DNA from: Oscillospiraceae bacterium
GTDB taxonomy: Bacteria; Bacillota; Clostridia; Saccharofermentanales; Saccharofermentanaceae
Length of the DNA stretch: 64,000 nucleotides
Assembly: GCA_902782235.1 (NCBI GenBank)
Contig: CACZML010000005.1
Location: 1,091 to 65,090 of the forward strand
Direction of reading: 5' to 3'
Numbering within the stretch: the first letter of the stretch is position 1; each line of letters begins with the position of its first letter. The translations under genes were made by a program, and so were the position numbers. The notes under the pieces are model-generated. The model ran no database searches and was not told the DNA's origin. It was given only the letters and a program-made list of their open reading frames with translations. This document shows, piece by piece, positions 1-64,000 of this stretch.

Positions 1-152
1 ACATCCTTCTGGATCTCAAGACAAGGAGCTGCAACACCGGGTGTGTAAGCGATTGCGAGTTCTTCCTTAGTACCTACGGGAGCTTTGGCAATAACTTCGA
101 TCTTACCAGCCCACTCTTCATGCATCTTAATTGCTTTCTCATTAACGTCCAT
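1..152 (-). CDS. NAD(P)-dependent malic enzyme, 5' part (runs off the window edge; not in the ORF track)
   Basis: Manual translation gives MDVNEKAIKMHEEWAGKIEVIAKAPVGTKEELAIAYTPGVAAPCLEIQKD. The L(S/A)xAYTPGVAxPC motif is typical of bacterial malic enzymes. GGAGG RBS upstream. Confidence 0.9.
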   Translation of the reverse strand, partial: MDVNEKAIKMHEEWAGKIEVIAKAPVGTKEELAIAYTPGVAAPCLEIQKD

Positions 153-297
153 AATTATGAACCTCCGTTTTTAATCTTAACGCACTAATAATAAATATAA
201 ATAAAAGCAAAAACAATCTCGGGATTATAAGATTTTTTATCCAAATCAGCCTTTTTATTGTCGTTTTGAACAGTAAACAGGAAACCAAGACTATGCT

Positions 298-1137
298 TCA
301 GATCGCAAATGGCCTCTTGCCGCCTTTGATCGGGAAATCCTTCATGGTGCAGTAAGCCATTCCGGCAAGCCTTGCAAACGCGAGCCAGATCCATGTCGTA
401 ATGGCCGCGTCGACGATATAAAACGCCGTCAAAGAGAGGTTTGCCAGGAGCGGAACCGTAAAATCAACGATCAGAATGGCAAAAAGAATAAGACCTATGC
501 TTCTCATGTTGATGAAATAATATTTTCGCGAGAGCCTTACAGCATAAGGCAAAGAGCTGAAAAAGCCTGCATCACCCGAAAGATAAGCAACAGGAGCCGT
601 AAATACGAACGGCAGGCCGATAATTGCGATAAACATGAAATAGAACGTTATCAGGATAAAAGGCATTGAGATCAATGTCGAAAACAGCATGATCAGAACA
701 AGTCTTAAGAAGAGCTTGGAGCCCTTGATAGGCTTATCCGGAAGGTGCTCAACCGCATAGTTAAGGACCTCAGGATCATCATCCTGTACGGAAGCGACCT
801 TCTCTTTCCTGAATTCCCTTACATAAATGCCAGCATAAATATATGCGCTCGCCAGAAGGAGCAGGTATCCTGCACAAAGAGATACGATATATATGATGTT
901 TCCCGTACTGATCGGGATGGCATTCATCAGGGCATTATACTGGTCAGCATCGTATTCCGTGAGATTATAAACGTCCATGGCCCAGCTCTGAAGCGGGGTA
1001 AAATCGGTATCTGCCCAAGGATTAAAGTGAATTGCAGCATTAAGAACGACCGTAATCAGGTATAGAATACGGACTCCCCACCTGTTACCGACATTATCAA
1101 TGTCGAAAATGCTTTTAACAGCTGCTATTAACATCAA
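298..1137 (-). CDS. Hypothetical multi-pass membrane protein (279 aa)
   Basis: Long ORF with several hydrophobic segments; GGAG RBS just inside the called start; no family recognised. Confidence 0.7.
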   Translation of the reverse strand: MMLIAAVKSIFDIDNVGNRWGVRILYLITVVLNAAIHFNPWADTDFTPLQSWAMDVYNLTEYDADQYNALMNAIPISTGNIIYIVSLCAGYLLLLASAYIYAGIYVREFRKEKVASVQDDDPEVLNYAVEHLPDKPIKGSKLFLRLVLIMLFSTLISMPFILITFYFMFIAIIGLPFVFTAPVAYLSGDAGFFSSLPYAVRLSRKYYFINMRSIGLILFAILIVDFTVPLLANLSLTAFYIVDAAITTWIWLAFARLAGMAYCTMKDFPIKGGKRPFAI

Positions 1138-1281
1138 TACACCTCAAATCATTCAATATCGTTATATTACGCAAAACGAGCAGATTTTGAAAGATAAAAC
1201 ATAAAATTGAACCAACTTTTACTCAAAAAGTAATACTTGTGATACAATCTCCCTATTATATTTCTAGAAGGTCGTATAAAT

Positions 1282-3192
1282 ATGATTGATTTTCATGTAA
1301 TACCTGATTTATTGTACTTTATTCCTGCTGCAAACCATTCTGCACAGGATATCAGGAACATTCTCAGCGCTCACCCTGAAGTCAAGTTCGTATCTCTTGC
1401 AGCTGTAGACCTCATGGGCAACGATACTGACGAGAAGATCCCCTTATCAGACTTCATCGACAACATTGAGAACTATTTAGACGGTAAGGCTGTCCAAACT
1501 GACGGCTCCTCCGTTGTACTTCCCGGCATTGCCACATTGAACGACGGTAAGGTTGACCTCATTCCTGACAGCAAGGTAATCTGGTACATCGACTATAACT
1601 ACGAGCACATCGACTTTGAGACAGGAAAGCCCATTGGTACTCTCCGTATCCCCTCTTTCCTCAAGCACAATAACGATGAGGTTTGCTCCAGATCTATTCT
1701 CCGTAAGAGCACAGAATTCTTCGAAAAGACTGTAAAAGAGAGATTCTTAAACGATCCCGGTTTGTGCGCTGATTACGGCTTTACACCTGACGAGCTCGAT
1801 CACATCACAACGATCACTGCTACAGAGCTCGAGTTCTGGGTAAACTCCCCTGATGAGATCATCAGCACAGAGCAGCTCTCTATCTCCCAGGAACTTAAGG
1901 AGTCTTACTGGAAGCGCACCAAGGGCGTCGTAAGAACAGCATTAGAGCAGGTCATCCTCCTTCTCGACAACTACGGCTTCAATCCTGAGATGGGACACAA
2001 GGAAGTCGGCGGCGTTAAGGCATCTCTTAACTCATCCGGCCAGTTCCACTTCATCATGGAGCAGCTCGAAGTCGACTGGAAGTATTCAGATGCCCTCCAG
2101 GGTGCTGACTATGAACTTATCGCAAGGATCCTTATCAAGGAGATCTTCAGACTTCACGGTCTCGATGTAAGCTTCAACGCTAAGCCTCTGCCCGGTGTTG
2201 CAGGTTCAGGTGAACATACACACGTTAACGCAGTTGCTTACCTTAAGAGCGGCAAGAAGATCAATCTCTTCGCACCTGAGGATACAAAGGTTGATTTCTT
2301 AAGCAGATTCGGCTGGGGCTGCCTCATGGGCATCATGAAGCACTACAGCAACGTTATCAATCCTTTCGTTTCTGCTACTACAGATGCATTTGAGCGTCTT
2401 ACACCCGGATTCGAAGCTCCTACACACAGCGTAGCTTCCATCGGAATGGACGTTAACACACCTTCTCGTAACAGATCAGTACTTTTAGGTCTCGTAAGAA
2501 GCGAAGATACAAAGTATGCGACAAGATTCGAGCTCCGTGCTCCGAACCCGCACACAAATACATATCTCTGCCTTGCTTCCGTATACCAGGCTATGCTTGA
2601 CGGTATTGCTTATGCAATCGATTCAGGCAAAGATACAAAGGCTTTGGAAGCTGAATTCATTAAGCCTTACGGTGAACCGAGCGATTACCTTGAGAAAGAC
2701 AGGCTCTACCGTTGTGAAGACGATATTTTCGAAGATATGGATTCAAATGAGCGTGACAGACTCTTCGGAACTCCTGCAGCTACAGTTTATGAGTCCCTTT
2801 CCACTCTTAAGGAATCTGATGTTGCTGAGATCCTCTGCAGAGGCAATGTTTTCGACGGCAAGCTTATAAACTCCTACTATCAGGCAATGCTCGTACGCTG
2901 GGAGATGGAGCTCATGGAAAAGATCATCCCTGCTAACCTCTCACTTATCAGAAGCATCACAAGAACTGATGACGGAACTGTAAGCTACGATGAAAAGCTC
3001 TGGAACGATATCGAAGATCTTAAGCTCCTGCTCGCTAAAGATACAGACGTTCAGGATTCTATCTTCACAAGAGTTAAGAATGCTGTTAAGTCCGGCGACT
3101 GGGAGAAGACTTCCGAATATCAGCGCGCAATGAAGAACGCAATGAACGAACTTAAGAACAAGTACAAGACATATTGCGATAACCAGATCTAA
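1282..3192 (+). CDS. glnA: Glutamine synthetase (long clostridial form, 636 aa)
   Basis: Motifs TDGSS, ELEF, HKEVG, QLE, KPxxGxAGSGEHTH, PGFEAP, NRS and RFELRAPNP. Confidence 0.9.
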   Translation: MIDFHVIPDLLYFIPAANHSAQDIRNILSAHPEVKFVSLAAVDLMGNDTDEKIPLSDFIDNIENYLDGKAVQTDGSSVVLPGIATLNDGKVDLIPDSKVIWYIDYNYEHIDFETGKPIGTLRIPSFLKHNNDEVCSRSILRKSTEFFEKTVKERFLNDPGLCADYGFTPDELDHITTITATELEFWVNSPDEIISTEQLSISQELKESYWKRTKGVVRTALEQVILLLDNYGFNPEMGHKEVGGVKASLNSSGQFHFIMEQLEVDWKYSDALQGADYELIARILIKEIFRLHGLDVSFNAKPLPGVAGSGEHTHVNAVAYLKSGKKINLFAPEDTKVDFLSRFGWGCLMGIMKHYSNVINPFVSATTDAFERLTPGFEAPTHSVASIGMDVNTPSRNRSVLLGLVRSEDTKYATRFELRAPNPHTNTYLCLASVYQAMLDGIAYAIDSGKDTKALEAEFIKPYGEPSDYLEKDRLYRCEDDIFEDMDSNERDRLFGTPAATVYESLSTLKESDVAEILCRGNVFDGKLINSYYQAMLVRWEMELMEKIIPANLSLIRSITRTDDGTVSYDEKLWNDIEDLKLLLAKDTDVQDSIFTRVKNAVKSGDWEKTSEYQRAMKNAMNELKNKYKTYCDNQI

Positions 3193-3212
3193 AAGTAATC
3201 AATTAAAAGATC

Positions 3213-3244
3213 AAAGCCTGCAGTTATATGCTGCAGGCTTTTTT
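3213..3244. terminator. Bidirectional intrinsic terminator between glnA and the convergent lipoprotein gene
   Basis: AAAGCCTGCAG-ttatatg-CTGCAGGCTTT followed by a T run. Confidence 0.85.
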
Positions 3245-4127
3245 ATTCGCTTTTGATCCAGATTGCGGGACGGACACCAACCTCGACCATACCGCCAAAA
3301 TAATTGTAATCCCAACCGGCAAAGCCATGAACACTTACATAGCAGACGCTTCTGTTGTTCATACCGGGAGACCGGAGCCACCAATAAGAGTATTCTTTTC
3401 CGGTCAGATCTTCCGTATATCCCATTTCAATAAATCCACGGGCTTCCTCTTCCGGTATCACATAAACATAAGCATGATTTGAAACTGCATAGGGTGTCGC
3501 TTCTGCCAGTAATGCCTGAGAATAACCGGATTGCCTCTCTTCATCCCATAAATTGAAATCATAATATTTTATTACTTCTTCAGCACTTAAACAAAAAACC
3601 TTATCCTTAGTAGTTTTGCCGCCATCAACGTTATATATCGGGTTTTTCTCAGTCTTAAGCTCAGTAGTAAGTATTAATTGCTGTTCATCTTTATCGAAAG
3701 CGTTATTAAGAAATTCCTTGTTCATCCATGATCTTAACAGGCTGCTGTGCCATTTGATCTTTTCGGGAGTTCTGGCATATGGTGAAACGTCAATAAAGGA
3801 ATGGCAATCCAGAATATATCTGCTTAATAGAAGCATCTTACCGTCTTCTTTATCCAAAATATCCCATACGATAGGTTCCGGTCCGTTATCAAGATTTCCA
3901 TCCTGTTCGTAATGCCCGAAAACAACGCAATCGGAATCCAAAACAGACTCAGATGTCTCAACCGAAGTAGTTTCAGAAGAAAATTCTGTTGTAGTCTCAG
4001 AAGTTACAGATACCTCGGCAGACGTTTCAGTAACAGGTTCAGTCTGAGGTTCAGTATTTATGTTGCATGCAGCCATCAGCATAGTTGCAGTAATAACCAA
4101 TATAGTTATCGGTTTTCTCATAAACAA
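3243..4127 (-). CDS. Lipoprotein with Thr/Glu/Ser-rich linker and DUF6273-like C-terminal domain
   Basis: Lipobox-like LMAAC, TET-rich linker, FGxYEQDG...PIxW, W..S.LR.WMN..F, WWLRSPG and terminal GVRPAIW. Confidence 0.75.
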   Translation of the reverse strand: MFMRKPITILVITATMLMAACNINTEPQTEPVTETSAEVSVTSETTTEFSSETTSVETSESVLDSDCVVFGHYEQDGNLDNGPEPIVWDILDKEDGKMLLLSRYILDCHSFIDVSPYARTPEKIKWHSSLLRSWMNKEFLNNAFDKDEQQLILTTELKTEKNPIYNVDGGKTTKDKVFCLSAEEVIKYYDFNLWDEERQSGYSQALLAEATPYAVSNHAYVYVIPEEEARGFIEMGYTEDLTGKEYSYWWLRSPGMNNRSVCYVSVHGFAGWDYNYFGGMVEVGVRPAIWIKSE

Positions 4128-4198
4128 ACCTCCATATAATCTGAAATAAGTGTATCACAGCTGCGGAATATAAGTGTTTTCTTTTCTGAACAATAAGT

Positions 4199-4228
4199 GA
4201 AGGGCTGTCCCATATGAGACAGCCCTTC
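4199..4228 (-). terminator. Hairpin / probable terminator after the aquaporin gene
   Basis: GAAGGGCTGTC-ccatatga-GACAGCCCTTC inverted repeat; weak U tract. Confidence 0.6.
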
Positions 4229-4270
4229 GTACCCGGTCGGGTTAATAATGAATCAGTAAGGTACTACTAA

Positions 4271-4960
4271 TTAATCTTTCTTTGCCATGACCTTATAGAT
4301 AACAGCTGCTAAAGCTGCACCAACGAAAGGTCCTACGATGAATACCCAGAGGGATGCGAGAGCATCGCCGCCGGCGAAGATAGCGGGACCGATTGAACGT
4401 GCAGGGTTAACTGATGTACCTGTAAGTCCGATACCTAAGATGTGAACCATAACGAGAGAAAAACCGATTACAACGCCGCCGAATGAACCGTGACCAGCCT
4501 TGGAATCAGTTACTCCGAGGATTACGAGAACGAAGATGAATGTTAAGAGGATCTCAACGATAAGACCAGCAACAGCATTGCCGCCAACACCGGCTAAACC
4601 ATTTGAACCGAGGCCGCCTGTCTTATCCGTTACCTGTCCTAAGCTGAAAATGATCTTGAGGCATGCAGCACCGCTGATTGCACCCAAAACCTGGCTGACA
4701 AAATAAAGGAAGAAATCCGGAACGCTCATTTTGCCGGAGATTAAAACTGCCAATGAAACAGCAGGATTAATGTGACAGCCGGAAACATTTCCGACGCAGT
4801 AAGCCATACCGACAATAACGAGGCCAAAAGCAAAAGCTGTGAGGATATAACCGCAGCCGGAAGCTGAATCACAGCCAACGAGCATAGCAGTACCACATCC
4901 TACCAGTACGAGAGTAAATGTACCGATAAACTCGGCAATACACTTTTTGAACGAGTCCAT
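4271..4960 (-). CDS. aqpZ: Aquaporin (MIP family, AqpZ-like)
   Basis: Two NPA motifs (HINPAVS, SVNPARS), N-terminal AEFIGTF, six hydrophobic helices. Confidence 0.9.
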   Translation of the reverse strand: MDSFKKCIAEFIGTFTLVLVGCGTAMLVGCDSASGCGYILTAFAFGLVIVGMAYCVGNVSGCHINPAVSLAVLISGKMSVPDFFLYFVSQVLGAISGAACLKIIFSLGQVTDKTGGLGSNGLAGVGGNAVAGLIVEILLTFIFVLVILGVTDSKAGHGSFGGVVIGFSLVMVHILGIGLTGTSVNPARSIGPAIFAGGDALASLWVFIVGPFVGAALAAVIYKVMAKKD

Positions 4961-5008
4961 ATCAACACCTGCCTTTAATTATTTGAGCAGGTATTGACCT
5001 GCCCTTAA

Positions 5009-6184
5009 TTAATTATATACAAACTCTTCGTTATTGCATTTAATTATTACTTCATTTGTGTTACCGTTTGAAGACTTTTCGACATGGCCGATAACCTTGG
5101 ACTCAATATTGAAAGATGAAGCAATTTCAATGATCTTAGAAGCGACAGACTCATCTGCATAGAATTCAATTCTGTGTCCGCAGTTAAATACCTGATAGAG
5201 TTCCTTCATAGGGATCTCGCCGGACTCATAGATTGCCTGGAAAAGCGGAGGAAGATCAAACATGTTGTCCTTAACATATCTGACACCTGTACCGAAATCA
5301 CGGCACTTAGCCTGTCCGCCGCCTGTGCAGTGGATGATTCCGTAGATATTCTCTCTGTAGGAAGCGAGCACCTTGGAAATAACAGGAAGGAATGTTCTTG
5401 TAGGAGCAAGGATAGCCTCACCTACAGTTACATCTGTTCCGGGGAGCTTATCGGAAAGTCTGTACTTACCGCAGTATGCCTTATCCTCGCCCAATGTATC
5501 TGAGAAAGATTCCTTGTAATTCTCGAAATAATGCTTGTTGAGGAGCATATGGCGTGCAGCTGTAAGACCATTTGAGGACATACCTGAATTGTACTTATCC
5601 TCATACGTAGCCTGACCGAAAGAAGCAAGACCTACGATAACGTTGCCGGGCTTAATATTAGCTGCATTGATGACTTCGGATCTCTTAGCTCTTGCAACGA
5701 GTGTGGAGTCAACGATAAGTGTTCTTACGAGGTCTCCGACGTCAGCAGTCTCACCGCCGCACATTGTGATATTGATGCCCTGGGAAGCAAGCTTTGCGAT
5801 GATCTCGTCATAGCCTTCGATTACCTTTGCGATTGCCTTGCCGTCGACTCTGTGAGCGTTACGGCCGATAGTATTGGAGAGCATGAGGTTCTCTGTAACA
5901 CCGCAGCAAGCGAGGTCATCAGTATTCATTACGAGTGAATCCTGGGCAAGGCCCTTGAACCAGTCGTAATTGCCTGTCTCTTTATACATAAGGTAAGCAA
6001 CGGAGGATTTAGTACCAGCGCCGTCAGCGTGGATTGCCGTGCAGTATTCGGGATCACCTGCCAGATCTTCGATAAGCTTACAGAAAGCTCCGGGGAAAAC
6101 ACCCTTGGACTGATTCTTGACTGCTGCCTTTACATCATCCTTTGTAGGTGAAACGCCTCTGGACAAATATGATTCTGCTGACAT
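5009..6184 (-). CDS. purM: Phosphoribosylformylglycinamidine cyclo-ligase (AIR synthase), long form
   Basis: Y..RGVS..KDDV, HADGAGTKS, MNTDDL, GGETADVGD, HCTGGG and FNCGHR motifs. Confidence 0.85.
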   Translation of the reverse strand: MSAESYLSRGVSPTKDDVKAAVKNQSKGVFPGAFCKLIEDLAGDPEYCTAIHADGAGTKSSVAYLMYKETGNYDWFKGLAQDSLVMNTDDLACCGVTENLMLSNTIGRNAHRVDGKAIAKVIEGYDEIIAKLASQGINITMCGGETADVGDLVRTLIVDSTLVARAKRSEVINAANIKPGNVIVGLASFGQATYEDKYNSGMSSNGLTAARHMLLNKHYFENYKESFSDTLGEDKAYCGKYRLSDKLPGTDVTVGEAILAPTRTFLPVISKVLASYRENIYGIIHCTGGGQAKCRDFGTGVRYVKDNMFDLPPLFQAIYESGEIPMKELYQVFNCGHRIEFYADESVASKIIEIASSFNIESKVIGHVEKSSNGNTNEVIIKCNNEEFVYN

Positions 6185-6229
6185 TGCTTATATCCTCCAT
6201 TTATAAAATGCTTTGTTTACGTTTTCCGT

Positions 6230-6563
6230 GCAGACCGGTAAGCCGGGTTCTGTATATGACGATCATCTATCTAGACGTAATATCTCTAAAACGTTCAAGC
6301 CGTCTCCTAAGGCTCGCGGACCACGATATGCCTTTCCACGACGTTGCTCCGGATGGGGTTTACAAGGCCGGTATGTCTCCACACCGCCGGTGAGCTCTTA
6401 CCTCGCCTTTTCATCCTTACCCTTGCGGGCGGTTTTCTTTTCTGTTGCACTTTCCTTAAAGTTGCCTTCACCGGGAACTGCCCGGCACCCTGTCCTGTGG
6501 AGCCCGGACTTTCCTCATGCGCCGTACTTTCGTACCCTGGCGCCCGCGATCGTCTCGGCCTGC
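6230..6563 (-). ncRNA. rnpB: RNase P RNA, bacterial type A
   Basis: Minus strand has GAGGAAAGTCCGGGCTCC near the 5' end, AGTGCAACAGAAA, GGTAAGAGC, GTAAACCCC and 3' ACAGAACCCGGCTTA; P1 pairing GCAGGCCG/CGGTCTGC. Confidence 0.97.
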
Positions 6564-6597
6564 CCGAAAAACATAATTATTTTATTAATAAATTTAA

Positions 6598-7371
6598 TCA
6601 AAGTATAGATGATACTTCGTTGTTATAATTCACAGTAATATCTATGCCCGGATACTTATCCGAAAGCAGTTTTGCTATCTTGGGCAGATATGCCTGTTCG
6701 GTCGCAGAATGGCCTGCAATAACTGTGTTTATGCCCATCTGGCCAAGTCCTACGCATACGTGATGCTTGATCTCGCCGGAAACGACGGTATCAATTCCGT
6801 TCTTTAAGATAACATCAACTGAATCCTCGTCAAATGAACCGCCCTGAATGAAGACCTTCTTAACGGTATTCTGGGGGTCATTGATAGTGATAATGCCGCT
6901 GCAGCCAAGATCCCGGGCTACCTTCTGGCAATATGCCTTAAGAGTAACGGGTTCTTCTGATTCAATCTCATATACAACGCCGCAAACCGCTCCGTCAAGG
7001 TGCGTCGCATTCGTTACTCCGAGCCTTTCAGCGATAGCCAGATTGCCGAATTCGTCCGTAAGGTCGAGATTTGTATGGCAGCTGATTACCGATATTCCTG
7101 ACTTTACCAGTTCAACAAGTGTCCTTCCGACATAATCGTCCATCGTAAGAGCCTTGATGCCGCCGAATATTATCGGGTGATGGGTTACGATAAGGTTTGC
7201 TCCACAGGATTTAGCTGCCTGGATAGCCTTGCTTGTAAGATCCAATGAGACCAGTATTGCTGATACAACCTTATCTCTGTTGCCTGCGATAAGTCCCACG
7301 TTATCGTAATCAAGCGCATTTTCGCGCGGGAAAACTTCATTTAAATAATGTTCAATGTCATTGACCTGCAT
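6598..7371 (-). CDS. Nif3-like dinuclear metal centre protein (YqfO/YbgI)
   Basis: DNVGL, THHP, HTNLD, GEIKHH and GHSATE motifs. Confidence 0.9.
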   Translation of the reverse strand: MQVNDIEHYLNEVFPRENALDYDNVGLIAGNRDKVVSAILVSLDLTSKAIQAAKSCGANLIVTHHPIIFGGIKALTMDDYVGRTLVELVKSGISVISCHTNLDLTDEFGNLAIAERLGVTNATHLDGAVCGVVYEIESEEPVTLKAYCQKVARDLGCSGIITINDPQNTVKKVFIQGGSFDEDSVDVILKNGIDTVVSGEIKHHVCVGLGQMGINTVIAGHSATEQAYLPKIAKLLSDKYPGIDITVNYNNEVSSIL

Positions 7372-8053
7372 TTTTCTTCCTTTCTTCTAAAGCCGCTTTT
7401 ACAGTCGGGTTGCTTCTCTGTCTGATCTCGAAAACCTCGTTTAAGTGATCGAAATACTCTGCAACCGCTTTATCCCCGCTGATGTTTTTCTTAAGAAGCA
7501 CAGGGCCGTAGCATGCTTCTTCATCAGTTATCGTAGTGCTGATCCCCTTAAACACTACACGCATACAATTATAGAATATATCCCTGTCATAACAAACATC
7601 TTCATCCACAAAAACAAAGCCCGCTTTGGAAAGATATTTCCTTACGATATCGTTTGATTTCTGGGGCTGAAGCACGAAAGTGACATTCTCAAAAACATGA
7701 TATCCGTTATCTTTTAGAGCTCTCGTGATGATATCGACGATATTAAGACCGCCCATACCGGCAATAACTACGGTATCGCCAGCCATAAGCGGAACACCCT
7801 TAAGACCGTCAGTGATATAAACTTCGGATGAATCTCCAAAACCTGCTTCAACAAGCGCGTCCTGTGATCTTTGAGCAGGACCTTTATGTATCTCAGTACA
7901 CACGGCAGATTCAGCAAGGCCTTCCTCAAGACATCTTACAGCCAGATATCCGTGGTCGGAACCTACATCGATGACCCTCCCGGAAACAGCATCTTTCCTG
8001 GCCTTCTTAACCTGTTCAAACACCATTTCAAGTCTTACGGTCAATTCCTGCAT
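7358..8053 (-). CDS. trmK: tRNA (adenine22-N1)-methyltransferase
   Basis: DVGSDHGYL, DGL and IAGMGG motifs; usual position upstream of nif3. Confidence 0.9.
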   Translation of the reverse strand: MQELTVRLEMVFEQVKKARKDAVSGRVIDVGSDHGYLAVRCLEEGLAESAVCTEIHKGPAQRSQDALVEAGFGDSSEVYITDGLKGVPLMAGDTVVIAGMGGLNIVDIITRALKDNGYHVFENVTFVLQPQKSNDIVRKYLSKAGFVFVDEDVCYDRDIFYNCMRVVFKGISTTITDEEACYGPVLLKKNISGDKAVAEYFDHLNEVFEIRQRSNPTVKAALEERKKNAGQ

Positions 8054-10002
8054 CAGAGGTCTCCGATCCTGTTTCTTAGAGATAATTTGTAATCAGCAAG
8101 ACGGCCAAGCATGGCATCGATCTTTTTCTTCTCCTCAGGAGATGCCGAACCTCTCTTATTCATGAGGCGCTCTTCCTCGCGGTTGATTATCGACTCTCTG
8201 ACCTTAAGGAGCAATGCCAGATACATGTCACTCTTCACCTTAACGTCAGGGCTCTTATCAGCCTGCTCAACGGCTCTGAGCATAACATCTTCAGCGGGCA
8301 TACCATTTATCGTAAGCCTTGAGAAATAGTCGCTCATCTTGGCAAACAAGGTCTCATTCTTACCATCACAGATATTCAGGAATATCCTTACGAGTTCTCT
8401 TAAAGTATCGCCGGAGAAATCGTCAGGTCTTATGATGTCAGTCTTTTCGATGCGGTCATTCTTAGCAAGTGCGCTTCCGAGTGATAAAGCATAAGCGAAA
8501 AGATCGATCTCCTCTTTGGTAGCAGTATCAACGACCTTCTTAAACACAGGTGTCTCAGGAACGGACTCAGAAGGCTCAGAAGGAGAATACTCTTCGAATT
8601 CTTCAGCACTGTTGCGGCGTCCGATATCTTCCCTTCTCTCACGCTCCAAGGCTCTTGCATTTACAACTTCCTGCTTCTTGTCTTCAGCCTGCTGGAACTT
8701 TATCATCTGGTTCATTACGGCCTGAGCTGAAGCACCGAGCAAAGGCGCAGCGACACCTGCCATTCTGCTCATCTTGATCTCGTCGTTCATCCATGAACCA
8801 TATGTGCATATATCCTTCTGGTATCTGCCCCTGTCGAGCACGCCTGTCTCAGGATCTGTATTATCGTTCTTGGCTCTTTCAAGGAGATAATCCTCAACGT
8901 AAAGAGCATTCTTAACTACGTCTTTGAACTTCTCAGCACCGTTGGTCTTGATATATTCATCAGGATCCTTGCCGTCGGGTACTTTGGCGATCCTGATGCG
9001 GATATTTATGCCTGTAAGCTTTTTCAAATATTCCATCATCATGCTGATGGCTCTTAAAGCAGCATTCTGTCCTGCGTTATCAGCATCGAAGAAGAAAACA
9101 ACTTCTTCGGCATATTTAGCGCAGAGCTTAAGCTGGCTGTCAGTAAAAGACGTTCCCAATGCAGCAACGGTATTCTTAAAACCGGCAGCATGCATTGCGA
9201 TAGCATCCATATAACCCTCAACGACGATAAGCTGCTTGGACTGCTCTTTCCTTGCAAAGTTCATCGCATAAAGGTGGTTCTGCTTGTTATAGACTAATGA
9301 ATCCGGTGAATTGATATATTTAGGCTTCTCATCACCTAATGCTCTTCCGCCAAAGGCAATAATGGTTCCAAACGAATCAAAGATCGGGAACATAAGCCTT
9401 CCGCGGAAAAGATCATATGGCTTATTTGTTTTCTGTGAATTGGCAAAGATACCGGATTTAAGGAGTTCCTCGTCCTTATATCCCTTCTGCCTTAAGATAT
9501 CGTAGAGGCCTCCCTTGATAGGAGAATAACCAATCCCGAAATGATCCAGAGTCTGCTTTGAAAGCTCTCTTTTAGCCGCATAATCTCTTGCAGGCTTTCC
9601 GATCTGAGCATCATTAAATGACTTGTAATAGTACTTGGCAGCTTCCTTAAGGATGTCCTTAACGCGGTTCTTCTCTTCCTTCTGAATACTGTCACCGGAA
9701 TAACCAGTCTCCGGGATCTCAACGCCGTAAAGCTCGCCGAGATGTCTTATTGCCTCAGGATAGTTAAGATGCTCAATTTCCATGATGAAGCTTATGGCGT
9801 TGCCGCCCTTACCGCATCCGAAGCACTTGTAGATACCCTTGGCAGGATTTACAGAGAAAGAAGGTGTCTTCTCTGAATGGAACGGGCACAAGCCCCAGAG
9901 ATTGCCTCCCTGGCGCTTAAGGAGGACATAACGACCTACAACGGATTCTATATCCGCCCTGGTAAGTACTTCATCAATTACATTATCAGGTATAAGTCCC
10001 AC
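8053..10002 (-). CDS. dnaG: DNA primase
   Basis: Zn finger CPFHxEKTPSF...CFGC, FRGRLMFPI, KYINSP, TOPRIM VVEGYMD, DADNAG and KDPDE. GTG start. Confidence 0.97.
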   Translation of the reverse strand: MGLIPDNVIDEVLTRADIESVVGRYVLLKRQGGNLWGLCPFHSEKTPSFSVNPAKGIYKCFGCGKGGNAISFIMEIEHLNYPEAIRHLGELYGVEIPETGYSGDSIQKEEKNRVKDILKEAAKYYYKSFNDAQIGKPARDYAAKRELSKQTLDHFGIGYSPIKGGLYDILRQKGYKDEELLKSGIFANSQKTNKPYDLFRGRLMFPIFDSFGTIIAFGGRALGDEKPKYINSPDSLVYNKQNHLYAMNFARKEQSKQLIVVEGYMDAIAMHAAGFKNTVAALGTSFTDSQLKLCAKYAEEVVFFFDADNAGQNAALRAISMMMEYLKKLTGINIRIRIAKVPDGKDPDEYIKTNGAEKFKDVVKNALYVEDYLLERAKNDNTDPETGVLDRGRYQKDICTYGSWMNDEIKMSRMAGVAAPLLGASAQAVMNQMIKFQQAEDKKQEVVNARALERERREDIGRRNSAEEFEEYSPSEPSESVPETPVFKKVVDTATKEEIDLFAYALSLGSALAKNDRIEKTDIIRPDDFSGDTLRELVRIFLNICDGKNETLFAKMSDYFSRLTINGMPAEDVMLRAVEQADKSPDVKVKSDMYLALLLKVRESIINREEERLMNKRGSASPEEKKKIDAMLGRLADYKLSLRNRIGDL

Positions 10003-10021
10003 GTTAAGCCTCGTTTTAAAT

Positions 10022-10046
10022 AAAAGGCCCGGTGTGATTCCGGGCC
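10022..10046 (-). terminator. Intrinsic terminator after yajC
   Basis: Minus strand GGCCCGG-aatcaca-CCGGGCC-TTTTA. Confidence 0.8.
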
Positions 10047-10074
10047 GTATAATAAGCCGAAATTATAAGAAGGA

Positions 10075-10482
10075 TTACTCTTCTTCCTTCTTTTCCTTCT
10101 TCTTACCAAAGAAGCTGGGCTTCTCAGGCTCCTCAGTCTTCTTAACAGTTCCGTCGGGATTGAGGTTCTCACGCTTAACAACTGAGTTGATAGCACTCTT
10201 TGTGAATGTAACGAGTGTATTAGCTGCAGATGTTGAGATAGTAACCTGATCATCCTTGATGTTAGCTACGAAACCAACAAGACCGCCGATAGTAACAACT
10301 CTGTCGCCTACGGAAAGCTTGCTCATCTGTTCCTTGAGTTCCTTGTCCTTCTTACGCTGGGGTCTGATAAGGATAAGGTACATAATTACGAACATTACGA
10401 TAAGGATACCGAAGGATGCGATGGATCCCATAGCATCTCCGCCCATCAAGCCCGCATTGGTTGAGTCTGTGAAATTGATCAT
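10075..10482 (-). CDS. yajC: Preprotein translocase subunit YajC
   Basis: Single TM helix, then IRPQRKK and L..GDRVVTIGGLVG. Confidence 0.92.
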   Translation of the reverse strand: MINFTDSTNAGLMGGDAMGSIASFGILIVMFVIMYLILIRPQRKKDKELKEQMSKLSVGDRVVTIGGLVGFVANIKDDQVTISTSAANTLVTFTKSAINSVVKRENLNPDGTVKKTEEPEKPSFFGKKKEKKEEE

Positions 10483-10500
10483 TTATGTTTCCTCCAAAAA

Positions 10501-11286
10501 TTATTCGCCAATATACTGAGCTATTACATCAGACATTGTGTAATAACCCTTCTCTTTGCCAGCCATAAACTTGGCAGCTGTGAGAGCACCTTTTGCAAAG
10601 ACATCTCTTGTCTGAGCGCTGTGGCTGATCGTAACGATCTCTTCGTCACTGATGAACATTGCAGAATGTTCACCGACGATGTTACCGCCTCTGATGGATG
10701 AGATACCGATCTCATTCTTTGATCTTGCCTTGTTAACGCTGTGTCTGTCATAGACATACTCAACGTTATCATCGATCTCTTCCTTGATACCGTTAGCGAT
10801 CATGATAGCTGTACCGGAAGGAGCGTCGAGCTTTCTGTTGTGATGAGCTTCAACGATCTCGATGTCGAATTCAGGATAAAGTATCCTTGTTGCCTGCTTG
10901 CAGAGTTCAACCATCATGTTGATGCCGAGGCTCATATTAGCTGACTTAAATACAGGGATCGTCTCGGAAGCCTTAAGGATAGAAGCTACTGTCTCATCAG
11001 ACAAAGCTGTTGTGCAGCAGATAAAAGGCTTCTTGCGGTTAAGAGCGAATTCAAGGATCGTGGGAACAGCCTTGGCATTGGAGAAATCGATGATTACATC
11101 AAACTCCTCAGTGCATTCATTAAGGCTTGTATATACGGGGAAATCATAAGTATTATTCTCGATGATGTCGCCGCCTGCAACGATCTTATAGTCAGGGTTG
11201 TTGTAGCAGAGATTGGCAATAGCCTTTCCCATTCTTCCACAGCAACCATTAAGGAAAATCTTTACCATTTTGAATCCTACCTTCAA
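10501..11286 (-). CDS. dapB: 4-hydroxy-tetrahydrodipicolinate reductase
   Basis: GCCGRMG, IDFS, EAHHNRKLDAPSGTA and HSA motifs. Confidence 0.95.
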   Translation of the reverse strand: MKVGFKMVKIFLNGCCGRMGKAIANLCYNNPDYKIVAGGDIIENNTYDFPVYTSLNECTEEFDVIIDFSNAKAVPTILEFALNRKKPFICCTTALSDETVASILKASETIPVFKSANMSLGINMMVELCKQATRILYPEFDIEIVEAHHNRKLDAPSGTAIMIANGIKEEIDDNVEYVYDRHSVNKARSKNEIGISSIRGGNIVGEHSAMFISDEEIVTISHSAQTRDVFAKGALTAAKFMAGKEKGYYTMSDVIAQYIGE

Positions 11287-12210
11287 TTACTTTCCAAGAA
11301 AGCTGTTCATTGCAGAAGTATCGTACTGAGCGAGTACTTCAACAACCTTGTCGTGGTTAGCCTTGCTCATCTCGCAAAGAGGAAGTCTGCAAGGACCTGC
11401 GTTCCAGCCGAGGATATTCATAGCTTCCTTAACAGGAATCGGGTTAACTTCGCAGAACATAGCCTTAACGAGCGGAATGAAATCGATCTGAGCCTTTCTT
11501 GCAGCTTCAGTATTTCCATCGATGTAATCGTGGATCATCTTGGAAGTTGCCTTAGGCATGATGTTAGCGATTACGGAGATAACACCCTTAGCACCGAGTG
11601 AGAGCATAGGAACTGCAAGTCCGTCCTCACCGGAATAGAGAGCATATCTGTCACCGCAGAGGCTGTAGATCTCAGGTACCTGACCGAAGTTGCATTCCTT
11701 TACGCCAATGATGTTCTCATAGACGGAAAGTCTCTTTAAAAGCTCAGGTCCGATATTAACGTTTGTTCTTGAAGGAACGTTATAAAGGATAATGGGAAGC
11801 TCAGGAACTGCCTCAGCGATCTTGGCATAGTGACGGAAAAGACCTTCCTGTGTGCACTTGTTGTAATAAGGAGTTACAAGTAAAGCAGCATCAGCGCCGA
11901 GCTCATATGCCTTCTTAGTAAGTTCGATACCAAATGCAGTATCATTAGAACCTGTTCCTGCGATAACCGGAACACGTCCTGCAACTGTATCGACAGCGAA
12001 CTTGATAGCAGCTACATGCTCCTCTTCGGTCATGGTAGCAGCTTCGCCGGTCGATCCGCAAATAACGATGGAATCGATACCTTCAGCTATCTGGAATTCG
12101 ATAAGCTTCTTGAGCTCCTCAAAATTGATTCCGCCGTCTTCAAAAAACGGAGTAACGATAGCAACACCGGCACCAACAAATACAGGCTTGGACATATGAA
12201 TGCCTCCCAA
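11287..12210 (-). CDS. dapA: 4-hydroxy-tetrahydrodipicolinate synthase
   Basis: GSTGE, PYYNK, LYNVPSRT, GVKE and NPIPVK motifs. Confidence 0.95.
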   Translation of the reverse strand: MGGIHMSKPVFVGAGVAIVTPFFEDGGINFEELKKLIEFQIAEGIDSIVICGSTGEAATMTEEEHVAAIKFAVDTVAGRVPVIAGTGSNDTAFGIELTKKAYELGADAALLVTPYYNKCTQEGLFRHYAKIAEAVPELPIILYNVPSRTNVNIGPELLKRLSVYENIIGVKECNFGQVPEIYSLCGDRYALYSGEDGLAVPMLSLGAKGVISVIANIMPKATSKMIHDYIDGNTEAARKAQIDFIPLVKAMFCEVNPIPVKEAMNILGWNAGPCRLPLCEMSKANHDKVVEVLAQYDTSAMNSFLGK

Positions 12211-12263
12211 ATATATTCAAAAATCATGGTTAAAATGCAAGAAAGCGCATTCTGACTAGTGGA

Positions 12264-12293
12264 TTGTATCACCTTATATTATAAATAGTCAAT
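12264..12293 (-). promoter_or_regulatory. Sigma-A-like promoter of dapA-dapB-yajC
   Basis: Minus strand TTGACT-18 nt-TACAAT with TG just upstream of the -10. Confidence 0.6.
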
Positions 12294-12346
12294 TTATACT
12301 TCTGGGGTGTACATATGTACATCAGGAGCGTACATTTCGGGCGCTT

Positions 12347-14611
12347 TTAGCCGTCCTGAGGGTCATTGTCGAACGACATCGGATACTTTGTGTGATCGAA
12401 ATCCTCAATGAGTCTTTTGAACACTCCGTTAATCGCAGATTTATTGACCGCCTTTATAACAAAACTCATTCTGTAACGGCCCCTGAGCTCGTAAATGACA
12501 CACGGCATCGGACCATATACCTCAAACTGATACCTTTTATCCTGGAAACCCAGAAAGTCGTTAAGATACTTAGCTAATTCATTGGCTCTTCTGATAAGGA
12601 GATCCTCATCGGGCAAAGACAGGACGATCTCGCCTAACGCCTTATAAGGCGGGAGTTTTAATTTCTGTCTGTACTCTATCTCCTGATCGTAGAAAGCCCT
12701 GTAGTTCTGTGTGCATGCGAATTTGAACAGGGGCTGCTCCGGCCTATAGCTCTGGATAAATACTTTTCCGGGCGTATCTCCCCTTCCCGCTCTTCCTGCT
12801 GCCTGGGTAATAAGCTGGAAAGCTCTCTCGGAAGCCTTGAAAGATGAAGACGCAAGCATAAGATCTGCGCCAAGCACGCCTACGACAGTAACATCCGGGA
12901 AATCCAGGCCCTTTGCGATCATCTGCGTACCAATAAGAATCGAGGCTTCCTTGTTTGCAAACTTCTCGATTATCTCCTTATGAGCGCCGGGCGTCATTGT
13001 GGAATCCTGGTCCATTCTCAATACCTTCTCATGTGGGAAAGTACTGTGCAGGAATTCTTCGAGCTGCTGGGTTCCAAAACCCGCCTTGGTGAAGTGGTTG
13101 CTGTTGCAGAAAGAACACCTGGCTTCATAAGAAGGGATCGTATAACCGCAGTAATGGCATATGAGGCTCTGTGTACCATTGCGCCTGTTATTATGGAGCG
13201 TCATTGCAACAGAGCAGTTCTTGCAGGTAACCGGTTCTCCGCAGTCTTCACATACGAGAGTTCTCGAAAAGCCTCTTCTGTTAAGAAGCAGTATTACCTG
13301 TTTATTCTGGGAGAAAGCAACTGACATAGCCTGTCTGAGCGGAACAGATAACATGTCGCCGCTGCCGAGCTTTATCTGTTCCTTCATATCGACAGGGATT
13401 ATCTCAGGCAATGTTGCTTCAGATCTTGCCCTGTATTTAAGTTCGAGCATCTTATAAGCTCCAGCCTGTGCAGCATAAAAGCTCTCTATAGAAGGCGTTG
13501 CCGAACCAAGAACAACACTGCAGCCTGTGATCTTTGCTCTCATCCTTGCAATATCCCTTGCAGAATATCTCGGGTGGGATTCAGCTTTATACGAACCGTC
13601 GTGCTCCTCATCAAGGATTATCAGTCTCAGATTGACTGCCGGTGCAAAAACACCGCTTCTGGGGCCTACAATTACTCTGGCTTTTCCCGTTCTTATATTG
13701 TTCCATTGTTCATATCTTTGCTTATCCGTAAGCCTGCTGTGGAGAACAGCAACACTGTCGCCTAATCTTCCCTTGATCCAGTTGATCGTCTGGGGTGTAA
13801 GTGAGATCTCAGGAACCATGTAGATAACGCTTCCGCCCTCGCTTATTACCTTCTTGGCAATATTTAGATAGACCTCTGTCTTGCCGCTTCCTGTAATACC
13901 GAACAAAAGATAGGTGTTATCCTTCTTCGAATCTATTCCTTTAAGGATCTCATCTATAGCAATCTGCTGTTCATCGCTTAAGTCGTATTCTTCTGTGAAC
14001 TTTCCTTCAGGAATCTCATCCGGAATTGCAAGCCTTGGAACTTCATTATCAGAAGATTCCTTCAATAGTCTGATAAGCCCTTTATCTTCCAGCGCCTTGA
14101 CCTGGGCAGCAGAACATGAAAGCGACGACATGAGTTCTTTTCTGGTACACTTGCCGCGCTCTAAAAGATACTCAAGTATATTGATGTGGGCGGCAGATCT
14201 TAATATCTCACTGTCCAATACGTCCCTGGCAGTCTCAGCAGATACCAGCTCAACAAATACTTCCATTGGGTTCTTATGATTGACCACACAGGAAGGAACC
14301 ATCAGTTCGACGACATCACCTTTAGTACAATTGAATCTGTCTGAGATCTTATCGATAAGGGCTATCTGGTCAGGGTTAAGAACAGGCCTTGAGGATATGA
14401 AGGAAGCGATGTCTTTTATGCTTCCCTCATCACCTTCAAATGCTTCATTAATACCGACAATGACACCGCAGCGTTCAGCGTCACCTTTTCCGAAAGGCAC
14501 ATTAACCAGTGAACCGATATTTGCATCGGCTCTTAAATCTTCAGGCACACGATATGTATAAAGATTATCGGTCTGCCTGACGGCGCCTCTCAGGATAACG
14601 CTGCAGTACAT
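12347..14611 (-). CDS. priA: Primosomal protein N' (helicase)
   Basis: GITGSGKTEVY, PEISLT, DEEH, SATPS, two CxxC pairs, GTQMIAKGLDF and QAAGRAGR. Confidence 0.96.
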   Translation of the reverse strand: MYCSVILRGAVRQTDNLYTYRVPEDLRADANIGSLVNVPFGKGDAERCGVIVGINEAFEGDEGSIKDIASFISSRPVLNPDQIALIDKISDRFNCTKGDVVELMVPSCVVNHKNPMEVFVELVSAETARDVLDSEILRSAAHINILEYLLERGKCTRKELMSSLSCSAAQVKALEDKGLIRLLKESSDNEVPRLAIPDEIPEGKFTEEYDLSDEQQIAIDEILKGIDSKKDNTYLLFGITGSGKTEVYLNIAKKVISEGGSVIYMVPEISLTPQTINWIKGRLGDSVAVLHSRLTDKQRYEQWNNIRTGKARVIVGPRSGVFAPAVNLRLIILDEEHDGSYKAESHPRYSARDIARMRAKITGCSVVLGSATPSIESFYAAQAGAYKMLELKYRARSEATLPEIIPVDMKEQIKLGSGDMLSVPLRQAMSVAFSQNKQVILLLNRRGFSRTLVCEDCGEPVTCKNCSVAMTLHNNRRNGTQSLICHYCGYTIPSYEARCSFCNSNHFTKAGFGTQQLEEFLHSTFPHEKVLRMDQDSTMTPGAHKEIIEKFANKEASILIGTQMIAKGLDFPDVTVVGVLGADLMLASSSFKASERAFQLITQAAGRAGRGDTPGKVFIQSYRPEQPLFKFACTQNYRAFYDQEIEYRQKLKLPPYKALGEIVLSLPDEDLLIRRANELAKYLNDFLGFQDKRYQFEVYGPMPCVIYELRGRYRMSFVIKAVNKSAINGVFKRLIEDFDHTKYPMSFDNDPQDG

Positions 14612-14621
14612 GTAGCTTTCC

Positions 14622-17600
14622 TCACATCAGATCGAAAAGATTTATCTGGGCACTCTCGGGAAGGTCATCAAGAATACCGCCATAAGCTAAGAGCTTCTCG
14701 GTAACTGATTGACCTACACCGGTTCTCTTCATGAAGTCATCACGGTTCTTGAAAGGACCTGCTTCCCTTGCCTTCTCGATTGCTTCACCGTTTGCAGGTG
14801 AAACGGCGCTGATCGCACAGAAAGGAGGTCTGATCTTCTTCGGACCGGACTTCTTAAACTTCGTTCCCATGGAATCCTCAAGGGTAATGGGATCAAATGT
14901 AATTCCTCTGGCGTACATTTCCTCTACAAGCTCATAGAAATAGTACTTGAGCTTAGTATTCGGATCACCCTTGGCATGCATCTCATCAGCAAGTTCTATT
15001 CTTCTCTTCTTAACCTTTTCGGGGCCGTTGCACATGTCTTCCGCATTGAAAAGACCTTCTCCTCTGTTGGTAAAGAATGAGCAATAGTATTCCTCCGGAT
15101 AGTAGACCTTAAACCAGGCAACTCTCAATGTTGAGATTGCATAAGCTGCGGCATGCGCCTTAGGGAACATGTACTTGATCTTCTGGCAGGATTCGATATA
15201 CCAGTCAGGCACGCCGCAGTCTTTCATCTCCTTAACGTAGTCGGGCCATTTCTCAACCTTGCCGGCAGCAACTTTACCTTTACGTACACCTTCCATGATG
15301 TCAAATGCATCCTTATTGGGAAGTCCCCAGTAAATAAGGCTTGTCATGATGGAGTCACGGCATCCGATAACGGAATTAAGATCACATATGCCGTCCCTGA
15401 TAAGATCCTGTGCGTTGCCGGTCCATACGTCCGTACCGTGTGAAAGTCCCATGAGCTGTACAAGATCGTAGAACCTTGTAGGCTTAGTTTCCTTGATCAT
15501 GCCGCGGGCCATGTTTGTACCAAGCTCTGAAAGACCAAGCGTTGCTGAACCTGCATCAGTTGCATCTATAGGGAATCCCAAAGCATCCGTACCCGTAAGA
15601 AGGCTCATTACCTTCTCATCAGGAATCGGAATATCAGTTATGGTAACACCCGTAATATCACTTAACATTCTCAATACCGTAGGGTCTGCGTGACCTAAGA
15701 TATCGAGCTTTAAGATGGTATCGTGCATTGCACGGAAGTCGAAGTGCGTTGTAATTATTCCGCAGTCAGTCTTATTCGCCGGGAACTGGATAGGAGTAAA
15801 TTCATAAATATCCATTTCCTTGGCGATAACGACGATGCCGCCCGGGTGCTGGGATGTCGTACGCTTAACGCCGATGATGTCCCTTGCCATGAACGCAAGA
15901 TGAGCCTGTGTAAAGGGTTCGCCCTTCTCCTCACAGATCTTGCGGCATACACCATAAGCGTTCTTATCCTGGTAAGCACCGATCGTACCTGCCTTAAATG
16001 TATGTGTACCGCCGAAAAGCACGCCTACATAAGCATGAGCTCTCGGCTGGTATTCGCCTGAGAAGTTAAGATCGATATCTGGCTGCTTATCGCCTTTGAA
16101 TCCAAGGAATGTCTCGAAAGGAATATCCTGTCCGTCAGGTATCAACTTTTCGCCGCATTCAGGGCAGTTCTTAGGAGGCAGGTCGTAACCTGAACCGTAT
16201 TTACCTGAGTTATCGAACTCAGCGTAATTACACTTAGGGCATCTGTAATGCGGAGGCAGCGGGTTAACTTCGGAAATACCGCACATCGTAGCGGCAAACG
16301 AAGAACCTACCGAACCTCTGGAACCTACGACGTAACCGTCGTTATTTGACTTCTTAACAAGTCTGTACGCGATGTAGTACATGATCGCATAACCGTTACC
16401 GATAATGGATTCAAGCTCTCTGTCGAGTCTCGCCTTTACGACTTCATTAAGAACACCCTTATGGCGGTACATGCGGTTCGCTCTTGTGTAAGCAATATCT
16501 CTTACATCGGCAGCAGCTCTAGCGATCTGCGGAGGATAGGATCCGTCAGGGAAAGGCTTGATGCCGAAATCGATCATGTCTGCGATCTTATTGGTGTTGT
16601 CAACAACGACCTCCATCGCCTTTTCTTCACCAAGATACTTGAATTCCTCGAGCATCTCATCAGTGGTTCTGAAATACAGATCGGTCTGCATCTCAGCATC
16701 GCTAAATCCCATGCTCATGAGCATATACTTACGGTAACGTCCGTCTTCCTTATTTAAGAAATGGGAGTCCGTTGTCGCACAGCACATCATACCGTGATCA
16801 TCAGCGGTCTCGACGAGCAGTTCATTGATTACCTGAATATCATATTCATTCATTGCGACCGGTCCTGTATCAGACTTCGCAGGCTCCTGTCTTGTAATGA
16901 ACATGTTGTTGCAAAGAGGTTGGATCTCAACGTAATCATAGAGATTAAGGATCTTCTGGAACGTCTCGTCAGTCTTAAGAAACTCTCTTGTGGCATTTCT
17001 GTCCTTGCCAAGTTTCTTATATGACGAAATAACATATCTGTATATCTCGCCTCGCTCGCAGGCGCCACCGACGATAATACCGGACTTGAAATACTTCAAA
17101 AGGCTCTTTGGTGTTCTGGGTCGTCTTGAATAGTAATGAATCTGTGATTCAGAAACGATATGGTAAAGGTTATACAGACCCATATTAGAACGAACAAGAT
17201 ATATTATGTGATACAAAGGTGATTCAGCAAAAGCACCGTTCTTTTTTGTTGATTTGATCCTTTCCGGTGTATAGTGACCAACTGAATAATTGATCTTGAG
17301 AGCGTCAACGGTATTGGCATCCTTAAGGCATGCTACAAGAAGCGACGCTGACTTATAGCAGGCTGTGAACATCTCATCGAATTCATCACCTGCCGTACTG
17401 TAAACGAAGTCTGCGCCCTTAGCGGAAAGCAGGTCATCTACGTTCTTATATTCACCCTTGTAATAAGTCTCAAGAATATCCTCATCAGTCGTTGCAGGCA
17501 TGAGGAACTTATGCCTGTAGTAAACGTGATCTTCAATATTGATGCCGTATCCTGCACGGCGCAGGAAAGCCAATGTCGTAAAGGCATCAGGTCCTGTAAT

Positions 17601-19547
17601 ATAGGAATCGCCTATGAATTCCAAAAGCTCACCCATCGCGAAATAAGAATCACAGGGCTCGCCTGTTCCGGGATAAATAATATCCTCAAACTCAGCATGG
17701 AAATCCGCAACATGCTCAAAGACAAGTTCTTCAGGAACAATTTCATCTGAGCCGTCAGCATATTCACCTGTTATATCAAGATCAGCGTTGATTGTCTGAC
17801 CTAAAAGTTCGTGAGGTTCCAAAGGTTTTATAGAGATATTCTCATCACTGAGACTCTCAGGGATCTCATCGGGATTCCAAAGTGACTTATCGATATCGTG
17901 AGATGCGAATTCCATTGCATCCTGGTCTGATTCGCCCTCTTCTTCAGGCTTAACAGCCTTATATCCCTTAAGTCTGAACTTGGATGCGCAAACGGACGTA
18001 AATGTATCACGAAGCGCATCGTCACCGTTGCGGTTGATAACGACAGAAACAAATGAACCTACAGCCTTTGGCTTCTCAATAAAGTTCAAAGAAGCATCGT
18101 CATCCGCATCTGATGGCTTTATCTTATCGTTCTTAACATCGTAAGGCAGGTTATAGAAAACAGTCGGGCCGTCTTCAACAAGATAACCTTCACAACCAAG
18201 GATACATTTGATAGGAGCCTCTCCGGTGTCCTTACGCTTTTTATTTATACCTTTGGCAGCTTCGAAAACATGAGGGAACGCCTGAACTACGCCATGGTCA
18301 GTAACAGCGCATGCAGTATGGCCAAACTGAGCTGCTAGCTTGATAAGATCGGCAGGATCCGTTGTAGCGTCACTCTCGCTCATCTTGGTATGCACGTGAA
18401 GTTCAACTCTCTTGCGCTCTGCCTTATCCTTCCTCTTAGGAGGTTTTTCAGCGCTGAAGAATCCTGAGACTCTTAATGTCTTATCACCAGTAAATGAATC
18501 GTTCTCGACATTGCCCTGAATACCGATAAAGCCGCCTTTTCCGTATTCCTTCTGGAATCCGTCAGCTTCTTCGGGTTTTAAAAATGCAATACATGAAATA
18601 CCGTCAGTATCGTCAAGACACATGAACTTAACGATTACGCTCTTACCTGTTTTCGCAAGCTTAAAACTATCCTCATTAAATGAAATATCGCCGGCAATAT
18701 TTACATCGAAGCAGCCTACTGTGAGGTTTGCGATCTTCATGAATGTAGCCTGCTTCTTTACGCGGCCATATAACTGGTTCTCAGCATTCTCCTTGGATCT
18801 GTAGAAAGATTGCTTGTCTTCCTGCTTTGCTTCTTTTCTTGCGAGCTCAGCCTTGGCTGCCCAGGAATCCTTGCCTGCAGGCTTTGCATCAGGAACCTTG
18901 GCTTCATCAGCCTTCTTTTTCTTTGTTCCCTTCTTGCCCTGTTCTTCAACGGGTTCATCTTCAGGGAATTCAAGTCTTCCTTCCTCAATAGCTTTAAGGA
19001 TGTCGTCTTCAGCCGCCACGTCGCTTCCTGCAACATCAGGATCGTTTGTAATGATCTCATATTGGAATGAGATCTGGTCTGAAACGCAGATATGAATAGC
19101 ATTATTAACAGCGGAAATGAGATCTTTCCTGTCAGATTCACTGAGCATCATTGCCCAGCCTGACGGAATCTCAATATTTACGGTGCTGAAATCCTCACCG
19201 AAATTGAGGTTAATAAAATCAACCAGATCACTAATACCACCCTCGCTGTCGCGGGCGATGTAATGATTAACAAGGCCTCTGATATGGTCGTAGAGGCTTA
19301 AGAAATTACCTGAATTAACATCCTTGAATGTGAAGTTAACTTTTGTACCGAAATCATGCTCAAGTTCTTCAACAAGACTTACCAGACTCCTGTTATCCTT
19401 AATGGTCTCAACACCTTCAAGGATAATATTGATGGAAGCTTTAGCCTTGTAAATATCGACCTTGACTACCGTAAGGTCTAAAAGATCCTGATATCTGTCA
19501 TCACCTACATTGAAAAGTTCAAGTAGTCTTACGCTTTTCTTCTCCAA
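14622..19547 (-). CDS. polC: DNA polymerase III PolC (1641 aa, longer than usual; exonuclease domain degenerate)
   Basis: OB fold, PHP RVELHVH/TDHG, RGSVGSS, Zn ribbon HYRCPKC/CPECG, catalytic PDIDLNFS and KLDILGH, YMFPKAHA. Confidence 0.97.
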   Translation of the reverse strand: MEKKSVRLLELFNVGDDRYQDLLDLTVVKVDIYKAKASINIILEGVETIKDNRSLVSLVEELEHDFGTKVNFTFKDVNSGNFLSLYDHIRGLVNHYIARDSEGGISDLVDFINLNFGEDFSTVNIEIPSGWAMMLSESDRKDLISAVNNAIHICVSDQISFQYEIITNDPDVAGSDVAAEDDILKAIEEGRLEFPEDEPVEEQGKKGTKKKKADEAKVPDAKPAGKDSWAAKAELARKEAKQEDKQSFYRSKENAENQLYGRVKKQATFMKIANLTVGCFDVNIAGDISFNEDSFKLAKTGKSVIVKFMCLDDTDGISCIAFLKPEEADGFQKEYGKGGFIGIQGNVENDSFTGDKTLRVSGFFSAEKPPKRKDKAERKRVELHVHTKMSESDATTDPADLIKLAAQFGHTACAVTDHGVVQAFPHVFEAAKGINKKRKDTGEAPIKCILGCEGYLVEDGPTVFYNLPYDVKNDKIKPSDADDDASLNFIEKPKAVGSFVSVVINRNGDDALRDTFTSVCASKFRLKGYKAVKPEEEGESDQDAMEFASHDIDKSLWNPDEIPESLSDENISIKPLEPHELLGQTINADLDITGEYADGSDEIVPEELVFEHVADFHAEFEDIIYPGTGEPCDSYFAMGELLEFIGDSYITGPDAFTTLAFLRRAGYGINIEDHVYYRHKFLMPATTDEDILETYYKGEYKNVDDLLSAKGADFVYSTAGDEFDEMFTACYKSASLLVACLKDANTVDALKINYSVGHYTPERIKSTKKNGAFAESPLYHIIYLVRSNMGLYNLYHIVSESQIHYYSRRPRTPKSLLKYFKSGIIVGGACERGEIYRYVISSYKKLGKDRNATREFLKTDETFQKILNLYDYVEIQPLCNNMFITRQEPAKSDTGPVAMNEYDIQVINELLVETADDHGMMCCATTDSHFLNKEDGRYRKYMLMSMGFSDAEMQTDLYFRTTDEMLEEFKYLGEEKAMEVVVDNTNKIADMIDFGIKPFPDGSYPPQIARAAADVRDIAYTRANRMYRHKGVLNEVVKARLDRELESIIGNGYAIMYYIAYRLVKKSNNDGYVVGSRGSVGSSFAATMCGISEVNPLPPHYRCPKCNYAEFDNSGKYGSGYDLPPKNCPECGEKLIPDGQDIPFETFLGFKGDKQPDIDLNFSGEYQPRAHAYVGVLFGGTHTFKAGTIGAYQDKNAYGVCRKICEEKGEPFTQAHLAFMARDIIGVKRTTSQHPGGIVVIAKEMDIYEFTPIQFPANKTDCGIITTHFDFRAMHDTILKLDILGHADPTVLRMLSDITGVTITDIPIPDEKVMSLLTGTDALGFPIDATDAGSATLGLSELGTNMARGMIKETKPTRFYDLVQLMGLSHGTDVWTGNAQDLIRDGICDLNSVIGCRDSIMTSLIYWGLPNKDAFDIMEGVRKGKVAAGKVEKWPDYVKEMKDCGVPDWYIESCQKIKYMFPKAHAAAYAISTLRVAWFKVYYPEEYYCSFFTNRGEGLFNAEDMCNGPEKVKKRRIELADEMHAKGDPNTKLKYYFYELVEEMYARGITFDPITLEDSMGTKFKKSGPKKIRPPFCAISAVSPANGEAIEKAREAGPFKNRDDFMKRTGVGQSVTEKLLAYGGILDDLPESAQINLFDLM

Positions 19548-20580
19548 CTCTGATCACTTCCCTTACAAATTCGTCGACTGCTGCGGATGCTGGAATCTTC
19601 CTGACCGGCTCGCCCTTCTCAAATAAGACAAATTCGTCGATGCCGCCGGCTAATCCTATATCACATTCGCGAGCCTCACCCGGGCCGTTGACGACACAAC
19701 CCATAACTGCAACCTTAAGGTTATAGGGAAGTTGGGAGACCTTCTCTTCTATCTGTCCGGCAAGTTCAATGAGCGGAACCTGTGTTCTGCCGCATGTGGG
19801 ACAGGATATAAAAGTAATGCCACCATCTCTTAAGTCAAGAGCTTTGAGGATCTGCTTAGCTGTAATAACTTCATCAACAGGGTTACCTGTAAGAGAAACT
19901 CTAATGGTATCACCGATGCCTTCGGCAAGAAGCGCACCGATACCGACAGCTGATTTGATAGCTCCCTCACGAACGGTACCTGCCTCGGTAACGCCCACGT
20001 GAAGAGGATAATCGCATGATCTGGACAAGATCCTGTATGTATCGATAGTAAGCTTGGGTGAAGATGATTTGATAGATATTACGATATCATCGAAATCCTG
20101 GTCTTCCAAAAGCTTAACAGCTCCCAAAGCACTCTCTGTCATTGCATCTGCATTGACTTCACCATACTTGGCAAGGATCTCTCTGGAAATGGAACCGGAG
20201 TTAACACCGACGCGGATCGGAATATGACGTTCCTTACATTTATCCGCAACAAGTTTAACCTTATCGGGTCCGCCTATATTACCCGGATTGATCCTGATCT
20301 TCGAAGCACCATTGTCGGCCGCTGCCAAAGCAAGTCTGTAATCGAAATGGATGTCAGCAACTACCGGTATGGGAGATTTTGATGTGATCTCCTTAAGACT
20401 TAATGCCGCTTCCATGTCGGGGATTGCAACTCTGGTAATGTCACAACCGTTATCAGCAAGTTCCTTTATCTGAGCAAGGGTAGCCTTCGCATCCCTTGTG
20501 TCAGTATTATTCATCGACTGGATCTTAACTGAAGAACCGCCGCCGACTTCAACATTACCGATAAAGACTTTCTTTGTCAT
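19519..20580 (-). CDS. ispG: (E)-4-hydroxy-3-methylbut-2-enyl-diphosphate synthase
   Basis: IQSM, ADIHF, RINPGN, HVGVTEAG, SCPTCGR and MGCVVNGPGE. Confidence 0.96.
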   Translation of the reverse strand: MTKKVFIGNVEVGGGSSVKIQSMNNTDTRDAKATLAQIKELADNGCDITRVAIPDMEAALSLKEITSKSPIPVVADIHFDYRLALAAADNGASKIRINPGNIGGPDKVKLVADKCKERHIPIRVGVNSGSISREILAKYGEVNADAMTESALGAVKLLEDQDFDDIVISIKSSSPKLTIDTYRILSRSCDYPLHVGVTEAGTVREGAIKSAVGIGALLAEGIGDTIRVSLTGNPVDEVITAKQILKALDLRDGGITFISCPTCGRTQVPLIELAGQIEEKVSQLPYNLKVAVMGCVVNGPGEARECDIGLAGGIDEFVLFEKGEPVRKIPASAAVDEFVREVIRVGEEKRKTT

Positions 20581-20602
20581 AACAGTACTCTCCCAAATCT
20601 GA

Positions 20603-21949
20603 TCACGAACCGAGTATGATCCTAAGAATATCCGAGATGAATGCCAGTATCAGCAGCAGTACGATCATAATAAAACCGACGACTGTAAGTATGGATTCCG
20701 CCTTCTCGGACAACTTACGCCCAATGACCATCTCAACGACGATAAAGATAATCTGTATGCCGTCGAGACCAGGTATCGGAAGAAGATTGGAGAATGCCAG
20801 AGCAATTGAAATGACTGCACTGAGCATGATGAGAATATAGACCTTCTCTCCTACCGTATCTTCCTCTGCAGTAACCACATCATTGACCATGGTTGTGATT
20901 CCTATAGGACCCGATACCAAATTATAAGCTTTTACTTTGCCGGCGATAGCATCTTTTATGCCTCTTACCGTGATATTCCAGATCGTGGGCGGCATTTTGG
21001 CCGCATAAGCTAATGCCTTGAAAAAATTAGCGGGCGAATCGATCTCATAGGGGATCAGTGCGATTCCCCTTGCATTGACCGTGTCGACATATTTAGGGAT
21101 CAATTCAACGTCTGTTGTCTTACCATCTCTTACAAAAGTAACAGTAAGGACCTCATCGGTAATGTTGTAGAGATAGTCTTCAAAATCCTCGTCATCTACG
21201 GATTTACCGTTGATATGAGTTACAAAATCCCCTTCTTTAAGTACAGGATTGCCATTATTCTGCTGCTCATCTACGGAATAGACCTTCCAGCCTTTATAAT
21301 CGTTGTCAGTGCTCTTGTTTTCGACGGTTACAAGGAGCATCGGTCTCTTTCTGATGACAGGATTGAGCTCGACCTCATAGGTCTTGCCGGTCTCCTTGGA
21401 CTTCAATGTAAGAGTCATGTCCTTGGAAGGATCAGCCGAATCCAGCTCGAAATAAAGGTCATAAGCAGAATATACGGAATTACCGTTAACCTTCTTGATG
21501 GTATCTCCCTCATGAACCTGTGATATATATGCTCCGAGCTGGGATTTCTCGGAAGGGAGAGCTATATCCGTACTCGTAAATCCGGTAAACCAGAACATGA
21601 TAACGAAGATGAGCATACCGAGGAGCAGGTTCATTGCAGGACCTGCGAGAGCAACTATAAGTCTCTTGATTCTGGGCTGGTTTACGAGAAGATCAGGATC
21701 TTTGCTCTCAACGGCATTTCCCTCTTCATCTATCTCGGTAAATCTGACATATGCTCCTACAGGAATCAGCCTTAAGGAGAAATCAACGTCCTTATGCTTC
21801 CATCTTAAGAGCTTGGGACCGACAAAGATCGATACTTCATAGACCTTTATCTTAAGAAGTCTTGCTACCCAGTAGTGTCCGAGCTCATGAAGAGTCGCGA
21901 GCACTCCCAGCATTATGATTACGAAAACAATACTAGTTGCTATATTCAT
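20603..21949 (-). CDS. rseP: RIP metalloprotease RseP (M50, PDZ domains)
   Basis: HELGH, AGPxMN and NLLPIPGLDG motifs; conserved position between dxr and ispG. Confidence 0.92.
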   Translation of the reverse strand: MNIATSIVFVIIMLGVLATLHELGHYWVARLLKIKVYEVSIFVGPKLLRWKHKDVDFSLRLIPVGAYVRFTEIDEEGNAVESKDPDLLVNQPRIKRLIVALAGPAMNLLLGMLIFVIMFWFTGFTSTDIALPSEKSQLGAYISQVHEGDTIKKVNGNSVYSAYDLYFELDSADPSKDMTLTLKSKETGKTYEVELNPVIRKRPMLLVTVENKSTDNDYKGWKVYSVDEQQNNGNPVLKEGDFVTHINGKSVDDEDFEDYLYNITDEVLTVTFVRDGKTTDVELIPKYVDTVNARGIALIPYEIDSPANFFKALAYAAKMPPTIWNITVRGIKDAIAGKVKAYNLVSGPIGITTMVNDVVTAEEDTVGEKVYILIMLSAVISIALAFSNLLPIPGLDGIQIIFIVVEMVIGRKLSEKAESILTVVGFIMIVLLLILAFISDILRIILGS

Positions 21950-23042
21950 GCTTTGATCTTTCTGTCTATTATCTCATCGGCATAGATCCTTGCTTCTTTA
22001 TCTGTCTGCTCGATGGTTTCTATAGTAAGATCCGCGCCGCTGATGACCGGATCCATCTTATTGACTGTTTCAAATACAGTTCTCTCGATATCGAGGAACC
22101 TGATCTTGCCCGCAAGATAACTCATTACTGCAGATTCATTTGCAGCATTCATAACCGTCGGGTAAAGACCTCCCTTATCCCCTGTCTCATATGCAAGGTC
22201 TACAAGTCTGAAGACATCTTTGTCACAAGGTTCGAAAGTAAGATTATTCATACCCTCAGCGAAGGGATCAGTACAGAACCGTCCTTAAGCCTGATCATTG
22301 AATGGATTATGCTCTGCGGATGAACGACAACATCGATCTTAGAGCAAGCGATACCGTAAAGGTGATGAGCCTCAATGATCTCAAGGCCTTTATTCATCAT
22401 GGTCGCAGAATCAATAGTGATCTTGCCGCCCATGTTCCATGTCGGGTGATGAAGCGCATCTTCGAGAGTAACATTTTCGAGATCTTCCCTCTTCATGCCT
22501 CTGAATGGTCCGCCTGAAGCAGTGATCAGGATCCTGTCCAGATCAGCTCTCTTCTCGCCCTTAAGACACTGCCAGATAGCTGAATGCTCACTGTCGATGG
22601 GAAGCATTGCTACGCCCTTTTCCCTTATCAGCGGCATGATGATATCTCCGCCTGCAACAAGAGTTTCCTTGTTCGCAAGAGCGATGTCTTTTCCGCTTAA
22701 GATTCCGTGATATACAGGCTCAAGGCCTGCAAAGCCAACGATAGCGCCGACTACAGTATCAATAGAATCGAGCGTTGATATGGTGATATTTCCTTCTTTA
22801 CCGCAAAGGACTTCGGTATCAATACCAGAAGACTTAAGTCTTTCTTTGAGTTCTAAGGCCCTGGTCTCATTTACAACGGAGCATACCTTAGGTCTGAATT
22901 CTTCGATCTGGTCATAAAGCGTATCAATATCGCTGCCACAGGAAAGCGCTTCAACAGTAAAGTCAGAAGGCGCTTTACGTGCAACTTCAAGGGTCTGTTT
23001 TCCAATAGAACCTGTTGAACCCAATATTGAAAGTCTGCGCAT
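21946..23042 (-). pseudogene. dxr: 1-deoxy-D-xylulose-5-phosphate reductoisomerase, split by an internal out-of-frame deletion near 22270 (true lesion or assembly error)
   Basis: N-terminal part from ATG 23042 has ILGSTGSIG, LANKE, DSEHSA, TASGGPF, HPTWNMG, DSATMMNKGLE and ends at DGSVL. The C-terminal part (DPFAEGMNNLTFE...NAANE) is in another frame. The AQLGxPDMRxPI segment is absent. Confidence 0.85.
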
Positions 23043-23082
23043 ATTTAATCTCCCTAATTCCCTTGATCTGTATTCCGTCTTA

Positions 23083-23949
23083 TCAGTACAGGTTATTCGC
23101 AAGCAAAGCCAGAAGGAGCGCTACAGGAAGCGTAAAGAATGTGCTGTCGAATCTGTCGAGCATTCCGCCGTGTCCCGGGAAAAGGTTGCTGAAATCCTTG
23201 ATCCCCGTTCTTCTCTTGATAACCGAGCAGAACCAGTCTCCTAACTGTGACATAACTGAGATAAGTAATCCCAGGAAGAATGTAAGAATAGCATAAGGAA
23301 CGAGTCCTATATCGATCTCATCGATCTTATAGATAACAAGACAGCAGTAAACTGTTACGCAAATGGCGCAGAATAAAGCACCGCCTATACAGCCTTCCCA
23401 TGTCTTCTTAGGAGAGATATGCGGTACGATCTTATGCTTGCCGAATGCTACGCCTGTAAAATAAGCAAAAGTATCTGTTCCCCAGGGCGCGAAAAGTCCT
23501 ATTACCATGTAATACCATCCGTGAGGCACAAAGAGCAGAGCACTTACAAAGCAGAACAGCGGGAATGAAATATAAAAGATCATTCCGCCTGTAAAGAAAC
23601 CGTTTAAAAATGCCTTGTCATCCTGAGGTCTTACAAGAGGAAGATTGATACCGCAGGCGATGCAGTACATGCCAACGATAATAAGGTACAAAGCCATAGT
23701 GTTCTCAACCTTGAGATCGAACAAAAGGCCGCAGATAACCATAAGTGTCGCAAGAGACATGCCGATTATAAGAAGCAGTCTCGAAGGATGGTATCCGCCG
23801 TTCTTAATAGCTTTATACATCTCAATGCATGAGATAACACCGATCACGACAGCCATTATCACACCCGTAATCGGGAAGAATAATGCCGGCACAAAAAGTG
23901 ACAGCACTATAACGGTAAAAACGATTCCTGTGATAACTCTCTGTCTCAA
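23083..23949 (-). CDS. cdsA: Phosphatidate cytidylyltransferase
   Basis: DTFAYFTG, ISPKKTWEG, GDWFCSVIKR..GIKD and PGHGGMLDRFDS. Confidence 0.95.
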   Translation of the reverse strand: MRQRVITGIVFTVIVLSLFVPALFFPITGVIMAVVIGVISCIEMYKAIKNGGYHPSRLLLIIGMSLATLMVICGLLFDLKVENTMALYLIIVGMYCIACGINLPLVRPQDDKAFLNGFFTGGMIFYISFPLFCFVSALLFVPHGWYYMVIGLFAPWGTDTFAYFTGVAFGKHKIVPHISPKKTWEGCIGGALFCAICVTVYCCLVIYKIDEIDIGLVPYAILTFFLGLLISVMSQLGDWFCSVIKRRTGIKDFSNLFPGHGGMLDRFDSTFFTLPVALLLALLANNLY

Positions 23950-23951
23950 TT

Positions 23952-24719
23952 TCAGGTCTTACTTTCTTTCTTTGATAAACCGCCGAAGCGTCTGTCTCTT
24001 CCTGCAAAATCCCTGAATGCCTGAGTAAGATCCTCATAGCCGAAATCAGGCCATAAAGTATCGGATACCCAGAACTCGGAATATGCGCTTTCCCACAAAA
24101 GGAAATTGGATAATCTCATCTCGCCGCTCGGTCTGATAATGAGCTCCGGATCAGGAACATCAGGCAGATAGAGATTATCGGAGATCATCTGCTCCGTGAT
24201 ATCAGAAGGATCTAAAGATCCGTCCTTTACCTTCTCAGCGATCTTGCGGCATGAAGATAAGATCTCTCTTCTGCCGCCGTAATTAAGCGCTACAATAAGC
24301 TGCATATTGGGACGGTCCTTAGACCTCTCCTCAGCAGTCTTGCATACTTCTCTGACCTTAGGAGGAAGTTCTGAATCATCACCCGTAAATCTTACTCTGA
24401 TGCCTTCTTCTGCAAGCTCTGCATCGTACTTATCGAAAAGTTCAACAAAGAGCTTCATAAGAAAATCAACTTCCGGCTGGGGTCTAGACCAGTTCTCGGT
24501 AGAGAATGCATAAACGGTAAGATACTTAACACCGTATCTTACGCAGTTGCGGCAAAGTTCCTTAAGGTTCTCTGCGCCAACCTTGTGTCCGGCTGATCTC
24601 GGAAGATGTCTTTGTGTTGCCCATCTTCCGTTACCGTCCATTATCACACCCAAAGATACGGGGACCTTAAGGTCTCCCGTATCATAAGTCTTTTCCTGTT
24701 TGTTACCAAATAAGGCCAT
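23952..24719 (-). CDS. uppS: Undecaprenyl diphosphate synthase
   Basis: IMDGNGRWA, YAFSTENW, NYGGR and RPSGEMRLSNFLLW. Confidence 0.96.
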   Translation of the reverse strand: MALFGNKQEKTYDTGDLKVPVSLGVIMDGNGRWATQRHLPRSAGHKVGAENLKELCRNCVRYGVKYLTVYAFSTENWSRPQPEVDFLMKLFVELFDKYDAELAEEGIRVRFTGDDSELPPKVREVCKTAEERSKDRPNMQLIVALNYGGRREILSSCRKIAEKVKDGSLDPSDITEQMISDNLYLPDVPDPELIIRPSGEMRLSNFLLWESAYSEFWVSDTLWPDFGYEDLTQAFRDFAGRDRRFGGLSKKESKT

Positions 24720-25291
24720 CAGATCTCCATCAATTCCTTATTCTTTGCTTCGCAGACCTTGTCTACTTCAGCTGTGAACTTGTCTGTGATCTTCTGAACC
24801 TTCTCTTCGAATTCCTTAAGAAGATCGTCTGTAAGTTCCTTCTTCTTGTTAGCAGCACGCATCTTATCGATAGCATCACGGCGGTTGTTACGTACAACTA
24901 CCTTTGTCTCGTCGCCGTAAACCTTAACCTGCTTAACGAGGTCCTTACGTCTTTCCTCTGTAAGCATAGGGAAAACGAGTCTGATCATCTTACCGTCATT
25001 TGTAGGATTGATGCCGAGGTCAGATGCCTGGATAGCATGCTCGATCTCTTTGAGCATCTTCGGATCCCAAGGTGATAATGTGATCATTCTTGCTTCAGGA
25101 ACCTGAATATTGGCTACGGCATTAAGCGGAGACATTGCTCCGTAATACTCAACCTGGATCTTGTCCAAAACGTGCGGATTAGCACGTCCGGCACGGATTG
25201 TGTTGAGGTTCTCCTGAAGGTTATCGATGCACTTCTGCATTTTTGCTTCGATATCATCGTAATCTTTCTTTGTGATCTCGATCATAGCCAT
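24719..25291 (-). CDS. frr: Ribosome recycling factor
   Basis: IRAGRANP, PWD, NPTNDG and LTEERRK. Confidence 0.96.
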   Translation of the reverse strand: MAMIEITKKDYDDIEAKMQKCIDNLQENLNTIRAGRANPHVLDKIQVEYYGAMSPLNAVANIQVPEARMITLSPWDPKMLKEIEHAIQASDLGINPTNDGKMIRLVFPMLTEERRKDLVKQVKVYGDETKVVVRNNRRDAIDKMRAANKKKELTDDLLKEFEEKVQKITDKFTAEVDKVCEAKNKELMEI

Positions 25292-25319
25292 AATTCAAGC
25301 CTCCTATTATTTAAATTTA

Positions 25320-26027
25320 TTATTCAACGATTGTTCCGAGTTCTTCGCCCTTTGCGATCCTTACGATGTTCTCAGGATCCTTCATGGAGAATACCAGGAT
25401 CTTCGTGTGGTTATCGCGGCAAAGTGCAGCTGCTGTAGCATCCATGACCTTAAGGTTAAGTCTTAAGACTTCATCGTGGGATACCTTGTCGTACTTCTTG
25501 GCATCAGGATAAACGTTAGGATCCTTATCATAAACGCCGTCAACCATAGTAGCCTTAAGGAATACGTCAGCACCGATCTCTGTTGCTCTTAATGCAGCAC
25601 CTGTATCTGTGGAGAAGTAAGGGTTGCCTGTGCCGCATGCGAAAATTACGATACGTCCCTTCTCCAGGTGTCTTACAGCTCTCTTTCTGATGTAGGGCTC
25701 AGCCATCTGTCTTACTTCGATAGCGGAAAGGACTCTTGTAACTGCACCCTGCTGCTCTAATGCATCTGAAAGTGCGAGAGAATTCATAAGAGTTGCGAGC
25801 ATACCCATGTGGTCAGCTGTAACTCTGTCCATCTTCTCAGATGATCTTCCTCTCCAGAAGTTGCCGCCGCCTACAACGATAGCAACCTGAACGCCTAAAT
25901 CGGCAACAGCTTTGATGTTTGCTGAGATCTGTTTAAGAACTTCGTCATTGATACCGAGCTTGGCATCACCAGCCAAAGCCTCACCGGATATCTTCAAAAG
26001 CACACGCTTATATTTTGTTTCACCCAT
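25320..26027 (-). CDS. pyrH: UMP kinase
   Basis: [23 protein letters not shown] and NPYFSTD. Confidence 0.96.
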
Positions 26028-26115
26028 AATGGTAAAAAACCTCCATGAAAATATCTTTCAATAGATTTTATCAATAATTTGTCTCAAGGTGAACCTTAAT
26101 ATTAATAAATATATA

Positions 26116-26150
26116 AAGAAAAACCCCGCACATGTTGCTGTGCGGGGTAA
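26116..26150 (-). terminator. Intrinsic terminator after tsf
   Basis: Minus strand ACCCCGCACA-gcaaca-TGTGCGGGGT-TTTTCTTT. Confidence 0.85.
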
Positions 26151-26178
26151 TTAACTGAATAAGTGTCAGTATGGTCTA

Positions 26179-27117
26179 TTAGAGACCAGCCTGCTTTCTA
26201 ACTTCTTCTGCGAAGTCATCAACCTTCTTCTCGATACCTTCACCAAGTCCGAAACGTGTGAAACGTACGATAGAAAGCTCAGCACCAAGTGCCTTGCCTG
26301 TCTGCTCGATGTACTGAGCAACGTTGATGTCCTCATCCTTGATGTACTCCTGATCAACAAGGCAGTTCATCTTGTAGAAGTTCTTGATCTGGCCAGGGAT
26401 GATTCTTGTCATGATGATAGCCTCAGGCTTGCCCTCTTCAAGAGCCTTATTCTTGAGGATCTCTGTCTCCTTGTCGAGCTCAGACTGAGGAACGTCCTTC
26501 TCCTCAACCCAACCAGGTCTGGAAGCTGCAACCTGCATGCCGATGTTCTTAGCGAACTCATCGAACTCAGGCTTTGTGATAACGGAATCGTCAGATGTTG
26601 CAACCTCAACGAAAACGCCAACCTTACCACCCATGTGGATGTAAGAAGCAACAGCACCGTTGCCCTCTACCTCATAGATAACGAATCTTCTGATTGATGT
26701 ATTCTCACCGATATCAGCGATAGCTTCCTTCTGGAAAACTTCAACAGTCTTGGACTCATCGCTGTAAAGAGGCTGAGCCATAAGCTCTTCAACAGTAGCA
26801 GGCTTCTTTGTAAGGATGTGAGTAGCAACAGCGTTTGTGAAGTTCTTGAACTTATCAGTGTTAGCAGCGAAGTCTGTCTCGATGTTGATCTCTACGAGAA
26901 CGCCTGTCTTCTTGTCGTCAGAAATAAGGGAAACAACTGCACCCTCTGCTGCGATTCTAGCAGACTTCTTCTCAGCCTTAGCCATACCCTTCTCACGAAG
27001 CCAGCCCTTAGCCTTCTCGATATCACCATCGCACTCGATAAGTGCCTTCTTGCAGTCCATGATGCCGCAATCTGTGAGCTCACGGAGTTCTTTTACCTGT
27101 TGTGCTGTAACTGCCAT
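26179..27117 (-). CDS. tsf: Elongation factor Ts
   Basis: VKELRELT..G.MDCKKAL, EINIETDF and RFTRFGLGEG. Confidence 0.97.
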   Translation of the reverse strand: MAVTAQQVKELRELTDCGIMDCKKALIECDGDIEKAKGWLREKGMAKAEKKSARIAAEGAVVSLISDDKKTGVLVEINIETDFAANTDKFKNFTNAVATHILTKKPATVEELMAQPLYSDESKTVEVFQKEAIADIGENTSIRRFVIYEVEGNGAVASYIHMGGKVGVFVEVATSDDSVITKPEFDEFAKNIGMQVAASRPGWVEEKDVPQSELDKETEILKNKALEEGKPEAIIMTRIIPGQIKNFYKMNCLVDQEYIKDEDINVAQYIEQTGKALGAELSIVRFTRFGLGEGIEKKVDDFAEEVRKQAGL

Positions 27118-27153
27118 ATATATTCTCCTTTGCGATTTTAGTTAAGATTTGAA

Positions 27154-27963
27154 TTAAGACTCAGAAGCGATCTCTTCGATGGACTTCTCGCCTGCTTCCT
27201 CAGCAGCCTGCTCTTCAGCAACTTCAGCTGTAGCAGCCTGTGCTTCAGCAGAATCAAGATCCATACCCTCAGATGTAGCATCCTCACCCTGATGAGCTTC
27301 GATAACAGCGTCAGCCATCTTAGCTGTGATGAGCTTAACTGCACGGATAGCGTCATCGTTACCGGGGATAACATAATCTACTTCGTCAGGATCGCAGTTT
27401 GTATCAACGATAGCAACGATCGGGATACCAAGTCTCTTAGCTTCTGCAACTGCATTGTGCTCTTTCTTTGTGTCAACGATGAAAAGTGCTGCAGGGAGCT
27501 TAACCATACCAACGATACCGCCAAGGTTCTGATCGAGCTTTGTCATCTCGAGCTTAAGCTTTGCAACTTCCTTCTTTGTTCTGAGCTCGAAAGATCCGTC
27601 AGCTTCCATTCTGCGGAGTTCCTCGAGTCTTGCAACTCTCTTCTTGATTGTTACGAAGTTTGTGAGAGTACCACCAAGCCAACGATAGTTAACATAGAAC
27701 TGTCCGCAACGCTGAGCTTCTTCCTTGATGGAATCCTGAGCCTGCTTCTTTGTACCTACGAAAAGGATATCACCCTTCTCAGCGAGCTCACGCATAGCGT
27801 CATAGGCCTCGTCGACCTTCTTGACTGTCTTCTGCAAATCGATGATGTGGATTGAGTTACGCTCCGTGAAGATGTACTCGGCCATCTTAGGGTTCCAACG
27901 ACGTGTCTGGTGACCGAAGTGTACGCCTGCTTCAAGAAGCTGCTTCATTAAAATAACTGGCAT
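27154..27963 (-). CDS. rpsB: 30S ribosomal protein S2 (start placed at ATG 27963 after GGAGG)
   Basis: [33 protein letters not shown] and PGNDDAIRA. Confidence 0.97.
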
Positions 27964-28050
27964 AAAATAAATCCTCCTGTTTTCTTCCGTATACACCAAG
28001 TAATATTCAGCTCAAATTGGCCACAGTCGGAGTGTATACGTGATTTTTAT
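27964..28050 (-). promoter_or_regulatory. rpsB 5' leader hairpin, probable S2 autoregulatory element
   Basis: 9-bp arms CGTATACAC (27988-27996) and GTGTATACG (28032-28040) between the promoter and the RBS. S2 leaders are known in other bacteria; the assignment is by position. Confidence 0.6.
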
Positions 28051-28058
28051 GCGGGAGT

Positions 28059-28087
28059 ATTCTAACAAATAGCCCCTGCAAGTGCAA
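28059..28087 (-). promoter_or_regulatory. Sigma-A promoter of rpsB-tsf
   Basis: Minus strand TTGCAC-17 nt-TAGAAT. Confidence 0.7.
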
Positions 28088-28097
28088 GGGCTAATTT
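28067..28097 (-). terminator. Terminator after folA (overlaps the rpsB promoter)
   Basis: Minus strand TAGCCCTTGCA-ct-TGCAGGGGCTA-TTTG. Confidence 0.7.
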
Positions 28098-28122
28098 AAT
28101 ATTTATTATATATAAAGCAAAA

Positions 28123-28614
28123 TCACTTTCTCTTATAGTGTCTTACAGTGAATTCAACGCCCTTTTCGCTCATTACCGGAGGCTCTTCCTCCTCAAGCTC
28201 CCAAGAAGGATCCTCATCAAGATTCGGGAACCAGCAGTCAGCTTCAAATTCTGCCTTAATCCTCGTGATTATTGCCCTGTCGCAGAGTTCGATCAATGAG
28301 TTGTAGAGTGAAGCTCCGCCGATGAGATATACATCGTCTGCCGTAAGAGCCAGGAAGTCTTCAAGTTCATCTACGGAATGGAGCACCAAAGCTCCTTCCT
28401 TCTCATATTCAAAGCTTCTGGACATGATTATGTTCACTCTGTTGGGAAGAAGTCTCTGGCCGGGGAACGTCTCAAGGGTCTTTCTGCCGTATACTACGGT
28501 ATGACCTGCCGTATACTTCTTAAATACGCCTTTCTGGTCCTCAGGCAATGAAATAAGGAGCTTTCCCTGATTTCCTATAGCCCAGTTCTTGTCTACTGCT
28601 GAAATTGCGATCAT
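28123..28614 (-). CDS. folA: Dihydrofolate reductase
   Basis: AVDKNWAIG, YGRKTLET, LPNRVNI, IGGASLY and DCWFP. Confidence 0.92.
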   Translation of the reverse strand: MIAISAVDKNWAIGNQGKLLISLPEDQKGVFKKYTAGHTVVYGRKTLETFPGQRLLPNRVNIIMSRSFEYEKEGALVLHSVDELEDFLALTADDVYLIGGASLYNSLIELCDRAIITRIKAEFEADCWFPNLDEDPSWELEEEEPPVMSEKGVEFTVRHYKRK

Positions 28615-28619
28615 GTCTG

Positions 28620-29333
28620 TTACCCCTCGAAAATCTTAGTAAAGTATCCTGACTGTGATATCGGCTCGCCGGCCTCCAGAAGATGCCTGGAATCAGCGAA
28701 TGTCTGAACTCTGAAGCTTGCTTCTCCCGGGATCCTTTCTTCGGAACCCATTACGGTTATCGAAGTCGGAGCCATCATCATTCCCTGCCAGATAACCGGA
28801 GCCGCAACACCAATAAGATGGCTCATTATAAGTGCAGTAACGCCGAAGTGGCAGAAGAAAACGATATTATCGTCGTTATGCTCTATGACGTCGTAGAAGC
28901 CTTTGTCATTTCTCTTGTAGCCGTGCTTTTCGAGAAGTTCATCGATTCCGGCAAATACTTCCAGAGCATGTTCCTTGATGTTTCCGGACTTCATGATCTC
29001 AGTCTCATACCACTGATCCTTGTCGTGGAAATCATCCCTGTGATTAAAGTCTCTGGGATAAAAGTCCCAGCAGATAGTCCATTCGTTTACCTGCTCGTCC
29101 CAGATCCTGTAATAGAATTCCTTGAGCCAGTCACATGTAATGGCTTCTCTTCCGGTCTCTTTAAGCGATACAGAACAGGTATCCTTGGCTCTGCCCAGAG
29201 GCGAGCAATAGATCTGCTTGATGTCCCATGTGGCTACGCGCTTTGCGAGGATCTCAGCCTCACGCCAGCCCTTTTCCGTCAAGGAATCCTTCTCATAATC
29301 AGGATCCCCGTGTCTTATGAATATTAATTTCAT
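28620..29333 (-). CDS. Histidine phosphatase family protein
   Basis: N-terminal IRHG, SPLGRAKDT, and a late CHFG histidine. Confidence 0.85.
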   Translation of the reverse strand: MKLIFIRHGDPDYEKDSLTEKGWREAEILAKRVATWDIKQIYCSPLGRAKDTCSVSLKETGREAITCDWLKEFYYRIWDEQVNEWTICWDFYPRDFNHRDDFHDKDQWYETEIMKSGNIKEHALEVFAGIDELLEKHGYKRNDKGFYDVIEHNDDNIVFFCHFGVTALIMSHLIGVAAPVIWQGMMMAPTSITVMGSEERIPGEASFRVQTFADSRHLLEAGEPISQSGYFTKIFEG

Positions 29334-29346
29334 TAAATCTCCGCCG

Positions 29347-30180
29347 TCAGACTGCTACCGGGATACCCTTGATCTTAGGGCCTGCCTCATAGCCTTCAAG
29401 TCTGATGTTATCTGTTGTGAATTGATAGAAATCAGTGATTCCTTCATCGAGAACGAGCTTCGGAGCCGGATACTTGGGCATCTCGATAAGCTCTTTTACG
29501 ATATCAACGTGTCTGTCATAGATGTGAGCATCAGCGATAACATGAACGAACTCACCTACTTCAAGACCTGAGCATCTTGCCATGAGATGAACGAGAACTG
29601 CATACTGGCAGACATTCCAGGCATTTGCAACAAGCATGTCGTTACTTCTCTGATTGAGGATCGCATTAAGTTTGTTGCCTGTTACGTTGAATGTCATTGA
29701 ATATGCACAGGGATAAAGATGCATCTCTGAAAGATCCTGATGAACATAGATGTTAGTCATGATCCTTCGTGATGAAGGATTGTTCTTAAGGTCATACAGC
29801 ACACGGTCGACCTGGTCGAACTCGCCTTCCTTGTACTTGTGCTTAACGCCCAGCTGATATCCGTAAGCTTTGCCGATAGAACCGGTCTCGTCAGCCCATG
29901 CATCCCAGATATGGGAATTAAGATCGTTTACGTTATTGGACTTCTTCTGCCAGATCCAGAGGAGCTCATCTACAGCTGCCTTGAAGTTGATCCAGCGCTG
30001 TGTGAACATCGGGAATTCCTCTGCCAGATTATAGCGGTTAACGATAGCAAATGCCTTGTAAGTATAGGCAGGAGCTCCGTCGTCAGCCCAATGGGGCCTT
30101 ACCTTGTCGTTGATGGTTGAATAGCCTGAATTAAGGATCGTTCTAATGTTCTCATCGAAAATATCATCTGCTCGACTCAT
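29347..30180 (-). CDS. thyA: Thymidylate synthase (start ATG 30180, or GTG 30189)
   Basis: ELLWIW, IWDAW, YGYQ, SRR, PC, QRSND, N..QY and DAHIYDRH. Confidence 0.95.
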   Translation of the reverse strand: MSRADDIFDENIRTILNSGYSTINDKVRPHWADDGAPAYTYKAFAIVNRYNLAEEFPMFTQRWINFKAAVDELLWIWQKKSNNVNDLNSHIWDAWADETGSIGKAYGYQLGVKHKYKEGEFDQVDRVLYDLKNNPSSRRIMTNIYVHQDLSEMHLYPCAYSMTFNVTGNKLNAILNQRSNDMLVANAWNVCQYAVLVHLMARCSGLEVGEFVHVIADAHIYDRHVDIVKELIEMPKYPAPKLVLDEGITDFYQFTTDNIRLEGYEAGPKIKGIPVAV

Positions 30181-30256
30181 GGAATCCACCGCCTTTTAAT
30201 TGATAAGTTTGATTATAACAATAAGTGCGGATTATTCGAACAAGAAAAATCAAACG

Positions 30257-31804
30257 TTATTTATTCAAACCATACAAAACGAACATCTCGTTTTCAAAAA
30301 CTGTCTCATTATCAGGAAGCTCGACCTCAAGTTCCCCTGTAAAACCTGTTTTGAACTTAAGATAGTAGTCTGCATCAGCCAGCTCATGACCGTTAACCCC
30401 GTATCTGAAGCTCTTACGGCCGGTATTAAGATAAAGCATTCTGGGCTTTTCGAAGCATATTACGCTTTGCGGGTCTGTATTACCGCTGATGTACTGATAA
30501 GTCTCTATTGCATAGGAAGAATAAGCATCTTCTTTCGGGTTCTCGCCCCAATGAGTAATGTTGTCATATGCTTTTCGCGCGCCATAAGAGCAAACATTAA
30601 TAAGCACCAAAACAGCAGTAATAACTATCAGCACCTTACAGATCTTTGGGATTACTGATGCCAATTTCTTCTTAACAGAATCCTTCTTTATCTTAGCCGC
30701 CATTTTCCTGCTGAACTTTTTGATAAGATCTGCCGCGAGAACAATACCATTTGCAGCGTAAAGCAGAACAAAAGGAAGAACATTATAGATATATCTGGGT
30801 CCCTGTACATAAGGAAGATTGCTGTTTGCGATTATCGTTCCCATGAGAAGCACTGTCAGATAAATGTTTTTCTTCTGAAAGCCCGTAACGATCATTCCCA
30901 CAAGGAATAAAACAAACAGGATATTGCCTTCGCCTGCAATGATCTTAAAATACTTGAAGATCATTTCGAGATAGTAATGGAATAGTGCGGATTTATCTAT
31001 CTGGACAGAGAAGTCACTGAAATTTGTTGTCGCGGGCAAGAGCCAGAGTCTTTCGGAGACAAGAACAAATAATCCGAAAAGCAAATATGGAAGCAGATGT
31101 TGAATGATCATGCGTTTGCGGTTAGAAGACTTTTTTACCAGAGGATAAAGAAGCAGTATATGTTCGGCAAACGCGAGAACACATACAGCCGAGCCGCTCA
31201 GACGGGTCTCATATGTAAACCATAAAGACAGGCTATAGACTATGCCAACAGCAATTACACTTCTTCCCTTTTCCTCAAGCCCGCATATACACTCCATCAG
31301 AAGTATCGTAAGTATACAGAAGAATACAAAAGGAATATCAGAATAAAGCTGGTTCAAAGCGCTGAACAGATAACTGCTCATGCAAAAGATAACGGAAAGA
31401 ACAAACGAGAAATGGACAGGAAGCCTTTTCCGGAATAAAAGGACGAGCGCGCCTGCCGTAAGCGCAAGACACAAAATCTGGGGCAATTTATAAAAGATAA
31501 CGGTATCGGCAGAAAATCCGGCAATCTTATATATTACTGACAATAAAAGCGGATAACCCCAGACATAAACGAGAGAGCCTGATTCAATTGCTTCCTGAGG
31601 AAGATCGGAAGGATGGTAGAAAAGATTCATCTGAGCCTGTTCGGGAAGCTTTCCATCAGCAATAGCTATTCCCTCACTGATATATGCGGCACAATCATCG
31701 CCCCAGGGATAAATACCTGTTGTAAGACTGAATGAACCGAACAGTAAAACTATAAGCGTTGCAGCTAATGCGAACAGCCAATCTGTTTTAGAAAATAATC
31801 TCAT
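30257..31804 (-). CDS. Multi-pass membrane protein, probable GT-C fold (ArnT/PMT-like) glycosyltransferase
   Basis: About 11-12 hydrophobic helices, WGDD..AY in the first loop, YxWGYP, SDIPF, RY..xLP and a soluble C-terminal domain. The family call is an inference. Confidence 0.6.
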   Translation of the reverse strand: MRLFSKTDWLFALAATLIVLLFGSFSLTTGIYPWGDDCAAYISEGIAIADGKLPEQAQMNLFYHPSDLPQEAIESGSLVYVWGYPLLLSVIYKIAGFSADTVIFYKLPQILCLALTAGALVLLFRKRLPVHFSFVLSVIFCMSSYLFSALNQLYSDIPFVFFCILTILLMECICGLEEKGRSVIAVGIVYSLSLWFTYETRLSGSAVCVLAFAEHILLLYPLVKKSSNRKRMIIQHLLPYLLFGLFVLVSERLWLLPATTNFSDFSVQIDKSALFHYYLEMIFKYFKIIAGEGNILFVLFLVGMIVTGFQKKNIYLTVLLMGTIIANSNLPYVQGPRYIYNVLPFVLLYAANGIVLAADLIKKFSRKMAAKIKKDSVKKKLASVIPKICKVLIVITAVLVLINVCSYGARKAYDNITHWGENPKEDAYSSYAIETYQYISGNTDPQSVICFEKPRMLYLNTGRKSFRYGVNGHELADADYYLKFKTGFTGELEVELPDNETVFENEMFVLYGLNK

Positions 31805-31860
31805 TAAACTTCCTGAACATAATAAGAACTCTACGAAAAGTCTAACACTAGCCGGAAATA

Positions 31861-31902
31861 ATAAAAAGGACTCTGATTATCACTAATCAAAGTCCTTTTA
31901 TT
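31861..31902 (-). terminator. Hairpin terminator after the tRNA-Pro pair
   Basis: AAAAGGACT.TGATTA-tcac-TAATCA.AGTCCTTTT inverted repeat. Confidence 0.75.
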
Positions 31903-31978
31903 GGTCGGAGTGACGGGACTTGAACCCACGACCTCTTGCTCCCTAAGCAAGCACTCTAGCCACCTGAGCTACACCCCG
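31902..31978 (-). tRNA. tRNA-Pro, anticodon AGG (A34; unusual in bacteria)
   Basis: CGGGGTG TA GCTC-AGGTGGCTA-GAGT G CTTGC-TT AGG GA-GCAAG AGGTC GTGGG-TTCAAGT-CCCGT CACTCCG A CCA. Full cloverleaf with C1:G72, A73, G37 and encoded CCA. Confidence 0.93.
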
Positions 31979-32007
31979 ATGATCTCTGACTCGTTAAGGA
32001 AAATTTT

Positions 32008-32083
32008 TGGTCGGAGTGGCGGGACTTGAACCCACGGCCTCCTGCTCCCGAAGCAGGCACTCTACCACCTGAGCCACACCCCG
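32008..32083 (-). tRNA. tRNA-Pro, anticodon CGG
   Basis: CGGGGTG TG GCTC-AGGTGGTA-GAGT G CCTGC-TT CGG GA-GCAGG AGGCC GTGGG-TTCAAGT-CCCGC CACTCCG A CCA. Confidence 0.97.
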
Positions 32084-32113
32084 TTGGAGTATTCCTCTAA
32101 CAAGCCTATAAAT

Positions 32114-32142
32114 CTTATAACAACGGAATAAATTATGCAAGA
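32114..32142 (-). promoter_or_regulatory. Sigma-A-like promoter of the tRNA-Pro pair
   Basis: Minus strand TTGCAT-17 nt-TAAGAT, about 30 nt upstream of tRNA-Pro(CGG). Confidence 0.55.
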
Positions 32143-32208
32143 CATATTTTCAAATAAGAAAAAATATCTTCTAAAAACCCGCAAACGCCCTAAAAATATG
32201 AATCAGAA

Positions 32209-32242
32209 AAAATAAAGGCTGCCACTTTTAAGTGACAGCCTC
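32209..32242 (-). terminator. Intrinsic terminator after ispH-rpsA
   Basis: Minus strand AGGCTGTCAC-ttaaaa-GTGGCAGCCT-TTATTTTT. Confidence 0.85.
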
Positions 32243-32262
32243 TAATGTAATCTGATAAATAA

Positions 32263-34284
32263 TTACTCTTCTGTTGTCTCAGCAGCTTCTTCAGCAGGTG
32301 CTTCCTCAGCAGCTTCCTCAGGGAGCTCAGGATCGATAGGAGCAACTTCCTTGATGGAGATAGAGATTCTTCTCTCCTCGGGTTCGATCTTGATAACCTT
32401 AGCCTGAACAACCTGGCCTACAGAAAGAGCATCCTCAGGCTTCTCAAGTCTTCTGGAAGAGATCTGGGAAACGTGGCAAAGTGCGTCGAGATCAGGCTCA
32501 AGCTGTACGAAAGCGCCGAACTTTGTGAGACGAACTACTGTACCCTGAACGATGCAGCCAACAGGCATTCTCTCTTCGATGTTGTAGTAAGGATCGTCCT
32601 CAAGCTTCTTGTAGCCAAGAGAGATCTTCTTTGTTTCCTTATCGAAAGACTTAACGTAAACGTCAACTTCCTCGCCAACCTTCAGAACGTCAGCAGGCTT
32701 AGCGTTGCGGCTCCATGAGAGCTCGGAAACGTGAACGAGACCATCAACACCGCCGATATCGATGAATGCACCGAAATCAACAAGGCTTCTAACAACACCG
32801 GTATAGTGCTTGCCTTCCTCGATGTTGTCCCAGATCTCAGCGCTCTTCTTGCGGCGCTCTTCGGAAACGATGATTCTGTGGCTTCCGGAGATTCTAAGAC
32901 GGCCCTTCTCTGTGTCGAACTTAGTTACGAGAACATCAAGTGTCTGGCCAACATAGGACTCGAGATCCTTAACTTCGCCTGTCTTGATCTGTGTTCTGTG
33001 GATATAGATATCAACGCCCTTGTAAGAACCGATAACGCCGTCCTTAACAGTACGTGTGATCTTAACTGAAATAGGAGTCTTGTTCTTGTAAGCTTCCTCG
33101 ATCTCAGCTCTGCCCTTCTCGGACTCTACGTCATTCTTAGAAAGGATGATTTCCTTGCCTTGATCGGAATTCTTGATGCTTCTGACCTTAACGGTGACTT
33201 CAACGTGCTCGGCAATTGCCTTGTCAAGATCGAATTCAGGATCCGAATCAAACTCCTTACGTGAAATTCTACCTTCGGACTTGTCGTGTACGTCTACGTA
33301 TACATAGTCGTCGTCTGCAGAGGTAATCGTGCCCTTTACTACAGCACCTCTTCTAACCTGCGCAATTAAATCGACAGCATTGGCAAACTCTGTGTCAAAG
33401 CCCTGATTTGTGATCTTTTCTTCTTCGTTCATTTGTTGAACAACCTCCAAAATAATAGCTTCCGGTGTAGATGCACCCGCTGTGATACCGACTTTATCAG
33501 TTGGAAGTATATCCCCATTTTGAATAAGGCTTCTAACCTCTGTGCCGGAATTCACAAGGAATGTTCTTGCACAACGACCTTTGCAGATGTCCAAAAGCTT
33601 AGTGGTGTTCGAACTGTGAGCAGAACCGATGACTATCATCGAATCTGATACCTCAGAGAGCGAAGCGGCTTCCTTTTGCCTACTTTCAGTCGTAATACAT
33701 ATTGTATCAAAAACATTATATTTTTCAATTTTATTTTTAACAATCTGGCATATTTTTTTAAAAGTATCGTTTGAAAAGGTAGTTTGCGATATCAAAATAG
33801 CGGATTCAAGGGGAAAATCGAGGCTTTCAAGATCCTCCGGAGCCTTTATAACAGCGCATTTCACGCCATAACCTTCTGCTTCTCCCAATATGCCGGTTAC
33901 CTCAGGATGTCCTTTGGTTCCTGCGATGATAATATTCATTCCCTTCTCCGCATTCTCCCTTACGATCTTGTGGATCTTGGCAACGAAGGGACAAGTCATG
34001 TCCCGTATATCGCAGTTTTTTGCCTTTAATATTCTTATCTCATCAGGAGTAACGCCGTGTGCTCTGACGATTACGACAGAATTTTCAGGACAGTCTTCTG
34101 CTTTTTCGCAGATTATAAATCCGCCTTTAACAAGCTGGTCAACAACATATTTGTTATGAACTATCTCGCCAAGCATCACGAGTTTTCTGCCGTCATTACC
34201 TGAACTGACTGCATCCTGTGCAGCCGTGACGGCATTCTTTACGCCAAAGCAGAAACCTGATGATCTAGCAACAGTTACGTTCAT
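32263..34284 (-). CDS. ispH: Bifunctional IspH / 30S ribosomal protein S1 fusion
   Basis: IspH GFCFGV, HN, TCPFV, HPEV, DTIC, SSNT and TAGASTP, followed by S1 repeats (DFGAFIDIGGVDGLVHVSELSW). Confidence 0.95.
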   Translation of the reverse strand: MNVTVARSSGFCFGVKNAVTAAQDAVSSGNDGRKLVMLGEIVHNKYVVDQLVKGGFIICEKAEDCPENSVVIVRAHGVTPDEIRILKAKNCDIRDMTCPFVAKIHKIVRENAEKGMNIIIAGTKGHPEVTGILGEAEGYGVKCAVIKAPEDLESLDFPLESAILISQTTFSNDTFKKICQIVKNKIEKYNVFDTICITTESRQKEAASLSEVSDSMIVIGSAHSSNTTKLLDICKGRCARTFLVNSGTEVRSLIQNGDILPTDKVGITAGASTPEAIILEVVQQMNEEEKITNQGFDTEFANAVDLIAQVRRGAVVKGTITSADDDYVYVDVHDKSEGRISRKEFDSDPEFDLDKAIAEHVEVTVKVRSIKNSDQGKEIILSKNDVESEKGRAEIEEAYKNKTPISVKITRTVKDGVIGSYKGVDIYIHRTQIKTGEVKDLESYVGQTLDVLVTKFDTEKGRLRISGSHRIIVSEERRKKSAEIWDNIEEGKHYTGVVRSLVDFGAFIDIGGVDGLVHVSELSWSRNAKPADVLKVGEEVDVYVKSFDKETKKISLGYKKLEDDPYYNIEERMPVGCIVQGTVVRLTKFGAFVQLEPDLDALCHVSQISSRRLEKPEDALSVGQVVQAKVIKIEPEERRISISIKEVAPIDPELPEEAAEEAPAEEAAETTEE

Positions 34285-34955
34285 TTATCTTCTTCATCCA
34301 AATGGCTTAAGAGGAATTCTCTTGTGCCTTCGATATCGTACTTGCCAGTATCGATTACGATAGCTTCAGGAACCTGTACAAGCGGCGATGTTGCTCTTGT
34401 GGAATCCTGTTCGTCTCTATATTTAATATCTCTTAATACTTCTTCATATGTCTGTGAATAATCACCTGCTGCATTAAGTTCTGCAAGTCTTCTCTCTGCT
34501 CTTACTTCAGGAGCGCAGACAACGAAGAACTTGTATTTAGCATCAGGAAGAACGACAGATGCGATATCTCTGCCGTCGAGTACGAATGTCTGATTCTTTG
34601 CAATCTCTCTCTGGAGTGCAACCATTGCTGTTCTTACAAAAGGAAGAGCGGAAATATCAGATGCGGCGATGGATGTCTGCGGAGTTCTGAGTTCACCTGT
34701 TACATCTTCACCGTCAAGGATCATGTGCTGAACGCCGTCAACGAAATCCACTTCGATCTTAACGTCATCCATCATCTTCTTTACAGCATCAGCATCCTTT
34801 GCATTAATGCCTCTCTTGATGGAAGCAACAGCACAAGTTCTGTACATAGCGCCGGTATCAAGATACATAATGCCGAGCTCTTTAGCGATGCCCTTTGCAA
34901 GAGTGCTCTTGCCTGATCCTGAAGGTCCGTCGATAGCGATCTGATAAATGCCCAT
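34281..34955 (-). CDS. cmk: Cytidylate kinase
   Basis: IAIDGPSGSGKST, LDTGAMYR, DGRDI and RDEQD..R..SPL. Confidence 0.96.
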   Translation of the reverse strand: MGIYQIAIDGPSGSGKSTLAKGIAKELGIMYLDTGAMYRTCAVASIKRGINAKDADAVKKMMDDVKIEVDFVDGVQHMILDGEDVTGELRTPQTSIAASDISALPFVRTAMVALQREIAKNQTFVLDGRDIASVVLPDAKYKFFVVCAPEVRAERRLAELNAAGDYSQTYEEVLRDIKYRDEQDSTRATSPLVQVPEAIVIDTGKYDIEGTREFLLSHLDEEDK

Positions 34956-34967
34956 AAATATACTCCT

Positions 34968-35855
34968 TTACAAAATATCTCCGTCTTCGGTTTTTCTGTC
35001 TCTTCCTGTCTCATATACACGGTACTGTGACCACAATGTCTCAAGAGATTCCAGTGATGACTGGATATGCTCTTTTCTGTGCATTCCGAGTGATACGAGC
35101 AGTGCGTTAATAAGTGAAAGCGGCGCTGTAAGCGAATCCACAAAAGATGCCATTGATGATTTCGCGAAAAGCTTGATATCGGCATATTCCGTCATTGCAG
35201 TGTCATCCTTATCGGTAATTGCAATGATCGTTGCGCCCTTCTTCTTTGCATATCCCATTGAGTTTATGGTTCTTGCTGAGTACCTCGGGAATGAGATTCC
35301 GATCATGACATCGCCTTCACCGATCGGCATAATCTGCTCGAAAAGCTCATTGGTACATGTACTTCTTACAAGTACCACGTCATCGAAAAGAAGCGTCATA
35401 TAAAAGTGCATGAACTCCGACAAAGGAGCCGATGCCCTGATTCCCATGATATATATCTTTCTTGCGCGGAGAATTGAATTTACCGCGTTTCCGAATTCCT
35501 TCTCATCAATTGAATTAAGTGAATCACGAAGATTGGCGATATCCTGTGCAACGACAGCCTTCAATGCATCGGTGTCATTTTCAAACTTCTCTGTAAGCCC
35601 TAATCTCTGTACGGATGTAAGCTTGGACTTAAGGTCTTCCTGCAAAGCCTTCTGGAATTCAGGATATCCCTCAAAACCAAGCTCTGTGGTAAATCTGACA
35701 ACAGTAGATTCAGATACGCCCACTTCCTCACCGAGCTTTGCTGCAGTCATGTAAGCAGCTTTGTCATAAGATTCCAGAATGAAGTTTGCAATGGCCTTAT
35801 GGCCCTTGCTCATATTAGAGACAGCACTCTCAATTAACTCAAGCGTCCCCGTCAT
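34968..35855 (-). CDS. MurR/RpiR family transcriptional regulator (alternative start 35873)
   Basis: HTH LGEEVGVSESTVVRF...LGFEGY plus SIS domain (ISFPRYS, AITD). Confidence 0.88.
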   Translation of the reverse strand: MTGTLELIESAVSNMSKGHKAIANFILESYDKAAYMTAAKLGEEVGVSESTVVRFTTELGFEGYPEFQKALQEDLKSKLTSVQRLGLTEKFENDTDALKAVVAQDIANLRDSLNSIDEKEFGNAVNSILRARKIYIMGIRASAPLSEFMHFYMTLLFDDVVLVRSTCTNELFEQIMPIGEGDVMIGISFPRYSARTINSMGYAKKKGATIIAITDKDDTAMTEYADIKLFAKSSMASFVDSLTAPLSLINALLVSLGMHRKEHIQSSLESLETLWSQYRVYETGRDRKTEDGDIL

Positions 35856-36507
35856 TTTCTTCACCTTCTTCATTCTCAGGCTTCGGTGCCATCAGACTCT
35901 CTATTGAGATCTGCTTGTCCTCACCGCCTGCGGCTTCCTTCAAAGAATCTTCCATATCTCTTATCGTCTGATAGCTCATGAGTTCGAGCGGCGGGAGATC
36001 CTTTACAGATTCTATTCCGAATTCAGTTAAAAACTTTCTGCTTGTCTTAAAAAGAGAAGGCCTGCCGGGAGCATCGAGATTACCTGCCTCTTCGATCCAT
36101 CCTCTGTCTAAAAGTCTGGATATGATCGAGTCGGAAGAAACACCTCTGACAAGTTCAACCTGGGCTCTTGTGCAGGGCTGGTTATAAGCAATAACAGCCA
36201 GTGTCTCATAAGATGCCTGTGAAAGCGGAGGAACCTGTCTGGGACCGAACATTCTGTCTAAGATCTTCTTCTGTGAAGGTCTTGTCATGATCGCATATGA
36301 ATCCTCGGTCTTTCTTATCTCAAGTCCTGACCAGGGATTGCCTGAATATCTGTCCATAAGGGACTTTAAAGCTTCGTTGACTGCATTTTTCGAGCAGTTG
36401 CAAATATCAGCCAGTTTATCGACTGAAACAGGGTCGCCTGAAACGAATAATATAGATTCGATCGCTGCGGGTAATTCCTGTGATGTTATCTTAAAATCGT
36501 CTTCCAT
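35839..36507 (-). CDS. scpB: SMC-Scp complex subunit ScpB
   Basis: IESILFVSG, LSQASYETLAVIAYNQPCTR, GRP..F.T...FL..FG and LP.L. Confidence 0.94.
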   Translation of the reverse strand: MEDDFKITSQELPAAIESILFVSGDPVSVDKLADICNCSKNAVNEALKSLMDRYSGNPWSGLEIRKTEDSYAIMTRPSQKKILDRMFGPRQVPPLSQASYETLAVIAYNQPCTRAQVELVRGVSSDSIISRLLDRGWIEEAGNLDAPGRPSLFKTSRKFLTEFGIESVKDLPPLELMSYQTIRDMEDSLKEAAGGEDKQISIESLMAPKPENEEGEENDGDA

Positions 36508-36509
36508 AT

Positions 36510-37271
36510 TTAGCCCTTTTTCTCTTCTATCGAGATCTCACCGAAGTTTCTGTCCTGTTCCACCGTTACCTTGTTGTCTCTTATAAGCTCTAATATCGCA
36601 AGGAAACTTACTACCTTATCCATCTTCTCCGCCTTCTTGCCAAACAGGCTGCTGAATAAGATCTTTCCCTTGCCCGTGATCGAGCGCCAGATCGACTTGA
36701 TCCTCTCTTTTACTGAACGCTTATCCCTTTGCAGGATGTGCGTGATCTTTGCGGAGATATCAGTAAAACGCTGCTCATTGCGCTCATTAATAAGTGCAAC
36801 GGCATCATTGAATTCTTCAATATCAAATGTCTGTTCAGCAGGCTTTAACGAGATACCAAGCTGTTTTGCAGTCGAAGCATAACGGAATCTTGCACCGTCA
36901 AACTTATCTCTTCTTTCTTTTAAGTCCTGCGCGAAAACACGGCATCTCTTATAACGCATGAGGGAGATGACAAGTTCTTCTCTTGGGTCAACGACATCAT
37001 CACCATTGCCGCCCAGAGCCGCCTGCATACCGGGAAGCATCATTCTGGACTTGATAGAGACCAGAGTAGCTCCCATAACAAGGAAGTCAGATGCCAGTTC
37101 CATATCGAACTCCTTCATGGATTCGATATAGTCCATATACTGGGCCGTAATGGTGCTTATCGGGATATCATAGATATCGACATCGTTCTTTTCGATCAGA
37201 TGCAAGAGCAGGTCCAGAGGGCCTTCGAATTGTCTTAATTTGATCTCCGGCTTTACAACTTGCTCAAGCAT
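36510..37271 (-). CDS. scpA: Segregation and condensation protein ScpA (start placed at ATG 37271)
   Basis: FEGPLDLLLHLI, IKSRMMLP and FLAILEL. Confidence 0.94.
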   Translation of the reverse strand: MLEQVVKPEIKLRQFEGPLDLLLHLIEKNDVDIYDIPISTITAQYMDYIESMKEFDMELASDFLVMGATLVSIKSRMMLPGMQAALGGNGDDVVDPREELVISLMRYKRCRVFAQDLKERRDKFDGARFRYASTAKQLGISLKPAEQTFDIEEFNDAVALINERNEQRFTDISAKITHILQRDKRSVKERIKSIWRSITGKGKILFSSLFGKKAEKMDKVVSFLAILELIRDNKVTVEQDRNFGEISIEEKKG

Positions 37272-37273
37272 TA

Positions 37274-38026
37274 TTACCCGACTCCCAAAGCCTTTGCGAC
37301 TAACATGATCAACGGATTGGTCAACAGGTTGATAATGAAATTGAACGGCCACTCAATGATTCCTATAAGCGTGCTTAATCCGGGTATATTGGTGAAATAT
37401 CCAAGAATAAAAACGACCCAGATGATATAAGGCGAGAACTGCTCGAACTTCCTGTATCCGTTGGAACTTCTGACCTTATAAGGCAGGCATTCCTCAAGAA
37501 CGTGGAAACCGTCCAGAGGCGGGATCGGAAGAAGGTTAAATCCCAAAAGCATCAACGAGATGATATTCGTATATGAGAACAGCATATAAAGCGCATAAAA
37601 AGGAGTCATCTGTTCTCCTACAGCGCCGGGATCAAACTTTACCGCAAGCACAGAGAAGAGACCTGCTAAAATAGCTGAAATAAGGCCTACTATAAAGTTT
37701 CCGGTAACACCTGCAAGATGAACCATAATGTTCATTCCGCGATAGCTTTTAAATCTTCTGAGATTCCTCGGATTATACATGACCGGCTTACCCCATCCGA
37801 ATCCTGCAACAAGCAAAAGGATGGTTCCGACCGGATCAAGGTGTGCCAAAGGATTAAGGGTAAGTCTGCCCATATTCCTCGGCGTAGGATCACCAAGCCA
37901 TACAGCCGTTGAAGCATGCATGAATTCATGCACGGAAAAAGACAGGGTCATAGCAAAAACGTAGATGATTACCATGAAGATAATCATCTGCGGTTCCAAT
38001 CCCGATCTGATAAGGCTTATGAGCAT
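37274..38026 (-). CDS. Site-2 protease family (M50) membrane peptidase
   Basis: HEFMH, GDPTP...GRLTLNPLAHLDP, GFGWGKPV and FNLLPIPPLDG. Confidence 0.9.
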   Translation of the reverse strand: MLISLIRSGLEPQMIIFMVIIYVFAMTLSFSVHEFMHASTAVWLGDPTPRNMGRLTLNPLAHLDPVGTILLLVAGFGWGKPVMYNPRNLRRFKSYRGMNIMVHLAGVTGNFIVGLISAILAGLFSVLAVKFDPGAVGEQMTPFYALYMLFSYTNIISLMLLGFNLLPIPPLDGFHVLEECLPYKVRSSNGYRKFEQFSPYIIWVVFILGYFTNIPGLSTLIGIIEWPFNFIINLLTNPLIMLVAKALGVG

Positions 38027-38034
38027 AAATTACC

Positions 38035-41000
38035 TCAAGCTTTTACTACAGAGAATGTGATCTTCTCGCCGTTGACATTCCATTCCTTGGAATTGTCGCC
38101 TGTGCCGTTAGTGATCTCAGTTGCCAGTACTTCGGAAGCAAGGTATTCCTTCTTCTTCTCGATAACTTCAGCAAGCTTATCGTTGCCGGAATACTTGAGA
38201 ACGATACGGTCAGATACTGTAAGACCCTCTGTCTCCTTACGGTGATTCTGGATCTTGGAGATCATCTCTCTTACAAGACCGTCTTCAATGAGTTCTTCTG
38301 TAAGAACTGTGGAGATGGATACTGTAAGATTGCCTGATGTCTGTGTGGAGAATCCTTCAGGCTGGGTTGTCTCGATGAGGAAGTCTTCTTCCGTCATCTC
38401 ATACTCTTCACCGTTTACTGTGATCTTAACAGAACCGTTCTTGAGCGCATTGTATGTCTCTTTGCCCGGGAGGTTTGCGATAACCTCCTTGGCATCGTTC
38501 AGGTTCTTGCCGAACTTTCTTCCGCATGTACGGAGCTGGGGCTTGAAGCTGTAATCTACGAGTGTTGAAGCATCGCTCAATACTTCGATCTTACGGATAT
38601 TAAGCTCATCAAGAACGATCGGCTTATATTCGTCATCAAGACCGATCTCAGAAACAACATAGATCTCAGACAAAGGCTGACGGTTCTTGATCGAAGCGGA
38701 CTCACGGCAGCTGTGGCCTAATGTAACGATCTGCTGTACGAGTTCCATCTCTTCCTCGAGCTTAGCGTCGATAAGGCTCTCATCAGCAACCGGATACTTA
38801 GCGAGGTGTACTGAGATCGGAGCATCCTTATCTACAGAGCATACGATGTTCTGATAGATCTCTTCAGTCATGAACGGAACGAAAGGTGCGCAAAGTCTTG
38901 TTAAGTTGTCGAGAACAGTATAAAGAGTCATGTAAGCATTGACCTTGTCCTGTGTCTCCTCAGCGCCCCAGTATCTGTCACGGCAGCGTCTTACGTACCA
39001 GTTGGAGAGCTCTTCAGTGAAATCCTGAATGAGTCTTGCAGACTGGGAGATATCGTAGTTGTCCATCTTCTCGTTAACGACCTTGATAAGGGTGTTGAGA
39101 CGTGAGAGGACCCATCTGTCCATAGCGCCTAAAGAAGCCTTATCAAGTGTGTGCTTTGTAGGATCGAAGTTATCGATATCAGCGTACATTACGTAGAATG
39201 CATAGGTATTCCAGAATGTACCGATGAACTTCTTGATGCCGTCGTTAACTGCTTCCTTGGAGAATCTTGAAGGAAGCCAGGGCTGGTTAGCTGTGTAGAA
39301 ATACCATCTTGCAGCGTCAGCACCCTGTGTATCAAGAACATCCCAAGGATCAACGACGTTTCCTAAGTGCTTACTCATCTTGATACCGTCCTTATCCTGA
39401 ACGATACCCATTACGATACAGTTCTCGAAAGGAGCTCTTCCGAAGAGAACTGTGGAAATAGCGATAAGCGAATAGAACCATCCTCTTGTCTGGTCGATGC
39501 CCTCAGAGATGAACTGGCAGGGATAGTGTGTATCGAAGAATTCCTTATTTTCGAAAGGATAGTGATACTGGGCAAAAGGCATTGAACCGGAGTCGAACCA
39601 GCAGTCGATAACCTCTGTGACTCTCTTCATCTGGCCGCCGCACTTGGGGCACTTGATGTGAACGTTGTCAACATAAGGCTTATGGAGTTCGATGTCATCC
39701 GGACAATCGTCAGACATGGACTTGAGTTCCTCGATGGAACCGATGCAGTGTCTGTGGCCGCACTCGCACTCCCATACCGGAAGAGGTGTACCCCAGTAAC
39801 GCTCACGGGAGATACCCCAGTCGATTACGTTTCTTAAGAAGTCACCCATACGGCCGTCTCTTATTGTCTCAGGCATCCAGTTGACCATGTTGTTGGACTT
39901 TAAGAGCTCGTCTCTCTTCTTGCTCATTGCGATGAACCATGTGGATCTTGCGAAATAGATCAAAGGTGTGTCGCATCTCCAGCAGAAAGGATATTCGTGC
40001 TCGAACTTGGGAGCTGAGAAAAGAAGGCTTCTGGAATCAAGATCCTTCAATACTTCAGGATCTGCATCCTTAACGAACATGCCTGCAAAAGGTGTCTCCT
40101 CTGTGAGGTTACCCCTTGTATCAACGAACTGTACCATCGGGAGATCGTTGTCTCTTCCGACTCTTGCGTCGTCTTCACCAAATGCGGGAGCGATGTGAAC
40201 GATACCTGTACCGTCTTCCATCGTTACGTACTCGTCGCAGACTGTGTAGTGAGCCTTTTTCTTCTGCTTAGCAGCTTCATCAGCAGCACCCTGATAGAGA
40301 GCTACATAAGATCTGCCTGCAAGGTCAGTACCCTTGTAGGATTCAAGGATCTCATAAGCCTTCTCGCCGTCTTTTGCAAGCGCGCCGAGAACGGAATCGA
40401 GCAAAGCAGTTGCCATGTAATATGTGTAGCCGTCGCATGCCTTTACCTTGGAATACTCATCGTTGGGGTTAAGGCACAATGCAACGTTTGAAGGAAGTGT
40501 CCAGGGTGTTGTTGTCCATGCGAGAAAGTAAGCATCCTCATCAACGCACTTGAATCTTACGACAGCAGATCTCTCCTTGACTGTCTTATATCCCTGTGCA
40601 ACCTCGTGTGAAGACAAAGCAGTACCGCATCTGGGGCAGTAAGGAACGATCTTATGGCCCTTGTAGATAAGGTCCTGATCCCACATCTGCTTCAAAGCCC
40701 ACCATTCGGACTCGATGTAGTTGTTGTCATATGTAACATAAGGATTGTCCATGTCAGCCCAGAAGCCTACACGGTCACTCATGTGCTCCCACTGGTCCTT
40801 ATATGTCCAGACGGATTCCTTACACTTCTTGATGAAGGGCTCTACGCCGTAGCCTTCGATCTGAGGCTTGCCGTTAATACCCAAAGCCTTCTCAACTTCG
40901 AGCTCTACAGGAAGTCCGTGTGTATCCCAGCCTGCCTTGAAGACGATCGTCTCGCCCTTCATTGCATGGTATCTCGGAATTACGTCCTTAATGACTCTTG

Positions 41001-41184
41001 TCTTAATATGTCCGATATGGGGCTTTCCGTTAGCTGTCGGAGGGCCGTCATAAAGAGTAAAAGTCGGAGCACCGTCAGCCTTGGGCGCGATACTCTTTCT
41101 GTATACGTCATTCTTCTTCCAGAACTCGAGAACATTCTTCTCTCTGTCTACGAAATTGAGGTCTTTTGAAACTTTGTTGTACAT
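38035..41184 (-). CDS. ileS: Isoleucine--tRNA ligase, type 2 (long form)
   Basis: DGPPTANG.PHIGH, GWDTHGLPVE, WTTTPWTLPSN, DWGISRERYWG, KMSKH and a long C-terminal domain. Confidence 0.96.
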   Translation of the reverse strand: MYNKVSKDLNFVDREKNVLEFWKKNDVYRKSIAPKADGAPTFTLYDGPPTANGKPHIGHIKTRVIKDVIPRYHAMKGETIVFKAGWDTHGLPVELEVEKALGINGKPQIEGYGVEPFIKKCKESVWTYKDQWEHMSDRVGFWADMDNPYVTYDNNYIESEWWALKQMWDQDLIYKGHKIVPYCPRCGTALSSHEVAQGYKTVKERSAVVRFKCVDEDAYFLAWTTTPWTLPSNVALCLNPNDEYSKVKACDGYTYYMATALLDSVLGALAKDGEKAYEILESYKGTDLAGRSYVALYQGAADEAAKQKKKAHYTVCDEYVTMEDGTGIVHIAPAFGEDDARVGRDNDLPMVQFVDTRGNLTEETPFAGMFVKDADPEVLKDLDSRSLLFSAPKFEHEYPFCWRCDTPLIYFARSTWFIAMSKKRDELLKSNNMVNWMPETIRDGRMGDFLRNVIDWGISRERYWGTPLPVWECECGHRHCIGSIEELKSMSDDCPDDIELHKPYVDNVHIKCPKCGGQMKRVTEVIDCWFDSGSMPFAQYHYPFENKEFFDTHYPCQFISEGIDQTRGWFYSLIAISTVLFGRAPFENCIVMGIVQDKDGIKMSKHLGNVVDPWDVLDTQGADAARWYFYTANQPWLPSRFSKEAVNDGIKKFIGTFWNTYAFYVMYADIDNFDPTKHTLDKASLGAMDRWVLSRLNTLIKVVNEKMDNYDISQSARLIQDFTEELSNWYVRRCRDRYWGAEETQDKVNAYMTLYTVLDNLTRLCAPFVPFMTEEIYQNIVCSVDKDAPISVHLAKYPVADESLIDAKLEEEMELVQQIVTLGHSCRESASIKNRQPLSEIYVVSEIGLDDEYKPIVLDELNIRKIEVLSDASTLVDYSFKPQLRTCGRKFGKNLNDAKEVIANLPGKETYNALKNGSVKITVNGEEYEMTEEDFLIETTQPEGFSTQTSGNLTVSISTVLTEELIEDGLVREMISKIQNHRKETEGLTVSDRIVLKYSGNDKLAEVIEKKKEYLASEVLATEITNGTGDNSKEWNVNGEKITFSVVKA

Positions 41185-41223
41185 AAACCTGCTTCACCTT
41201 TATATATAATTTTGCAAGTTAAA

Positions 41224-41253
41224 ATTATATATATTAAGGGGCTTTAAAGTCAA
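41224..41253 (-). promoter_or_regulatory. Sigma-A promoter directly upstream of ileS
   Basis: Minus strand TTGACT-18 nt-TATAAT, about 40 nt before the ATG. Confidence 0.7.
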
Positions 41254-41942
41254 GCAAACAGGTTCCAGGGAAATCCGGAAGGAATTGGGGCCTCAAACGC
41301 AATAAATTCGCGCTTTACAGGGTGCTCGAACGACAATTTGTAAGCTTCGAGCGCAATATCTTTTGTCCTGTTATCTCTCAGGCCGTACTTCTGGTCACCT
41401 ATAAGCGGGTGTCCGAAATGTGCCATCTGGGCTCTGATCTGGTGACTTCTTCCTGTTCCGAGCTTAACTTCAACGAGTGTAAGCCCATCTTTACAAGCTA
41501 AAGCCCTGTAATCCAGGTAAGACGCCTTAAAGCCGGGCTTTTCGCTGTCTGATACAGTAACGGTATTGCTCGATTCATCCTTGGAAATATAATTCTCGAG
41601 CCTTCCCTCACCTTCAAGAACGCCATTTACGACACAACGGTAGATCTTATCTACCTTTCTGAGCCTTATCTGCTCTGAAAGCCTTGAAGCTGCTTTGCTC
41701 GTGCGCGCGAAAACCATGACTCCGGAAACCGGTCTGTCGAGCCTGTGAACAAGGCCGAGATAGACTTCTCCCGGTTTTTGGTACTTTTCTTTGATATAAG
41801 CCTTAAGGATAGTGAGCATATCAGGGGCATTGCTGCCGTCGCTCTGCGATAAGACACCTGCAGGCTTGATAGCCACGATAATGTGGTTATCTTCGTAAAG
41901 GACCTTTACGCCGTAAGCGATCTCTATTATCTGGCTGTCCAT
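41250..41942 (-). CDS. RluA family pseudouridine synthase (start placed at MDSQ)
   Basis: KPAG, VHRLDRPVSG, TGRSHQIR and HPLIGD..YG. Confidence 0.92.
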   Translation of the reverse strand: MDSQIIEIAYGVKVLYEDNHIIVAIKPAGVLSQSDGSNAPDMLTILKAYIKEKYQKPGEVYLGLVHRLDRPVSGVMVFARTSKAASRLSEQIRLRKVDKIYRCVVNGVLEGEGRLENYISKDESSNTVTVSDSEKPGFKASYLDYRALACKDGLTLVEVKLGTGRSHQIRAQMAHFGHPLIGDQKYGLRDNRTKDIALEAYKLSFEHPVKREFIAFEAPIPSGFPWNLFA

Positions 41943-42826
41943 CTTGCCGTCTGTCCGCAAGGCAAAAGGACTCCCATCTTAGATACCGGGAGCATCAGCT
42001 CTTCTGCATCAACTTTACCGCCCGGGATGGCAAGCTTTAATATCTGGCCGGATGCCTGGGCCGTAATGCCTGTGGCGTATGAACTTGCTATAAAGAAAAG
42101 CGGATCATCGGAAATGAGGTTAGCGCATAGCTTAACCAGGTCGTAGAAGGAATCTTCAAGCTTCCAGAGTTCTCCCGAAGGTCCTCTGCCGTAAGAAGGC
42201 GGATCCATAATGATTCCGTCGTACTTTCTTCCCCTTCTGATCTCGCGCTCAACGAATTTCATGCAGTCTTCAGCGATGAATCTGACATATTTGTCTTCAA
42301 GGCCTGACTCCTTGATATTCTCCTTAGCTCTGGCGATCATGCCCTTGGAAGCGTCGACGTGAACGACCTCATCAGCACCGTGAGCTGCACAGGCAAGTGT
42401 CTGGGCACCGGTGTAAGCGAACATGTTTAAGATCTTGATATCCTTCTTGCCTGAAGCTTTAGCCTTCTCGATAAGATCTCCGCAGAAATCCCAGTTTGAA
42501 GCCTGTTCAGGGAAAAGACCGGTGTGCTTAAACGCTGTAGGTTCAATGATAAAAGTCAGTTTCTTGCCTAAAGAATCGTAGCTGATCTTCCAGGTTGAAG
42601 GAAAGCTCTTCTGCTTTGTCCATGAGCCGCCCCCCTTATCACTTCTGGTGTAGAAGGCATGGGGCTTTTCGAGATCATCCATAGAGATCTCTTTGCCGTC
42701 TTTTATAACAGGCCAGACAGCCTGGGGATCAGGGCGCCTTAAAGTGACGTTTCCCCAACGCTCGTACTTTTCGCCGCCTCCGCAATAGATAAGCTCATAA
42801 TCTTTCCAATTGCCCGAAATGAACAT
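41927..42826 (-). CDS. Class I SAM-dependent methyltransferase (RlmI/RlmK-like)
   Basis: FKHTGLFPEQ, LNMFAYTGA, HVDASK and IIMDPPSYG. Confidence 0.85.
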   Translation of the reverse strand: MFISGNWKDYELIYCGGGEKYERWGNVTLRRPDPQAVWPVIKDGKEISMDDLEKPHAFYTRSDKGGGSWTKQKSFPSTWKISYDSLGKKLTFIIEPTAFKHTGLFPEQASNWDFCGDLIEKAKASGKKDIKILNMFAYTGAQTLACAAHGADEVVHVDASKGMIARAKENIKESGLEDKYVRFIAEDCMKFVEREIRRGRKYDGIIMDPPSYGRGPSGELWKLEDSFYDLVKLCANLISDDPLFFIASSYATGITAQASGQILKLAIPGGKVDAEELMLPVSKMGVLLPCGQTARWTAR

Positions 42827-42827
42827 A

Positions 42828-43412
42828 TTATTTGACCCTCATGACACCTGTTTTAGCAATAAATTCGCCGTTATAGTACAGTTCGACTGTGTAATCGCCC
42901 GGCTCAAAGGTTCCTAATCCTTCAAGACCGGCCGAGAAATCAGCTTCGGCAGTTACATTATCGTACATATTAACGTTTCTTGTAAGAACAACTTCATCGT
43001 CTTTGAGGATCTTTGCCTCAAGAACAGCTGTAATCGGAGACGAGAAATAGAAAACGCCCTTTAGCGCATAGGCTTTCTCCGAAGCTATGGAGCTGTAATC
43101 TACAGGGTTGTCAGATGCCACATCGTACCAGACTGAATAAACATAACTGCTCTTAACAAAATTTACTGAAATCTCAGTCGTTTCTGCAGTATCCGATGTA
43201 TAAGACCCTGTGGGCTCAAAAGACTCAAAAGTCTCTTCTGTATCCCTGGGAACGCCTGAAGCACCGGTATTATTGCTCTCGTAAGCCTCATAAAGTTCCT
43301 CTAAAAGCACAGTGCACGAAGTGATCCCCAAAAGCAAGGAAAGCGACAATACTGCCGCTATCATTCCCCTGATATATTGTGGTCTGCGCTTAACCATAAG
43401 ACCTCTTATCAA
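42828..43412 (-). CDS. Hypothetical lipoprotein (194 aa)
   Basis: Signal peptide with GITSC lipobox, Thr/Glu linker and a beta-rich C-terminal domain. Confidence 0.7.
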   Translation of the reverse strand: MIRGLMVKRRPQYIRGMIAAVLSLSLLLGITSCTVLLEELYEAYESNNTGASGVPRDTEETFESFEPTGSYTSDTAETTEISVNFVKSSYVYSVWYDVASDNPVDYSSIASEKAYALKGVFYFSSPITAVLEAKILKDDEVVLTRNVNMYDNVTAEADFSAGLEGLGTFEPGDYTVELYYNGEFIAKTGVMRVK

Positions 43413-44770
43413 TTATTGCCTGTTACTGACTGGCTCGTTTCCTTTACAACAATGCATGCTGCAGTAAGAACAATGTGCGTCTTGGAAGCGTCGCTGTATA
43501 CAACAAGACCGTAGAAACCCGGCTCAAACTTCTCGGAAGTATAATCCAGATCGTAGCAGGACTGGTCGTCATATGCAGAAGGCTTGCATGAACCTGAATA
43601 TACAGGCGTTGCTTTATTAATGTCCTTAAAGTCAGAAGTCTTGCTGTAGTAATAATCGTAATACAGTTCTCTCTCAATGTCAGCATTAACTGACAACGAG
43701 AACGCCAGAGTCTTTGTATTTGAAGCAAAAGCACTCTTTCCTACAGATGTAACATCGTAATCCCACCAGCCGGTCTTTGTAGGATAAGAGAGAGATTTCA
43801 AGTCGTCATCCTTGATCTCATAGACCAGATTGGTCAGATAGTAATCATTCTTATTGTTCTTGAAAACGATCTCTTCCTTCTCGTAAGTCTTGGTCTCAAC
43901 TTTACATTTGTAGGATTTGATCTCGTTTCCGTATTCATCTTCTATGCGGATCTCATAGGTTCCGTCATTAAGATTGCCGTTCTCATTAAAAGAAGACTCG
44001 CTGTTCTTGGCTGTGAAATCAAGTTTTGTGCTTGCTTCTATAAGATAGATAACATCAGAAGTAAAAAGCTCTTCCTCACCCCTGCTTACAACGTATTTTA
44101 TGCCCGGAACGAACTTGTAATCGAAAAGTTCAGGCTTGAAATTGACCATAAGGCAGATCTTGTCGGTATTGATATAGACGTCTCTCGGAGCAAGCATCCA
44201 GTCTCCGCTGCTGTAGAAGTCAGATATCGTACCCGGCATTACACCGTAATCACCGGATGCGAACTCATAAACAGCCTTTATTATGTCCATACCATTAGTG
44301 ATCTTCGGAGTATCACCACTAAGGTCCACTGTGGCATAAGTAGTGATTATCTTTTGTGGAGCAGCATAAAGAGCCGTCTCCAGATCCTCTAAGGTAGCGG
44401 CTGATTTAACCGCCGCGTCTTCCAGATCCGGGATATGCCAATTCAGATATGCGGTAGACTGCTTGGTATCAGGATCATAAATAGGCTCCTGAATGGTGTA
44501 TGATATCGCCTTTTTAACTGTATTAAGATATTCCTGCTGAGCAATATTCCTGTCAGAAGGACAGATTATCTCGCTTATCTCATCTGTCGGAATAGAATCA
44601 CCATTGAAATAAGAAACAAGCTTAGTAGCATCACCGGAATAAACGTCCTTGCAAAACTCCCTGCAAATATCCATTCCGGTATCAGCGGGCTGTTTCTCCC
44701 CGCAGCTGGTGACCGATAATATAGAACAGACGATAAGCAATACCGCTAATGTCCTTTTAAATCTACGCAT
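43409..44770 (-). CDS. Hypothetical lipoprotein (453 aa)
   Basis: SVTSC lipobox; N-terminal alpha/beta domain plus two beta-rich modules. Confidence 0.75.
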   Translation of the reverse strand: MRRFKRTLAVLLIVCSILSVTSCGEKQPADTGMDICREFCKDVYSGDATKLVSYFNGDSIPTDEISEIICPSDRNIAQQEYLNTVKKAISYTIQEPIYDPDTKQSTAYLNWHIPDLEDAAVKSAATLEDLETALYAAPQKIITTYATVDLSGDTPKITNGMDIIKAVYEFASGDYGVMPGTISDFYSSGDWMLAPRDVYINTDKICLMVNFKPELFDYKFVPGIKYVVSRGEEELFTSDVIYLIEASTKLDFTAKNSESSFNENGNLNDGTYEIRIEDEYGNEIKSYKCKVETKTYEKEEIVFKNNKNDYYLTNLVYEIKDDDLKSLSYPTKTGWWDYDVTSVGKSAFASNTKTLAFSLSVNADIERELYYDYYYSKTSDFKDINKATPVYSGSCKPSAYDDQSCYDLDYTSEKFEPGFYGLVVYSDASKTHIVLTAACIVVKETSQSVTGNN

Positions 44771-44792
44771 TAAAGCACTTTACCTCACATTT

Positions 44793-44825
44793 AAGTGGCG
44801 CCCTCTTTTATGAAGGCGCCACCTT
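44793..44825 (-). terminator. Hairpin between the two 453-aa lipoprotein genes
   Basis: GTGGCGCC-n-GGCGCCAC inverted repeat. Confidence 0.55.
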
Positions 44826-44872
44826 ATTTAACTCATTATATCAAAAACAGTTTAATACAATTAGGCAGAATC

Positions 44873-46234
44873 TTAAGAAACGCCGACATATGCCAGACAG
44901 ATAAGATTATTTGTACCCTTCTCGTAGATACCTACAAGGTAAATACCGAGCTTAGCCTGATCTACCTGATAATCGAAATCATAGAAGATTCCTTCAGTGA
45001 ACTGCTTGGGCTTTGCACTGCCGGTGAAAACAGGCTCCTTCATGGCATTCTTCAGGGAATCCGTGTCAGTCTTATCTGAATAGAAGTACTTGTAATCAAC
45101 CTCAGCCATGTTCAGATCATCAACCTGGATGGAGAATGTAAGCTTCTTAACATCCTTTTTGTATGTGTTTGCACTGGTCTTGCAGTTATCGTTGTTAAGC
45201 CAGCCGCAAGCCTTAACATGCTGTCTGAACTGTGCATTTCTGAATGTGAAGTAATTACCTTCACCGGGCAGAGCACCTGAATTATTATTGCCGCCATTGT
45301 TCTGCTTCGGAGGGGTCTTCTCTACTGTAACGGATACAGTATCGAGAAGCTCATCGCCAGCATCGCCCTTCATGTAAAAGTCGATCTTATAGTTTCCGGC
45401 ATCAACGAAAGCATTCTTATCAAGGCCCAACTGTTCATTTGTAACCTTGCATGTAACGATAGTTGATTCGCCGAGGATCTGGTCTTCACCGGTGAAGACC
45501 TCAGTTCCGTCCTTGGAAAGCTTGAAATAGAGCTTTACTCCGCGATCCTTAAAATCAGCAACGGAAGAATCGAAATAATAAGAATACTCGATAAAGATCG
45601 TATCAACATATTTGCCGTTTTCTGCAAGCCAGAAAGAGCTCATATTCTTGTTGATCAAAGCTTTTACCATGTCTGCAGAGACAGAGATATCGACTTTTGC
45701 CGTTCTGTAATCGTAGATCTTCAGGAATTTCTTGCTTCCGACATTGTCAGCAACCCATTCCTTATCTTCCTTAATGAACTCGGCTGTAAACTTGATCTCC
45801 TTTGTATCAGCCTTCTTAACGGCTGCAGTGAGATCCTCGATCTTTGTATATTTATCCTTGAGGACTGATTCATAATCTGCCATCGTGAAGATGATATCGA
45901 TAGAAGCCTGACCCTTCTTGGATGTGAAGGATTCCTCGTCTACCTCATACTCAATTGTCTTTTCGACAGCCTCATAAAAAGCCTTCTCTTCGTCTTTCTT
46001 GCCGTCAAGCGAAAGCGTCTCAGTCAATGCTGTAGCATCCTTGCTCTTCTTATCAAGGCTGGATTCCTTAATGAGCTTTGCAGCATCAGCAGCTACGATA
46101 TTCTCAGCAAGAACTCCTGCAGCTTCAATAACAGCCTTCTTTCCGCCGCCAAAATCGAGACAGCCCGTAAGGCTCAGTAAAACCGCACCGGTAAGAACAA
46201 CGGATACAGCTCTCTTATACAATTTTGTTTTCAC
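44873..46234 (-). CDS. Hypothetical lipoprotein (453 aa), similar architecture to 43409..44770
   Basis: SLTGC lipobox; similar domain layout; NNGGNNN linker. GTG start. Confidence 0.75.
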   Translation of the reverse strand: MKTKLYKRAVSVVLTGAVLLSLTGCLDFGGGKKAVIEAAGVLAENIVAADAAKLIKESSLDKKSKDATALTETLSLDGKKDEEKAFYEAVEKTIEYEVDEESFTSKKGQASIDIIFTMADYESVLKDKYTKIEDLTAAVKKADTKEIKFTAEFIKEDKEWVADNVGSKKFLKIYDYRTAKVDISVSADMVKALINKNMSSFWLAENGKYVDTIFIEYSYYFDSSVADFKDRGVKLYFKLSKDGTEVFTGEDQILGESTIVTCKVTNEQLGLDKNAFVDAGNYKIDFYMKGDAGDELLDTVSVTVEKTPPKQNNGGNNNSGALPGEGNYFTFRNAQFRQHVKACGWLNNDNCKTSANTYKKDVKKLTFSIQVDDLNMAEVDYKYFYSDKTDTDSLKNAMKEPVFTGSAKPKQFTEGIFYDFDYQVDQAKLGIYLVGIYEKGTNNLICLAYVGVS

Positions 46235-46391
46235 TTATGTACCCTCCCTTATGCAGGTATTCAATAAATTCTATATTGAATTCAGTAAAATGACAATAAA
46301 AACAATAATTCTATTTGATTTTTCAAAACCGATTGCACTTTTTTCATGAAGAATAATATAATATTTACTATAATTACGGGGGAATCTATTT

Positions 46392-47078
46392 ATGGCTGTT
46401 GCACCTAATATTTTAATTTGTGACGACGATCCGGTCGTACACGAATCTTTAGGCTTATATCTCGACAACGATAATTTTACTCATACTGACGCATATGACG
46501 GCAGAGAGTCTCTTGAAATGGCTCAGGCTACCAAGCCTGATCTCATCCTTCTGGATGTCATGATGCCTGAGATGAGCGGTCTTGATGTTTGCCGTGAGAT
46601 CAGAAAGACCATGGCAACGCCCATCATCATGCTTACTGCAAAGGGCGAAGAGATCGACAAGATCGTAGGCCTTGAGCTTGGTGCGGACGACTATATTGTT
46701 AAGCCTTTCTCTCCCCGTGAGGTAATTGCACGTGTTAAGGCCGTTCTCCGCCGTTTCGGCGACACACCGAAGCCTTCTTCACTGCTTACATTTGACGGTC
46801 TTGAGATCAATCTCAACAATTATTCCGTTAAATCAAATGGCGAGAATGTTCCCTGCACACCTAAGGAAGTTGAGATCCTTTATCTCCTGGCATCCCACCC
46901 GGGCCAGGTCTTCGGCAGAGACCAGATATTGGAATCTGTCTGGGGTGTAGATTATAACGGCGACTCAAGAACAGTCGATACCCACATTAAGAGGATCAGA
47001 CAGAAGATCACTTACGATAATGCACGCTGGTCCATCCAGACAATATACGGTATCGGTTACAAATTCGAGGTCTCGTAA
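46392..47078 (+). CDS. OmpR/PhoB family response regulator
   Basis: ICDDD, LLDVMMPEMSG, MLTAK, GADDY..KPF, RTVDTHIKR and YGIGYKF. Confidence 0.95.
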   Translation: MAVAPNILICDDDPVVHESLGLYLDNDNFTHTDAYDGRESLEMAQATKPDLILLDVMMPEMSGLDVCREIRKTMATPIIMLTAKGEEIDKIVGLELGADDYIVKPFSPREVIARVKAVLRRFGDTPKPSSLLTFDGLEINLNNYSVKSNGENVPCTPKEVEILYLLASHPGQVFGRDQILESVWGVDYNGDSRTVDTHIKRIRQKITYDNARWSIQTIYGIGYKFEVS

Positions 47079-48872
47079 ATGTTCCAAAGTACGCTTCTTA
47101 AGCGAACAATGTCTCTTGTCGTATTGTCACTCGTGGCTTCTGCCATCCTTGCGACAATAGCATTCGTTGTTGCCGGAAGATTATCAACGATGTCTTCGGA
47201 AGTGGATAATGCTACCCAGATCGACTTAAGATATAAAGAGATCTTCACAAATCATCCTGAATATTTAGAGAGCGTTGATTTCAGGCTTTTCTTCTTTGAA
47301 TCGACCTATTCGACCGGGCATGACTACTACCTGCTAAATGCTAACAACGAGATCGTAAATGCTACTAGTCTTGAGCACAGAAGCATCGGTCCCTCTATTA
47401 CCGCAGACCTGTTCCCCTCTCTCAATTCTCATCCTTACGACGATCTTAACGGACTGCAGTTCTATATCGACGACTACAACAATGTCGTAATTTCAAGGTT
47501 CCCCGTCGTTATCTACGAGAACACCTATTATCTCTATTCGTTTACAAAGCTTGATAAGTACGAGGGTCTTATCAATAAATACCTGAATATCCTTCTTCTT
47601 TCGACTTTGATGGCAGCCTGCGCCATGCTCGTTCCTGCATATGCTTTCGTTAGCCGCATGGTACTCCCGCTTCAGAAGATCAATGAAGTCGCTATGGAAT
47701 ACGGTAAAGGAAACTTCAGCATCAGAGCCGATGAATCTCATAAAGGCGAGATCGGTGAGCTCGGCCAGTCTTTCAACTTCCTGGCAGACAGACTTTCTAA
47801 ATCTATCAGTGACCTTACGGCGGAACGTAACCAGCTGCAGGATATTTTCGATGTCATTTCAGACGGTATCGTAGTTGTAGACAGCAAAGCTGTTCCCGTC
47901 ACGACAAACAAGGCTATCCATAAGATCTTTGACCGTGCTGAGAAGAACAACATGTTCACGGAAAGACTTCAGCTCATTCCTTTCGATGACGTCTGGTCAG
48001 ACTTTGAAGAATGCATTGCGACCGGCGAGACAAAGACAAGACAGATCGATACAAGAGACTACGCTTACCAGTGCACGATCATTCCTAAATACGATTCTAC
48101 CGACAACACCAAGGTTATTGGCGCTACAGGCTTCATCCGTGACATCTTCGAAGAACAGAAGAACGAGAGATTCCGTCAGGACTATGTTGCGAATATCTCG
48201 CACGAGCTCCGTACTCCTCTTCAGACATTAAGAGGTCTTATCGAGCCTCTCTCAGACGGCATGGTAAAGAAAGAATCTGACCGTCAGCGTTATTATCAGA
48301 TCATCCTGAACGAGACAATGAGACTTTCCCGTCTTATCGACGACATGTTAGAGCTCTCCAAGCTCCAGTCGAGAACACTCGCCTTTAAGATGTTCCCGTT
48401 CAACCTGAACAACCTTATCTCCAATATCGAGATCAGATTCAAGCCCATCATGAAGGAAGCCGGCATCAAGTTCTCCGTCCAGAACAACTATGGCGAACTT
48501 CCTACGGTTATGGGTAACCCTGACCGTGTTGAGCAGATCCTCGTAATCCTTCTCGACAATGCGAAAAAGTACACCCCTAACGGCAAGAGCATCACGATCC
48601 TTACCGACTATATCGAAGCTGAGAAGAAGGTATATATCTCTGTTGCAGATACAGGCCAAGGCATCCATGAATACGATATCGGCCATATCTTCGACAGATT
48701 CTTTAAGGCAGACAGAGCCCGCGGCAAGAAGGGTTCCGGACTTGGTCTTTCTATCGCCAAAGAGCTTCTTACATACATGGGTGAAACAATCACCGTTGAC
48801 AGCAAGTATGAGGAAGGCTCAACCTTCACATTCACTTTGACAAAGGCAGAGGTTCCTGATGTCTGGGACTGA
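47079..48872 (+). CDS. Sensor histidine kinase (2 TM, HAMP, PAS-like, HisKA, HATPase)
   Basis: EIGELGQSFN HAMP, ANISHELRTPL H-box, N-box LLDNAKKY, DTGQG and GSGLGLSI. Confidence 0.95.
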   Translation: MFQSTLLKRTMSLVVLSLVASAILATIAFVVAGRLSTMSSEVDNATQIDLRYKEIFTNHPEYLESVDFRLFFFESTYSTGHDYYLLNANNEIVNATSLEHRSIGPSITADLFPSLNSHPYDDLNGLQFYIDDYNNVVISRFPVVIYENTYYLYSFTKLDKYEGLINKYLNILLLSTLMAACAMLVPAYAFVSRMVLPLQKINEVAMEYGKGNFSIRADESHKGEIGELGQSFNFLADRLSKSISDLTAERNQLQDIFDVISDGIVVVDSKAVPVTTNKAIHKIFDRAEKNNMFTERLQLIPFDDVWSDFEECIATGETKTRQIDTRDYAYQCTIIPKYDSTDNTKVIGATGFIRDIFEEQKNERFRQDYVANISHELRTPLQTLRGLIEPLSDGMVKKESDRQRYYQIILNETMRLSRLIDDMLELSKLQSRTLAFKMFPFNLNNLISNIEIRFKPIMKEAGIKFSVQNNYGELPTVMGNPDRVEQILVILLDNAKKYTPNGKSITILTDYIEAEKKVYISVADTGQGIHEYDIGHIFDRFFKADRARGKKGSGLGLSIAKELLTYMGETITVDSKYEEGSTFTFTLTKAEVPDVWD

Positions 48873-49569
48873 TTCCGAAGGCATAAGGCTGAACAAATAT
48901 ATTGCTTCATCCGGTCTTTGCTCAAGACGCGAAGCTGATACTCTCATCGAGAATGGAAAAGTAACCATTAATGGTGTTGTTGCTCTTCAGGGCAGCAAAG
49001 TTCTTGATGGTGATGTAGTAGAAGTTAACGGTCGTAAAGTCACACCCGAAGACGACATGGTCTATATTGCTTTCAATAAGCCTCTTGGCATCACATGCAC
49101 CACAGACACAAGAGACCCTTCAAACATAATAGATTACATAGGTTTTGATGACCGCATCTTCCCTGTAGGACGCCTTGATAAGAATTCATCAGGTCTTATC
49201 CTTCTTACCAATGACGGCTCTATCGTAAACAAGCTCCTCCGTGCTGAAAACGGGCACGAGAAGGAATATCTTGTAACCGTGAACCGCCCTTACGACAAAG
49301 CATTCATCAAATCAATGGAATCAGGCGTTCCGGTATTGGGACAGCTGACTCTTCCCTGCAAACTTAAGCCTGCCGGAGACAGGACTTTTAAGATAATCCT
49401 TCACCAGGGATTGAACCGCCAGATCAGAAGGATGTGCGAATACTTAGGCTACAAGGTTACAAAGCTTAAGAGGATCAGGTTCATGAACATAAATCTGGGG
49501 GATCTTGAGACCGGAAAATGGCGTTATCTGACACCTGCCGAGAAAAAGGAATTATTAAAAGACATTTAA
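48859..49569 (+). CDS. RsuA/RluF family pseudouridine synthase with S4 domain
   Basis: RLNKYIASSGLCSRREAD, NKPLG, GRLDKNSSGL, HEKEY and GLNRQIRRM. Confidence 0.92.
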   Translation: MSGTDSEGIRLNKYIASSGLCSRREADTLIENGKVTINGVVALQGSKVLDGDVVEVNGRKVTPEDDMVYIAFNKPLGITCTTDTRDPSNIIDYIGFDDRIFPVGRLDKNSSGLILLTNDGSIVNKLLRAENGHEKEYLVTVNRPYDKAFIKSMESGVPVLGQLTLPCKLKPAGDRTFKIILHQGLNRQIRRMCEYLGYKVTKLKRIRFMNINLGDLETGKWRYLTPAEKKELLKDI

Positions 49570-49607
49570 AAAGGCTGCCTCAATTGCAAATTGAGACAGC
49601 CTTTAAA
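49569..49607. terminator. Bidirectional intrinsic terminator
   Basis: AAAGGCTG.CTCAATT-gca-AATTGAG.CAGCCTTT between convergent genes. Confidence 0.85.
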
Positions 49608-49624
49608 GTAAAAGCACAAATTAA

Positions 49625-50434
49625 TTATTCTTCAGATTTCTCTTCGGACTTTTCTTCAGCTTCCTCAGCCGCTTCTTCAACGGCTTCTTTAGCTTCCTCT
49701 GTTGCTTCTTCTGCAACTTCCTCAGCTTCCTTGGCAGCCTCAGCAGCAGCTTCCTCAGCTCTCTTCTTAGCTTCAGCCTCTTCTTCAGCCTTCTTCTCAG
49801 CCTTTGTCTCTTCGATTACGGCGTCGATATCAGTAGAACCCTTGTCAGCCTCGTCCTTCTCATAGTAGAACTTAACCTTGTCCTTGCTGTTTCTGGCACC
49901 ATAAGCCTCAGCGATTGCAAATGCCTCGTCACGGAGCTGCTTGAAATCATCAAGAGATTCGAGATCTGATGAAGATGTCTGATAGCAAGCATCCTCGAAA
50001 ACATCGTCAAGTACGAGATAGAATGTCTCATCCTTCTTGAAGTTCTTGTCAATGAGAGCTTCAGCCTGATCCGGTGAACCGTCTCTTCCGTCGAAGTTCT
50101 CGAAAGGAATTGCGATCTTGCTATAACGATATCTCAAAACAACGTTCTTCTCGTTGTAATCAACAGCAACACGGAACTTGGCAATAAGGAATGACTGAGC
50201 GAATACAAGAATGCTGATGATCGCGCTTAAGCCGCCAACCACGAGCAATGCAAGTTTAACGATGTTGTCGCTGACCTTAAGAAGTCCGATAAGTACGAGG
50301 AATACGCCAAGTACGAAGAAGATAACAGAAAGGATCCTGTTTCTTGCAATCTTCGAAGCGTTAGCCGGGTAGCAATGGACACCATCTTTTGGGAGCTTCT
50401 CAATCAGTTCTTTGTTTCCGAGTTCATTATCCAT
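49625..50434 (-). CDS. Hypothetical membrane protein with Glu/Ala-rich C-terminal tail
   Basis: Two N-terminal TM helices, a soluble domain and a low-complexity acidic tail; GGAGG RBS. Confidence 0.75.
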   Translation of the reverse strand: MDNELGNKELIEKLPKDGVHCYPANASKIARNRILSVIFFVLGVFLVLIGLLKVSDNIVKLALLVVGGLSAIISILVFAQSFLIAKFRVAVDYNEKNVVLRYRYSKIAIPFENFDGRDGSPDQAEALIDKNFKKDETFYLVLDDVFEDACYQTSSSDLESLDDFKQLRDEAFAIAEAYGARNSKDKVKFYYEKDEADKGSTDIDAVIEETKAEKKAEEEAEAKKRAEEAAAEAAKEAEEVAEEATEEAKEAVEEAAEEAEEKSEEKSEE

Positions 50435-50450
50435 AATAACTCCTCCTTGT

Positions 50451-53105
50451 TTATTTGCTCAAAACCTCTATTCTATCCGAAAGATTAGCATACATTTCTT
50501 CATACTTTGCGAGCTTTGCTCTCTCCTGCTCAACTACTGCAGCGGGAGCCTTGCTTACAAATGATTCATTGGAGAGCTTGCCGTTAAGGCGCTTGATCTC
50601 ACCGTCAAGACGGGTCTTTTCCTTATCAAGTCTTTCGAGCTCTTTAGCGATATCAATAAGGTCTTCCAAAGGAATGTAGATCTCACCGCCGCCGAATACT
50701 GCCTGAACAGCTGTAGACGGGATGCCTTCCTTTGTTGCTCTTGTCTCAAGGCTGCTTACGGAAGCGAGTCTCTCGAGGAAGCCCTCACCCTGGGTAAACA
50801 TATCAGCGATCTTATCAGATGTTGTAACTACGATGATGTGAGCCTTACGTGAAGGAGCAACGTCCATATTCTTACGTACTGCACGGATGCCTCTGATAGC
50901 AGAGATCATGGTATTCATCATCTCAGCATCTTCTGCACTTGCCATTACCTTATCAGCTTCAGGCCAGTCTGCGATCATGATTGATTCAGCCTTATCAGCA
51001 ACTACGAGGTTGGAGTAAACTTCCTCTGTAATGAAAGGCATGAAAGGATGCAGGAGCTTCATAGCTTCGCTCAAAACATAGTTGAGGAGATAGATAGCAT
51101 TATTTCTTGTCTTGCAGTCCTTATCGTAAAGTCTGCTCTTTGTGATCTCGATATACCAGTCGCAGAAGTTGTCCCAGAGGAAATCAACGATCTTGCTCAG
51201 AGCAACGCCGAACTCATAGTTATCAAGGTTAACTGTTGCTTCAGCGATAAGATCGTGGAGCTCTGTTAAGATCCACTTGTCTTCTGTTGTGAAGATGGAC
51301 TCATCAACCAGATCAGGAGTGAAATCGTCGTCTGTATTCATGACAACGAATCTCATGGCATTCCAGATCTTATTAGAAAGGTTACGGCCCATTAAGATCT
51401 TATCTTCCTGGAATCTCTGGTCATTACCCGGAGCGTTACCAGTAACAAGAGCAAATCTCAAAGCATCGCAGCCGTTCTGCTCGATGACTTCAAGAGGATC
51501 GATTCCGTTGCCCAAAGACTTACTCATCTTTCTGCCCTGTGAGTCTCTTACAAGACCGTGAATGAGAACATCTCTGAACGGAACATCGTCCATATGTGCA
51601 AGACCTGCAACGATCATTCTGGAAACCCAGAATGTGATGATGTCATAACCTGTTACGAGTGTGTCTGTAGGATAGAACTTAGCAAGATCCTCAGTCTTCT
51701 CAGGCCATCCCATTGTGGAGAAAGGCCAGAGTGCTGATGAGAACCATGTATCAAGAGTATCCGGATCCTGACGCATCTCCTTGCCGCACTTAGGGCATGT
51801 GCATGAAGATTCCTTTGTAACAACTAACTCACCGCAGTCATCACAATAGAAAGCAGGGATCCTGTGACCCCACCAGAGCTGTCTGGAGATACACCAGTCT
51901 CTGATGTCTTCCATCCAGTTGAAGTAATTCTTAGAGAATCTCTCAGGTACGAATCTGATGGAACCGTTTCTTACTGCCTCAATAGCAGGCTTAGCGAGTT
52001 CTTCCATCTTAACGAACCACTGGAGTGATACACGGGGTTCGATCGTTGTGCCGCATCTGTAGCATGTGCCTACATTATGAGAATAATCTTCGATCTCTGT
52101 AAGGAATCCGCCCTCTTCGAGATCCTTTACGATTGCTTCTCTTGCTTCGTATCTGTCCATGCCTGCATACTTCGGATAATCCTCAGTGATCTTGGCATCT
52201 TCTGTAAGAACAGTGATTACCTCAAGGCCATGGCGCTGTCCGACTTCAAAGTCATTAGGGTCATGTGCAGGTGTGATCTTAACGGCACCTGTACCAAATT
52301 CGATATCAACATAATCATCAGCGATAACAGGGATCTTACGGCCGACAAGAGGCAGAATGAGCATCTTGCCGATAACATCCTTATAACGCTCGTCCTTAGG
52401 GTTAACAGCAACAGCTGTATCGCCTAAAAGTGTCTCAGGTCTTGTTGTAGCAAGGTCGATATATCCTGTGCCGTCCTCGAAAGGATATCTTAAGTGCCAG
52501 AAATGACCAGCCTGATCAGCATAATCAACCTCAGCATTGGAGATCGATGTAAGGCAGTGAGGACACCAGTTGATGATCCTCTCGCCTCTGTAGATCAAGC
52601 CCTGATTATAGTATTTAACAAATACTTCCTTAACTGCATCAGAGCATCCTTCATCCATCGTGAAGCGCTCTTTTGACCAGTCGCAGGAAGATCCGATCTT
52701 TTTTAACTGCTCAACGATCCTGCCGCCGTACTGCTCTTTCCATGCCCATGCTCTCTCAAGGAACTTATCGCGTCCCAAGTCATCCTTGGTGATGCCTTCC
52801 TTACGCATAGCCTCAACGATCTTAGCCTCTGTAGCGATAGAAGCGTGGTCAGTACCGGGAAGCCACAGTGTCTCGTAGCCGGCCATTCTCTTATATCTTG
52901 TGAGGGTATCCTGCAAAGTGTTATCCAATGCGTGACCCATGTGGAGCTGACCTGTGATGTTCGGCGGGGGCATGACGATAGAGAACTTCTTCCCTGTCTT
53001 GCCTGCCTTAGGCTGGAAATAGTTGCTTGTCATCCACTTTGTATAAAGCCTTGTCTCGGCTTCATTAGGATCAAACGCCTTGCTGATTGAATCAATTCTT
53101 GCCAT
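50451..53105 (-). CDS. valS: Valine--tRNA ligase
   Basis: PPPNITG.LHMGH, DWCISRQLWWGH, KMSKS and a C-terminal coiled coil. Confidence 0.97.
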   Translation of the reverse strand: MARIDSISKAFDPNEAETRLYTKWMTSNYFQPKAGKTGKKFSIVMPPPNITGQLHMGHALDNTLQDTLTRYKRMAGYETLWLPGTDHASIATEAKIVEAMRKEGITKDDLGRDKFLERAWAWKEQYGGRIVEQLKKIGSSCDWSKERFTMDEGCSDAVKEVFVKYYNQGLIYRGERIINWCPHCLTSISNAEVDYADQAGHFWHLRYPFEDGTGYIDLATTRPETLLGDTAVAVNPKDERYKDVIGKMLILPLVGRKIPVIADDYVDIEFGTGAVKITPAHDPNDFEVGQRHGLEVITVLTEDAKITEDYPKYAGMDRYEAREAIVKDLEEGGFLTEIEDYSHNVGTCYRCGTTIEPRVSLQWFVKMEELAKPAIEAVRNGSIRFVPERFSKNYFNWMEDIRDWCISRQLWWGHRIPAFYCDDCGELVVTKESSCTCPKCGKEMRQDPDTLDTWFSSALWPFSTMGWPEKTEDLAKFYPTDTLVTGYDIITFWVSRMIVAGLAHMDDVPFRDVLIHGLVRDSQGRKMSKSLGNGIDPLEVIEQNGCDALRFALVTGNAPGNDQRFQEDKILMGRNLSNKIWNAMRFVVMNTDDDFTPDLVDESIFTTEDKWILTELHDLIAEATVNLDNYEFGVALSKIVDFLWDNFCDWYIEITKSRLYDKDCKTRNNAIYLLNYVLSEAMKLLHPFMPFITEEVYSNLVVADKAESIMIADWPEADKVMASAEDAEMMNTMISAIRGIRAVRKNMDVAPSRKAHIIVVTTSDKIADMFTQGEGFLERLASVSSLETRATKEGIPSTAVQAVFGGGEIYIPLEDLIDIAKELERLDKEKTRLDGEIKRLNGKLSNESFVSKAPAAVVEQERAKLAKYEEMYANLSDRIEVLSK

Positions 53106-53127
53106 AACTTCTTTTTAAAACCCTCTC

Positions 53128-54084
53128 TTACTTCTTTATCATTGAAAGCGCACCATAGAGGATGGAATCATCTCCCAGTGCAGCTTTCTTAAAATCAACT
53201 GTAGTTCTGATCGAAGGCATGCAGTATCTGTCTACCTCTGCCAGGATCTTCTCGATAAAAATGTCACCGACTGCTTCAATGACACCGCCGCCATACACAA
53301 CAACATCAGGGCTGAATGTATTTACAAGGTTGCCTGATGCGATCGCAAGATAGTGACATGCACGGTTTACGGCTTCTCTTGCAACTGTATCGCCTTCTGC
53401 TAAAGCATTCTTAAGAGCCTTGGACTTGAATACGCCGTCAGCTACTGCTTCAGCCATTGAAGACTTTCTGCCTCTTGATACCTGCTGTCTGATATATGAA
53501 GACATACCCTGCTTGCTGGAGAATGCCTCAAGGCAGCCTCTCTGTCCGCAGTTGCACAAAGGTCCCTCTGGATCGAGTATCATGTGACCGTACTCAGCTG
53601 CCTTAAACTCATTGCCCGTAAAGAGCTCGCCGTTAAGGATCAGTCCGCCGCCCATGCCTGTGCCGACAAAAAGGCCGACAACATTCTTGTAGCCTTTAGC
53701 TGCGCCGTACTTATACTCACCAAGTACACCGACATTAACGTCATTACCGATATAGAAAGGACAACCGAACTCCTTCTCAATGGGCTTTCTGATGTTGTAG
53801 TTTCTCCACGGGAGATTTGGTGAGAAAAGGACAACGCCTGTCTCCTGATTAATAACACCGGGAGCGCCTGCAGCGATTGCATGGATGTCGCTCTTCTTGA
53901 TGCCGGATGTATTTATAAGCTCTCTTACGACGTTGATGATGACTTCTTCAACGTTCTCAGAGGAATCACCGCCGGCTTTAGTCTTTTTCTTAAGTCTGTA
54001 CACGATTTCTTTCTTGGAGTTGAACACAACGCCAAGTACCTTGGTACCACCGATATCAAGACAAAGATTATAAGATTCTGCCAT
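53128..54084 (-). CDS. ROK family sugar kinase (glucokinase-like)
   Basis: LDIGGTK, NDVN, GTGMGGG, EYGH and CNCGQRGCLE. Confidence 0.92.
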   Translation of the reverse strand: MAESYNLCLDIGGTKVLGVVFNSKKEIVYRLKKKTKAGGDSSENVEEVIINVVRELINTSGIKKSDIHAIAAGAPGVINQETGVVLFSPNLPWRNYNIRKPIEKEFGCPFYIGNDVNVGVLGEYKYGAAKGYKNVVGLFVGTGMGGGLILNGELFTGNEFKAAEYGHMILDPEGPLCNCGQRGCLEAFSSKQGMSSYIRQQVSRGRKSSMAEAVADGVFKSKALKNALAEGDTVAREAVNRACHYLAIASGNLVNTFSPDVVVYGGGVIEAVGDIFIEKILAEVDRYCMPSIRTTVDFKKAALGDDSILYGALSMIKK

Positions 54085-54126
54085 AGATTAATTCCTCCTT
54101 GTAATAGTCTTTTTGGTTACTGCTTA

Positions 54127-55455
54127 TCAGCTGACGCCTAAAGCTGCATTGTTAGAATTTGATTCACCGAAGCCGCGCTCCTGAGTGCCGTTCTTGTAGA
54201 TGAGCACAGGCTGCTTGCCTTCGACGATAGTCTCTTTCTTGATGATGCATTCCTTAACATCCTTCTCGGAAGGAACGTTATACATGACATCTCTCATTGC
54301 GCCTTCGATGATGGATCTTAAGCCTCTTGCACCTGTATTCTGCTCGATAGCCTTCTCAGCGATGGCTCTTATTGCGTCTTCTTCGAAAACGAGATCAACA
54401 TCATCCATCTTAAGCATCTTCTGATACTGCTTGATGATAGCGTTCTTAGGTTCAGTAAGAACCTTAACGAGAGCTTCTGTATCGAGCTTATCCAGAGCAA
54501 CGGTAACAGGAAGACGTCCGATAAACTCAGGGATAAGGCCGAACTTCATGAGGTCGTCAGGCTTAACATCGTGGAAATAGAAGCCGCTGTTACGGTCCTT
54601 CTTGGACTGGACCTCAGCACCAAAACCGTACTGCTTCTGCTCTACTCTCTGTGCAATGATCTCATCGAGGCCGTCGAATGCGCCGCCTACGATGAAGAGG
54701 ATATTTGTTGTATCGATCTTGATGCATTCCTCATTAGGATGCTTTCTGCCGCCCTTCGGGGGAACATTTGCAACTGTGCTCTCAAGGATCTTAAGAAGTG
54801 CCTGCTGAACGCCCTCGCCGCTTACGTCACGTGTGATTGAGACATTCTCGGACTTCTTTGTAATCTTATCGATCTCGTCGATATAAACGATACCTGTCTG
54901 GGCACGCTCAATATCGTAGTCAGCTGCAATGATGAGCTTTAAAAGGATATTCTCAACGTCTTCACCGACGTAACCTGCCTGTGTAAGGCTTGTGGCATCA
55001 GCTACTGCAAAAGGAACATTAAGGATCCTTGCAAGTGTCTGTGCGAGGAGTGTCTTACCGGAACCTGTAGGTCCCAAAAGCAGGATATTACTCTTGGAGA
55101 TCTCAGTATCATCAGCAGGAAGATCGGAATAAACTCTCTTGTAATGGTTATAAACTGCAACAGAAAGAGCGATCTTAGCTTCATCCTGACCGATAACATA
55201 CCAGTCAAGCTTCTCCTTGATCTCATGGGGAGTAACAAGCTTCTTAGGCTTGATGCTGCGCATCTTGCGCTTCTTACTGACCTTCTCTTCTTCAGCTACG
55301 ATTCCATATGCTGTTCTGATACAGTCGATGCAGATATAGCAATTGAAACCGGAGAAGAGTCTCGGTACTTCATATTCGGATTTTCCGCAGAAAGAACAAC
55401 TCAAGACTTCTCTTGAATCACCGCCGCCGTAGTTGCCGTTCTTAGAATTAGCCAT
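54127..55455 (-). CDS. clpX: ATP-dependent Clp protease ATP-binding subunit ClpX
   Basis: CSFCGK Zn domain, [36 protein letters not shown] and TGARGLR. Confidence 0.97.
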
Positions 55456-55583
55456 TAAAAATCTCCTAAAAAATGATATTTTTAGTCATGATATTTTATC
55501 ACTACCTGCCATTTTAACAAATAATATATATATAAATTATTTCAAAATGGTGATAATTTGGCTCTGATCAGGCAATTTTGGGG

Positions 55584-56030
55584 TTAAATGTCCGCAGAAT
55601 CGAGGATAACTGTAAACGGACCGTCGTTTATAAGGCTGACCTGCATATCGGCACCGAAGACACCGAGCCCGAGATTTTTGACCTGGGGCCTGATCTTATC
55701 AGCAACATAGTTATAGAGCTCTTCTGCCCTCTGAGGTCCCATACTGTTAGTAAAAGACGGCCTGTTTCCGTGCCTGCAGTCAGCATACAAAGTGAACTGG
55801 GATACAAGGAGCATCTCGCCTTCAATATCAGCAAGACTTAAGTTTGTCTTTCCGTCAGCGTCAGAAAAAATGCGCATCTTAAGGAGCTTTGCGATCATCT
55901 TATCGGCAACTGCTTCATCATCATCCTTGCCGACACCAAGCAAAACAAGCATTCCGGGACCTATGGAGGACACCGTACTGCCGTCGATAGTAACTGAAGC
56001 CTGCTTTACAACCTGTATGCAAAATCTCAT
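55584..56030 (-). CDS. dtd: D-aminoacyl-tRNA deacylase (start placed at ATG 56030)
   Basis: KMRIFSD..GK.N, VSQFTLYAD, FGADM and NDGPFT (Gly-cisPro). Confidence 0.93.
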   Translation of the reverse strand: MRFCIQVVKQASVTIDGSTVSSIGPGMLVLLGVGKDDDEAVADKMIAKLLKMRIFSDADGKTNLSLADIEGEMLLVSQFTLYADCRHGNRPSFTNSMGPQRAEELYNYVADKIRPQVKNLGLGVFGADMQVSLINDGPFTVILDSADI

Positions 56031-56031
56031 A

Positions 56032-56571
56032 TCAGAACCCCGCGTTTTCCGTAAACAGTTCGTACATATACCAGTTGCCGCCCTTTTCGTAGACAAGGAA
56101 ATAGAACTCATTGATCCTGCTTGAGTTCTCATTCATGAACTGTACCCGGATCTTCTGGATCTGGATCTGTCCGACTTCACTGTATTCGAATCCGGTTGCA
56201 AAGCAGATCTTAGATCTCATAGTAGCGACGTCAAAGCCGTTCTCTACAGTGCAGTCCTTGAAACCTGCAGATGCCGAACCCATGAATGTTCCGCCAAGAT
56301 TCATCGTATTCTTATATTGCTCGAAAATATCTCCTCCGGCAGCCTTATCCAAATCATCGGCATATCCTTCAGGGAAACAGTGATCGAACATGTTCTCGTC
56401 ATATGTATACATCGACTCGAAAAAGCCTCTGGCTACATATTTGCCGTCAGTATTAAGCTGTTCCATCGTAACAAAATCCTCAGCCGTAAACGGATCGGGC
56501 TTAGAAGTACAACCAGCAAAAATCATAACGGTAAGACAAATAGAAATCAGGACTGCAATTGTTTTACGCAT
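56032..56571 (-). CDS. Hypothetical lipoprotein (179 aa)
   Basis: IFAGC lipobox; C-terminal YEKGGNWY suggests an NTF2-like fold (inference). Confidence 0.65.
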   Translation of the reverse strand: MRKTIAVLISICLTVMIFAGCTSKPDPFTAEDFVTMEQLNTDGKYVARGFFESMYTYDENMFDHCFPEGYADDLDKAAGGDIFEQYKNTMNLGGTFMGSASAGFKDCTVENGFDVATMRSKICFATGFEYSEVGQIQIQKIRVQFMNENSSRINEFYFLVYEKGGNWYMYELFTENAGF

Positions 56572-57874
56572 TTCCTCTCTCCTGTTCGATCATTTTCTTT
56601 ACATAGTCGAGATATTCATTCACTTTGCGCTCATAACCGATATCGGTAGGCTTGTAGTACTGCTTGCCTATCGTCTTATCTGTCATATACTGCTGCTCAG
56701 TGATATGTCCCGGGAAGTCGTGGGGATACTTATATCCTACGCTGTAGCCAAGCTCTTCCATGCCCTTTGCGGGAGCATTTCGAAGATGCATGGGAACAAC
56801 ACCTGTATCTGTATTCTGAACGTCTCTTAAAGCGTCTCCGATAGCCAGATATGAAGCATTTGACTTAGGAGATGTGGCAACTGTTATAGCGGCTTCAGCA
56901 AGAGGGATCCTTGCCTCAGGCATTCCCACTGCCCTGGCGCATTCATAAGCTGCAACAGCAACTAAAAGAGCATTCGGATTGGCCATTCCGACATCTTCAG
57001 ATGCACAGATCATGATCCTTCTTGCAAGGAATTCAATGTCCTCACCGGCAGCCAAAGCTCTTGCCAGATAAAGAACTGCGGCATTGGGATCAGAGCCTCT
57101 CATGGACTTGATCATGGCACTGATATTGTCGTAATGGTATTCGCCGTCCTTATCAAATAAAACGGTCTTGGTCTGTATGCACTCCTTCATTACCTCATCG
57201 GTTATGACAACTGAACCGTCAGATGAAGGCGGAGTGGTTATAACGGCTAATTCAATGCTGTTTAAAGCCGTTCTGGCATCGCCGTTGGATGTCTCAGCGA
57301 TCTTAATGAGAGTCTCATCGGATATCTTTACATCCATCGTACCAAAACCTCTTTCCTTGTCGGTTATGGCATTCTTAAGGATCTTAACGATGTCCTTTGC
57401 TTCAAGAGGCTTTAACTGGCATACGGTCGATCTGGATACGAGAGCCTTGTTTACTTCAAAGAACGGGTTCTCTGTAGTAGCTCCGATAAGTATGACCGTA
57501 CCGTCTTCAACGAACGGCAAAAGCGCATCCTGCTGAAGCTTATTGAACCTGTGGATCTCATCGATAAAAAGAACCGTTTTGCGGCCTTCTGAAAGAAGCG
57601 GATTAGATGCGTCGGATACGATCTTCTTGATGTCTGAAACGCCCGCAGTTACTGCGTTTAACTGCTCAAACCTCGAACTCGTCGTATTAGCGATGACTCT
57701 TGCCAGAGCGGTCTTTCCGACTCCCGGAGGACCAAACAAAATGATCGAAGACAGTCTGTCTGCCTCGATCATTCGTCTGAGCATTTTTCCTTTGCCGATT
57801 ATGTGCTCCTGACCCGCATAGTCATCCAACGTCTGGGGAGACATTCTGTATGCTAACGGTTTACTGTTATCCAT
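56564..57874 (-). CDS. rarA: Replication-associated recombination protein A (AAA+)
   Basis: PLAYRMSP, GPPGVGKT, FIDEIHRFNKLQQD, ATTENP, KSMRGSD and Y.YPHD. Confidence 0.95.
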   Translation of the reverse strand: MDNSKPLAYRMSPQTLDDYAGQEHIIGKGKMLRRMIEADRLSSIILFGPPGVGKTALARVIANTTSSRFEQLNAVTAGVSDIKKIVSDASNPLLSEGRKTVLFIDEIHRFNKLQQDALLPFVEDGTVILIGATTENPFFEVNKALVSRSTVCQLKPLEAKDIVKILKNAITDKERGFGTMDVKISDETLIKIAETSNGDARTALNSIELAVITTPPSSDGSVVITDEVMKECIQTKTVLFDKDGEYHYDNISAMIKSMRGSDPNAAVLYLARALAAGEDIEFLARRIMICASEDVGMANPNALLVAVAAYECARAVGMPEARIPLAEAAITVATSPKSNASYLAIGDALRDVQNTDTGVVPMHLRNAPAKGMEELGYSVGYKYPHDFPGHITEQQYMTDKTIGKQYYKPTDIGYERKVNEYLDYVKKMIEQERGNA

Positions 57875-57906
57875 AGGTCAGGTGCTGCAAGCTTTACGCC
57901 TGGTAA

Positions 57907-59148
57907 TTAAACGATATCCGGATAAACAGGATACTTATCAGTAAGAGCCTTGACTCTCTTGATAGATTCTTCCTTCTTATTATCGTAATCGAAGATGCAG
58001 TCAGCAATGATGTTTGCAACTTCAACGAAGTCCTCTTCCTTGAAGCCTCTTGCTGTAGCAGCAGGTGTACCAACACGTACGCCGGATGTGACTGTCGGCT
58101 TCTCGGGATCGAAAGGAATAGTATTCTTGTTTGCTGTGATATTTACATCATCAAGACGCTCCTGGAGCATAGCACCTGTAACGCCTGTGCCTCTCAAGTC
58201 GATGAGCATGAGGTGGTTGTCTGTACCGCCGGAAACGAGGTTAACGCCTCTTGCAAGGAGTGCTTCGCTCATAGCCTTTGCATTCTTAACGATCTGCTCT
58301 GCATAAGCTCTGAACTCAGGAGAGAGCGCTTCCTTGAAAGCAACAGCCTTAGCAGCGATGATGTGCATGAGGGGGCCGCCCTGCTGTCCGGGGAATACTG
58401 CGGAATTGATCTTCTTAGCATATTCCTCTTTGCACATGATGATACCGCCACGGGGTCCTCTCAATGTCTTGTGAGTTGTTGTTGTAACGAAATCAGCATA
58501 CGGAACCGGATTGGGGTGAAGTCCTGCAGCAACGAGTCCTGCAATGTGTGCCATATCTACGAAGAGATAAGCGCCGACTTCGTCAGCAATCTCTCTGAAC
58601 TTCTTGAAGTCAATGATTCTCGGATATGCGGATGCACCTGCTACGATAACCTTAGGCTTGCACTCGAGAGCCTTTGCTCTGATAGCATCATAGTCGAGCA
58701 TCTGTGTCTTCTCGTCTACCTGGTAGAACTCAGAATGATAAGTTCTGCCGGAAACGTTGATCTTCATACCATGTGTTAAGTGACCACCGTGTGAAAGGTC
58801 CAAGCCGAGGATAGTATCACCTGGTTCGAGGATAGCAAAGTAAACTGCTGTGTTAGCCTGCGCACCGGAGTGGGGCTGTACGTTAACGTGCTCTGCACCG
58901 AAAAGCTGCTTAGCTCTGTCGATAGCGAGCTGCTCAACGATGTCCACATACTCACATCCGCCGTAATAACGCTTTCCCGGGTAACCCTCTGCATACTTGT
59001 TTGTCAAAGGAGAACCTGCAGCTTCGAGTACTGCCTCAGAAACCATGTTCTCGGATGCGATAAGCTCGATCTTGTTTCTCTGACGTCCGATCTCCTGCAT
59101 TATTGCGGAATAGACTTCAGAATCCTCAGCCTTAATGTGGTCGTACAT
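57907..59148 (-). CDS. glyA: Serine hydroxymethyltransferase
   Basis: [42 protein letters not shown] and SGGTDNH. Confidence 0.98.
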
Positions 59149-59241
59149 ATATAATAATCCTCCTGGATATTAATTCACGCGCTATATTTTATTATAAGGA
59201 CCCTGTTCAATCAAGCGGAAAATCGTTCAGGAAAAGTTGAT

Positions 59242-60270
59242 TTATATCTTATAAATCTCGTCAGCCGAAGGGGCCGGCATAGGCCTTACGACACCGTCAA
59301 GTCCAATGGTTTTAGCACCTTCGGACGCTTCTGTGAATTCTCCGATGACAGTTGCCCTGATTCCTGCGGCTTCTAAAGCGTTAATAACTTTGTCCGCTTC
59401 TCGGGATGCGATCATCAGAGCGCCTGACGAAATGAGCCTGAATGGATCAAGTTCCAATGCTTCACAAATAGCCTTTGAGCAGTCAGTAAAAGGAACAAGC
59501 CTCTGGTCGAGAGTTACTCCGACCTTGGAGAAGTCGGCCATTTCGAAGGCTGCCCCCTCTACACCGCCCTCAGTTACGTCATGCATGAGGTTTACGCAGG
59601 ATCTGGGGAATCCGTCTTCCCTGATCTCTCCTGTATCAGAAGCTAAAGGACCAACGACAGTGCCCTCTTTAACGACGGAAATGAGCTCGCTGTAAGTCTT
59701 TGCCTCTTCGATATATTCATCAGGGATCTTGCCTTTAAGCTTGTCACTGTGCTCGTTTGCCGCAATGAAGCTTCCTTCAATGGCAGCAGTCTTGGTGATA
59801 ATGAGCTTATCTCCGGGCATCGCATGACCCAAAGGCACGGGGCTGCCCTTTTCGACAACTCCGAAAGCTGTGGAGATTACAACGAATCTGTTTACACAGT
59901 CAGACACTTCCGTATGTCCGCCGACGATATCAACACCGAGCTTACCTGCTTCACGGCTGGCCTGGTCAACGATAGATACGATCTCGTCCTCAGTGGCCGA
60001 GGGCGGAGCGATAATGACTATGAGAATGCCCGTAGGCTGGACGCCGCAGGCCGCAATATCGTTACAGGAAACATGAATGGCAAGCGTTCCTGACTCGCTT
60101 CCGCCCGCTGTTATAGGGTCTGAGGAAGTAACGAGAAGATTCTCGCCGGTCTTAAGCCATGCACAGTCAGCACCGATTCCTGCGCCGGAAACGGTCTTGC
60201 TGGACAGCTTAGGCAGTCTTGAAAGCACAAGAGACTCAAGCTGCTCGTCTGTAAGCTTTCCGATCCTCAA
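59242..60270 (-). CDS. AIR synthase-related (PurM/HypE/ThiL-like) protein
   Basis: GIGADCA, SSDPIT, SCNDIAA, GGHTEV, MHDVTEGG and ISSG. TTG start. Confidence 0.85.
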   Translation of the reverse strand: MRIGKLTDEQLESLVLSRLPKLSSKTVSGAGIGADCAWLKTGENLLVTSSDPITAGGSESGTLAIHVSCNDIAACGVQPTGILIVIIAPPSATEDEIVSIVDQASREAGKLGVDIVGGHTEVSDCVNRFVVISTAFGVVEKGSPVPLGHAMPGDKLIITKTAAIEGSFIAANEHSDKLKGKIPDEYIEEAKTYSELISVVKEGTVVGPLASDTGEIREDGFPRSCVNLMHDVTEGGVEGAAFEMADFSKVGVTLDQRLVPFTDCSKAICEALELDPFRLISSGALMIASREADKVINALEAAGIRATVIGEFTEASEGAKTIGLDGVVRPMPAPSADEIYKI

Positions 60271-60290
60271 TTCTTCCTCCCGCTCCCTTA

Positions 60291-61496
60291 TCAGTCAAAA
60301 GGGTTGATAACAATATCTTCTGTACCTGCCACACCTGCTTCAACAAGTGATTCGATATCAAGGTCTTTCTCAGCCTCGATTATATCCTCAGGATGCGGGT
60401 GTGTCTTGGGGTGTTTTGCTACAAATACCGTGCAGCAGTCCTCATAAGGAAGGATAGATGTCTCAAACGCTCCGATATCTCTGGAAATATCGCATGTTGC
60501 CTGTTTATCAAGACCGATAAGAGGTCTTAAGATCGGCATCTTAACCACTTCATTCGTAGCTGCGATAGCTTCCATGGTCTGGGAAGCAACCTGACCTAAG
60601 CTCTCGCCCGTGATGAGGCACTTGCAGTCGTTCTTAAGCGCAAGGCGCTCTGCGATCTGGAGCATTACACGGCGCATGGTTACTGTAAGCATGTCCTGAG
60701 GGGAATGCTTGTAAAGATCGAGCTGGATCTGTGTGAAGTTAACGATATGAAGTGTCATGCGGCCGGAATAGCCGGAAACGATCTTTGCAAGGTCAATTAC
60801 CTTCTGCTTTGCAAGGTCGCTCGTATAAGGATACGAATGGAAATATACAGCATCAAGCGGCATACCGCGTGAAGCCATCATGAAGCCTGCAACAGGGCTG
60901 TCGATACCGCCTGACAAAAGGAGCATGCCCTTTGCACAGGATCCTACCGGAAGACCTCTGTGAGCCATCATCTTGCCTGAATAGATATAGTTTGATTCAC
61001 GGATCTCGACATTCAGGATGAAGTCAGGATTCTTGACCTTAACGGTTAGGTTCGGGAACTTCTGGAGGATCTGATATCCCAATTCCTCACAGATCTCGGG
61101 AGAAGTCATGGGGAAAGTCTTGTTGCCTCTCTTGCTCTCAACCTTAAATGTCTTATAGTCAGGGTTATTCTCAAGGAGCTCCTCTACGCAGATAAAGGCA
61201 TTTTCCTTTACAGATTCAAAGTCACCTTCGAACTTTCTTGCAAGGCTTACTGAAACGATACCGAAGACCTGGCATACGGCCTTCATGATATCCTGGGCAG
61301 CAGCCATGCTCTGGAAGTTCGGATTGTCCTCTTCCTTTGGTTCGATCCAGATCCTGCTCTGGCTCTGATAGATCTTCAGATCACCGAATTTCTTAAGCCT
61401 GTACTTAAGATTGCACTTGAGCTGTATCTCAAAAGAGCCTCTGTTAAGCCCTTTAAGGGTTATCTCACCCATTCTCGCCAAAAGGACATTTGCCAT
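60291..61496 (-). CDS. thiI: tRNA 4-thiouridine(8) synthase (THUMP + PP-loop, no rhodanese domain)
   Basis: GEITLKG.NR, LLSGGIDSPVA, TGESLGQVASQT and DCC. Confidence 0.95.
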   Translation of the reverse strand: MANVLLARMGEITLKGLNRGSFEIQLKCNLKYRLKKFGDLKIYQSQSRIWIEPKEEDNPNFQSMAAAQDIMKAVCQVFGIVSVSLARKFEGDFESVKENAFICVEELLENNPDYKTFKVESKRGNKTFPMTSPEICEELGYQILQKFPNLTVKVKNPDFILNVEIRESNYIYSGKMMAHRGLPVGSCAKGMLLLSGGIDSPVAGFMMASRGMPLDAVYFHSYPYTSDLAKQKVIDLAKIVSGYSGRMTLHIVNFTQIQLDLYKHSPQDMLTVTMRRVMLQIAERLALKNDCKCLITGESLGQVASQTMEAIAATNEVVKMPILRPLIGLDKQATCDISRDIGAFETSILPYEDCCTVFVAKHPKTHPHPEDIIEAEKDLDIESLVEAGVAGTEDIVINPFD

Positions 61497-61506
61497 ACCT
61501 ATCTCC

Positions 61507-62646
61507 TCACTTCACCAGAAATTGATCGTAGATCTGATCTACGCACTTAATGAACTCTTTTGCCTCATCCATCGTGTTATGTCTGGAGAAGCTTAATCTT
61601 ACAGCGTTTGCGGCAGTCTTTCTGTCCACGCCCATCTCAAGAAGGACATATGAGACCTTCTTCTGCTTGGCAGAACATGCAGATACCGTCGAAACATATA
61701 TATCGTAGATCTCAAGACAATGAAGCATCGTCTCGGATTCAAAGCCTTCGAATGAAACATTCAGCACAAAAGGAAGCGCATCATCAGGAGATAAGATCTT
61801 TGCTCCCCTGTCAGATAATTCCTTACGGAGATAAGCGTTGATCTCACTTATCTTCTCACGGGATTCATCGATACCTGTTGTAACTTCCTTCAAAGCAGCG
61901 AGGAAAGCGCCTGCAAGAACAGGACTCTGTGTGCCTGAACGCATTCCGTCCTGCTGGCCGCCGCCAACGATCAGAGGATCGATCCTGACGCCCTTCTTGA
62001 CATAAAGAACTCCGTTGCCCTTGATCGAATGGATCTTATGTCCGGAGAACGAACACATGTCAGCACCAAGCTTTGAGAGATCTATAGGCATCTTTCCCAG
62101 TGCCTGAACGCAGTCAAGATATATAGCAGTTGACGGAGATGCAGCCTTTATCGTTTTCGAGATGTTCTCGAAAGGGAGAACCGCGCCCGTCTCGTTGTTT
62201 ACCAGTGTAAAGCATGCGAGAGCAACGTCACCCTTTCCAAGTTCTTCTGCAAGGCTCTCAGAAGTGGGCTTGCCGTCCATTCCAACCTTAAGGTATCTGA
62301 TCTCATAGCCAAGTTTAGCCAAGTATTCAAGGCACTCCAACGTAGCCTTATGCTCAGTTCTTGTTGAGATAACTGCATTGCCTGCTCTCTTGTTGCGGCT
62401 CATATAGCCCTTGATAGCAGTATTTGCGCTCTCAGTTGCACAGGAGGTAAAGAATATCTCCTCAGGCCTGGCACCAAGGAGCGAAGCTGTCTCTTTTCTT
62501 ATGCCCTCGTATACTTCAATGGCCCTGTTTCCAAGCTTGTGAAGAGCACCGGGATTTGCAGATACTGCATCTTCGGTAAGCTCTTGTAACCTGGCTCTTA
62601 CAGAGTCTGATACAAAGGTTGTTGCACTGTTATCAAAATAGATCAT
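61507..62646 (-). CDS. Cysteine desulfurase (IscS/NifZ-like, ThiI-associated)
   Basis: IYFDNSATT, NNETG, DCVQ, SGHKIH and SAC (catalytic Cys). Confidence 0.9.
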   Translation of the reverse strand: MIYFDNSATTFVSDSVRARLQELTEDAVSANPGALHKLGNRAIEVYEGIRKETASLLGARPEEIFFTSCATESANTAIKGYMSRNKRAGNAVISTRTEHKATLECLEYLAKLGYEIRYLKVGMDGKPTSESLAEELGKGDVALACFTLVNNETGAVLPFENISKTIKAASPSTAIYLDCVQALGKMPIDLSKLGADMCSFSGHKIHSIKGNGVLYVKKGVRIDPLIVGGGQQDGMRSGTQSPVLAGAFLAALKEVTTGIDESREKISEINAYLRKELSDRGAKILSPDDALPFVLNVSFEGFESETMLHCLEIYDIYVSTVSACSAKQKKVSYVLLEMGVDRKTAANAVRLSFSRHNTMDEAKEFIKCVDQIYDQFLVK

Positions 62647-62756
62647 GATCCGCCTCGCATAAAATGACGTAAGTATTATATATTAGCGGGGCTTTTAAGC
62701 AACCTAAAAAGGAAGCAATGATAAATGATGTTACTTGGTCAGATTAGACAATGAGC

Positions 62757-63833
62757 TCACTTCATTGTAACGAGTTCATACTGTCGGGTGCCGATTCCGA
62801 TCTTCTCAGCGTGCTCTAATGTCTCTGCCCATGAAACATTCGGATTACTGTTGTGCCAATGATCTCCATGGTCATGGAAATGAGGATTTGCAAGATTATC
62901 ACCGAGCTGACTGTTTCTAATGGGTTCCGCCTTCGAGCAGAGATCAACGCATGCCTGGTCCAATGCAACAGGATCAAACGAAGCGAGCATTCCGATATCA
63001 GGAAGGATCGGAGCATCGTTCTCACCATGGCAGTCACAGTTAGGAGATACATCCGTAATAAGGCTGATATGGAAAGAAGGTCTTCCGCTGACAACAGCTG
63101 CCGTGTATTCAGCCATTCTGCAGCCTAAAAGCTGGGGAGCATCCCAGTTATCGTTTTCAATCGCATCAAAAGAACAGGCACCTATGCAGCGGCCGCAGCC
63201 TTTGCACTTATCAGGATCGATCCACGCCTTTCTGCAGCCACGGCACAGATCTTCGATAACATGCGGATGACCACTCTGATGCTGCTGCATCTTGCCGGCA
63301 CGGCTTCCACAGCCCATTCCGATATTCTTGATCGTTCCTCCGAAGCCGGCCTGTTCATGGCCTTTAAAGTGTGTAAGCGAGATAAAGATATCGGCATCCA
63401 TAATTGCCCTGCCGATATAAGCCTCCTTGCAGTATTCACCGTTGGGAACGGGCACAAGGATATCATCCGTTCCGCGAAGACCGTCACCAATGATTATCTG
63501 GCAGCCGGTCGTGACAGTATTAAAGCCGTTCATATTTGCACAGTCCATATGCTCAAGGGCGTGTTTTCTGCTTCCGGGATAAAGGGTGTTGCAGTCCGTA
63601 AGGAAAGGCATTCCGCCGTTCTCTTTGACAACATCAGCAACGGCCTTAGCATAATTAGGCCTTAAGTACGCAAGATTTCCGAGTTCGCCGAAGTGCATCT
63701 TGATGGCAACGAACTTGTTGTCAAAATCGATGGAACCGATGCCTGCAAGCCTTATGAGCTTTTGCAGTTTCTCGGTAAGCGGAATTCCCATCCTTGTCCT
63801 GAAATCCGTAAAATACACTTTAGATTTTTCCAT
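62757..63833 (-). CDS. DUF362 domain protein with 4Fe-4S ferredoxin insert (first Cys motif truncated)
   Basis: KMHFGE.GN, HFKGH..AGFGG.IKN.GMG, CRGC followed directly by CKGCGRCIGAC, and PNCDC. Confidence 0.88.
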   Translation of the reverse strand: MEKSKVYFTDFRTRMGIPLTEKLQKLIRLAGIGSIDFDNKFVAIKMHFGELGNLAYLRPNYAKAVADVVKENGGMPFLTDCNTLYPGSRKHALEHMDCANMNGFNTVTTGCQIIIGDGLRGTDDILVPVPNGEYCKEAYIGRAIMDADIFISLTHFKGHEQAGFGGTIKNIGMGCGSRAGKMQQHQSGHPHVIEDLCRGCRKAWIDPDKCKGCGRCIGACSFDAIENDNWDAPQLLGCRMAEYTAAVVSGRPSFHISLITDVSPNCDCHGENDAPILPDIGMLASFDPVALDQACVDLCSKAEPIRNSQLGDNLANPHFHDHGDHWHNSNPNVSWAETLEHAEKIGIGTRQYELVTMK

Positions 63834-64000
63834 ATGCGTTTACCCCGCCTTCTGTTATCATCATGTCTTATATTCTCAGTATGTCTCGAAAATGCCCCAA
63901 GATAGAGTCTTACCGGACCGGCATTTTAATCTCTTCCGAATGGAGCCGGCATATTTGCATTGAATGGTCTTGCACACCACATATCCGATCCGCCTTATTC

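Follow-up and report, generated by a model that had tools for sequence, protein, structure and literature searches.

A predicted pseudo-exonuclease, retained and enlarged, in the PolC of a rumen Clostridia clade

Results

The PolC encoded in the window (the whole 64,000-nucleotide stretch of DNA that was analysed, to which all positions refer) carries a DnaQ-like DEDDh proofreading domain that, judged from its sequence, is a catalytically dead pseudo-enzyme. The domain has kept its fold, is enlarged by an acidic insertion and is under purifying selection, and the nine-ligand metal site of the PHP domain into which it is inserted is complete.

The polC gene and its distribution

The polC gene lies on the minus strand at positions 14622..19547 and, according to the open reading frame list and its translation, encodes 1641 amino acids from a TTG start. 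It is flanked by priA (12347-14611) and ispG (19519-20580), and the locus order rseP-ispG-polC-priA, assigned by Pfam (M50 protease RseP, GcpE, PriA), represents a replication context. The product scores as a full PolC with both NCBIfam models, NF001688 (1235.7 bits, cut-off 873) and TIGR01405 (1110.8 bits, cut-off 1043.45); the match consists of two stretches, between which the exonuclease part of the profile is skipped. The polymerase core, the (HhH)2 element and the C-terminus (14625..16547, minus strand, aa 1001-1641; Pfam DNA_pol3_alpha, finger and HHH_6) follow, the core aligning with the PolC structures 9QPC and 3F2B. The catalytic PDID motif (16071-16082, minus strand, aa 1156-1159) and KLDILGH, which starts at aa 1280 on the same strand, are intact, as the first-pass annotation had reported, and a clamp-binding-like QINLF motif (14634-14648, minus strand) is found at the C-terminus. 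For a 1200-aa model of the enzyme the best structural match is 9QPC_A (E 4e-66, TM 0.61).

The genome holds a single PolC and one DnaE1 (contig C12, an NF005298 equivalog). A polC gene was found in every searched genome of the genus, and the polymerase core is 77-79% identical across the clade. Most likely the gene is a resident orthologue and encodes the replicative PolC in a clade of Saccharofermentans-like rumen Clostridia. The same architecture was recovered in 112 protein clusters and, among GTDB species-representative genomes, in 94 matching stretches, of which 78 distinct loci were kept. Cultured isolates are represented by YAD3003, AB4001, KHP2 and YRB3002 (GTDB search) and by KH2T8 (protein clusters); several of the isolates belong to the Hungate collection.

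Loss of the catalytic residues

The pseudo-exonuclease domain spans positions 17232..18059 of the minus strand (aa 497-772, ~276 aa) and has a DnaQ/DEDDh fold without the catalytic pentad. The segment singled out in the first-pass annotation, 17330-18060, corresponds to aa 496-740 and lies within the domain inserted in PHP. The substitutions were read by MAFFT and hhalign alignment against G005, the closest canonical PolC (same family, other genus). The ExoI motif, FVAVDVETTG in G005, reads FVSVVINRNG here (18024..18053, minus strand, aa 499-508), with the aspartate replaced by V503 and the glutamate by N505. In ExoII the GHNVLFD of G005 has become GPDAFTT, part of the remnant ITGPDAFTT (17574..17600, minus strand, aa 650-658), the histidine, asparagine and aspartate being replaced by P653, D654 and T658, respectively. 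The hhalign columns place ExoIII, HRAVSD in G005, at DEMFTA (17361..17378, minus strand, aa 724-729), with D724 in place of the histidine and A729 in place of the aspartate. The DEDDh pentad is represented by V503, N505, T658, D724 and A729, so that all five residues are replaced. The motifs quoted earlier were found at their places, the ExoI and ExoII substitutions proposed by eye are borne out by the alignment, and there is indeed no canonical HRAxxD motif.

The loss is fixed across the clade, a point that the first-pass annotation had left for checking: each of the 103 full-length homologues retains two or fewer of the five canonical DEDDh residues. The ExoIII histidine position is occupied by histidine in none of the 103, the ExoI glutamate position by lysine or arginine in 60, and the former metal-ligand positions 503, 505, 658, 724 and 729 are all variable.

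The HMM comparison agrees. At E<=10 the isolated domain, with or without its insertion, gives no match to Pfam RNase_T (PF00929), and no other Pfam family is matched in the exonuclease domain when the whole PolC, the domain or the domain minus the insertion is scanned; in the same scan the G005 exonuclease domain, serving as positive control, matches RNase_T at 2.8e-28. The possibility raised at the outset, that a DxE/D/D tetrad lies elsewhere in the domain, was pursued by a search for alternative tetrads. The old pocket contains no invariant acidic residue, and the invariant carboxylates sit in the insertion.

Homology and fold

The domain shares descent with the canonical PolC exonuclease and retains its fold, as had been proposed. 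Against a PDB sequence-profile search its sole match is DnaQ 8H18 with an E of 0.37, which is sub-threshold and not significant, so that profile-profile and fold comparisons were required. By hhalign, the domain matches the canonical PolC exonuclease domains of sister taxa with 99% probability (E 7e-18). Modelled with AlphaFold2, aa 462-782 reach a pLDDT of 83.5, and the best Foldseek matches of the model are all DEDDh nucleases with a probability of 1.0 (RNase T, DnaQ 8H18, the DinG exonuclease domain and PolC 9QPC); the T. maritima PolC exonuclease domain 2P1J is also among them.

Selection and the acidic insertion

The dN/dS of the pseudo-exonuclease domain is 0.04-0.08, which indicates strong purifying selection. 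Among distant clade members the segment aa 607-690 is 73% identical, compared with 77% for the polymerase core, and the ratio of exonuclease to core identity is 0.65 in the clade, compared with 0.56-0.68 for canonical pairs. Purifying selection on the dead domain is as tight as on the active exonuclease domains of sister lineages; the domain is functional and not decaying.

A clade-specific acidic insertion of about 75-80 aa (17730..17954, minus strand, aa 532-606) separates strand beta2 from strand beta3 in the DnaQ fold. Its net charge is about -17, reaching -21 in an 85-aa segment around it. E537-G-E539 and D551-I-D553, followed by SLW, are invariant. In the alignment the insertion is missing from the canonical domains and from the dead domains of family f4 and G006. 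A search of its profile against 1.84 billion representative proteins returned 5 clusters only, all of them PolC of the same clade or fragments thereof, and no donor was found among these proteins. When modelled within the whole enzyme, the insertion climbs to a pLDDT of 77-87. The module could be a wall or guide for the primer 3' end on its way to the PHP nuclease, a DNA mimic or a partner-docking element.

Recurrent inactivation within the order

The DnaQ domain of PolC has been inactivated at least three times independently within the order, namely in this clade, in family f4 and in G006. A single ancestral loss common to the three is contradicted by the tree of the PolC core, and the three dead domains share only 18-22% identity. 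One order presents a graded evolutionary series: in sister lineages the domain is active, in G006 it is dead and still matched by the RNase_T HMM, in family f4 it is dead and fast-evolving, and in this clade it is dead, re-stabilised and expanded. Other lineages of the class have lost the exonuclease domain entirely by deletion.

The PHP metal site

The inserted domain splits PHP into two halves, as in PolC generally. The N-terminal half (18138..18422, minus strand, aa 376-470; Pfam PHP) supplies H384, H386, D393, H418 and E453 within the motifs ELHVHT, SESDA, TDHG and GCEGY, and the C-terminal half (16548..17231, minus strand, aa 773-1000) supplies H780, C830, D927 and H929. The nine metal ligands, HHDHEHCDH, are complete both in this PolC and in DnaE1. 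They are complete in 102 of the 103 clade PolCs (the remaining sequence has gaps where the last two ligands would stand) and in all examined PolCs that are DnaQ-dead or Exo-less. A complete ligand set is necessary for exonuclease activity, not sufficient. The canonical sister PolCs likewise hold the full nonad; its conservation is thus not specific to the DnaQ-dead lineages and is no evidence of compensation. Of the intact PHP nonad, the published Exo-less PolCs (PMC3919608), the purifying selection and the acidic insertion, the first-pass annotation had made no mention.

Discussion

Which site proofreads

In M. tuberculosis DnaE1 the indispensable proofreader is the PHP domain, and the DnaQ insert of PolC sits in the loop bordering the PHP groove (PMC5636811). 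Clostridial PolC and DnaE1 usually have 'active' PHP sites (PMC12926913). By analogy with the DnaE1 PHP exonuclease, and with all nine ligands intact, we consider it probable that in this PolC the dead domain is a pseudo-exonuclease retained as a scaffold or guide and the PHP site proofreads. The pseudo-exonuclease would be retained as a non-catalytic module while the PHP site performs 3'-5' proofreading; located within the loop of PHP that forms the wall of the active-site groove, it may have a structural, primer-guiding or partner-binding role. We suggest more tentatively that the inactive DnaQ domain has taken on a new purpose and is not just tolerated, that the insertion is a new replicase module, and that the three inactivations reflect selection for PHP-only proofreading, not drift.

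Alternatively, PolC could lack intrinsic proofreading altogether and its fidelity could be provided in trans, by the PHP domain of DnaE1, by a KapD-like DEDDh exonuclease, or by mismatch repair only. The search of the genome for a separate dnaQ and dnaE, proposed in the first-pass annotation, yielded one DnaE1 whose PHP nonad is intact and, as the sole RNase_T gene, one for a KapD-like protein (352 aa, contig C1) with DMEW and HSATAD motifs. MutS1 is present in 13/13 genomes of the genus, and a passage of PMC12926913 cites proofreading in trans for DnaE3 by the B. subtilis PolC exonuclease. However, the KapD-like protein scores far under all curated DnaQ cut-offs, and RNase_T open reading frames of similar size (309-390 aa, matched by size) occur in relatives with a canonical PolC; as a clade-specific replacement of DnaQ the gene was rejected on the latter ground. 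The PHP nonad of PolC, moreover, is invariant in the clade, which would be unexpected if PHP were purely structural; structural PHP domains (E. coli, DnaE3) lose ligands (PMC3919608). We regard proofreading in trans as unlikely.

It is more doubtful still that DnaE1 is the chromosome replicase here and PolC a specialised polymerase of lower fidelity, in which loss of the proofreader was tolerated or selected. Timinskas and Venclovas raised the possibility that PolC is not the bulk replicase for Clostridia with both PolC and DnaE1, to which Exo-less PolCs are restricted (PMC3919608), and the recurrence of DnaQ inactivation within the order is in line with it. The high identity of the core across the clade (77-79%), the retention of the catalytic aspartates, of the PHP nonad and of the C-terminal QINLF clamp-type motif, the adjoining priA and the occurrence of polC in every searched genome of the genus all argue against such a demotion.

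Strong purifying selection on the domain, together with four invariant acidic residues (E537, E539, D551, D553) within 17 positions of an insertion that is modelled at a pLDDT of 77-87 in the whole enzyme, would also be consistent with aa 497-772 still being a hydrolase, with proofreading left in place and carried out by non-canonical residues such as the EGE...DID carboxylates. Known DnaQ topology would nevertheless put the beta2-beta3 hairpin at that end of the sheet which is remote from the ExoI/II/III pocket, the old pocket is without an invariant acidic residue, and homologues of the insertion are confined to these PolCs, all of which makes a relocated active site very improbable. An artefact, be it a pseudogene, a faulty assembly or a normal exonuclease domain misaligned by chance, is hardly conceivable: the assembly consists of 210 contigs and is 92% complete, but the reading frame is intact over all 1641 aa, and a pseudogene or assembly error is ruled out by the 112 clusters, the 94 GTDB stretches, isolates included, and the low dN/dS.

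Comparison with known systems

Compared with canonical PolC (B. subtilis and S. aureus; G. kaustophilus 3F2B and E. faecium 9QPC), the enzyme shows the same N-terminal domain, OB domain, split PHP, Pol3 core and (HhH)2, equivalog-level HMM scores, intact catalytic residues in the polymerase and an intact PHP nonad. It differs in that no DEDDh residue is left (D431 and E433 of E. faecium correspond to V503 and N505), that the RNase_T HMM is blind to the domain, and that the domain is ~75 aa longer through the acidic insertion. The DnaQ insert is commonly taken as both a defining feature of PolC and its proofreader, and in some surveys a sequence is selected as PolC on account of its RNase_T insert (PMC11963600), so that variants like the present one are invisible to them.

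Exo-less PolCs, found in Clostridia and Negativicutes, make up 6% of PolCs and 16% of those in PolC+DnaE1 systems (PMC3919608, 2014). The 12 complete ones collected here from other Clostridia families are 1200-1300 aa long, and in the 4 whose PHP region was read the PHP halves are joined by a linker of about 16-30 aa. They resemble the present PolC in lacking a working DnaQ proofreader, in having a DnaE1 partner, in the PHP nonad, intact in both, and in belonging to the same bacterial class. In contrast, their exonuclease domain is physically absent, while the present clade has kept and enlarged its domain, on which purifying selection acts. Clostridial PolCs from which the domain is deleted have thus been known since 2014; in the present clade a dead domain is retained.

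The enzyme has the nine-residue metal site HHDHEH[C/H]DH in common with the PHP exonuclease found in M. tuberculosis DnaE1 and in T. thermophilus Pol III alpha, although PHP exonuclease activity has been demonstrated in DnaE1-type enzymes and in no PolC. The wall of the PHP groove is a loop of 29 residues in DnaE1 (PMC5636811); in the present PolC this loop carries an entire dead DnaQ domain. A DnaQ-like domain that is kept as a non-catalytic, structural element is also seen in the Pol I enzymes with an inactivated 3'-5' exonuclease (Taq, B. subtilis, H. pylori); Pol I, however, is an A-family repair polymerase.

According to the most recent systematic survey, from 2026, inactivation in Pol III alpha subunits never affects the DnaQ proofreader (PMC12926913), and the large rumen clade described here does what that survey rules out. 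With DnaQ dead and PHP intact, the clade amounts to a natural experiment on which PolC domain proofreads, and, given that isolates exist, a natural mutant both for PHP proofreading in PolC and for a non-catalytic role of the DnaQ domain.

Gene and domain organization of PolC

The polC gene occupies positions 14622–19547 of the window, on the minus strand, and encodes a protein of 1641 residues; the 17330–18060 region singled out by the first-pass annotation falls within it. The product scores 1235.7 bits with NF001688 (cut-off 873) and 1110.8 bits with TIGR01405 (cut-off 1043), both NCBIfam PolC equivalogs, and both matches are split in two, with the exonuclease part of the profile skipped. 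A Pfam scan of the whole protein returned the PHP, DNA_pol3_alpha, finger and HHH_6 domains and no RNase_T match. In the alignment with E. faecium PolC (9QPC), residues 311–471 correspond to chain residues 292–443 and residues 773–1641 to 634–1474, so that ~300 residues stand at the site of a ~190-residue exonuclease domain. A Lys/Ala/Glu-rich low-complexity linker (residues ~195–245) connects the NTD to the OB domain. On the same strand, rseP and ispG lie upstream of polC and priA lies downstream of it; the predicted TTG start of polC creates a 29-nt overlap with the ispG 3' end (19519–19547).

One PolC and one DnaE1 are encoded in the genome, a 2.55-Mb assembly in 210 contigs with 92% completeness. 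The DnaE1 ORF (1048 residues; contig C12, locus L002 354–3497) stops at position 1036 of NF005298, a profile of 1151 positions, and its C-terminal domain seems to be absent or truncated by a stop.

Loss of the DEDDh site

The DnaQ-type domain inserted in the PHP domain (residues 497–772) was compared, by MAFFT and profile-profile alignment, with that of G005, a genome of another genus of the same family with the closest canonical PolC (RNase_T E-value 2.4e-28). The catalytic residues are substituted in all three motifs, as had been read by eye for ExoI, ExoII and the missing HRAxxD of ExoIII. In ExoI, FVAVDVETTG is replaced by FVSVVINRNG (D to V503, E to N505); in ExoII, GHNVLFD by GPDAFTT (H to P653, N to D654, D to T658); and in ExoIII, HRAVSD by DEMFTA (H to D724, D to A729). 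The scaffold flanking the motifs is plainly common to both proteins (e.g. FLRQAGFDIDIEKHERYRVKF versus FLRRAGYGINIEDHVYYRHKF). With or without its insertion, the isolated domain has no Pfam match at E ≤ 10, while the G005 domain in the same run matches RNase_T at 2.8e-28. The polymerase motifs PDID (residue 1156) and KLDILGH (residue 1280) are unbroken, in agreement with the first-pass annotation.

The loss extends across the clade of Saccharofermentans-like rumen Clostridia that share the domain and its acidic insertion. Of the 103 full-length homologues scored, none retains three or more residues of the DEDDh pentad, and none has His at the ExoIII His position. The former ligand positions vary freely, that of the ExoI Glu being Lys or Arg in 60 of the 103. 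The DEDDh site is almost certainly catalytically dead.

Fold and acidic insertion

Aligned as profiles, 31 diverse clade domains match three canonical exonuclease domains of the same order over the whole domain (hhalign 99%, E-value 7.2e-18). The sole PDB match by sequence is the DnaQ domain 8H18, at a non-significant E-value of 0.37. For the AlphaFold2 model of residues 462–782 (mean pLDDT 83.5, pTM 0.82), the best Foldseek matches are DEDDh nucleases without exception: RNase T, DnaQ (8H18/8H2F), the S. aureus DinG exonuclease domain, PolC 9QPC and the T. maritima PolC exonuclease domain 2P1J, with probabilities at or near 1.0 and target-normalised TM of ~0.5. For a 1200-residue model (residues 376–1575, pLDDT 77), full-length PolC 9QPC_A is the best match (E-value 4e-66, TM 0.61). 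Profile alignment and predicted structure thus identify the inserted domain as a DnaQ homologue with its fold kept which, together with the substitutions, bears out the earlier reading of a dead proofreading domain that retains the fold.

The clade insertion, placed by alignment between strands beta2 and beta3, comprises ~75 residues (532–606) and is missing from canonical PolCs and from other lineages with dead domains. E537-G-E539, A544, D551-I-D553, E561 and P605 are invariant, and an SLW motif is nearly so. The 85-residue window around it carries a net charge of -12 to -21 (-21 in the present copy). Its C-terminal part is modeled with high confidence as additional strands, and the insertion as a whole has a pLDDT of 69–75 in the isolated domain but of 77–87 in the 1200-residue model. 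Searched against 1.84 billion representative proteins, the insertion profile found five clusters only, each of them a PolC, or a fragment of one, from this clade.

Selection on the domain

In comparisons with the 13 close relatives for which dS could be measured, the dN/dS of the domain is 0.04–0.08, values that are if anything too high because dS is near saturation. Residues 607–690 are 73% identical across distant clade members, compared with 77–79% for the polymerase core. Exonuclease-domain identity divided by core identity gives 0.65 for comparisons within the clade, which is what canonical PolCs of sister lineages show among themselves (0.56–0.68), and 0.29–0.42 when dead domains are compared with canonical ones. 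These values point to new constraint on the domain after a burst of change, and the sequence comparisons indicate that it is not decaying.

Distribution and repeated inactivation

A protein search gave 112 clusters, all PolC-like and without PF00929, with source names including Saccharofermentans sp. and Ruminococcaceae bacterium YAD3003, KH2T8 and YRB3002. The species-representative genomes of GTDB contain 94 stretches coding for a relative of the domain, and 78 distinct loci were kept. Almost all of them derive from the rumen or the gut of herbivores, and the isolates AB4001, YAD3003, KHP2 and YRB3002 are among the sources. Of 61 genomes sampled from the order, the 15 that belong to the window's genus all have the dead domain; a canonical RNase_T lies within PolC in the sister genus (G005) and in the examined members of two further families, f2 and f3.

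Some clade members, though not the present genome, carry a second polC-like gene of ~1250–1265 codons (Ruminococcaceae bacterium AB4001, L110 = G359:C1:218014–221676; also proteins P0101, P0104 and P0105). The NTD and OB domains are gone, the pseudo-exonuclease domain with its acidic insertion and the full set of PHP ligands are kept, and the polymerase motifs are ruined (PDID to PRFP or PYFY, KLDILGH to EQEIIGY). Polymerase-dead, DnaQ-dead and PHP-intact, its product is a candidate stand-alone PHP nuclease.

Full-size exonuclease domains with destroyed DEDDh motifs and no insertion also occur in a third family, f4 (1512–1546 residues; G004, G012, G020 and G008, loci L008–L011), and in G006 of f2 (1552 residues; L091). 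RNase_T matches the G006 domain weakly (5.5e-8) and the f4 domains not at all. In a maximum-likelihood tree of the PolC core, the window's clade is sister to canonical G005 (support 100/100) and G006 to canonical G002 (97/94), with f4 separate; the three dead domains share just 18–22% identity. Tree and identities argue for at least three independent inactivations within the order. The f4 domain, in contrast to that of the window's clade, is still fast-evolving (exonuclease/core ratio 0.34).

Candidate proofreaders

This PolC has all nine PHP metal ligands (H384, H386, D393, H418, E453, H780, C830, D927 and H929), as do DnaE1, 102 of the 103 PolCs scored in the clade and all dead-domain or Exo-less PolCs examined. 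In M. tuberculosis DnaE1, where PHP is the essential proofreader, this nonad makes up the trinuclear Zn site, and the PolC DnaQ domain is inserted in a loop walling the groove to the PHP site (PMC5636811). The intact nonad and this location suggest that the PHP domain probably carries out proofreading, and that the dead domain is kept either as part of the structure surrounding the PHP site or as a module for interactions. Conservation of the nonad is no evidence of compensation, since canonical relatives keep it too. Taken as a whole, a pseudo-exonuclease domain with PHP-based proofreading is the best explanation, and a moderately probable one.

The search for separate dnaQ and dnaE genes proposed earlier returned the single DnaE1 and no clade-specific stand-alone DnaQ; the sole RNase_T gene of the genome encodes a KapD-like protein of 352 residues, below all curated DnaQ cut-offs. 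This DEDDh exonuclease (contig C1, L001 1069–2127) is Cys-rich towards its C terminus (CPLCNSKL...CREHGE). RNase_T ORFs of 309–390 residues, likened to it by size, occur across the order, including relatives with canonical PolC. The 13 genomes of the genus scored for MutS1 all have it.

Another exonuclease, sporadic in the genus and absent from this genome, is encoded in G029 (contig C32, L111 1042–1704): a 220-residue canonical DEDDh protein (FDLETTG, GHNIRNFD, HRALAD) fused to a C-terminal zinc ribbon, adjoined by a 174-residue ORF that looks Fic/DOC-like by eye. Strong extra RNase_T matches are also found in G013 and G021.

Comparison with known PolC variants

Exonuclease loss from Clostridia PolC is already known, as deletion (PMC3919608). 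Of 301 sampled Clostridia genomes, 39 are without any RNase_T; PolCs of other families have 1200–1300 residues, with the PHP halves joined by a ~16–30-residue linker in the four whose PHP region was read. These short proteins are the class described in 2014 as PolC lacking the Exo insertion (PMC3919608). A 2026 survey of ~3000 complete genomes scored DnaQ domains by their DEDDh signature and, according to its authors, the DnaQ proofreaders of Pol III alpha subunits do not undergo inactivation (PMC12926913). Set against these reports, a pseudo-DnaQ domain that PolC keeps under selection and that has been expanded is, as far as the literature searched shows, an undescribed variant, and one that studies defining PolC by its RNase_T insert (PMC11963600) would overlook.

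Follow-up and report, generated by a model that had tools for sequence, protein, structure and literature searches.

Which nuclease proofreads in bacteria that carry both PolC and DnaE1, as the Clostridia do, is a question raised in the polymerase surveys of 2014 and 2026. The canonical PolC enzymes, known from B. subtilis, G. kaustophilus (3F2B) and E. faecium (9QPC), share a plan of NTD, OB domain, PHP domain split by a DnaQ-fold insert, Pol3 and HhH. In G. kaustophilus PolC the PHP domain is inactive and its sole ligand change is N743, at ligand 8 (PMC3666897); with Asn at this position the enzyme has no PHP nuclease activity (PMC3666897; PMC5636811), and Barros et al. considered that residues other than the nine ligands are probably required for activity (PMC3666897). 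A PHP exonuclease is described for M. tuberculosis DnaE1 and Thermus Pol III alpha (PMC5636811), where it is the proposed proofreader of a replicase that has no working DEDDh partner. In M. tuberculosis DnaE1 the activity is abolished by mutation of either ligand 3 or ligand 8, and the PHP loop lines the primer-entry groove of that enzyme (PMC5636811). The published signature of the "active" PHP exonuclease class is HHDHEH[C/H]DH, and the Clostridia mostly possess three "active" proofreaders (PMC12926913). PolCs of the Exo-less type are confined to the Clostridia and Negativicutes, groups in which PolC and DnaE1 occur together (PMC3919608). Finally, C. thermocellum PolC retains its Exo domain, and its substitution C669Y, at PHP ligand 7, increases its mutation rate by a factor of at least 30 (bioRxiv 10.1101/2021.07.30.454558), an effect that could be exerted through disturbance of the DnaQ domain inserted in the PHP.

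How does the present locus compare with these systems? The window, meaning the whole stretch of DNA analysed, comprises 64,000 nucleotides from an Oscillospiraceae bacterium (assembly GCA_902782235.1, contig CACZML010000005.1), and the gene order around the locus is rseP, ispG, polC, priA. The gene and its polymerase features are the following.

14622..19547, minus strand: polC, PolC-type DNA polymerase III alpha, 1641 aa with a TTG start, from the open reading frame and its translation
16062..16082, minus strand: polymerase catalytic motif PDIDLNF (D1157, D1159), identical in E. faecium PolC where the two proteins are aligned
15690-15710, minus strand: KLDILGH with the third catalytic Asp, D1282, invariant in the clade
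14625..14648, minus strand: C-terminal QINLFDLM, a beta-clamp-binding-like motif read from the sequence

The protein is an orthologous PolC and the only such replicase in a Saccharofermentans-like genus of rumen Clostridia. A PF07733 search of its own genome returned polC and one dnaE and nothing else, and the protein passes the equivalog thresholds of both NF001688 (NCBIfam; 1235.7 bits against a cut-off of 873) and TIGR01405 (1110.8 bits against 1043.45). Its Pfam architecture is a split PHP, DNA_pol3_alpha, finger and HHH_6, and it aligns to E. faecium PolC (9qpc) over residues 311-471 and 773-1641, PDIDLNF included; the catalytic residues of the E. faecium enzyme are D972/D974 (PMC12592400). 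The three residues D1157, D1159 and D1282 are invariant among 12 diverse clade members, and the polymerase core is strongly conserved, with a pairwise identity of 0.82 across 109 full-length clade proteins. Judged from its sequence, the polymerase active site is intact. Within QINLFDLM, which from general knowledge of PolC we take to be a putative beta-clamp motif, Q1634 and F1638 are likewise invariant among the 12 diverse members.

The PHP metal site is carried by two segments of the protein.

18135..18425, minus strand: N-terminal part of the PHP domain, residues 375-471, with ligands 1-5 (Pfam PHP match at residues 382-458)
18390-18401, minus strand: LHVH, residues 383-386, with ligand 1, H384 (18396-18398), and ligand 2, H386 (18390-18392)
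18366-18380, minus strand: SESDA, residues 390-394, with ligand 3, D393 (18369-18371)
18291-18302, minus strand: TDHG, residues 416-419, with ligand 4, H418 (18294-18296)
18183-18197, minus strand: GCEGY, residues 451-455, with ligand 5, E453 (18189-18191)
16668..17231, minus strand: C-terminal part of the PHP domain, residues 773-960, with ligands 6-9 (residue 773 is where 9qpc and 3f2b begin to align again)
17202-17213, minus strand: YHII, residues 779-782, with ligand 6, H780 (17208-17210)
17055-17066, minus strand: GACE, residues 828-831, with ligand 7, C830 (17058-17060)
16761-16772, minus strand: TDSH, residues 926-929, with ligand 8, D927 (16767-16769), and ligand 9, H929 (16761-16763)

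A first-pass annotation of this DNA had listed these seven motifs within 16760-18400 and read from them the ligand set H,H,D,H,E,H,C,D,H. Each motif lies where it was placed, on the minus strand; the range begins at the codon for H929 and ends at that for H384; and the set is complete, its columns matching the ligands of other PolCs. The domain thus fits HHDHEH[C/H]DH at nine of nine ligands with Asp at positions 3 and 8, the signature that it shares with the M. tuberculosis and Thermus enzymes and in which these two Asp residues are essential in M. tuberculosis. All nine columns are invariant among the 12 diverse clade members, and all 119 full-length clade proteins, whose identity to the query ranges from 43 to 100%, read HHDHEHCDH, so the pattern is not a product of chance. 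We conclude that the trinuclear-metal PHP site, with Asp at ligand 8, is intact at the level of its ligands, and predict that it has nuclease activity.

The domain that splits the PHP has had a different fate.

17232..18134, minus strand: catalytically dead DnaQ-like (pseudo-exonuclease) domain, residues 472-772, inserted in the PHP, delimited by alignment to sister enzymes
17628..17957, minus strand: clade-specific acidic insertion, approximately residues 531-640, between ExoI and ExoII of the dead domain

The same annotation had called the DEDDh domain dead, and rightly so: all five catalytic residues are replaced, ExoI Asp and Glu by V503 and N505, ExoII Asp by T658, and ExoIII His and Asp by F723 and A729, the last two assignments being approximate and less certain than the first three. 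The combination D-E-D at the first three catalytic positions occurs in 0 of the 119 full-length clade proteins, and the five DEDDh positions vary freely in the very proteins whose PHP ligands stay fixed. RNase_T (PF00929) has no Pfam match in PolC, phmmer against E. faecium PolC in the PDB skips residues 472-772, and an hhalign comparison of the insert profile with distant active domains reaches only 30%. Homology becomes clear only with the active DnaQ domains of the same family, to which hhalign matches the insert with a probability of 99.4% (E 3e-21, 201 columns). In the AlphaFold model of PolC (pLDDT 86.4), Foldseek finds matches to 9qpc (full-length PolC, Exo region), to the DnaQ domain 8h2f and to RNase T, with 9qpc the best. 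On this profile and model evidence, the inserted domain is a true DnaQ homologue with a predicted DnaQ/RNase T fold.

The dead domain is conserved to the same degree as the OB domain in the 109 full-length proteins. This conservation, together with the confident fold, argues against the insert being a decaying remnant or an assembly artefact; the DnaQ-type domain has lost its five catalytic residues but persists as an enlarged module that is folded and conserved. The present enzyme therefore stands between two described types. Canonical PolC has the same domain plan and polymerase motif and is the best structural match of the model, but here the DEDDh residues are all replaced and the insert is longer by ~75-110 residues. 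Exo-less PolC (PMC3919608) similarly has no working DnaQ proofreader, a conserved PHP metal site of its own and a DnaE1 partner with intact PHP, and an HMM scan would score the present PolC as lacking Exo too; unlike in the Exo-less enzymes, the 301-residue insert is retained, folded, conserved and enlarged.

Which enzyme, then, would proofread? A separate DEDDh exonuclease could do so in trans in the manner of E. coli epsilon, and in mycobacteria a non-canonical DnaQ is a second proofreader (PMC11348249). The candidates are a 352-aa RNase_T protein and a sporadic DnaQ-like protein of ~225 aa, found in a PF00929 scan of the organism's own genome and 81 family genomes. The own genome encodes a single RNase_T-domain protein:

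genome G000, contig C1, 48152-48673 region: 352-aa RNase_T protein, with D-x-E ("FDMEW") and H-x4-D ("HSATAD") motifs assigned by eye

A protein of this type, ~340 aa long, is present in nearly all family genomes, including those whose PolC exonuclease is active, and so does not track the loss. Strong stand-alone RNase_T matches of ~225 aa occur in ~15 of 38 genus genomes (~40%) and are no commoner there than in an exo-active genus (~15 of 28); the scan did not find this type in the own genome or in near-complete genus genomes, and one dead-domain genome that is 95% complete (G012) gave zero RNase_T matches. Across the own and the 81 family genomes, no exonuclease tracks the dead PolC domain. 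A separate DnaQ had been named beforehand as the alternative source of fidelity to look for, and none is consistently present. We regard proofreading by such an enzyme as quite improbable.

DnaE1 is a stronger competitor. In the genus its PHP domain has the complete HHDHEHCDH in 30 of 30 genomes; since it carries the same full set, the PHP of PolC is not the only candidate, and since it is equally intact, proofreading might act in cis or in trans. DnaE1 could proofread in trans through this PHP exonuclease, or could itself do most of the replication, the PHP of PolC being kept for folding, stability or other chemistry such as pyrophosphatase activity. All Exo-less PolCs occur in PolC-plus-DnaE1 Clostridia, for which Timinskas et al. 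suggested DnaE1 as possibly the main replicase (PMC3919608); trans proofreading between PolC and DnaE3 in B. subtilis is reported in work cited in PMC12926913; and both a structural role (PMC3666897) and a pyrophosphatase role (PMC4822814) have been proposed for PHP domains. Against this, the intact polymerase site, the clamp-type motif and the core identity mark PolC as an active replicase, and the ligand-7 mutant of C. thermocellum PolC is a mutator despite the presence of DnaE1. The dnaE reading frame of the own genome is also broken near its 3' end, though this is probably an assembly error. On balance we consider it unlikely that DnaE1 explains the state of this PolC to the exclusion of PolC's own PHP activity.

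The first-pass annotation had proposed that, with the DEDDh domain dead, proofreading might have moved to the PHP domain, which might be the substitute proofreader. What survives of this proposal is the complete and conserved ligand set, the dead DnaQ domain and the want of a consistent separate DnaQ; the move itself is unsupported. An identical HHDHEHCDH is found in 56 exonuclease-active PolCs and, within the GTDB family itself, in 20 exo-active ones, sister lineage included, so that relatives with a working exonuclease have an equally complete PHP. Because the ligands are conserved just as strictly in exo-active PolCs, ligand conservation alone is no proof of proofreading, and could instead reflect folding, stability or another activity. 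Similarly, the ratio of PHP to polymerase-core divergence, a coarse measure computed on within-group pairs that are not independent, is 1.5-1.9 in the dead clade against 1.4-1.66 in active PolCs; the PHP shows no tightening of constraint once DnaQ catalysis was lost, and is slightly looser in the dead clade.

Ligand 8 sets the Bacilli apart, and not the dead clade. Asn is found at this position in just three Bacilli loci (Macrococcus, Jeotgalibacillus and Bacillus), while Asp is general in the Clostridia and present in Brevibacillus too, and is thus no clade-specific change; E. faecium PolC reads "GNVHY" here in the alignment. The earlier statement that several PolCs have Asn at the penultimate ligand is correct for the Bacilli (G. 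kaustophilus N743, E. faecium and the three loci). This difference between Bacilli PolCs and the present enzyme is what a strict version of the earlier proposal, in which the dead clade alone gained or re-activated PHP proofreading as compensation, could draw upon. That version is very improbable: every exo-active clostridial PolC examined, sister lineage included, has Asp at ligand 8 and the full nine-ligand set, and the shift in PHP constraint is missing. The complete PHP is the ancestral state of clostridial PolC, neither acquired nor restored in the present lineage, and looks like an inherited back-up rather than a new replacement. By itself it is ordinary, being the published norm for clostridial PolC (PMC3919608, PMC12926913).

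In the tree, the main dead clade forms a monophyletic group whose sister enzymes are exo-active, and the branches of PolC are of ordinary length. Within the family, DnaQ catalysis disappeared independently on at least four occasions, with the PHP site intact each time; elsewhere in the Clostridia there are at least four full DnaQ deletions, HHDHEHCDH being kept in all, and PolCs of 1240-1300 aa that have a gap in place of the insert are found at 10 other loci. These observations bear on the suggestion that PolC products are not proofread at all, nucleotide selectivity and mismatch repair sufficing and the PHP being conserved for structure only. MutS homologues are encoded, the PHP constraint is not raised after DnaQ loss, and the PHP of G. 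kaustophilus PolC is nearly intact and binds metal yet is inactive. The dead state is nevertheless old and stable across the genus and beyond (43-100% identity; at least 109 full-length proteins), the PolC branches are not unusually long, DnaQ loss recurs only on complete-PHP backgrounds with Asp at ligand 8, and loss of ligand 7 is strongly mutagenic in C. thermocellum. We give the absence of proofreading little credence.

We propose instead that an existing PHP nuclease, whether PolC's own, that of DnaE1 or both, made DnaQ catalysis dispensable, an explanation that we think somewhat more probable than all others together. The conserved ligands with Asp at position 8, the dead DnaQ domain and the lack of a consistent stand-alone DnaQ leave the PHP nuclease as the best remaining candidate proofreader, a direction already indicated by the published surveys and by the PHP-ligand mutator of C. 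thermocellum. Clostridia with both polymerases would have redundant proofreaders in the PolC PHP, the PolC DnaQ domain and the DnaE1 PHP, and this redundancy could have allowed DnaQ catalysis to lapse in the present lineage. Mismatched 3' ends on PolC products would most likely be removed by a Zn/Mn-dependent PHP 3'-5' exonuclease: the PHP of PolC itself in cis, perhaps with a contribution in trans from that of DnaE1. As for the dead DnaQ shell, the probable reason for its retention is its place in the PHP loop, which in M. tuberculosis DnaE1 lines the primer-entry groove, and it may serve as a structural or DNA-handling wall. The comparison with M. tuberculosis has its limits, as the present enzyme is PolC-type, the corresponding loop holds the dead DnaQ domain, and the PHP activity is predicted from sequence.

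The enzymes of the clade are natural DnaQ-null PolCs, free of the DnaQ activity that confounds work on the C. thermocellum or Bacillus enzymes. In C. thermocellum PolC, also a clostridial enzyme, the residue equivalent to C830 matters for fidelity in vivo, but the Exo domain is kept there and the effects of PHP and DnaQ are inseparable. How these enzymes proofread has a bearing on PolC-targeted antibiotics and on the mutation-rate biology of rumen and gut Firmicutes.

A bolder proposal, which we offer tentatively and hold to be rather less probable than the general one, is that the PolC of this lineage proofreads only through its trinuclear-metal PHP site, and that the dead, enlarged DnaQ domain with its acidic insertion has taken on a new, non-catalytic use in guiding the frayed primer end, or wedging it, into the adjacent PHP pocket. 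If true, this would be the first such PolC-type enzyme, one that has reverted naturally to the ancestral proofreader of bacteria, and it would apply to a whole abundant lineage of rumen and gut Clostridia; a literature search of limited scope found no paper joining PolC, inactive exonuclease and PHP. Finally, we note several properties of the acidic insertion. It measures about 75-110 aa, with ~75 extra residues relative to the sister enzymes, and was not found in the exo-active sisters (L008-L011) or in the independently inactivated lineages. Across the 109 clade proteins, 18 of its 110 columns are at least 95% conserved; it carries an invariant EGE (537-539) and D-I-D (551-553), and in the model it is partly structured (block pLDDT 57-81).

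What proofreads for a replicative polymerase whose own exonuclease domain is dead? The gene in question is a single long open reading frame with a TTG start, and NCBIfam models identify its product as the PolC-type DNA polymerase III alpha subunit (NF001688, 1235.7 bits, cut-off 873; TIGR01405, 1110.8 bits). Pfam recognizes a split PHP domain, DNA_pol3_alpha, a finger domain and HHH_6 in the protein, and no RNase_T exonuclease domain. A whole-genome scan shows that this PolC and one DnaE are the only ones in the genome, a metagenome-assembled genome (MAG) of 210 contigs that is 92% complete; its named relatives comprise Saccharofermentans MAGs together with three isolates from the rumen, "Ruminococcaceae bacterium" YAD3003, KH2T8 and YRB3002. 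The gene order is rseP, ispG, polC, priA. The polC start overlaps the 3′ end of the upstream ispG (GcpE) by 29 nt (window 19519-19547), priA (12347-14611) lies downstream after a 10-nt gap, and ispG-polC-priA looks like a tight operon. The features of PolC, in residues of the protein, are as follows.

14622-19547 of the window, minus strand: polC, 1641 aa
Residues 383-386, minus strand: PHP motif LHVH
Residues 390-394, minus strand: PHP motif SESDA
Residues 416-419, minus strand: PHP motif TDHG
Residues 451-455, minus strand: PHP motif GCEGY
Residues about 531-640, minus strand: acidic insertion between ExoI and ExoII, about 75 residues beyond the sister enzymes, with invariant EGE and DID
Residues 779-782, minus strand: PHP motif YHII
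Residues 828-831, minus strand: PHP motif GACE
Residues 926-929, minus strand: PHP motif TDSH

A phmmer comparison with Enterococcus faecium PolC (9qpc) aligned residues 311-471 and 773-1641 and skipped 472-772, the DnaQ-like insert. Homology of this insert to the nearest exonuclease-active enzymes is nevertheless clear at the residue level (pairs DSFVALDVETTGLD / GSFVSVVINRNGDD and VGHNIFFDMGFIREAGFQIDIE / TGPDAFTTLAFLRRAGYGINIE). Profile-profile comparison matched it to active DnaQ domains of the same family over 201 columns (probability 99.4%, E 3e-21), versus only 30% for distant active DnaQ domains. AlphaFold models residues 375-960 with confidence (pLDDT 86.4, pTM 0.87). Among known structures the model is closest to the full-length PolC of E. 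faecium (E 5e-27), with further matches to a DnaQ domain (8h2f) and to RNase T. In place of the catalytic D, E, D, H and D the insert has V503, N505, T658, F723 and A729, the alignment of the last two being less certain, which bears out the first-pass annotation's view that the DEDDh domain is dead. Among 109 proteins, the dead domain and its insertion have a mean pairwise identity of 0.54-0.62, and conservation reaches 95% or more in 13-19% of their columns. Since this is about the conservation of the OB domain, the dead DnaQ domain is a maintained module, not debris.

The PHP metal site is complete. The seven motifs lie where the first-pass annotation placed them and supply H384, H386, D393, H418, E453, H780, C830, D927 and H929, a set that fits the published "active" signature HHDHEH[C/H]DH (PMC12926913). 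None of the nine ligand columns varies in an alignment of 12 clade sequences, and a search of 5.8 billion proteins found HHDHEHCDH in all 119 full-length clade proteins (43-100% identical to the query), across which the five DEDDh columns vary freely. The ligand set is therefore real and not a chance match. In Mycobacterium tuberculosis DnaE1, the PHP domain is a trinuclear-zinc proofreader inactivated by mutation of ligand 3 or ligand 8, and the point at which DnaQ is inserted in PolC corresponds to a PHP loop lining the primer groove by the PHP pocket (PMC5636811). In Geobacillus kaustophilus PolC, ligand 8 is Asn, and the enzyme binds metals without PHP nuclease activity; Barros et al. warn that activity may also depend on residues other than the ligands (PMC3666897).

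Is the complete PHP a response to the loss of DEDDh catalysis? Among 80 species-representative PolC loci, 56 enzymes whose DEDDh set is intact have exactly the same ligands, HHDHEHCDH; Asn at ligand 8 occurs only in Macrococcus, Jeotgalibacillus and Bacillus, and Brevibacillus has Asp. Similarly, 20 of 20 further exonuclease-active PolCs in the GTDB family to which the window belongs combine HHDHEHCDH with DEDHD. Trees that omit the exonuclease columns recover the main dead clade, to which the query belongs, as a monophyletic group (support 100) whose sister group consists of exonuclease-active enzymes (support 99). Because active relatives are equally complete and the sister lineage is active, PHP completeness is ancestral, not compensatory, and the link drawn in the first-pass annotation is weakened. 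Nor is PHP constraint visibly tighter in the dead clade, where the ratio of PHP to polymerase-core divergence is 1.5-1.9 versus 1.4-1.66 in active PolCs. The strict version, in which the PHP is complete as compensation for the dead DEDDh, is thus very improbable. A complete PHP is by itself ordinary for Clostridia; the novelty is a dead DnaQ domain retained and enlarged in PolC.

DnaQ catalysis has been lost repeatedly. Dead domains also occur in three other genera of the family and in G031, from an otherwise active genus (genomes G004, G007, G008, G012, G013, G017, G021, G025, G029 and G031; loci L135-L144); all have HHDHEHCDH and lack the large acidic insertion. These inactivations are independent of that in the main dead clade. 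The IQ-TREE tree requires at least four state changes within the family, one of these four inactivated lineages being a MAG labelled Mageeibacillus (L014). The insert is wholly missing from 10 other clostridial PolCs of 1240-1300 aa, counted per locus (L027, L034, L038, L041, L042, L044, L051, L057, L083 and L084), all with HHDHEHCDH. These are scattered over Acutalibacteraceae/Ruminococcus, Clostridiaceae MAGs and two Lachnospiraceae lines, and therefore represent at least four independent deletions. They agree with the "Exo-less PolC" of Timinskas 2014, who found Exo missing from 6% of PolCs, all of them encoded by Clostridia or Negativicutes that pair PolC with DnaE1 (PMC3919608). One of them, L051 (JBLNBO010000054.1), is on a contig labelled Ignavibacteriales and nests among Clostridia in the tree; the label is probably a MAG binning or labelling error.

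A DEDDh exonuclease acting in trans would be another source of fidelity, and the genome encodes one RNase_T-domain protein:

Contig C1 of the genome, 48152-48673 region (locus L001, 1069-2127), minus strand: protein of 352 aa, DEDDh RNase_T domain at its N-terminus

This domain contains FDMEW and HSATAD, and the C-terminal part is Cys-rich (CPLCNSK...ECREHG). Almost every one of the 81 family genomes has a homologue of about 340 aa, irrespective of PolC exonuclease state. A strong stand-alone RNase_T of about 225 aa turns up only here and there, in about 15 of 38 dead-genus genomes and about 15 of 28 from an exonuclease-active genus; the query's own genome and near-complete genomes of the genus lack it. 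G012, which is 95% complete and has a dead domain, has no RNase_T match at all; G031 has a strong stand-alone RNase_T protein of 323 aa. RNase_T proteins thus do not track PolC exonuclease state in these genomes, so we reject a separate DnaQ as the explanation for fidelity and consider DEDDh activity in trans improbable. We give an equally low rating to the absence of any proofreading. MutS homologues are present.

The best remaining candidate proofreader would be a PHP nuclease. A 2026 survey assigns three "active" proofreaders to most Clostridia (PMC12926913). In C. thermocellum PolC, whose Exo domain is present, C669Y causes an increase of at least 30-fold in mutation rate (bioRxiv 10.1101/2021.07.30.454558); it alters PHP ligand 7, equivalent to C830, and is the sole in vivo hint of a role for a clostridial PolC PHP in fidelity, although the effect may be indirect, via the inserted DnaQ domain. 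DnaE1, with a complete HHDHEHCDH in 30 of 30 genus genomes, is a serious candidate as an alternative or additional proofreader. That DnaE1 proofreads while the PolC PHP serves other roles is unlikely. We lean slightly towards PHP-based proofreading by PolC in cis, DnaE1 in trans, or both. Of the earlier idea that proofreading moved to the PHP domain, the PHP nuclease survives as candidate, but a complete PHP was already there in both PolC and DnaE1. The most plausible explanation for the repeated lapse of DnaQ catalysis is the redundancy of these PHPs. PolCs with a dead DnaQ domain offer a clean natural system for asking whether the PolC PHP is an exonuclease.

Finally, we note that an apparent frameshift interrupts dnaE in this genome (contig C12, about 3467-3497; locus L149). 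Its main frame stops at 3497 after 1052 aa; the remaining ~139 aa are encoded in another plus-strand frame (3467-3883) and match the C-terminus of an intact 1226-aa DnaE from a relative, genome G099, whose PHP region is 98% identical. An error of assembly or an indel error in the MAG is the probable cause, although the lesion could be real.

Follow-up and report, generated by a model that had tools for sequence, protein, structure and literature searches.

A natural tRNA-Pro(AGG), apparently derived from tRNA-Pro(GGG), in a genus of rumen Clostridia, with A34 most likely unmodified

We describe a gene for a proline tRNA with the anticodon AGG in a genome of rumen Clostridia. We suggest that it encodes a functional major proline isoacceptor, descended from the tRNA-Pro(GGG) gene behind ispH-S1, and that its A34 most likely stays unmodified; we put the probability of this explanation as a whole at about 0.58. 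The crown group of the genus would have gained the changes G34A and U38A together with a T-stem like that of tRNA-Pro(CGG), with which the gene stands in tandem. With a Watson-Crick A:U pair the tRNA would decode CCU, and through a tolerant A34-C pairing, for which no broadened TadA would be needed, also CCC. The UGG and CGG tRNAs would cover CCA and CCG.

Results

The tRNA gene and its locus

The gene lies in the window, by which we mean the whole 64,000-nt stretch of DNA that was analysed. ARAGORN finds two tRNA genes there, both on the minus strand, tRNA-Pro(AGG) and tRNA-Pro(CGG) (Table 1). The minus-strand sequence of the former is CGGGGTGTAGCTCAGGTGGCTAGAGTGCTTGCTTAGGGAGCAAGAGGTCGTGGGTTCAAGTCCCGTCACTCCGACCA. 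An earlier note on this DNA had claimed an intact tRNA-Pro(AGG) at this place, and this is upheld by ARAGORN and by the Rfam tRNA model RF00005 (58 bits, E=1.9e-11, against a cut-off of 29). The anticodon loop reads U32 U33 A34 G35 G36 G37 A38 (UUAGGGA). Because of an extra base in the D-loop, ARAGORN puts the anticodon at gene position 35. A34 is a T on the plus strand, one base away from 31945, where the earlier note had placed it. Direct reading gives the ProRS identity set G35, G36, A73 and C1-G72, and in addition G37 for TrmD, the enzyme that methylates G37 to m1G37; G72, A73, G37 and the encoded CCA had all been claimed before, and all are present in the minus-strand sequence. The same identity bases occur in CGG and GGG relatives. 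With its canonical cloverleaf and these identity elements, the tRNA is a predicted ProRS substrate.

Table 1. Positions of the features discussed (window positions unless another locus is named)
Feature	Position	Strand	Basis or remark
Intrinsic terminator of the tRNA pair, 16-pair stem then T-rich tail	31864..31899	minus	Terminator scan
tRNA-Pro(AGG), 77 nt, encoded CCA	31902..31978	minus	ARAGORN; Rfam RF00005; sequence
Anticodon A34, G35, G36	31944, 31943, 31942	minus	Sequence reading
G37, A38	31941, 31940	minus	Sequence reading
Spacer between CGG and AGG genes, 29 nt	31979..32007	minus	Sole part varying among strains, in DNA and RNA contigs
tRNA-Pro(CGG), upstream partner of AGG	32008..32083	minus	ARAGORN; Rfam 62.7 bits
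Leader of the CGG-AGG operon, presumed to hold its promoter, 129 nt	32084..32212	minus	Bounded by the ispH-S1 terminator
Terminator of ispH-S1	32244-32213	minus	Terminator scan
IspH(LytB)-S1 fusion gene, 673 aa	32263..34284	minus	Pfam LYTB and 4 S1 domains
tadA	G000:C37:6874-7344 (L191:375-845)		Pfam MafB19-deam and dCMP_cyt_deam_1
tRNA-Arg(ACG) of this genome	G000:C2 31119-31195 (L151:170-246)

The AGG gene begins 29 nt beyond the end of the CGG gene, which leaves no space for a promoter between the two. Contigs from RNA runs span the CGG gene, the spacer and the AGG gene, so that the AGG gene is probably served by a promoter that lies upstream of CGG and is common to both. The terminator of ispH-S1 bounds the leader, which must therefore hold the promoter for both tRNAs. 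A sigma-70 scan gave no consensus promoter in 31750-32350; hexamers resembling TTGCAT...TATAAG can be seen in the leader, by eye only. Thus the upstream promoter of its own that had been claimed for the AGG gene is not supported. The terminator claimed for it is confirmed, with the stem and the T-rich tail placed directly after the CCA. Weak Rfam hits to L20_leader and P34 at 32204-32294 on the minus strand were rejected, as they are merely the ispH-S1 terminator. Directly downstream of the tRNA pair there is an ORF of 515 aa (30257-31804, minus strand) with no Pfam match.

Metatranscriptome contigs cover both tRNAs, which answers the earlier question of expression: tRNA-Pro(AGG) is transcribed. 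In run X29 the depth is 476-2060 over the pair and 0 in both flanks, the drop to 0 coming below 31900. Contigs that span CGG, spacer and AGG were obtained from several RNA runs and, as contigs built from short reads, are consistent with a dicistronic CGG-AGG precursor. All differences between the RNA contigs and the window fall at 31983-32006, within the spacer.

The earlier note had called for a check on a G/A error at the anticodon. Every sampled word of 31850-32130 is present in at least 20 metagenome runs of gut DNA from cattle and sheep, and over the same interval there are 0 differences in contigs (2-6.6 kb) from three independent studies of DNA metagenomes. A34 is confirmed by these independent DNA contigs and by 71 of 88 congeners.

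Distribution and origin

The genome that holds the window (2.55 Mb, 210 contigs, 92% complete, 46% GC, 47 tRNAs) has proline tRNAs with the anticodons AGG, CGG and UGG and none with GGG. Its sole other A34 tRNA is Arg(ACG). The genome is a bin, and it carries two differing partial S10 ribosomal-protein operons (S19-L22-S3-L16) and two secY genes of differing sequence, on the contig stretches C4:27266-36850, C194:1-2378, C7:19252-20620 and C4:25918-27265. These duplicates indicate a second organism or strain in the bin, in agreement with the contamination estimate of 3.7%.

We sampled 131 species genomes of the family, 88 from the host genus, here called g1, and 43 from seven sister genera. Identical or near-identical tRNA-Pro(AGG) genes with the loop UUAGGGA are present in 71 of the 88 genomes of g1, and tRNA-Pro(GGG) in none. 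In the sister genera the counts are reversed, with tRNA-Pro(GGG) of loop UUGGGGU in 42 of 43 genomes and AGG in none. The CGG-AGG tandem occurs in 19 of 24 same-genus species genomes; in its stead, a GGG gene stands alone in other families of the order. In an order-wide sample of 201 genomes, there was no AGG outside g1 among the matches listed. In a gene tree of TadA the species with AGG make up the crown clade of g1, and G012 and G022, which lack both AGG and GGG, are basal. Both genes are missing from nine congeners of above 90% completeness. The earlier note had asked whether tRNA-Pro(GGG) is missing, whether further ANN tRNAs exist and whether close relatives keep the gene. GGG is absent here and from all 88 sampled congeners, this genome has no ANN tRNA other than that for Arg, and the AGG gene is conserved in the same-genus genomes counted above.

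A homolog of ispH-S1 directly precedes tRNA-Pro(GGG) in the sister genera g34 and g28 (tblastx; L202, L204, L209). Since the same flank is found for GGG and for the CGG-AGG pair, AGG is the positional ortholog of GGG, and the CGG gene appears to have come to lie between ispH-S1 and AGG. Positions 1-48 of the AGG tRNA are those of the GGG tRNA of family f2 except at 34 and 38, and the extra D-loop base is common to both. Thus the anticodon loop differs from the GGG type by two changes, G34A and U38A. The likeness between the T-stems of the AGG gene and the adjacent CGG gene suggests that the two tandem copies have exchanged sequence. In the congener G019 the anticodon stem has a compensatory C28-G42 pair, and this argues for selection on the structure of the tRNA. 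Judged by synteny and sequence, tRNA-Pro(AGG) appears to have replaced tRNA-Pro(GGG) at the latter's own locus in g1.

Codon usage

CCU and CCC together are the majority of the proline codons in this genome (Table 2), so the AGG tRNA would serve the majority codons. The congener G012, which has neither the AGG nor the GGG gene, uses CCC for only 1% of its proline codons; abundant CCC thus seems to depend on tRNA-Pro(AGG). From codon use, we predict that tRNA-Pro(AGG) is the main proline decoder of the genus. A superwobble decoder, as proposed in the earlier note, is not needed, for the UGG and CGG isoacceptors are kept and no single tRNA has to read the whole proline four-codon box.

Table 2. 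Share of each codon among proline codons
Set	CCU	CCC	CCA	CCG	CCU+CCC
This genome, 2017 long ORFs	45%	22%	4%	29%	67%
This genome, highly expressed genes, 380 Pro codons (ribosomal proteins, EF-Tu, EF-G, RpoB/C, DnaK)	58%	18%	3%	21%	76%
Five AGG genomes of g1	33-45%	22-44%	2-4%	18-29%	67-78%
Twelve GGG relatives				48-63% in 11/12	25-44% in 11/12, 58% in G182
G012 (same genus, neither AGG nor GGG, GC 36%)	49%	1%	44%	6%

No consistent difference in CCY was seen between five AGG and five GGG genomes of Lachnospiraceae. The shift from CCG to CCY is therefore a correlation within a single clade, that is, one evolutionary event. Highly expressed genes prefer U-ending codons for Pro, and equally for Thr, Ala and Val, whose tRNAs have G34. 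Because the preference also holds in these G34 boxes, it does not discriminate between A34 and I34. Several codons are strongly avoided in this genome, namely CCA (4%), CUA (1.4%), GGG (3.5%), and CGA and CGG (6% each). By contrast, ACA, GCA and UCA hold shares of 30-39% in their respective boxes. Avoidance of CCA is common to several relatives with tRNA-Pro(GGG).

Recurrence in other bacteria

When 185,579 species genomes were scanned with a generic pattern, at least 120 loci matched. Bona fide tRNA-Pro(AGG) is present in at least 114 GTDB species, with at least 68 distinct sequences; the hosts among the matches listed include Lachnospiraceae, Cytophagales, Puniceicoccales and other groups. 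Among 141 evenly drawn species genomes of Lachnospiraceae (G280-G424), 26 (~18%) have AGG and about 35 have GGG. Five other AGG genomes that were checked have UGG alongside, three of them also have CGG, and GGG is absent. The earlier note had spoken of a non-standard bacterial decoder. Non-standard is true, and these counts show that it is not very rare. A literature phrase search for bacterial tRNA-Pro(AGG) returned only eukaryotic or unrelated work, and the A34 surveys of Rafels-Ybern 2018 and 2019 lay outside its scope.

The other natural tRNA-Pro(AGG) genes have the same loop UUAGGGA as the gene described here. Their many distinct sequences point to independent origins, and their bodies are often closer to the CGG type. 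Unlike g1, the sampled AGG bearers of Lachnospiraceae do not have CCY-dominant codon usage. All AGG loops of the sampled Lachnospiraceae read UUAGGGA, and their GGG loops read CUGGGGG or AUGGGGU. U32 and A38 are found in every AGG tRNA of the g1 and Lachnospiraceae samples; GGG tRNAs carry C32/G38, A32/U38 or U32/U38. Since U32/A38 is common to UGG and CGG proline tRNAs too, the coupling with A34 fits two readings: the 32-38 pair may be tuned to a wobble base that is weaker, or the AGG genes may descend from CGG-type genes or have been converted by them. By itself it would not point to TadA. We regard the tRNA-Pro(AGG) of this genome as a well-documented case of a rare but recurrent type, and as no new kind of system.

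TadA of the genus

The earlier note had presupposed a TadA, and a tadA gene is indeed found in the genome that encodes A34. The enzyme is of the normal short type and is present in all 41 relatives searched. Only two columns of the TadA alignment, L38 and M135, are specific to the AGG crown clade. At residue 38, Leu replaces the conserved Glu of the N-x-R-E loop that precedes the HAE zinc site. This Glu is present in 15 of 16 TadAs of neighbouring families, and basal members of g1 without AGG have Val or Ile. The branch of the TadA tree that leads to the AGG clade is not long. No TadA signature of AGG was found when 14 AGG and 14 GGG genomes of Lachnospiraceae were compared, the two sets being alike in the substrate loop. 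We therefore rejected co-variation of TadA with AGG, because residue 38 is already hydrophobic in basal congeners and Lachnospiraceae have no signature. Two further motifs of g1 TadA, ECPIGC and HGHNH, are unusual.

Position 34 in RNA contigs

Contigs from 11 RNA runs (including X25-X27, X29-X31, X35, X36, X38, X42) read the genomic A at A34, with no variant contig. These are Logan contigs, which drop minority variants, and those that cover A34 represent long, precursor-like molecules. For the anticodon arm of Arg(ACG), contigs of 100% identity have a depth of 0-17 versus ~930-1450 for contigs with one or two mismatches. This contrast is as expected for I34, the mismatch lying somewhere within the arm. 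The organism's own tRNA-Arg(ACG) was assembled only in X29, where its A34 is unedited at a depth of 1332 and its 3' trailer has a depth of ~667. The unedited A34 and the deep trailer indicate that the libraries are rich in precursors. As for the reading of Arg(ACG) in X29, either unprocessed and unedited precursors dominate, or this organism edits its Arg tRNA incompletely. Since the canonical substrate of TadA also reads A34, the RNA contigs are compatible with editing of the mature tRNA, and the lack of G at position 34 of the proline tRNA is weak to moderate evidence.

Discussion

An A34 proline tRNA can be deaminated to inosine or can act as it is encoded, and we favor the latter. E. coli TadA acting on orthogonal tRNAs edits ACG fully, AUG about half, AAG to ~15% and AGG to 0%, with an order of preference at position 35 of C > U > A > G (PMC11066159). 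In the same host an orthogonal tRNA(AGG) that stayed unmodified, free of inosine, read CCU and CCC in a ratio of 56:44 (Schmitt et al. 2024, PMC11066159), and an A34 proline-tRNA mutant of Salmonella behaved likewise, according to the account of Chen et al. 2002 given in PMC11066159. These tRNAs share their anticodon with the one described here and, as far as that account goes for Salmonella, read CCU and CCC about equally while unmodified. Reading of CCC by A34 in such constructs would explain the heavy use of CCC in g1. Descent from a GGG tRNA by G34A, as in the Salmonella type of case, is also found here by synteny and in positions 1-48. The constructs differ in that they were made in the laboratory; the tRNA of g1 is natural, genus-wide and a predicted major isoacceptor with U38A added. 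Together with G35 and the lack of TadA co-variation, these precedents favor an unmodified A34, and the many independent origins suggested by at least 68 distinct sequences fit the same reading. Against it stand the TadA of g1, which is without the conserved Glu, and the shift from CCG to CCY, which resembles the recoding reported for I34 tRNA-Leu (PMC13249217). With all the evidence weighed, A34 is probably unmodified.

The main alternative is that the TadA of the genus deaminates A34 to give tRNA-Pro(IGG), which would read CCU, CCC and weakly CCA, in a eukaryote-like expansion of substrate range. TadA is present in all relatives searched, and the proline loop matches the Arg(ACG) loop of the same organism, CUACGGA, at every position but 32 and 35. 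G34A goes together with A38, a base within the mRNA editing motif YUAMGRA defined for S. pyogenes TadA (PMC11472039); UUAGGGA fits this motif everywhere except at 35. Position 35 is also where the loop departs from the core motif U33-A34-C35-G36, since it has G where TadA substrates have C, or A in Streptococcus. Firmicute TadAs have already widened to A35, as shown for S. pyogenes, which accepts A35 and has the editing motif UAMG (PMC11472039), and for O. oeni (PMC8072771). However, among the TadAs tested to date none has accepted G35 (PMC11066159, PMC11472039), and O. oeni edits its Arg and Leu tRNAs and leaves its G35 tRNAs, Thr(AGU) and Ser(AGA), unmodified (PMC8072771). The Leu that g1 TadA has just before HAE, where 15 of 16 TadAs of other families have Glu, also speaks for deamination, but the change from Glu to a hydrophobic residue is found as well in basal congeners without the gene, and AGG-bearing Lachnospiraceae show no TadA signature. 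No A-to-G change was seen at position 34 in the RNA contigs. In codon usage, both CCU and CCC gain where CCG loses, as CUU and CUC gain with tRNA-Leu(IAG) (PMC13249217), but CCA is not enriched and stays at 2-4%. Thus I34 made by a broadened TadA is possible but not favored, and we consider it rather unlikely. Slightly more doubtful is the fuller proposal that the TadA with the lost Glu makes IGG, the first bacterial I34 proline tRNA, and that this drove a genus-wide recoding from CCG to CCU and CCC. Such recoding would parallel that of I34 tRNA-Leu in Lactobacillales and the eukaryotic ADAT expansion.

The closest natural counterpart of the replacement is the Firmicute tRNA-Leu(AAG to IAG) of Streptococcus, Lactobacillales and O. 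oeni, in which G34 was replaced clade-wide by A34, as in g1. The two cases also share the rise of U- and C-ending codons, reported for CUU and CUC with I34 tRNA-Leu in Lactobacillales (PMC13249217), and the presence of TadA. They differ at position 35: Leu(AAG) carries A35, and experiments have demonstrated its editing, whereas Pro(AGG) has G35 and gives no editing signal in the precursor-rich RNA contigs. Thr(AGU) and Ser(AGA) of O. oeni are natural bacterial tRNAs that combine A34 with G35 and are unedited, though they serve other amino acids and their position 36 is not G.

Under a third explanation, AGG is a near-neutral, tolerated variant of a dispensable isoacceptor, and UGG with a modified U34 reads most CCU and CCC. 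Many Firmicutes get by on tRNA-Pro(UGG) alone. The nine congeners above 90% completeness that have neither AGG nor GGG, and the free alternation of AGG and GGG in Lachnospiraceae with no consistent difference in codon usage, also speak for it. We nevertheless consider it improbable, since the sequence is strictly conserved across 71 species with a compensatory stem change, the gene is transcribed, CCC is nearly purged in the congener without the gene as against 22-44% with AGG, and CCU and CCC reach 76% in highly expressed genes. A G/A miscall in an ordinary GGG or CGG tRNA, conceivable in a bin of 210 contigs with 3.7% contamination, is a negligible explanation, since the same sequence occurs in contigs of independent DNA runs and RNA runs and the AGG anticodon is also found in 71 other species genomes.

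By textbook wobble rules, codons ending in C cannot be read by an unmodified A34, and A34 outside tRNA-Arg is described as something that bacteria avoid. In g1 an entire genus appears to use an A34 proline tRNA as its main decoder while its use of CCC stays heavy. The strict link between A34 and U32/A38 is also relevant to the tuning of decoding by the 32-38 pair. If A34 is edited to inosine, the specificity of TadA would have widened to G35 in bacteria. If A34 is unmodified, as we favor, the genus would confirm, in nature and on a large scale, what was found in the laboratory, namely that within the proline box A34 reads CCC.
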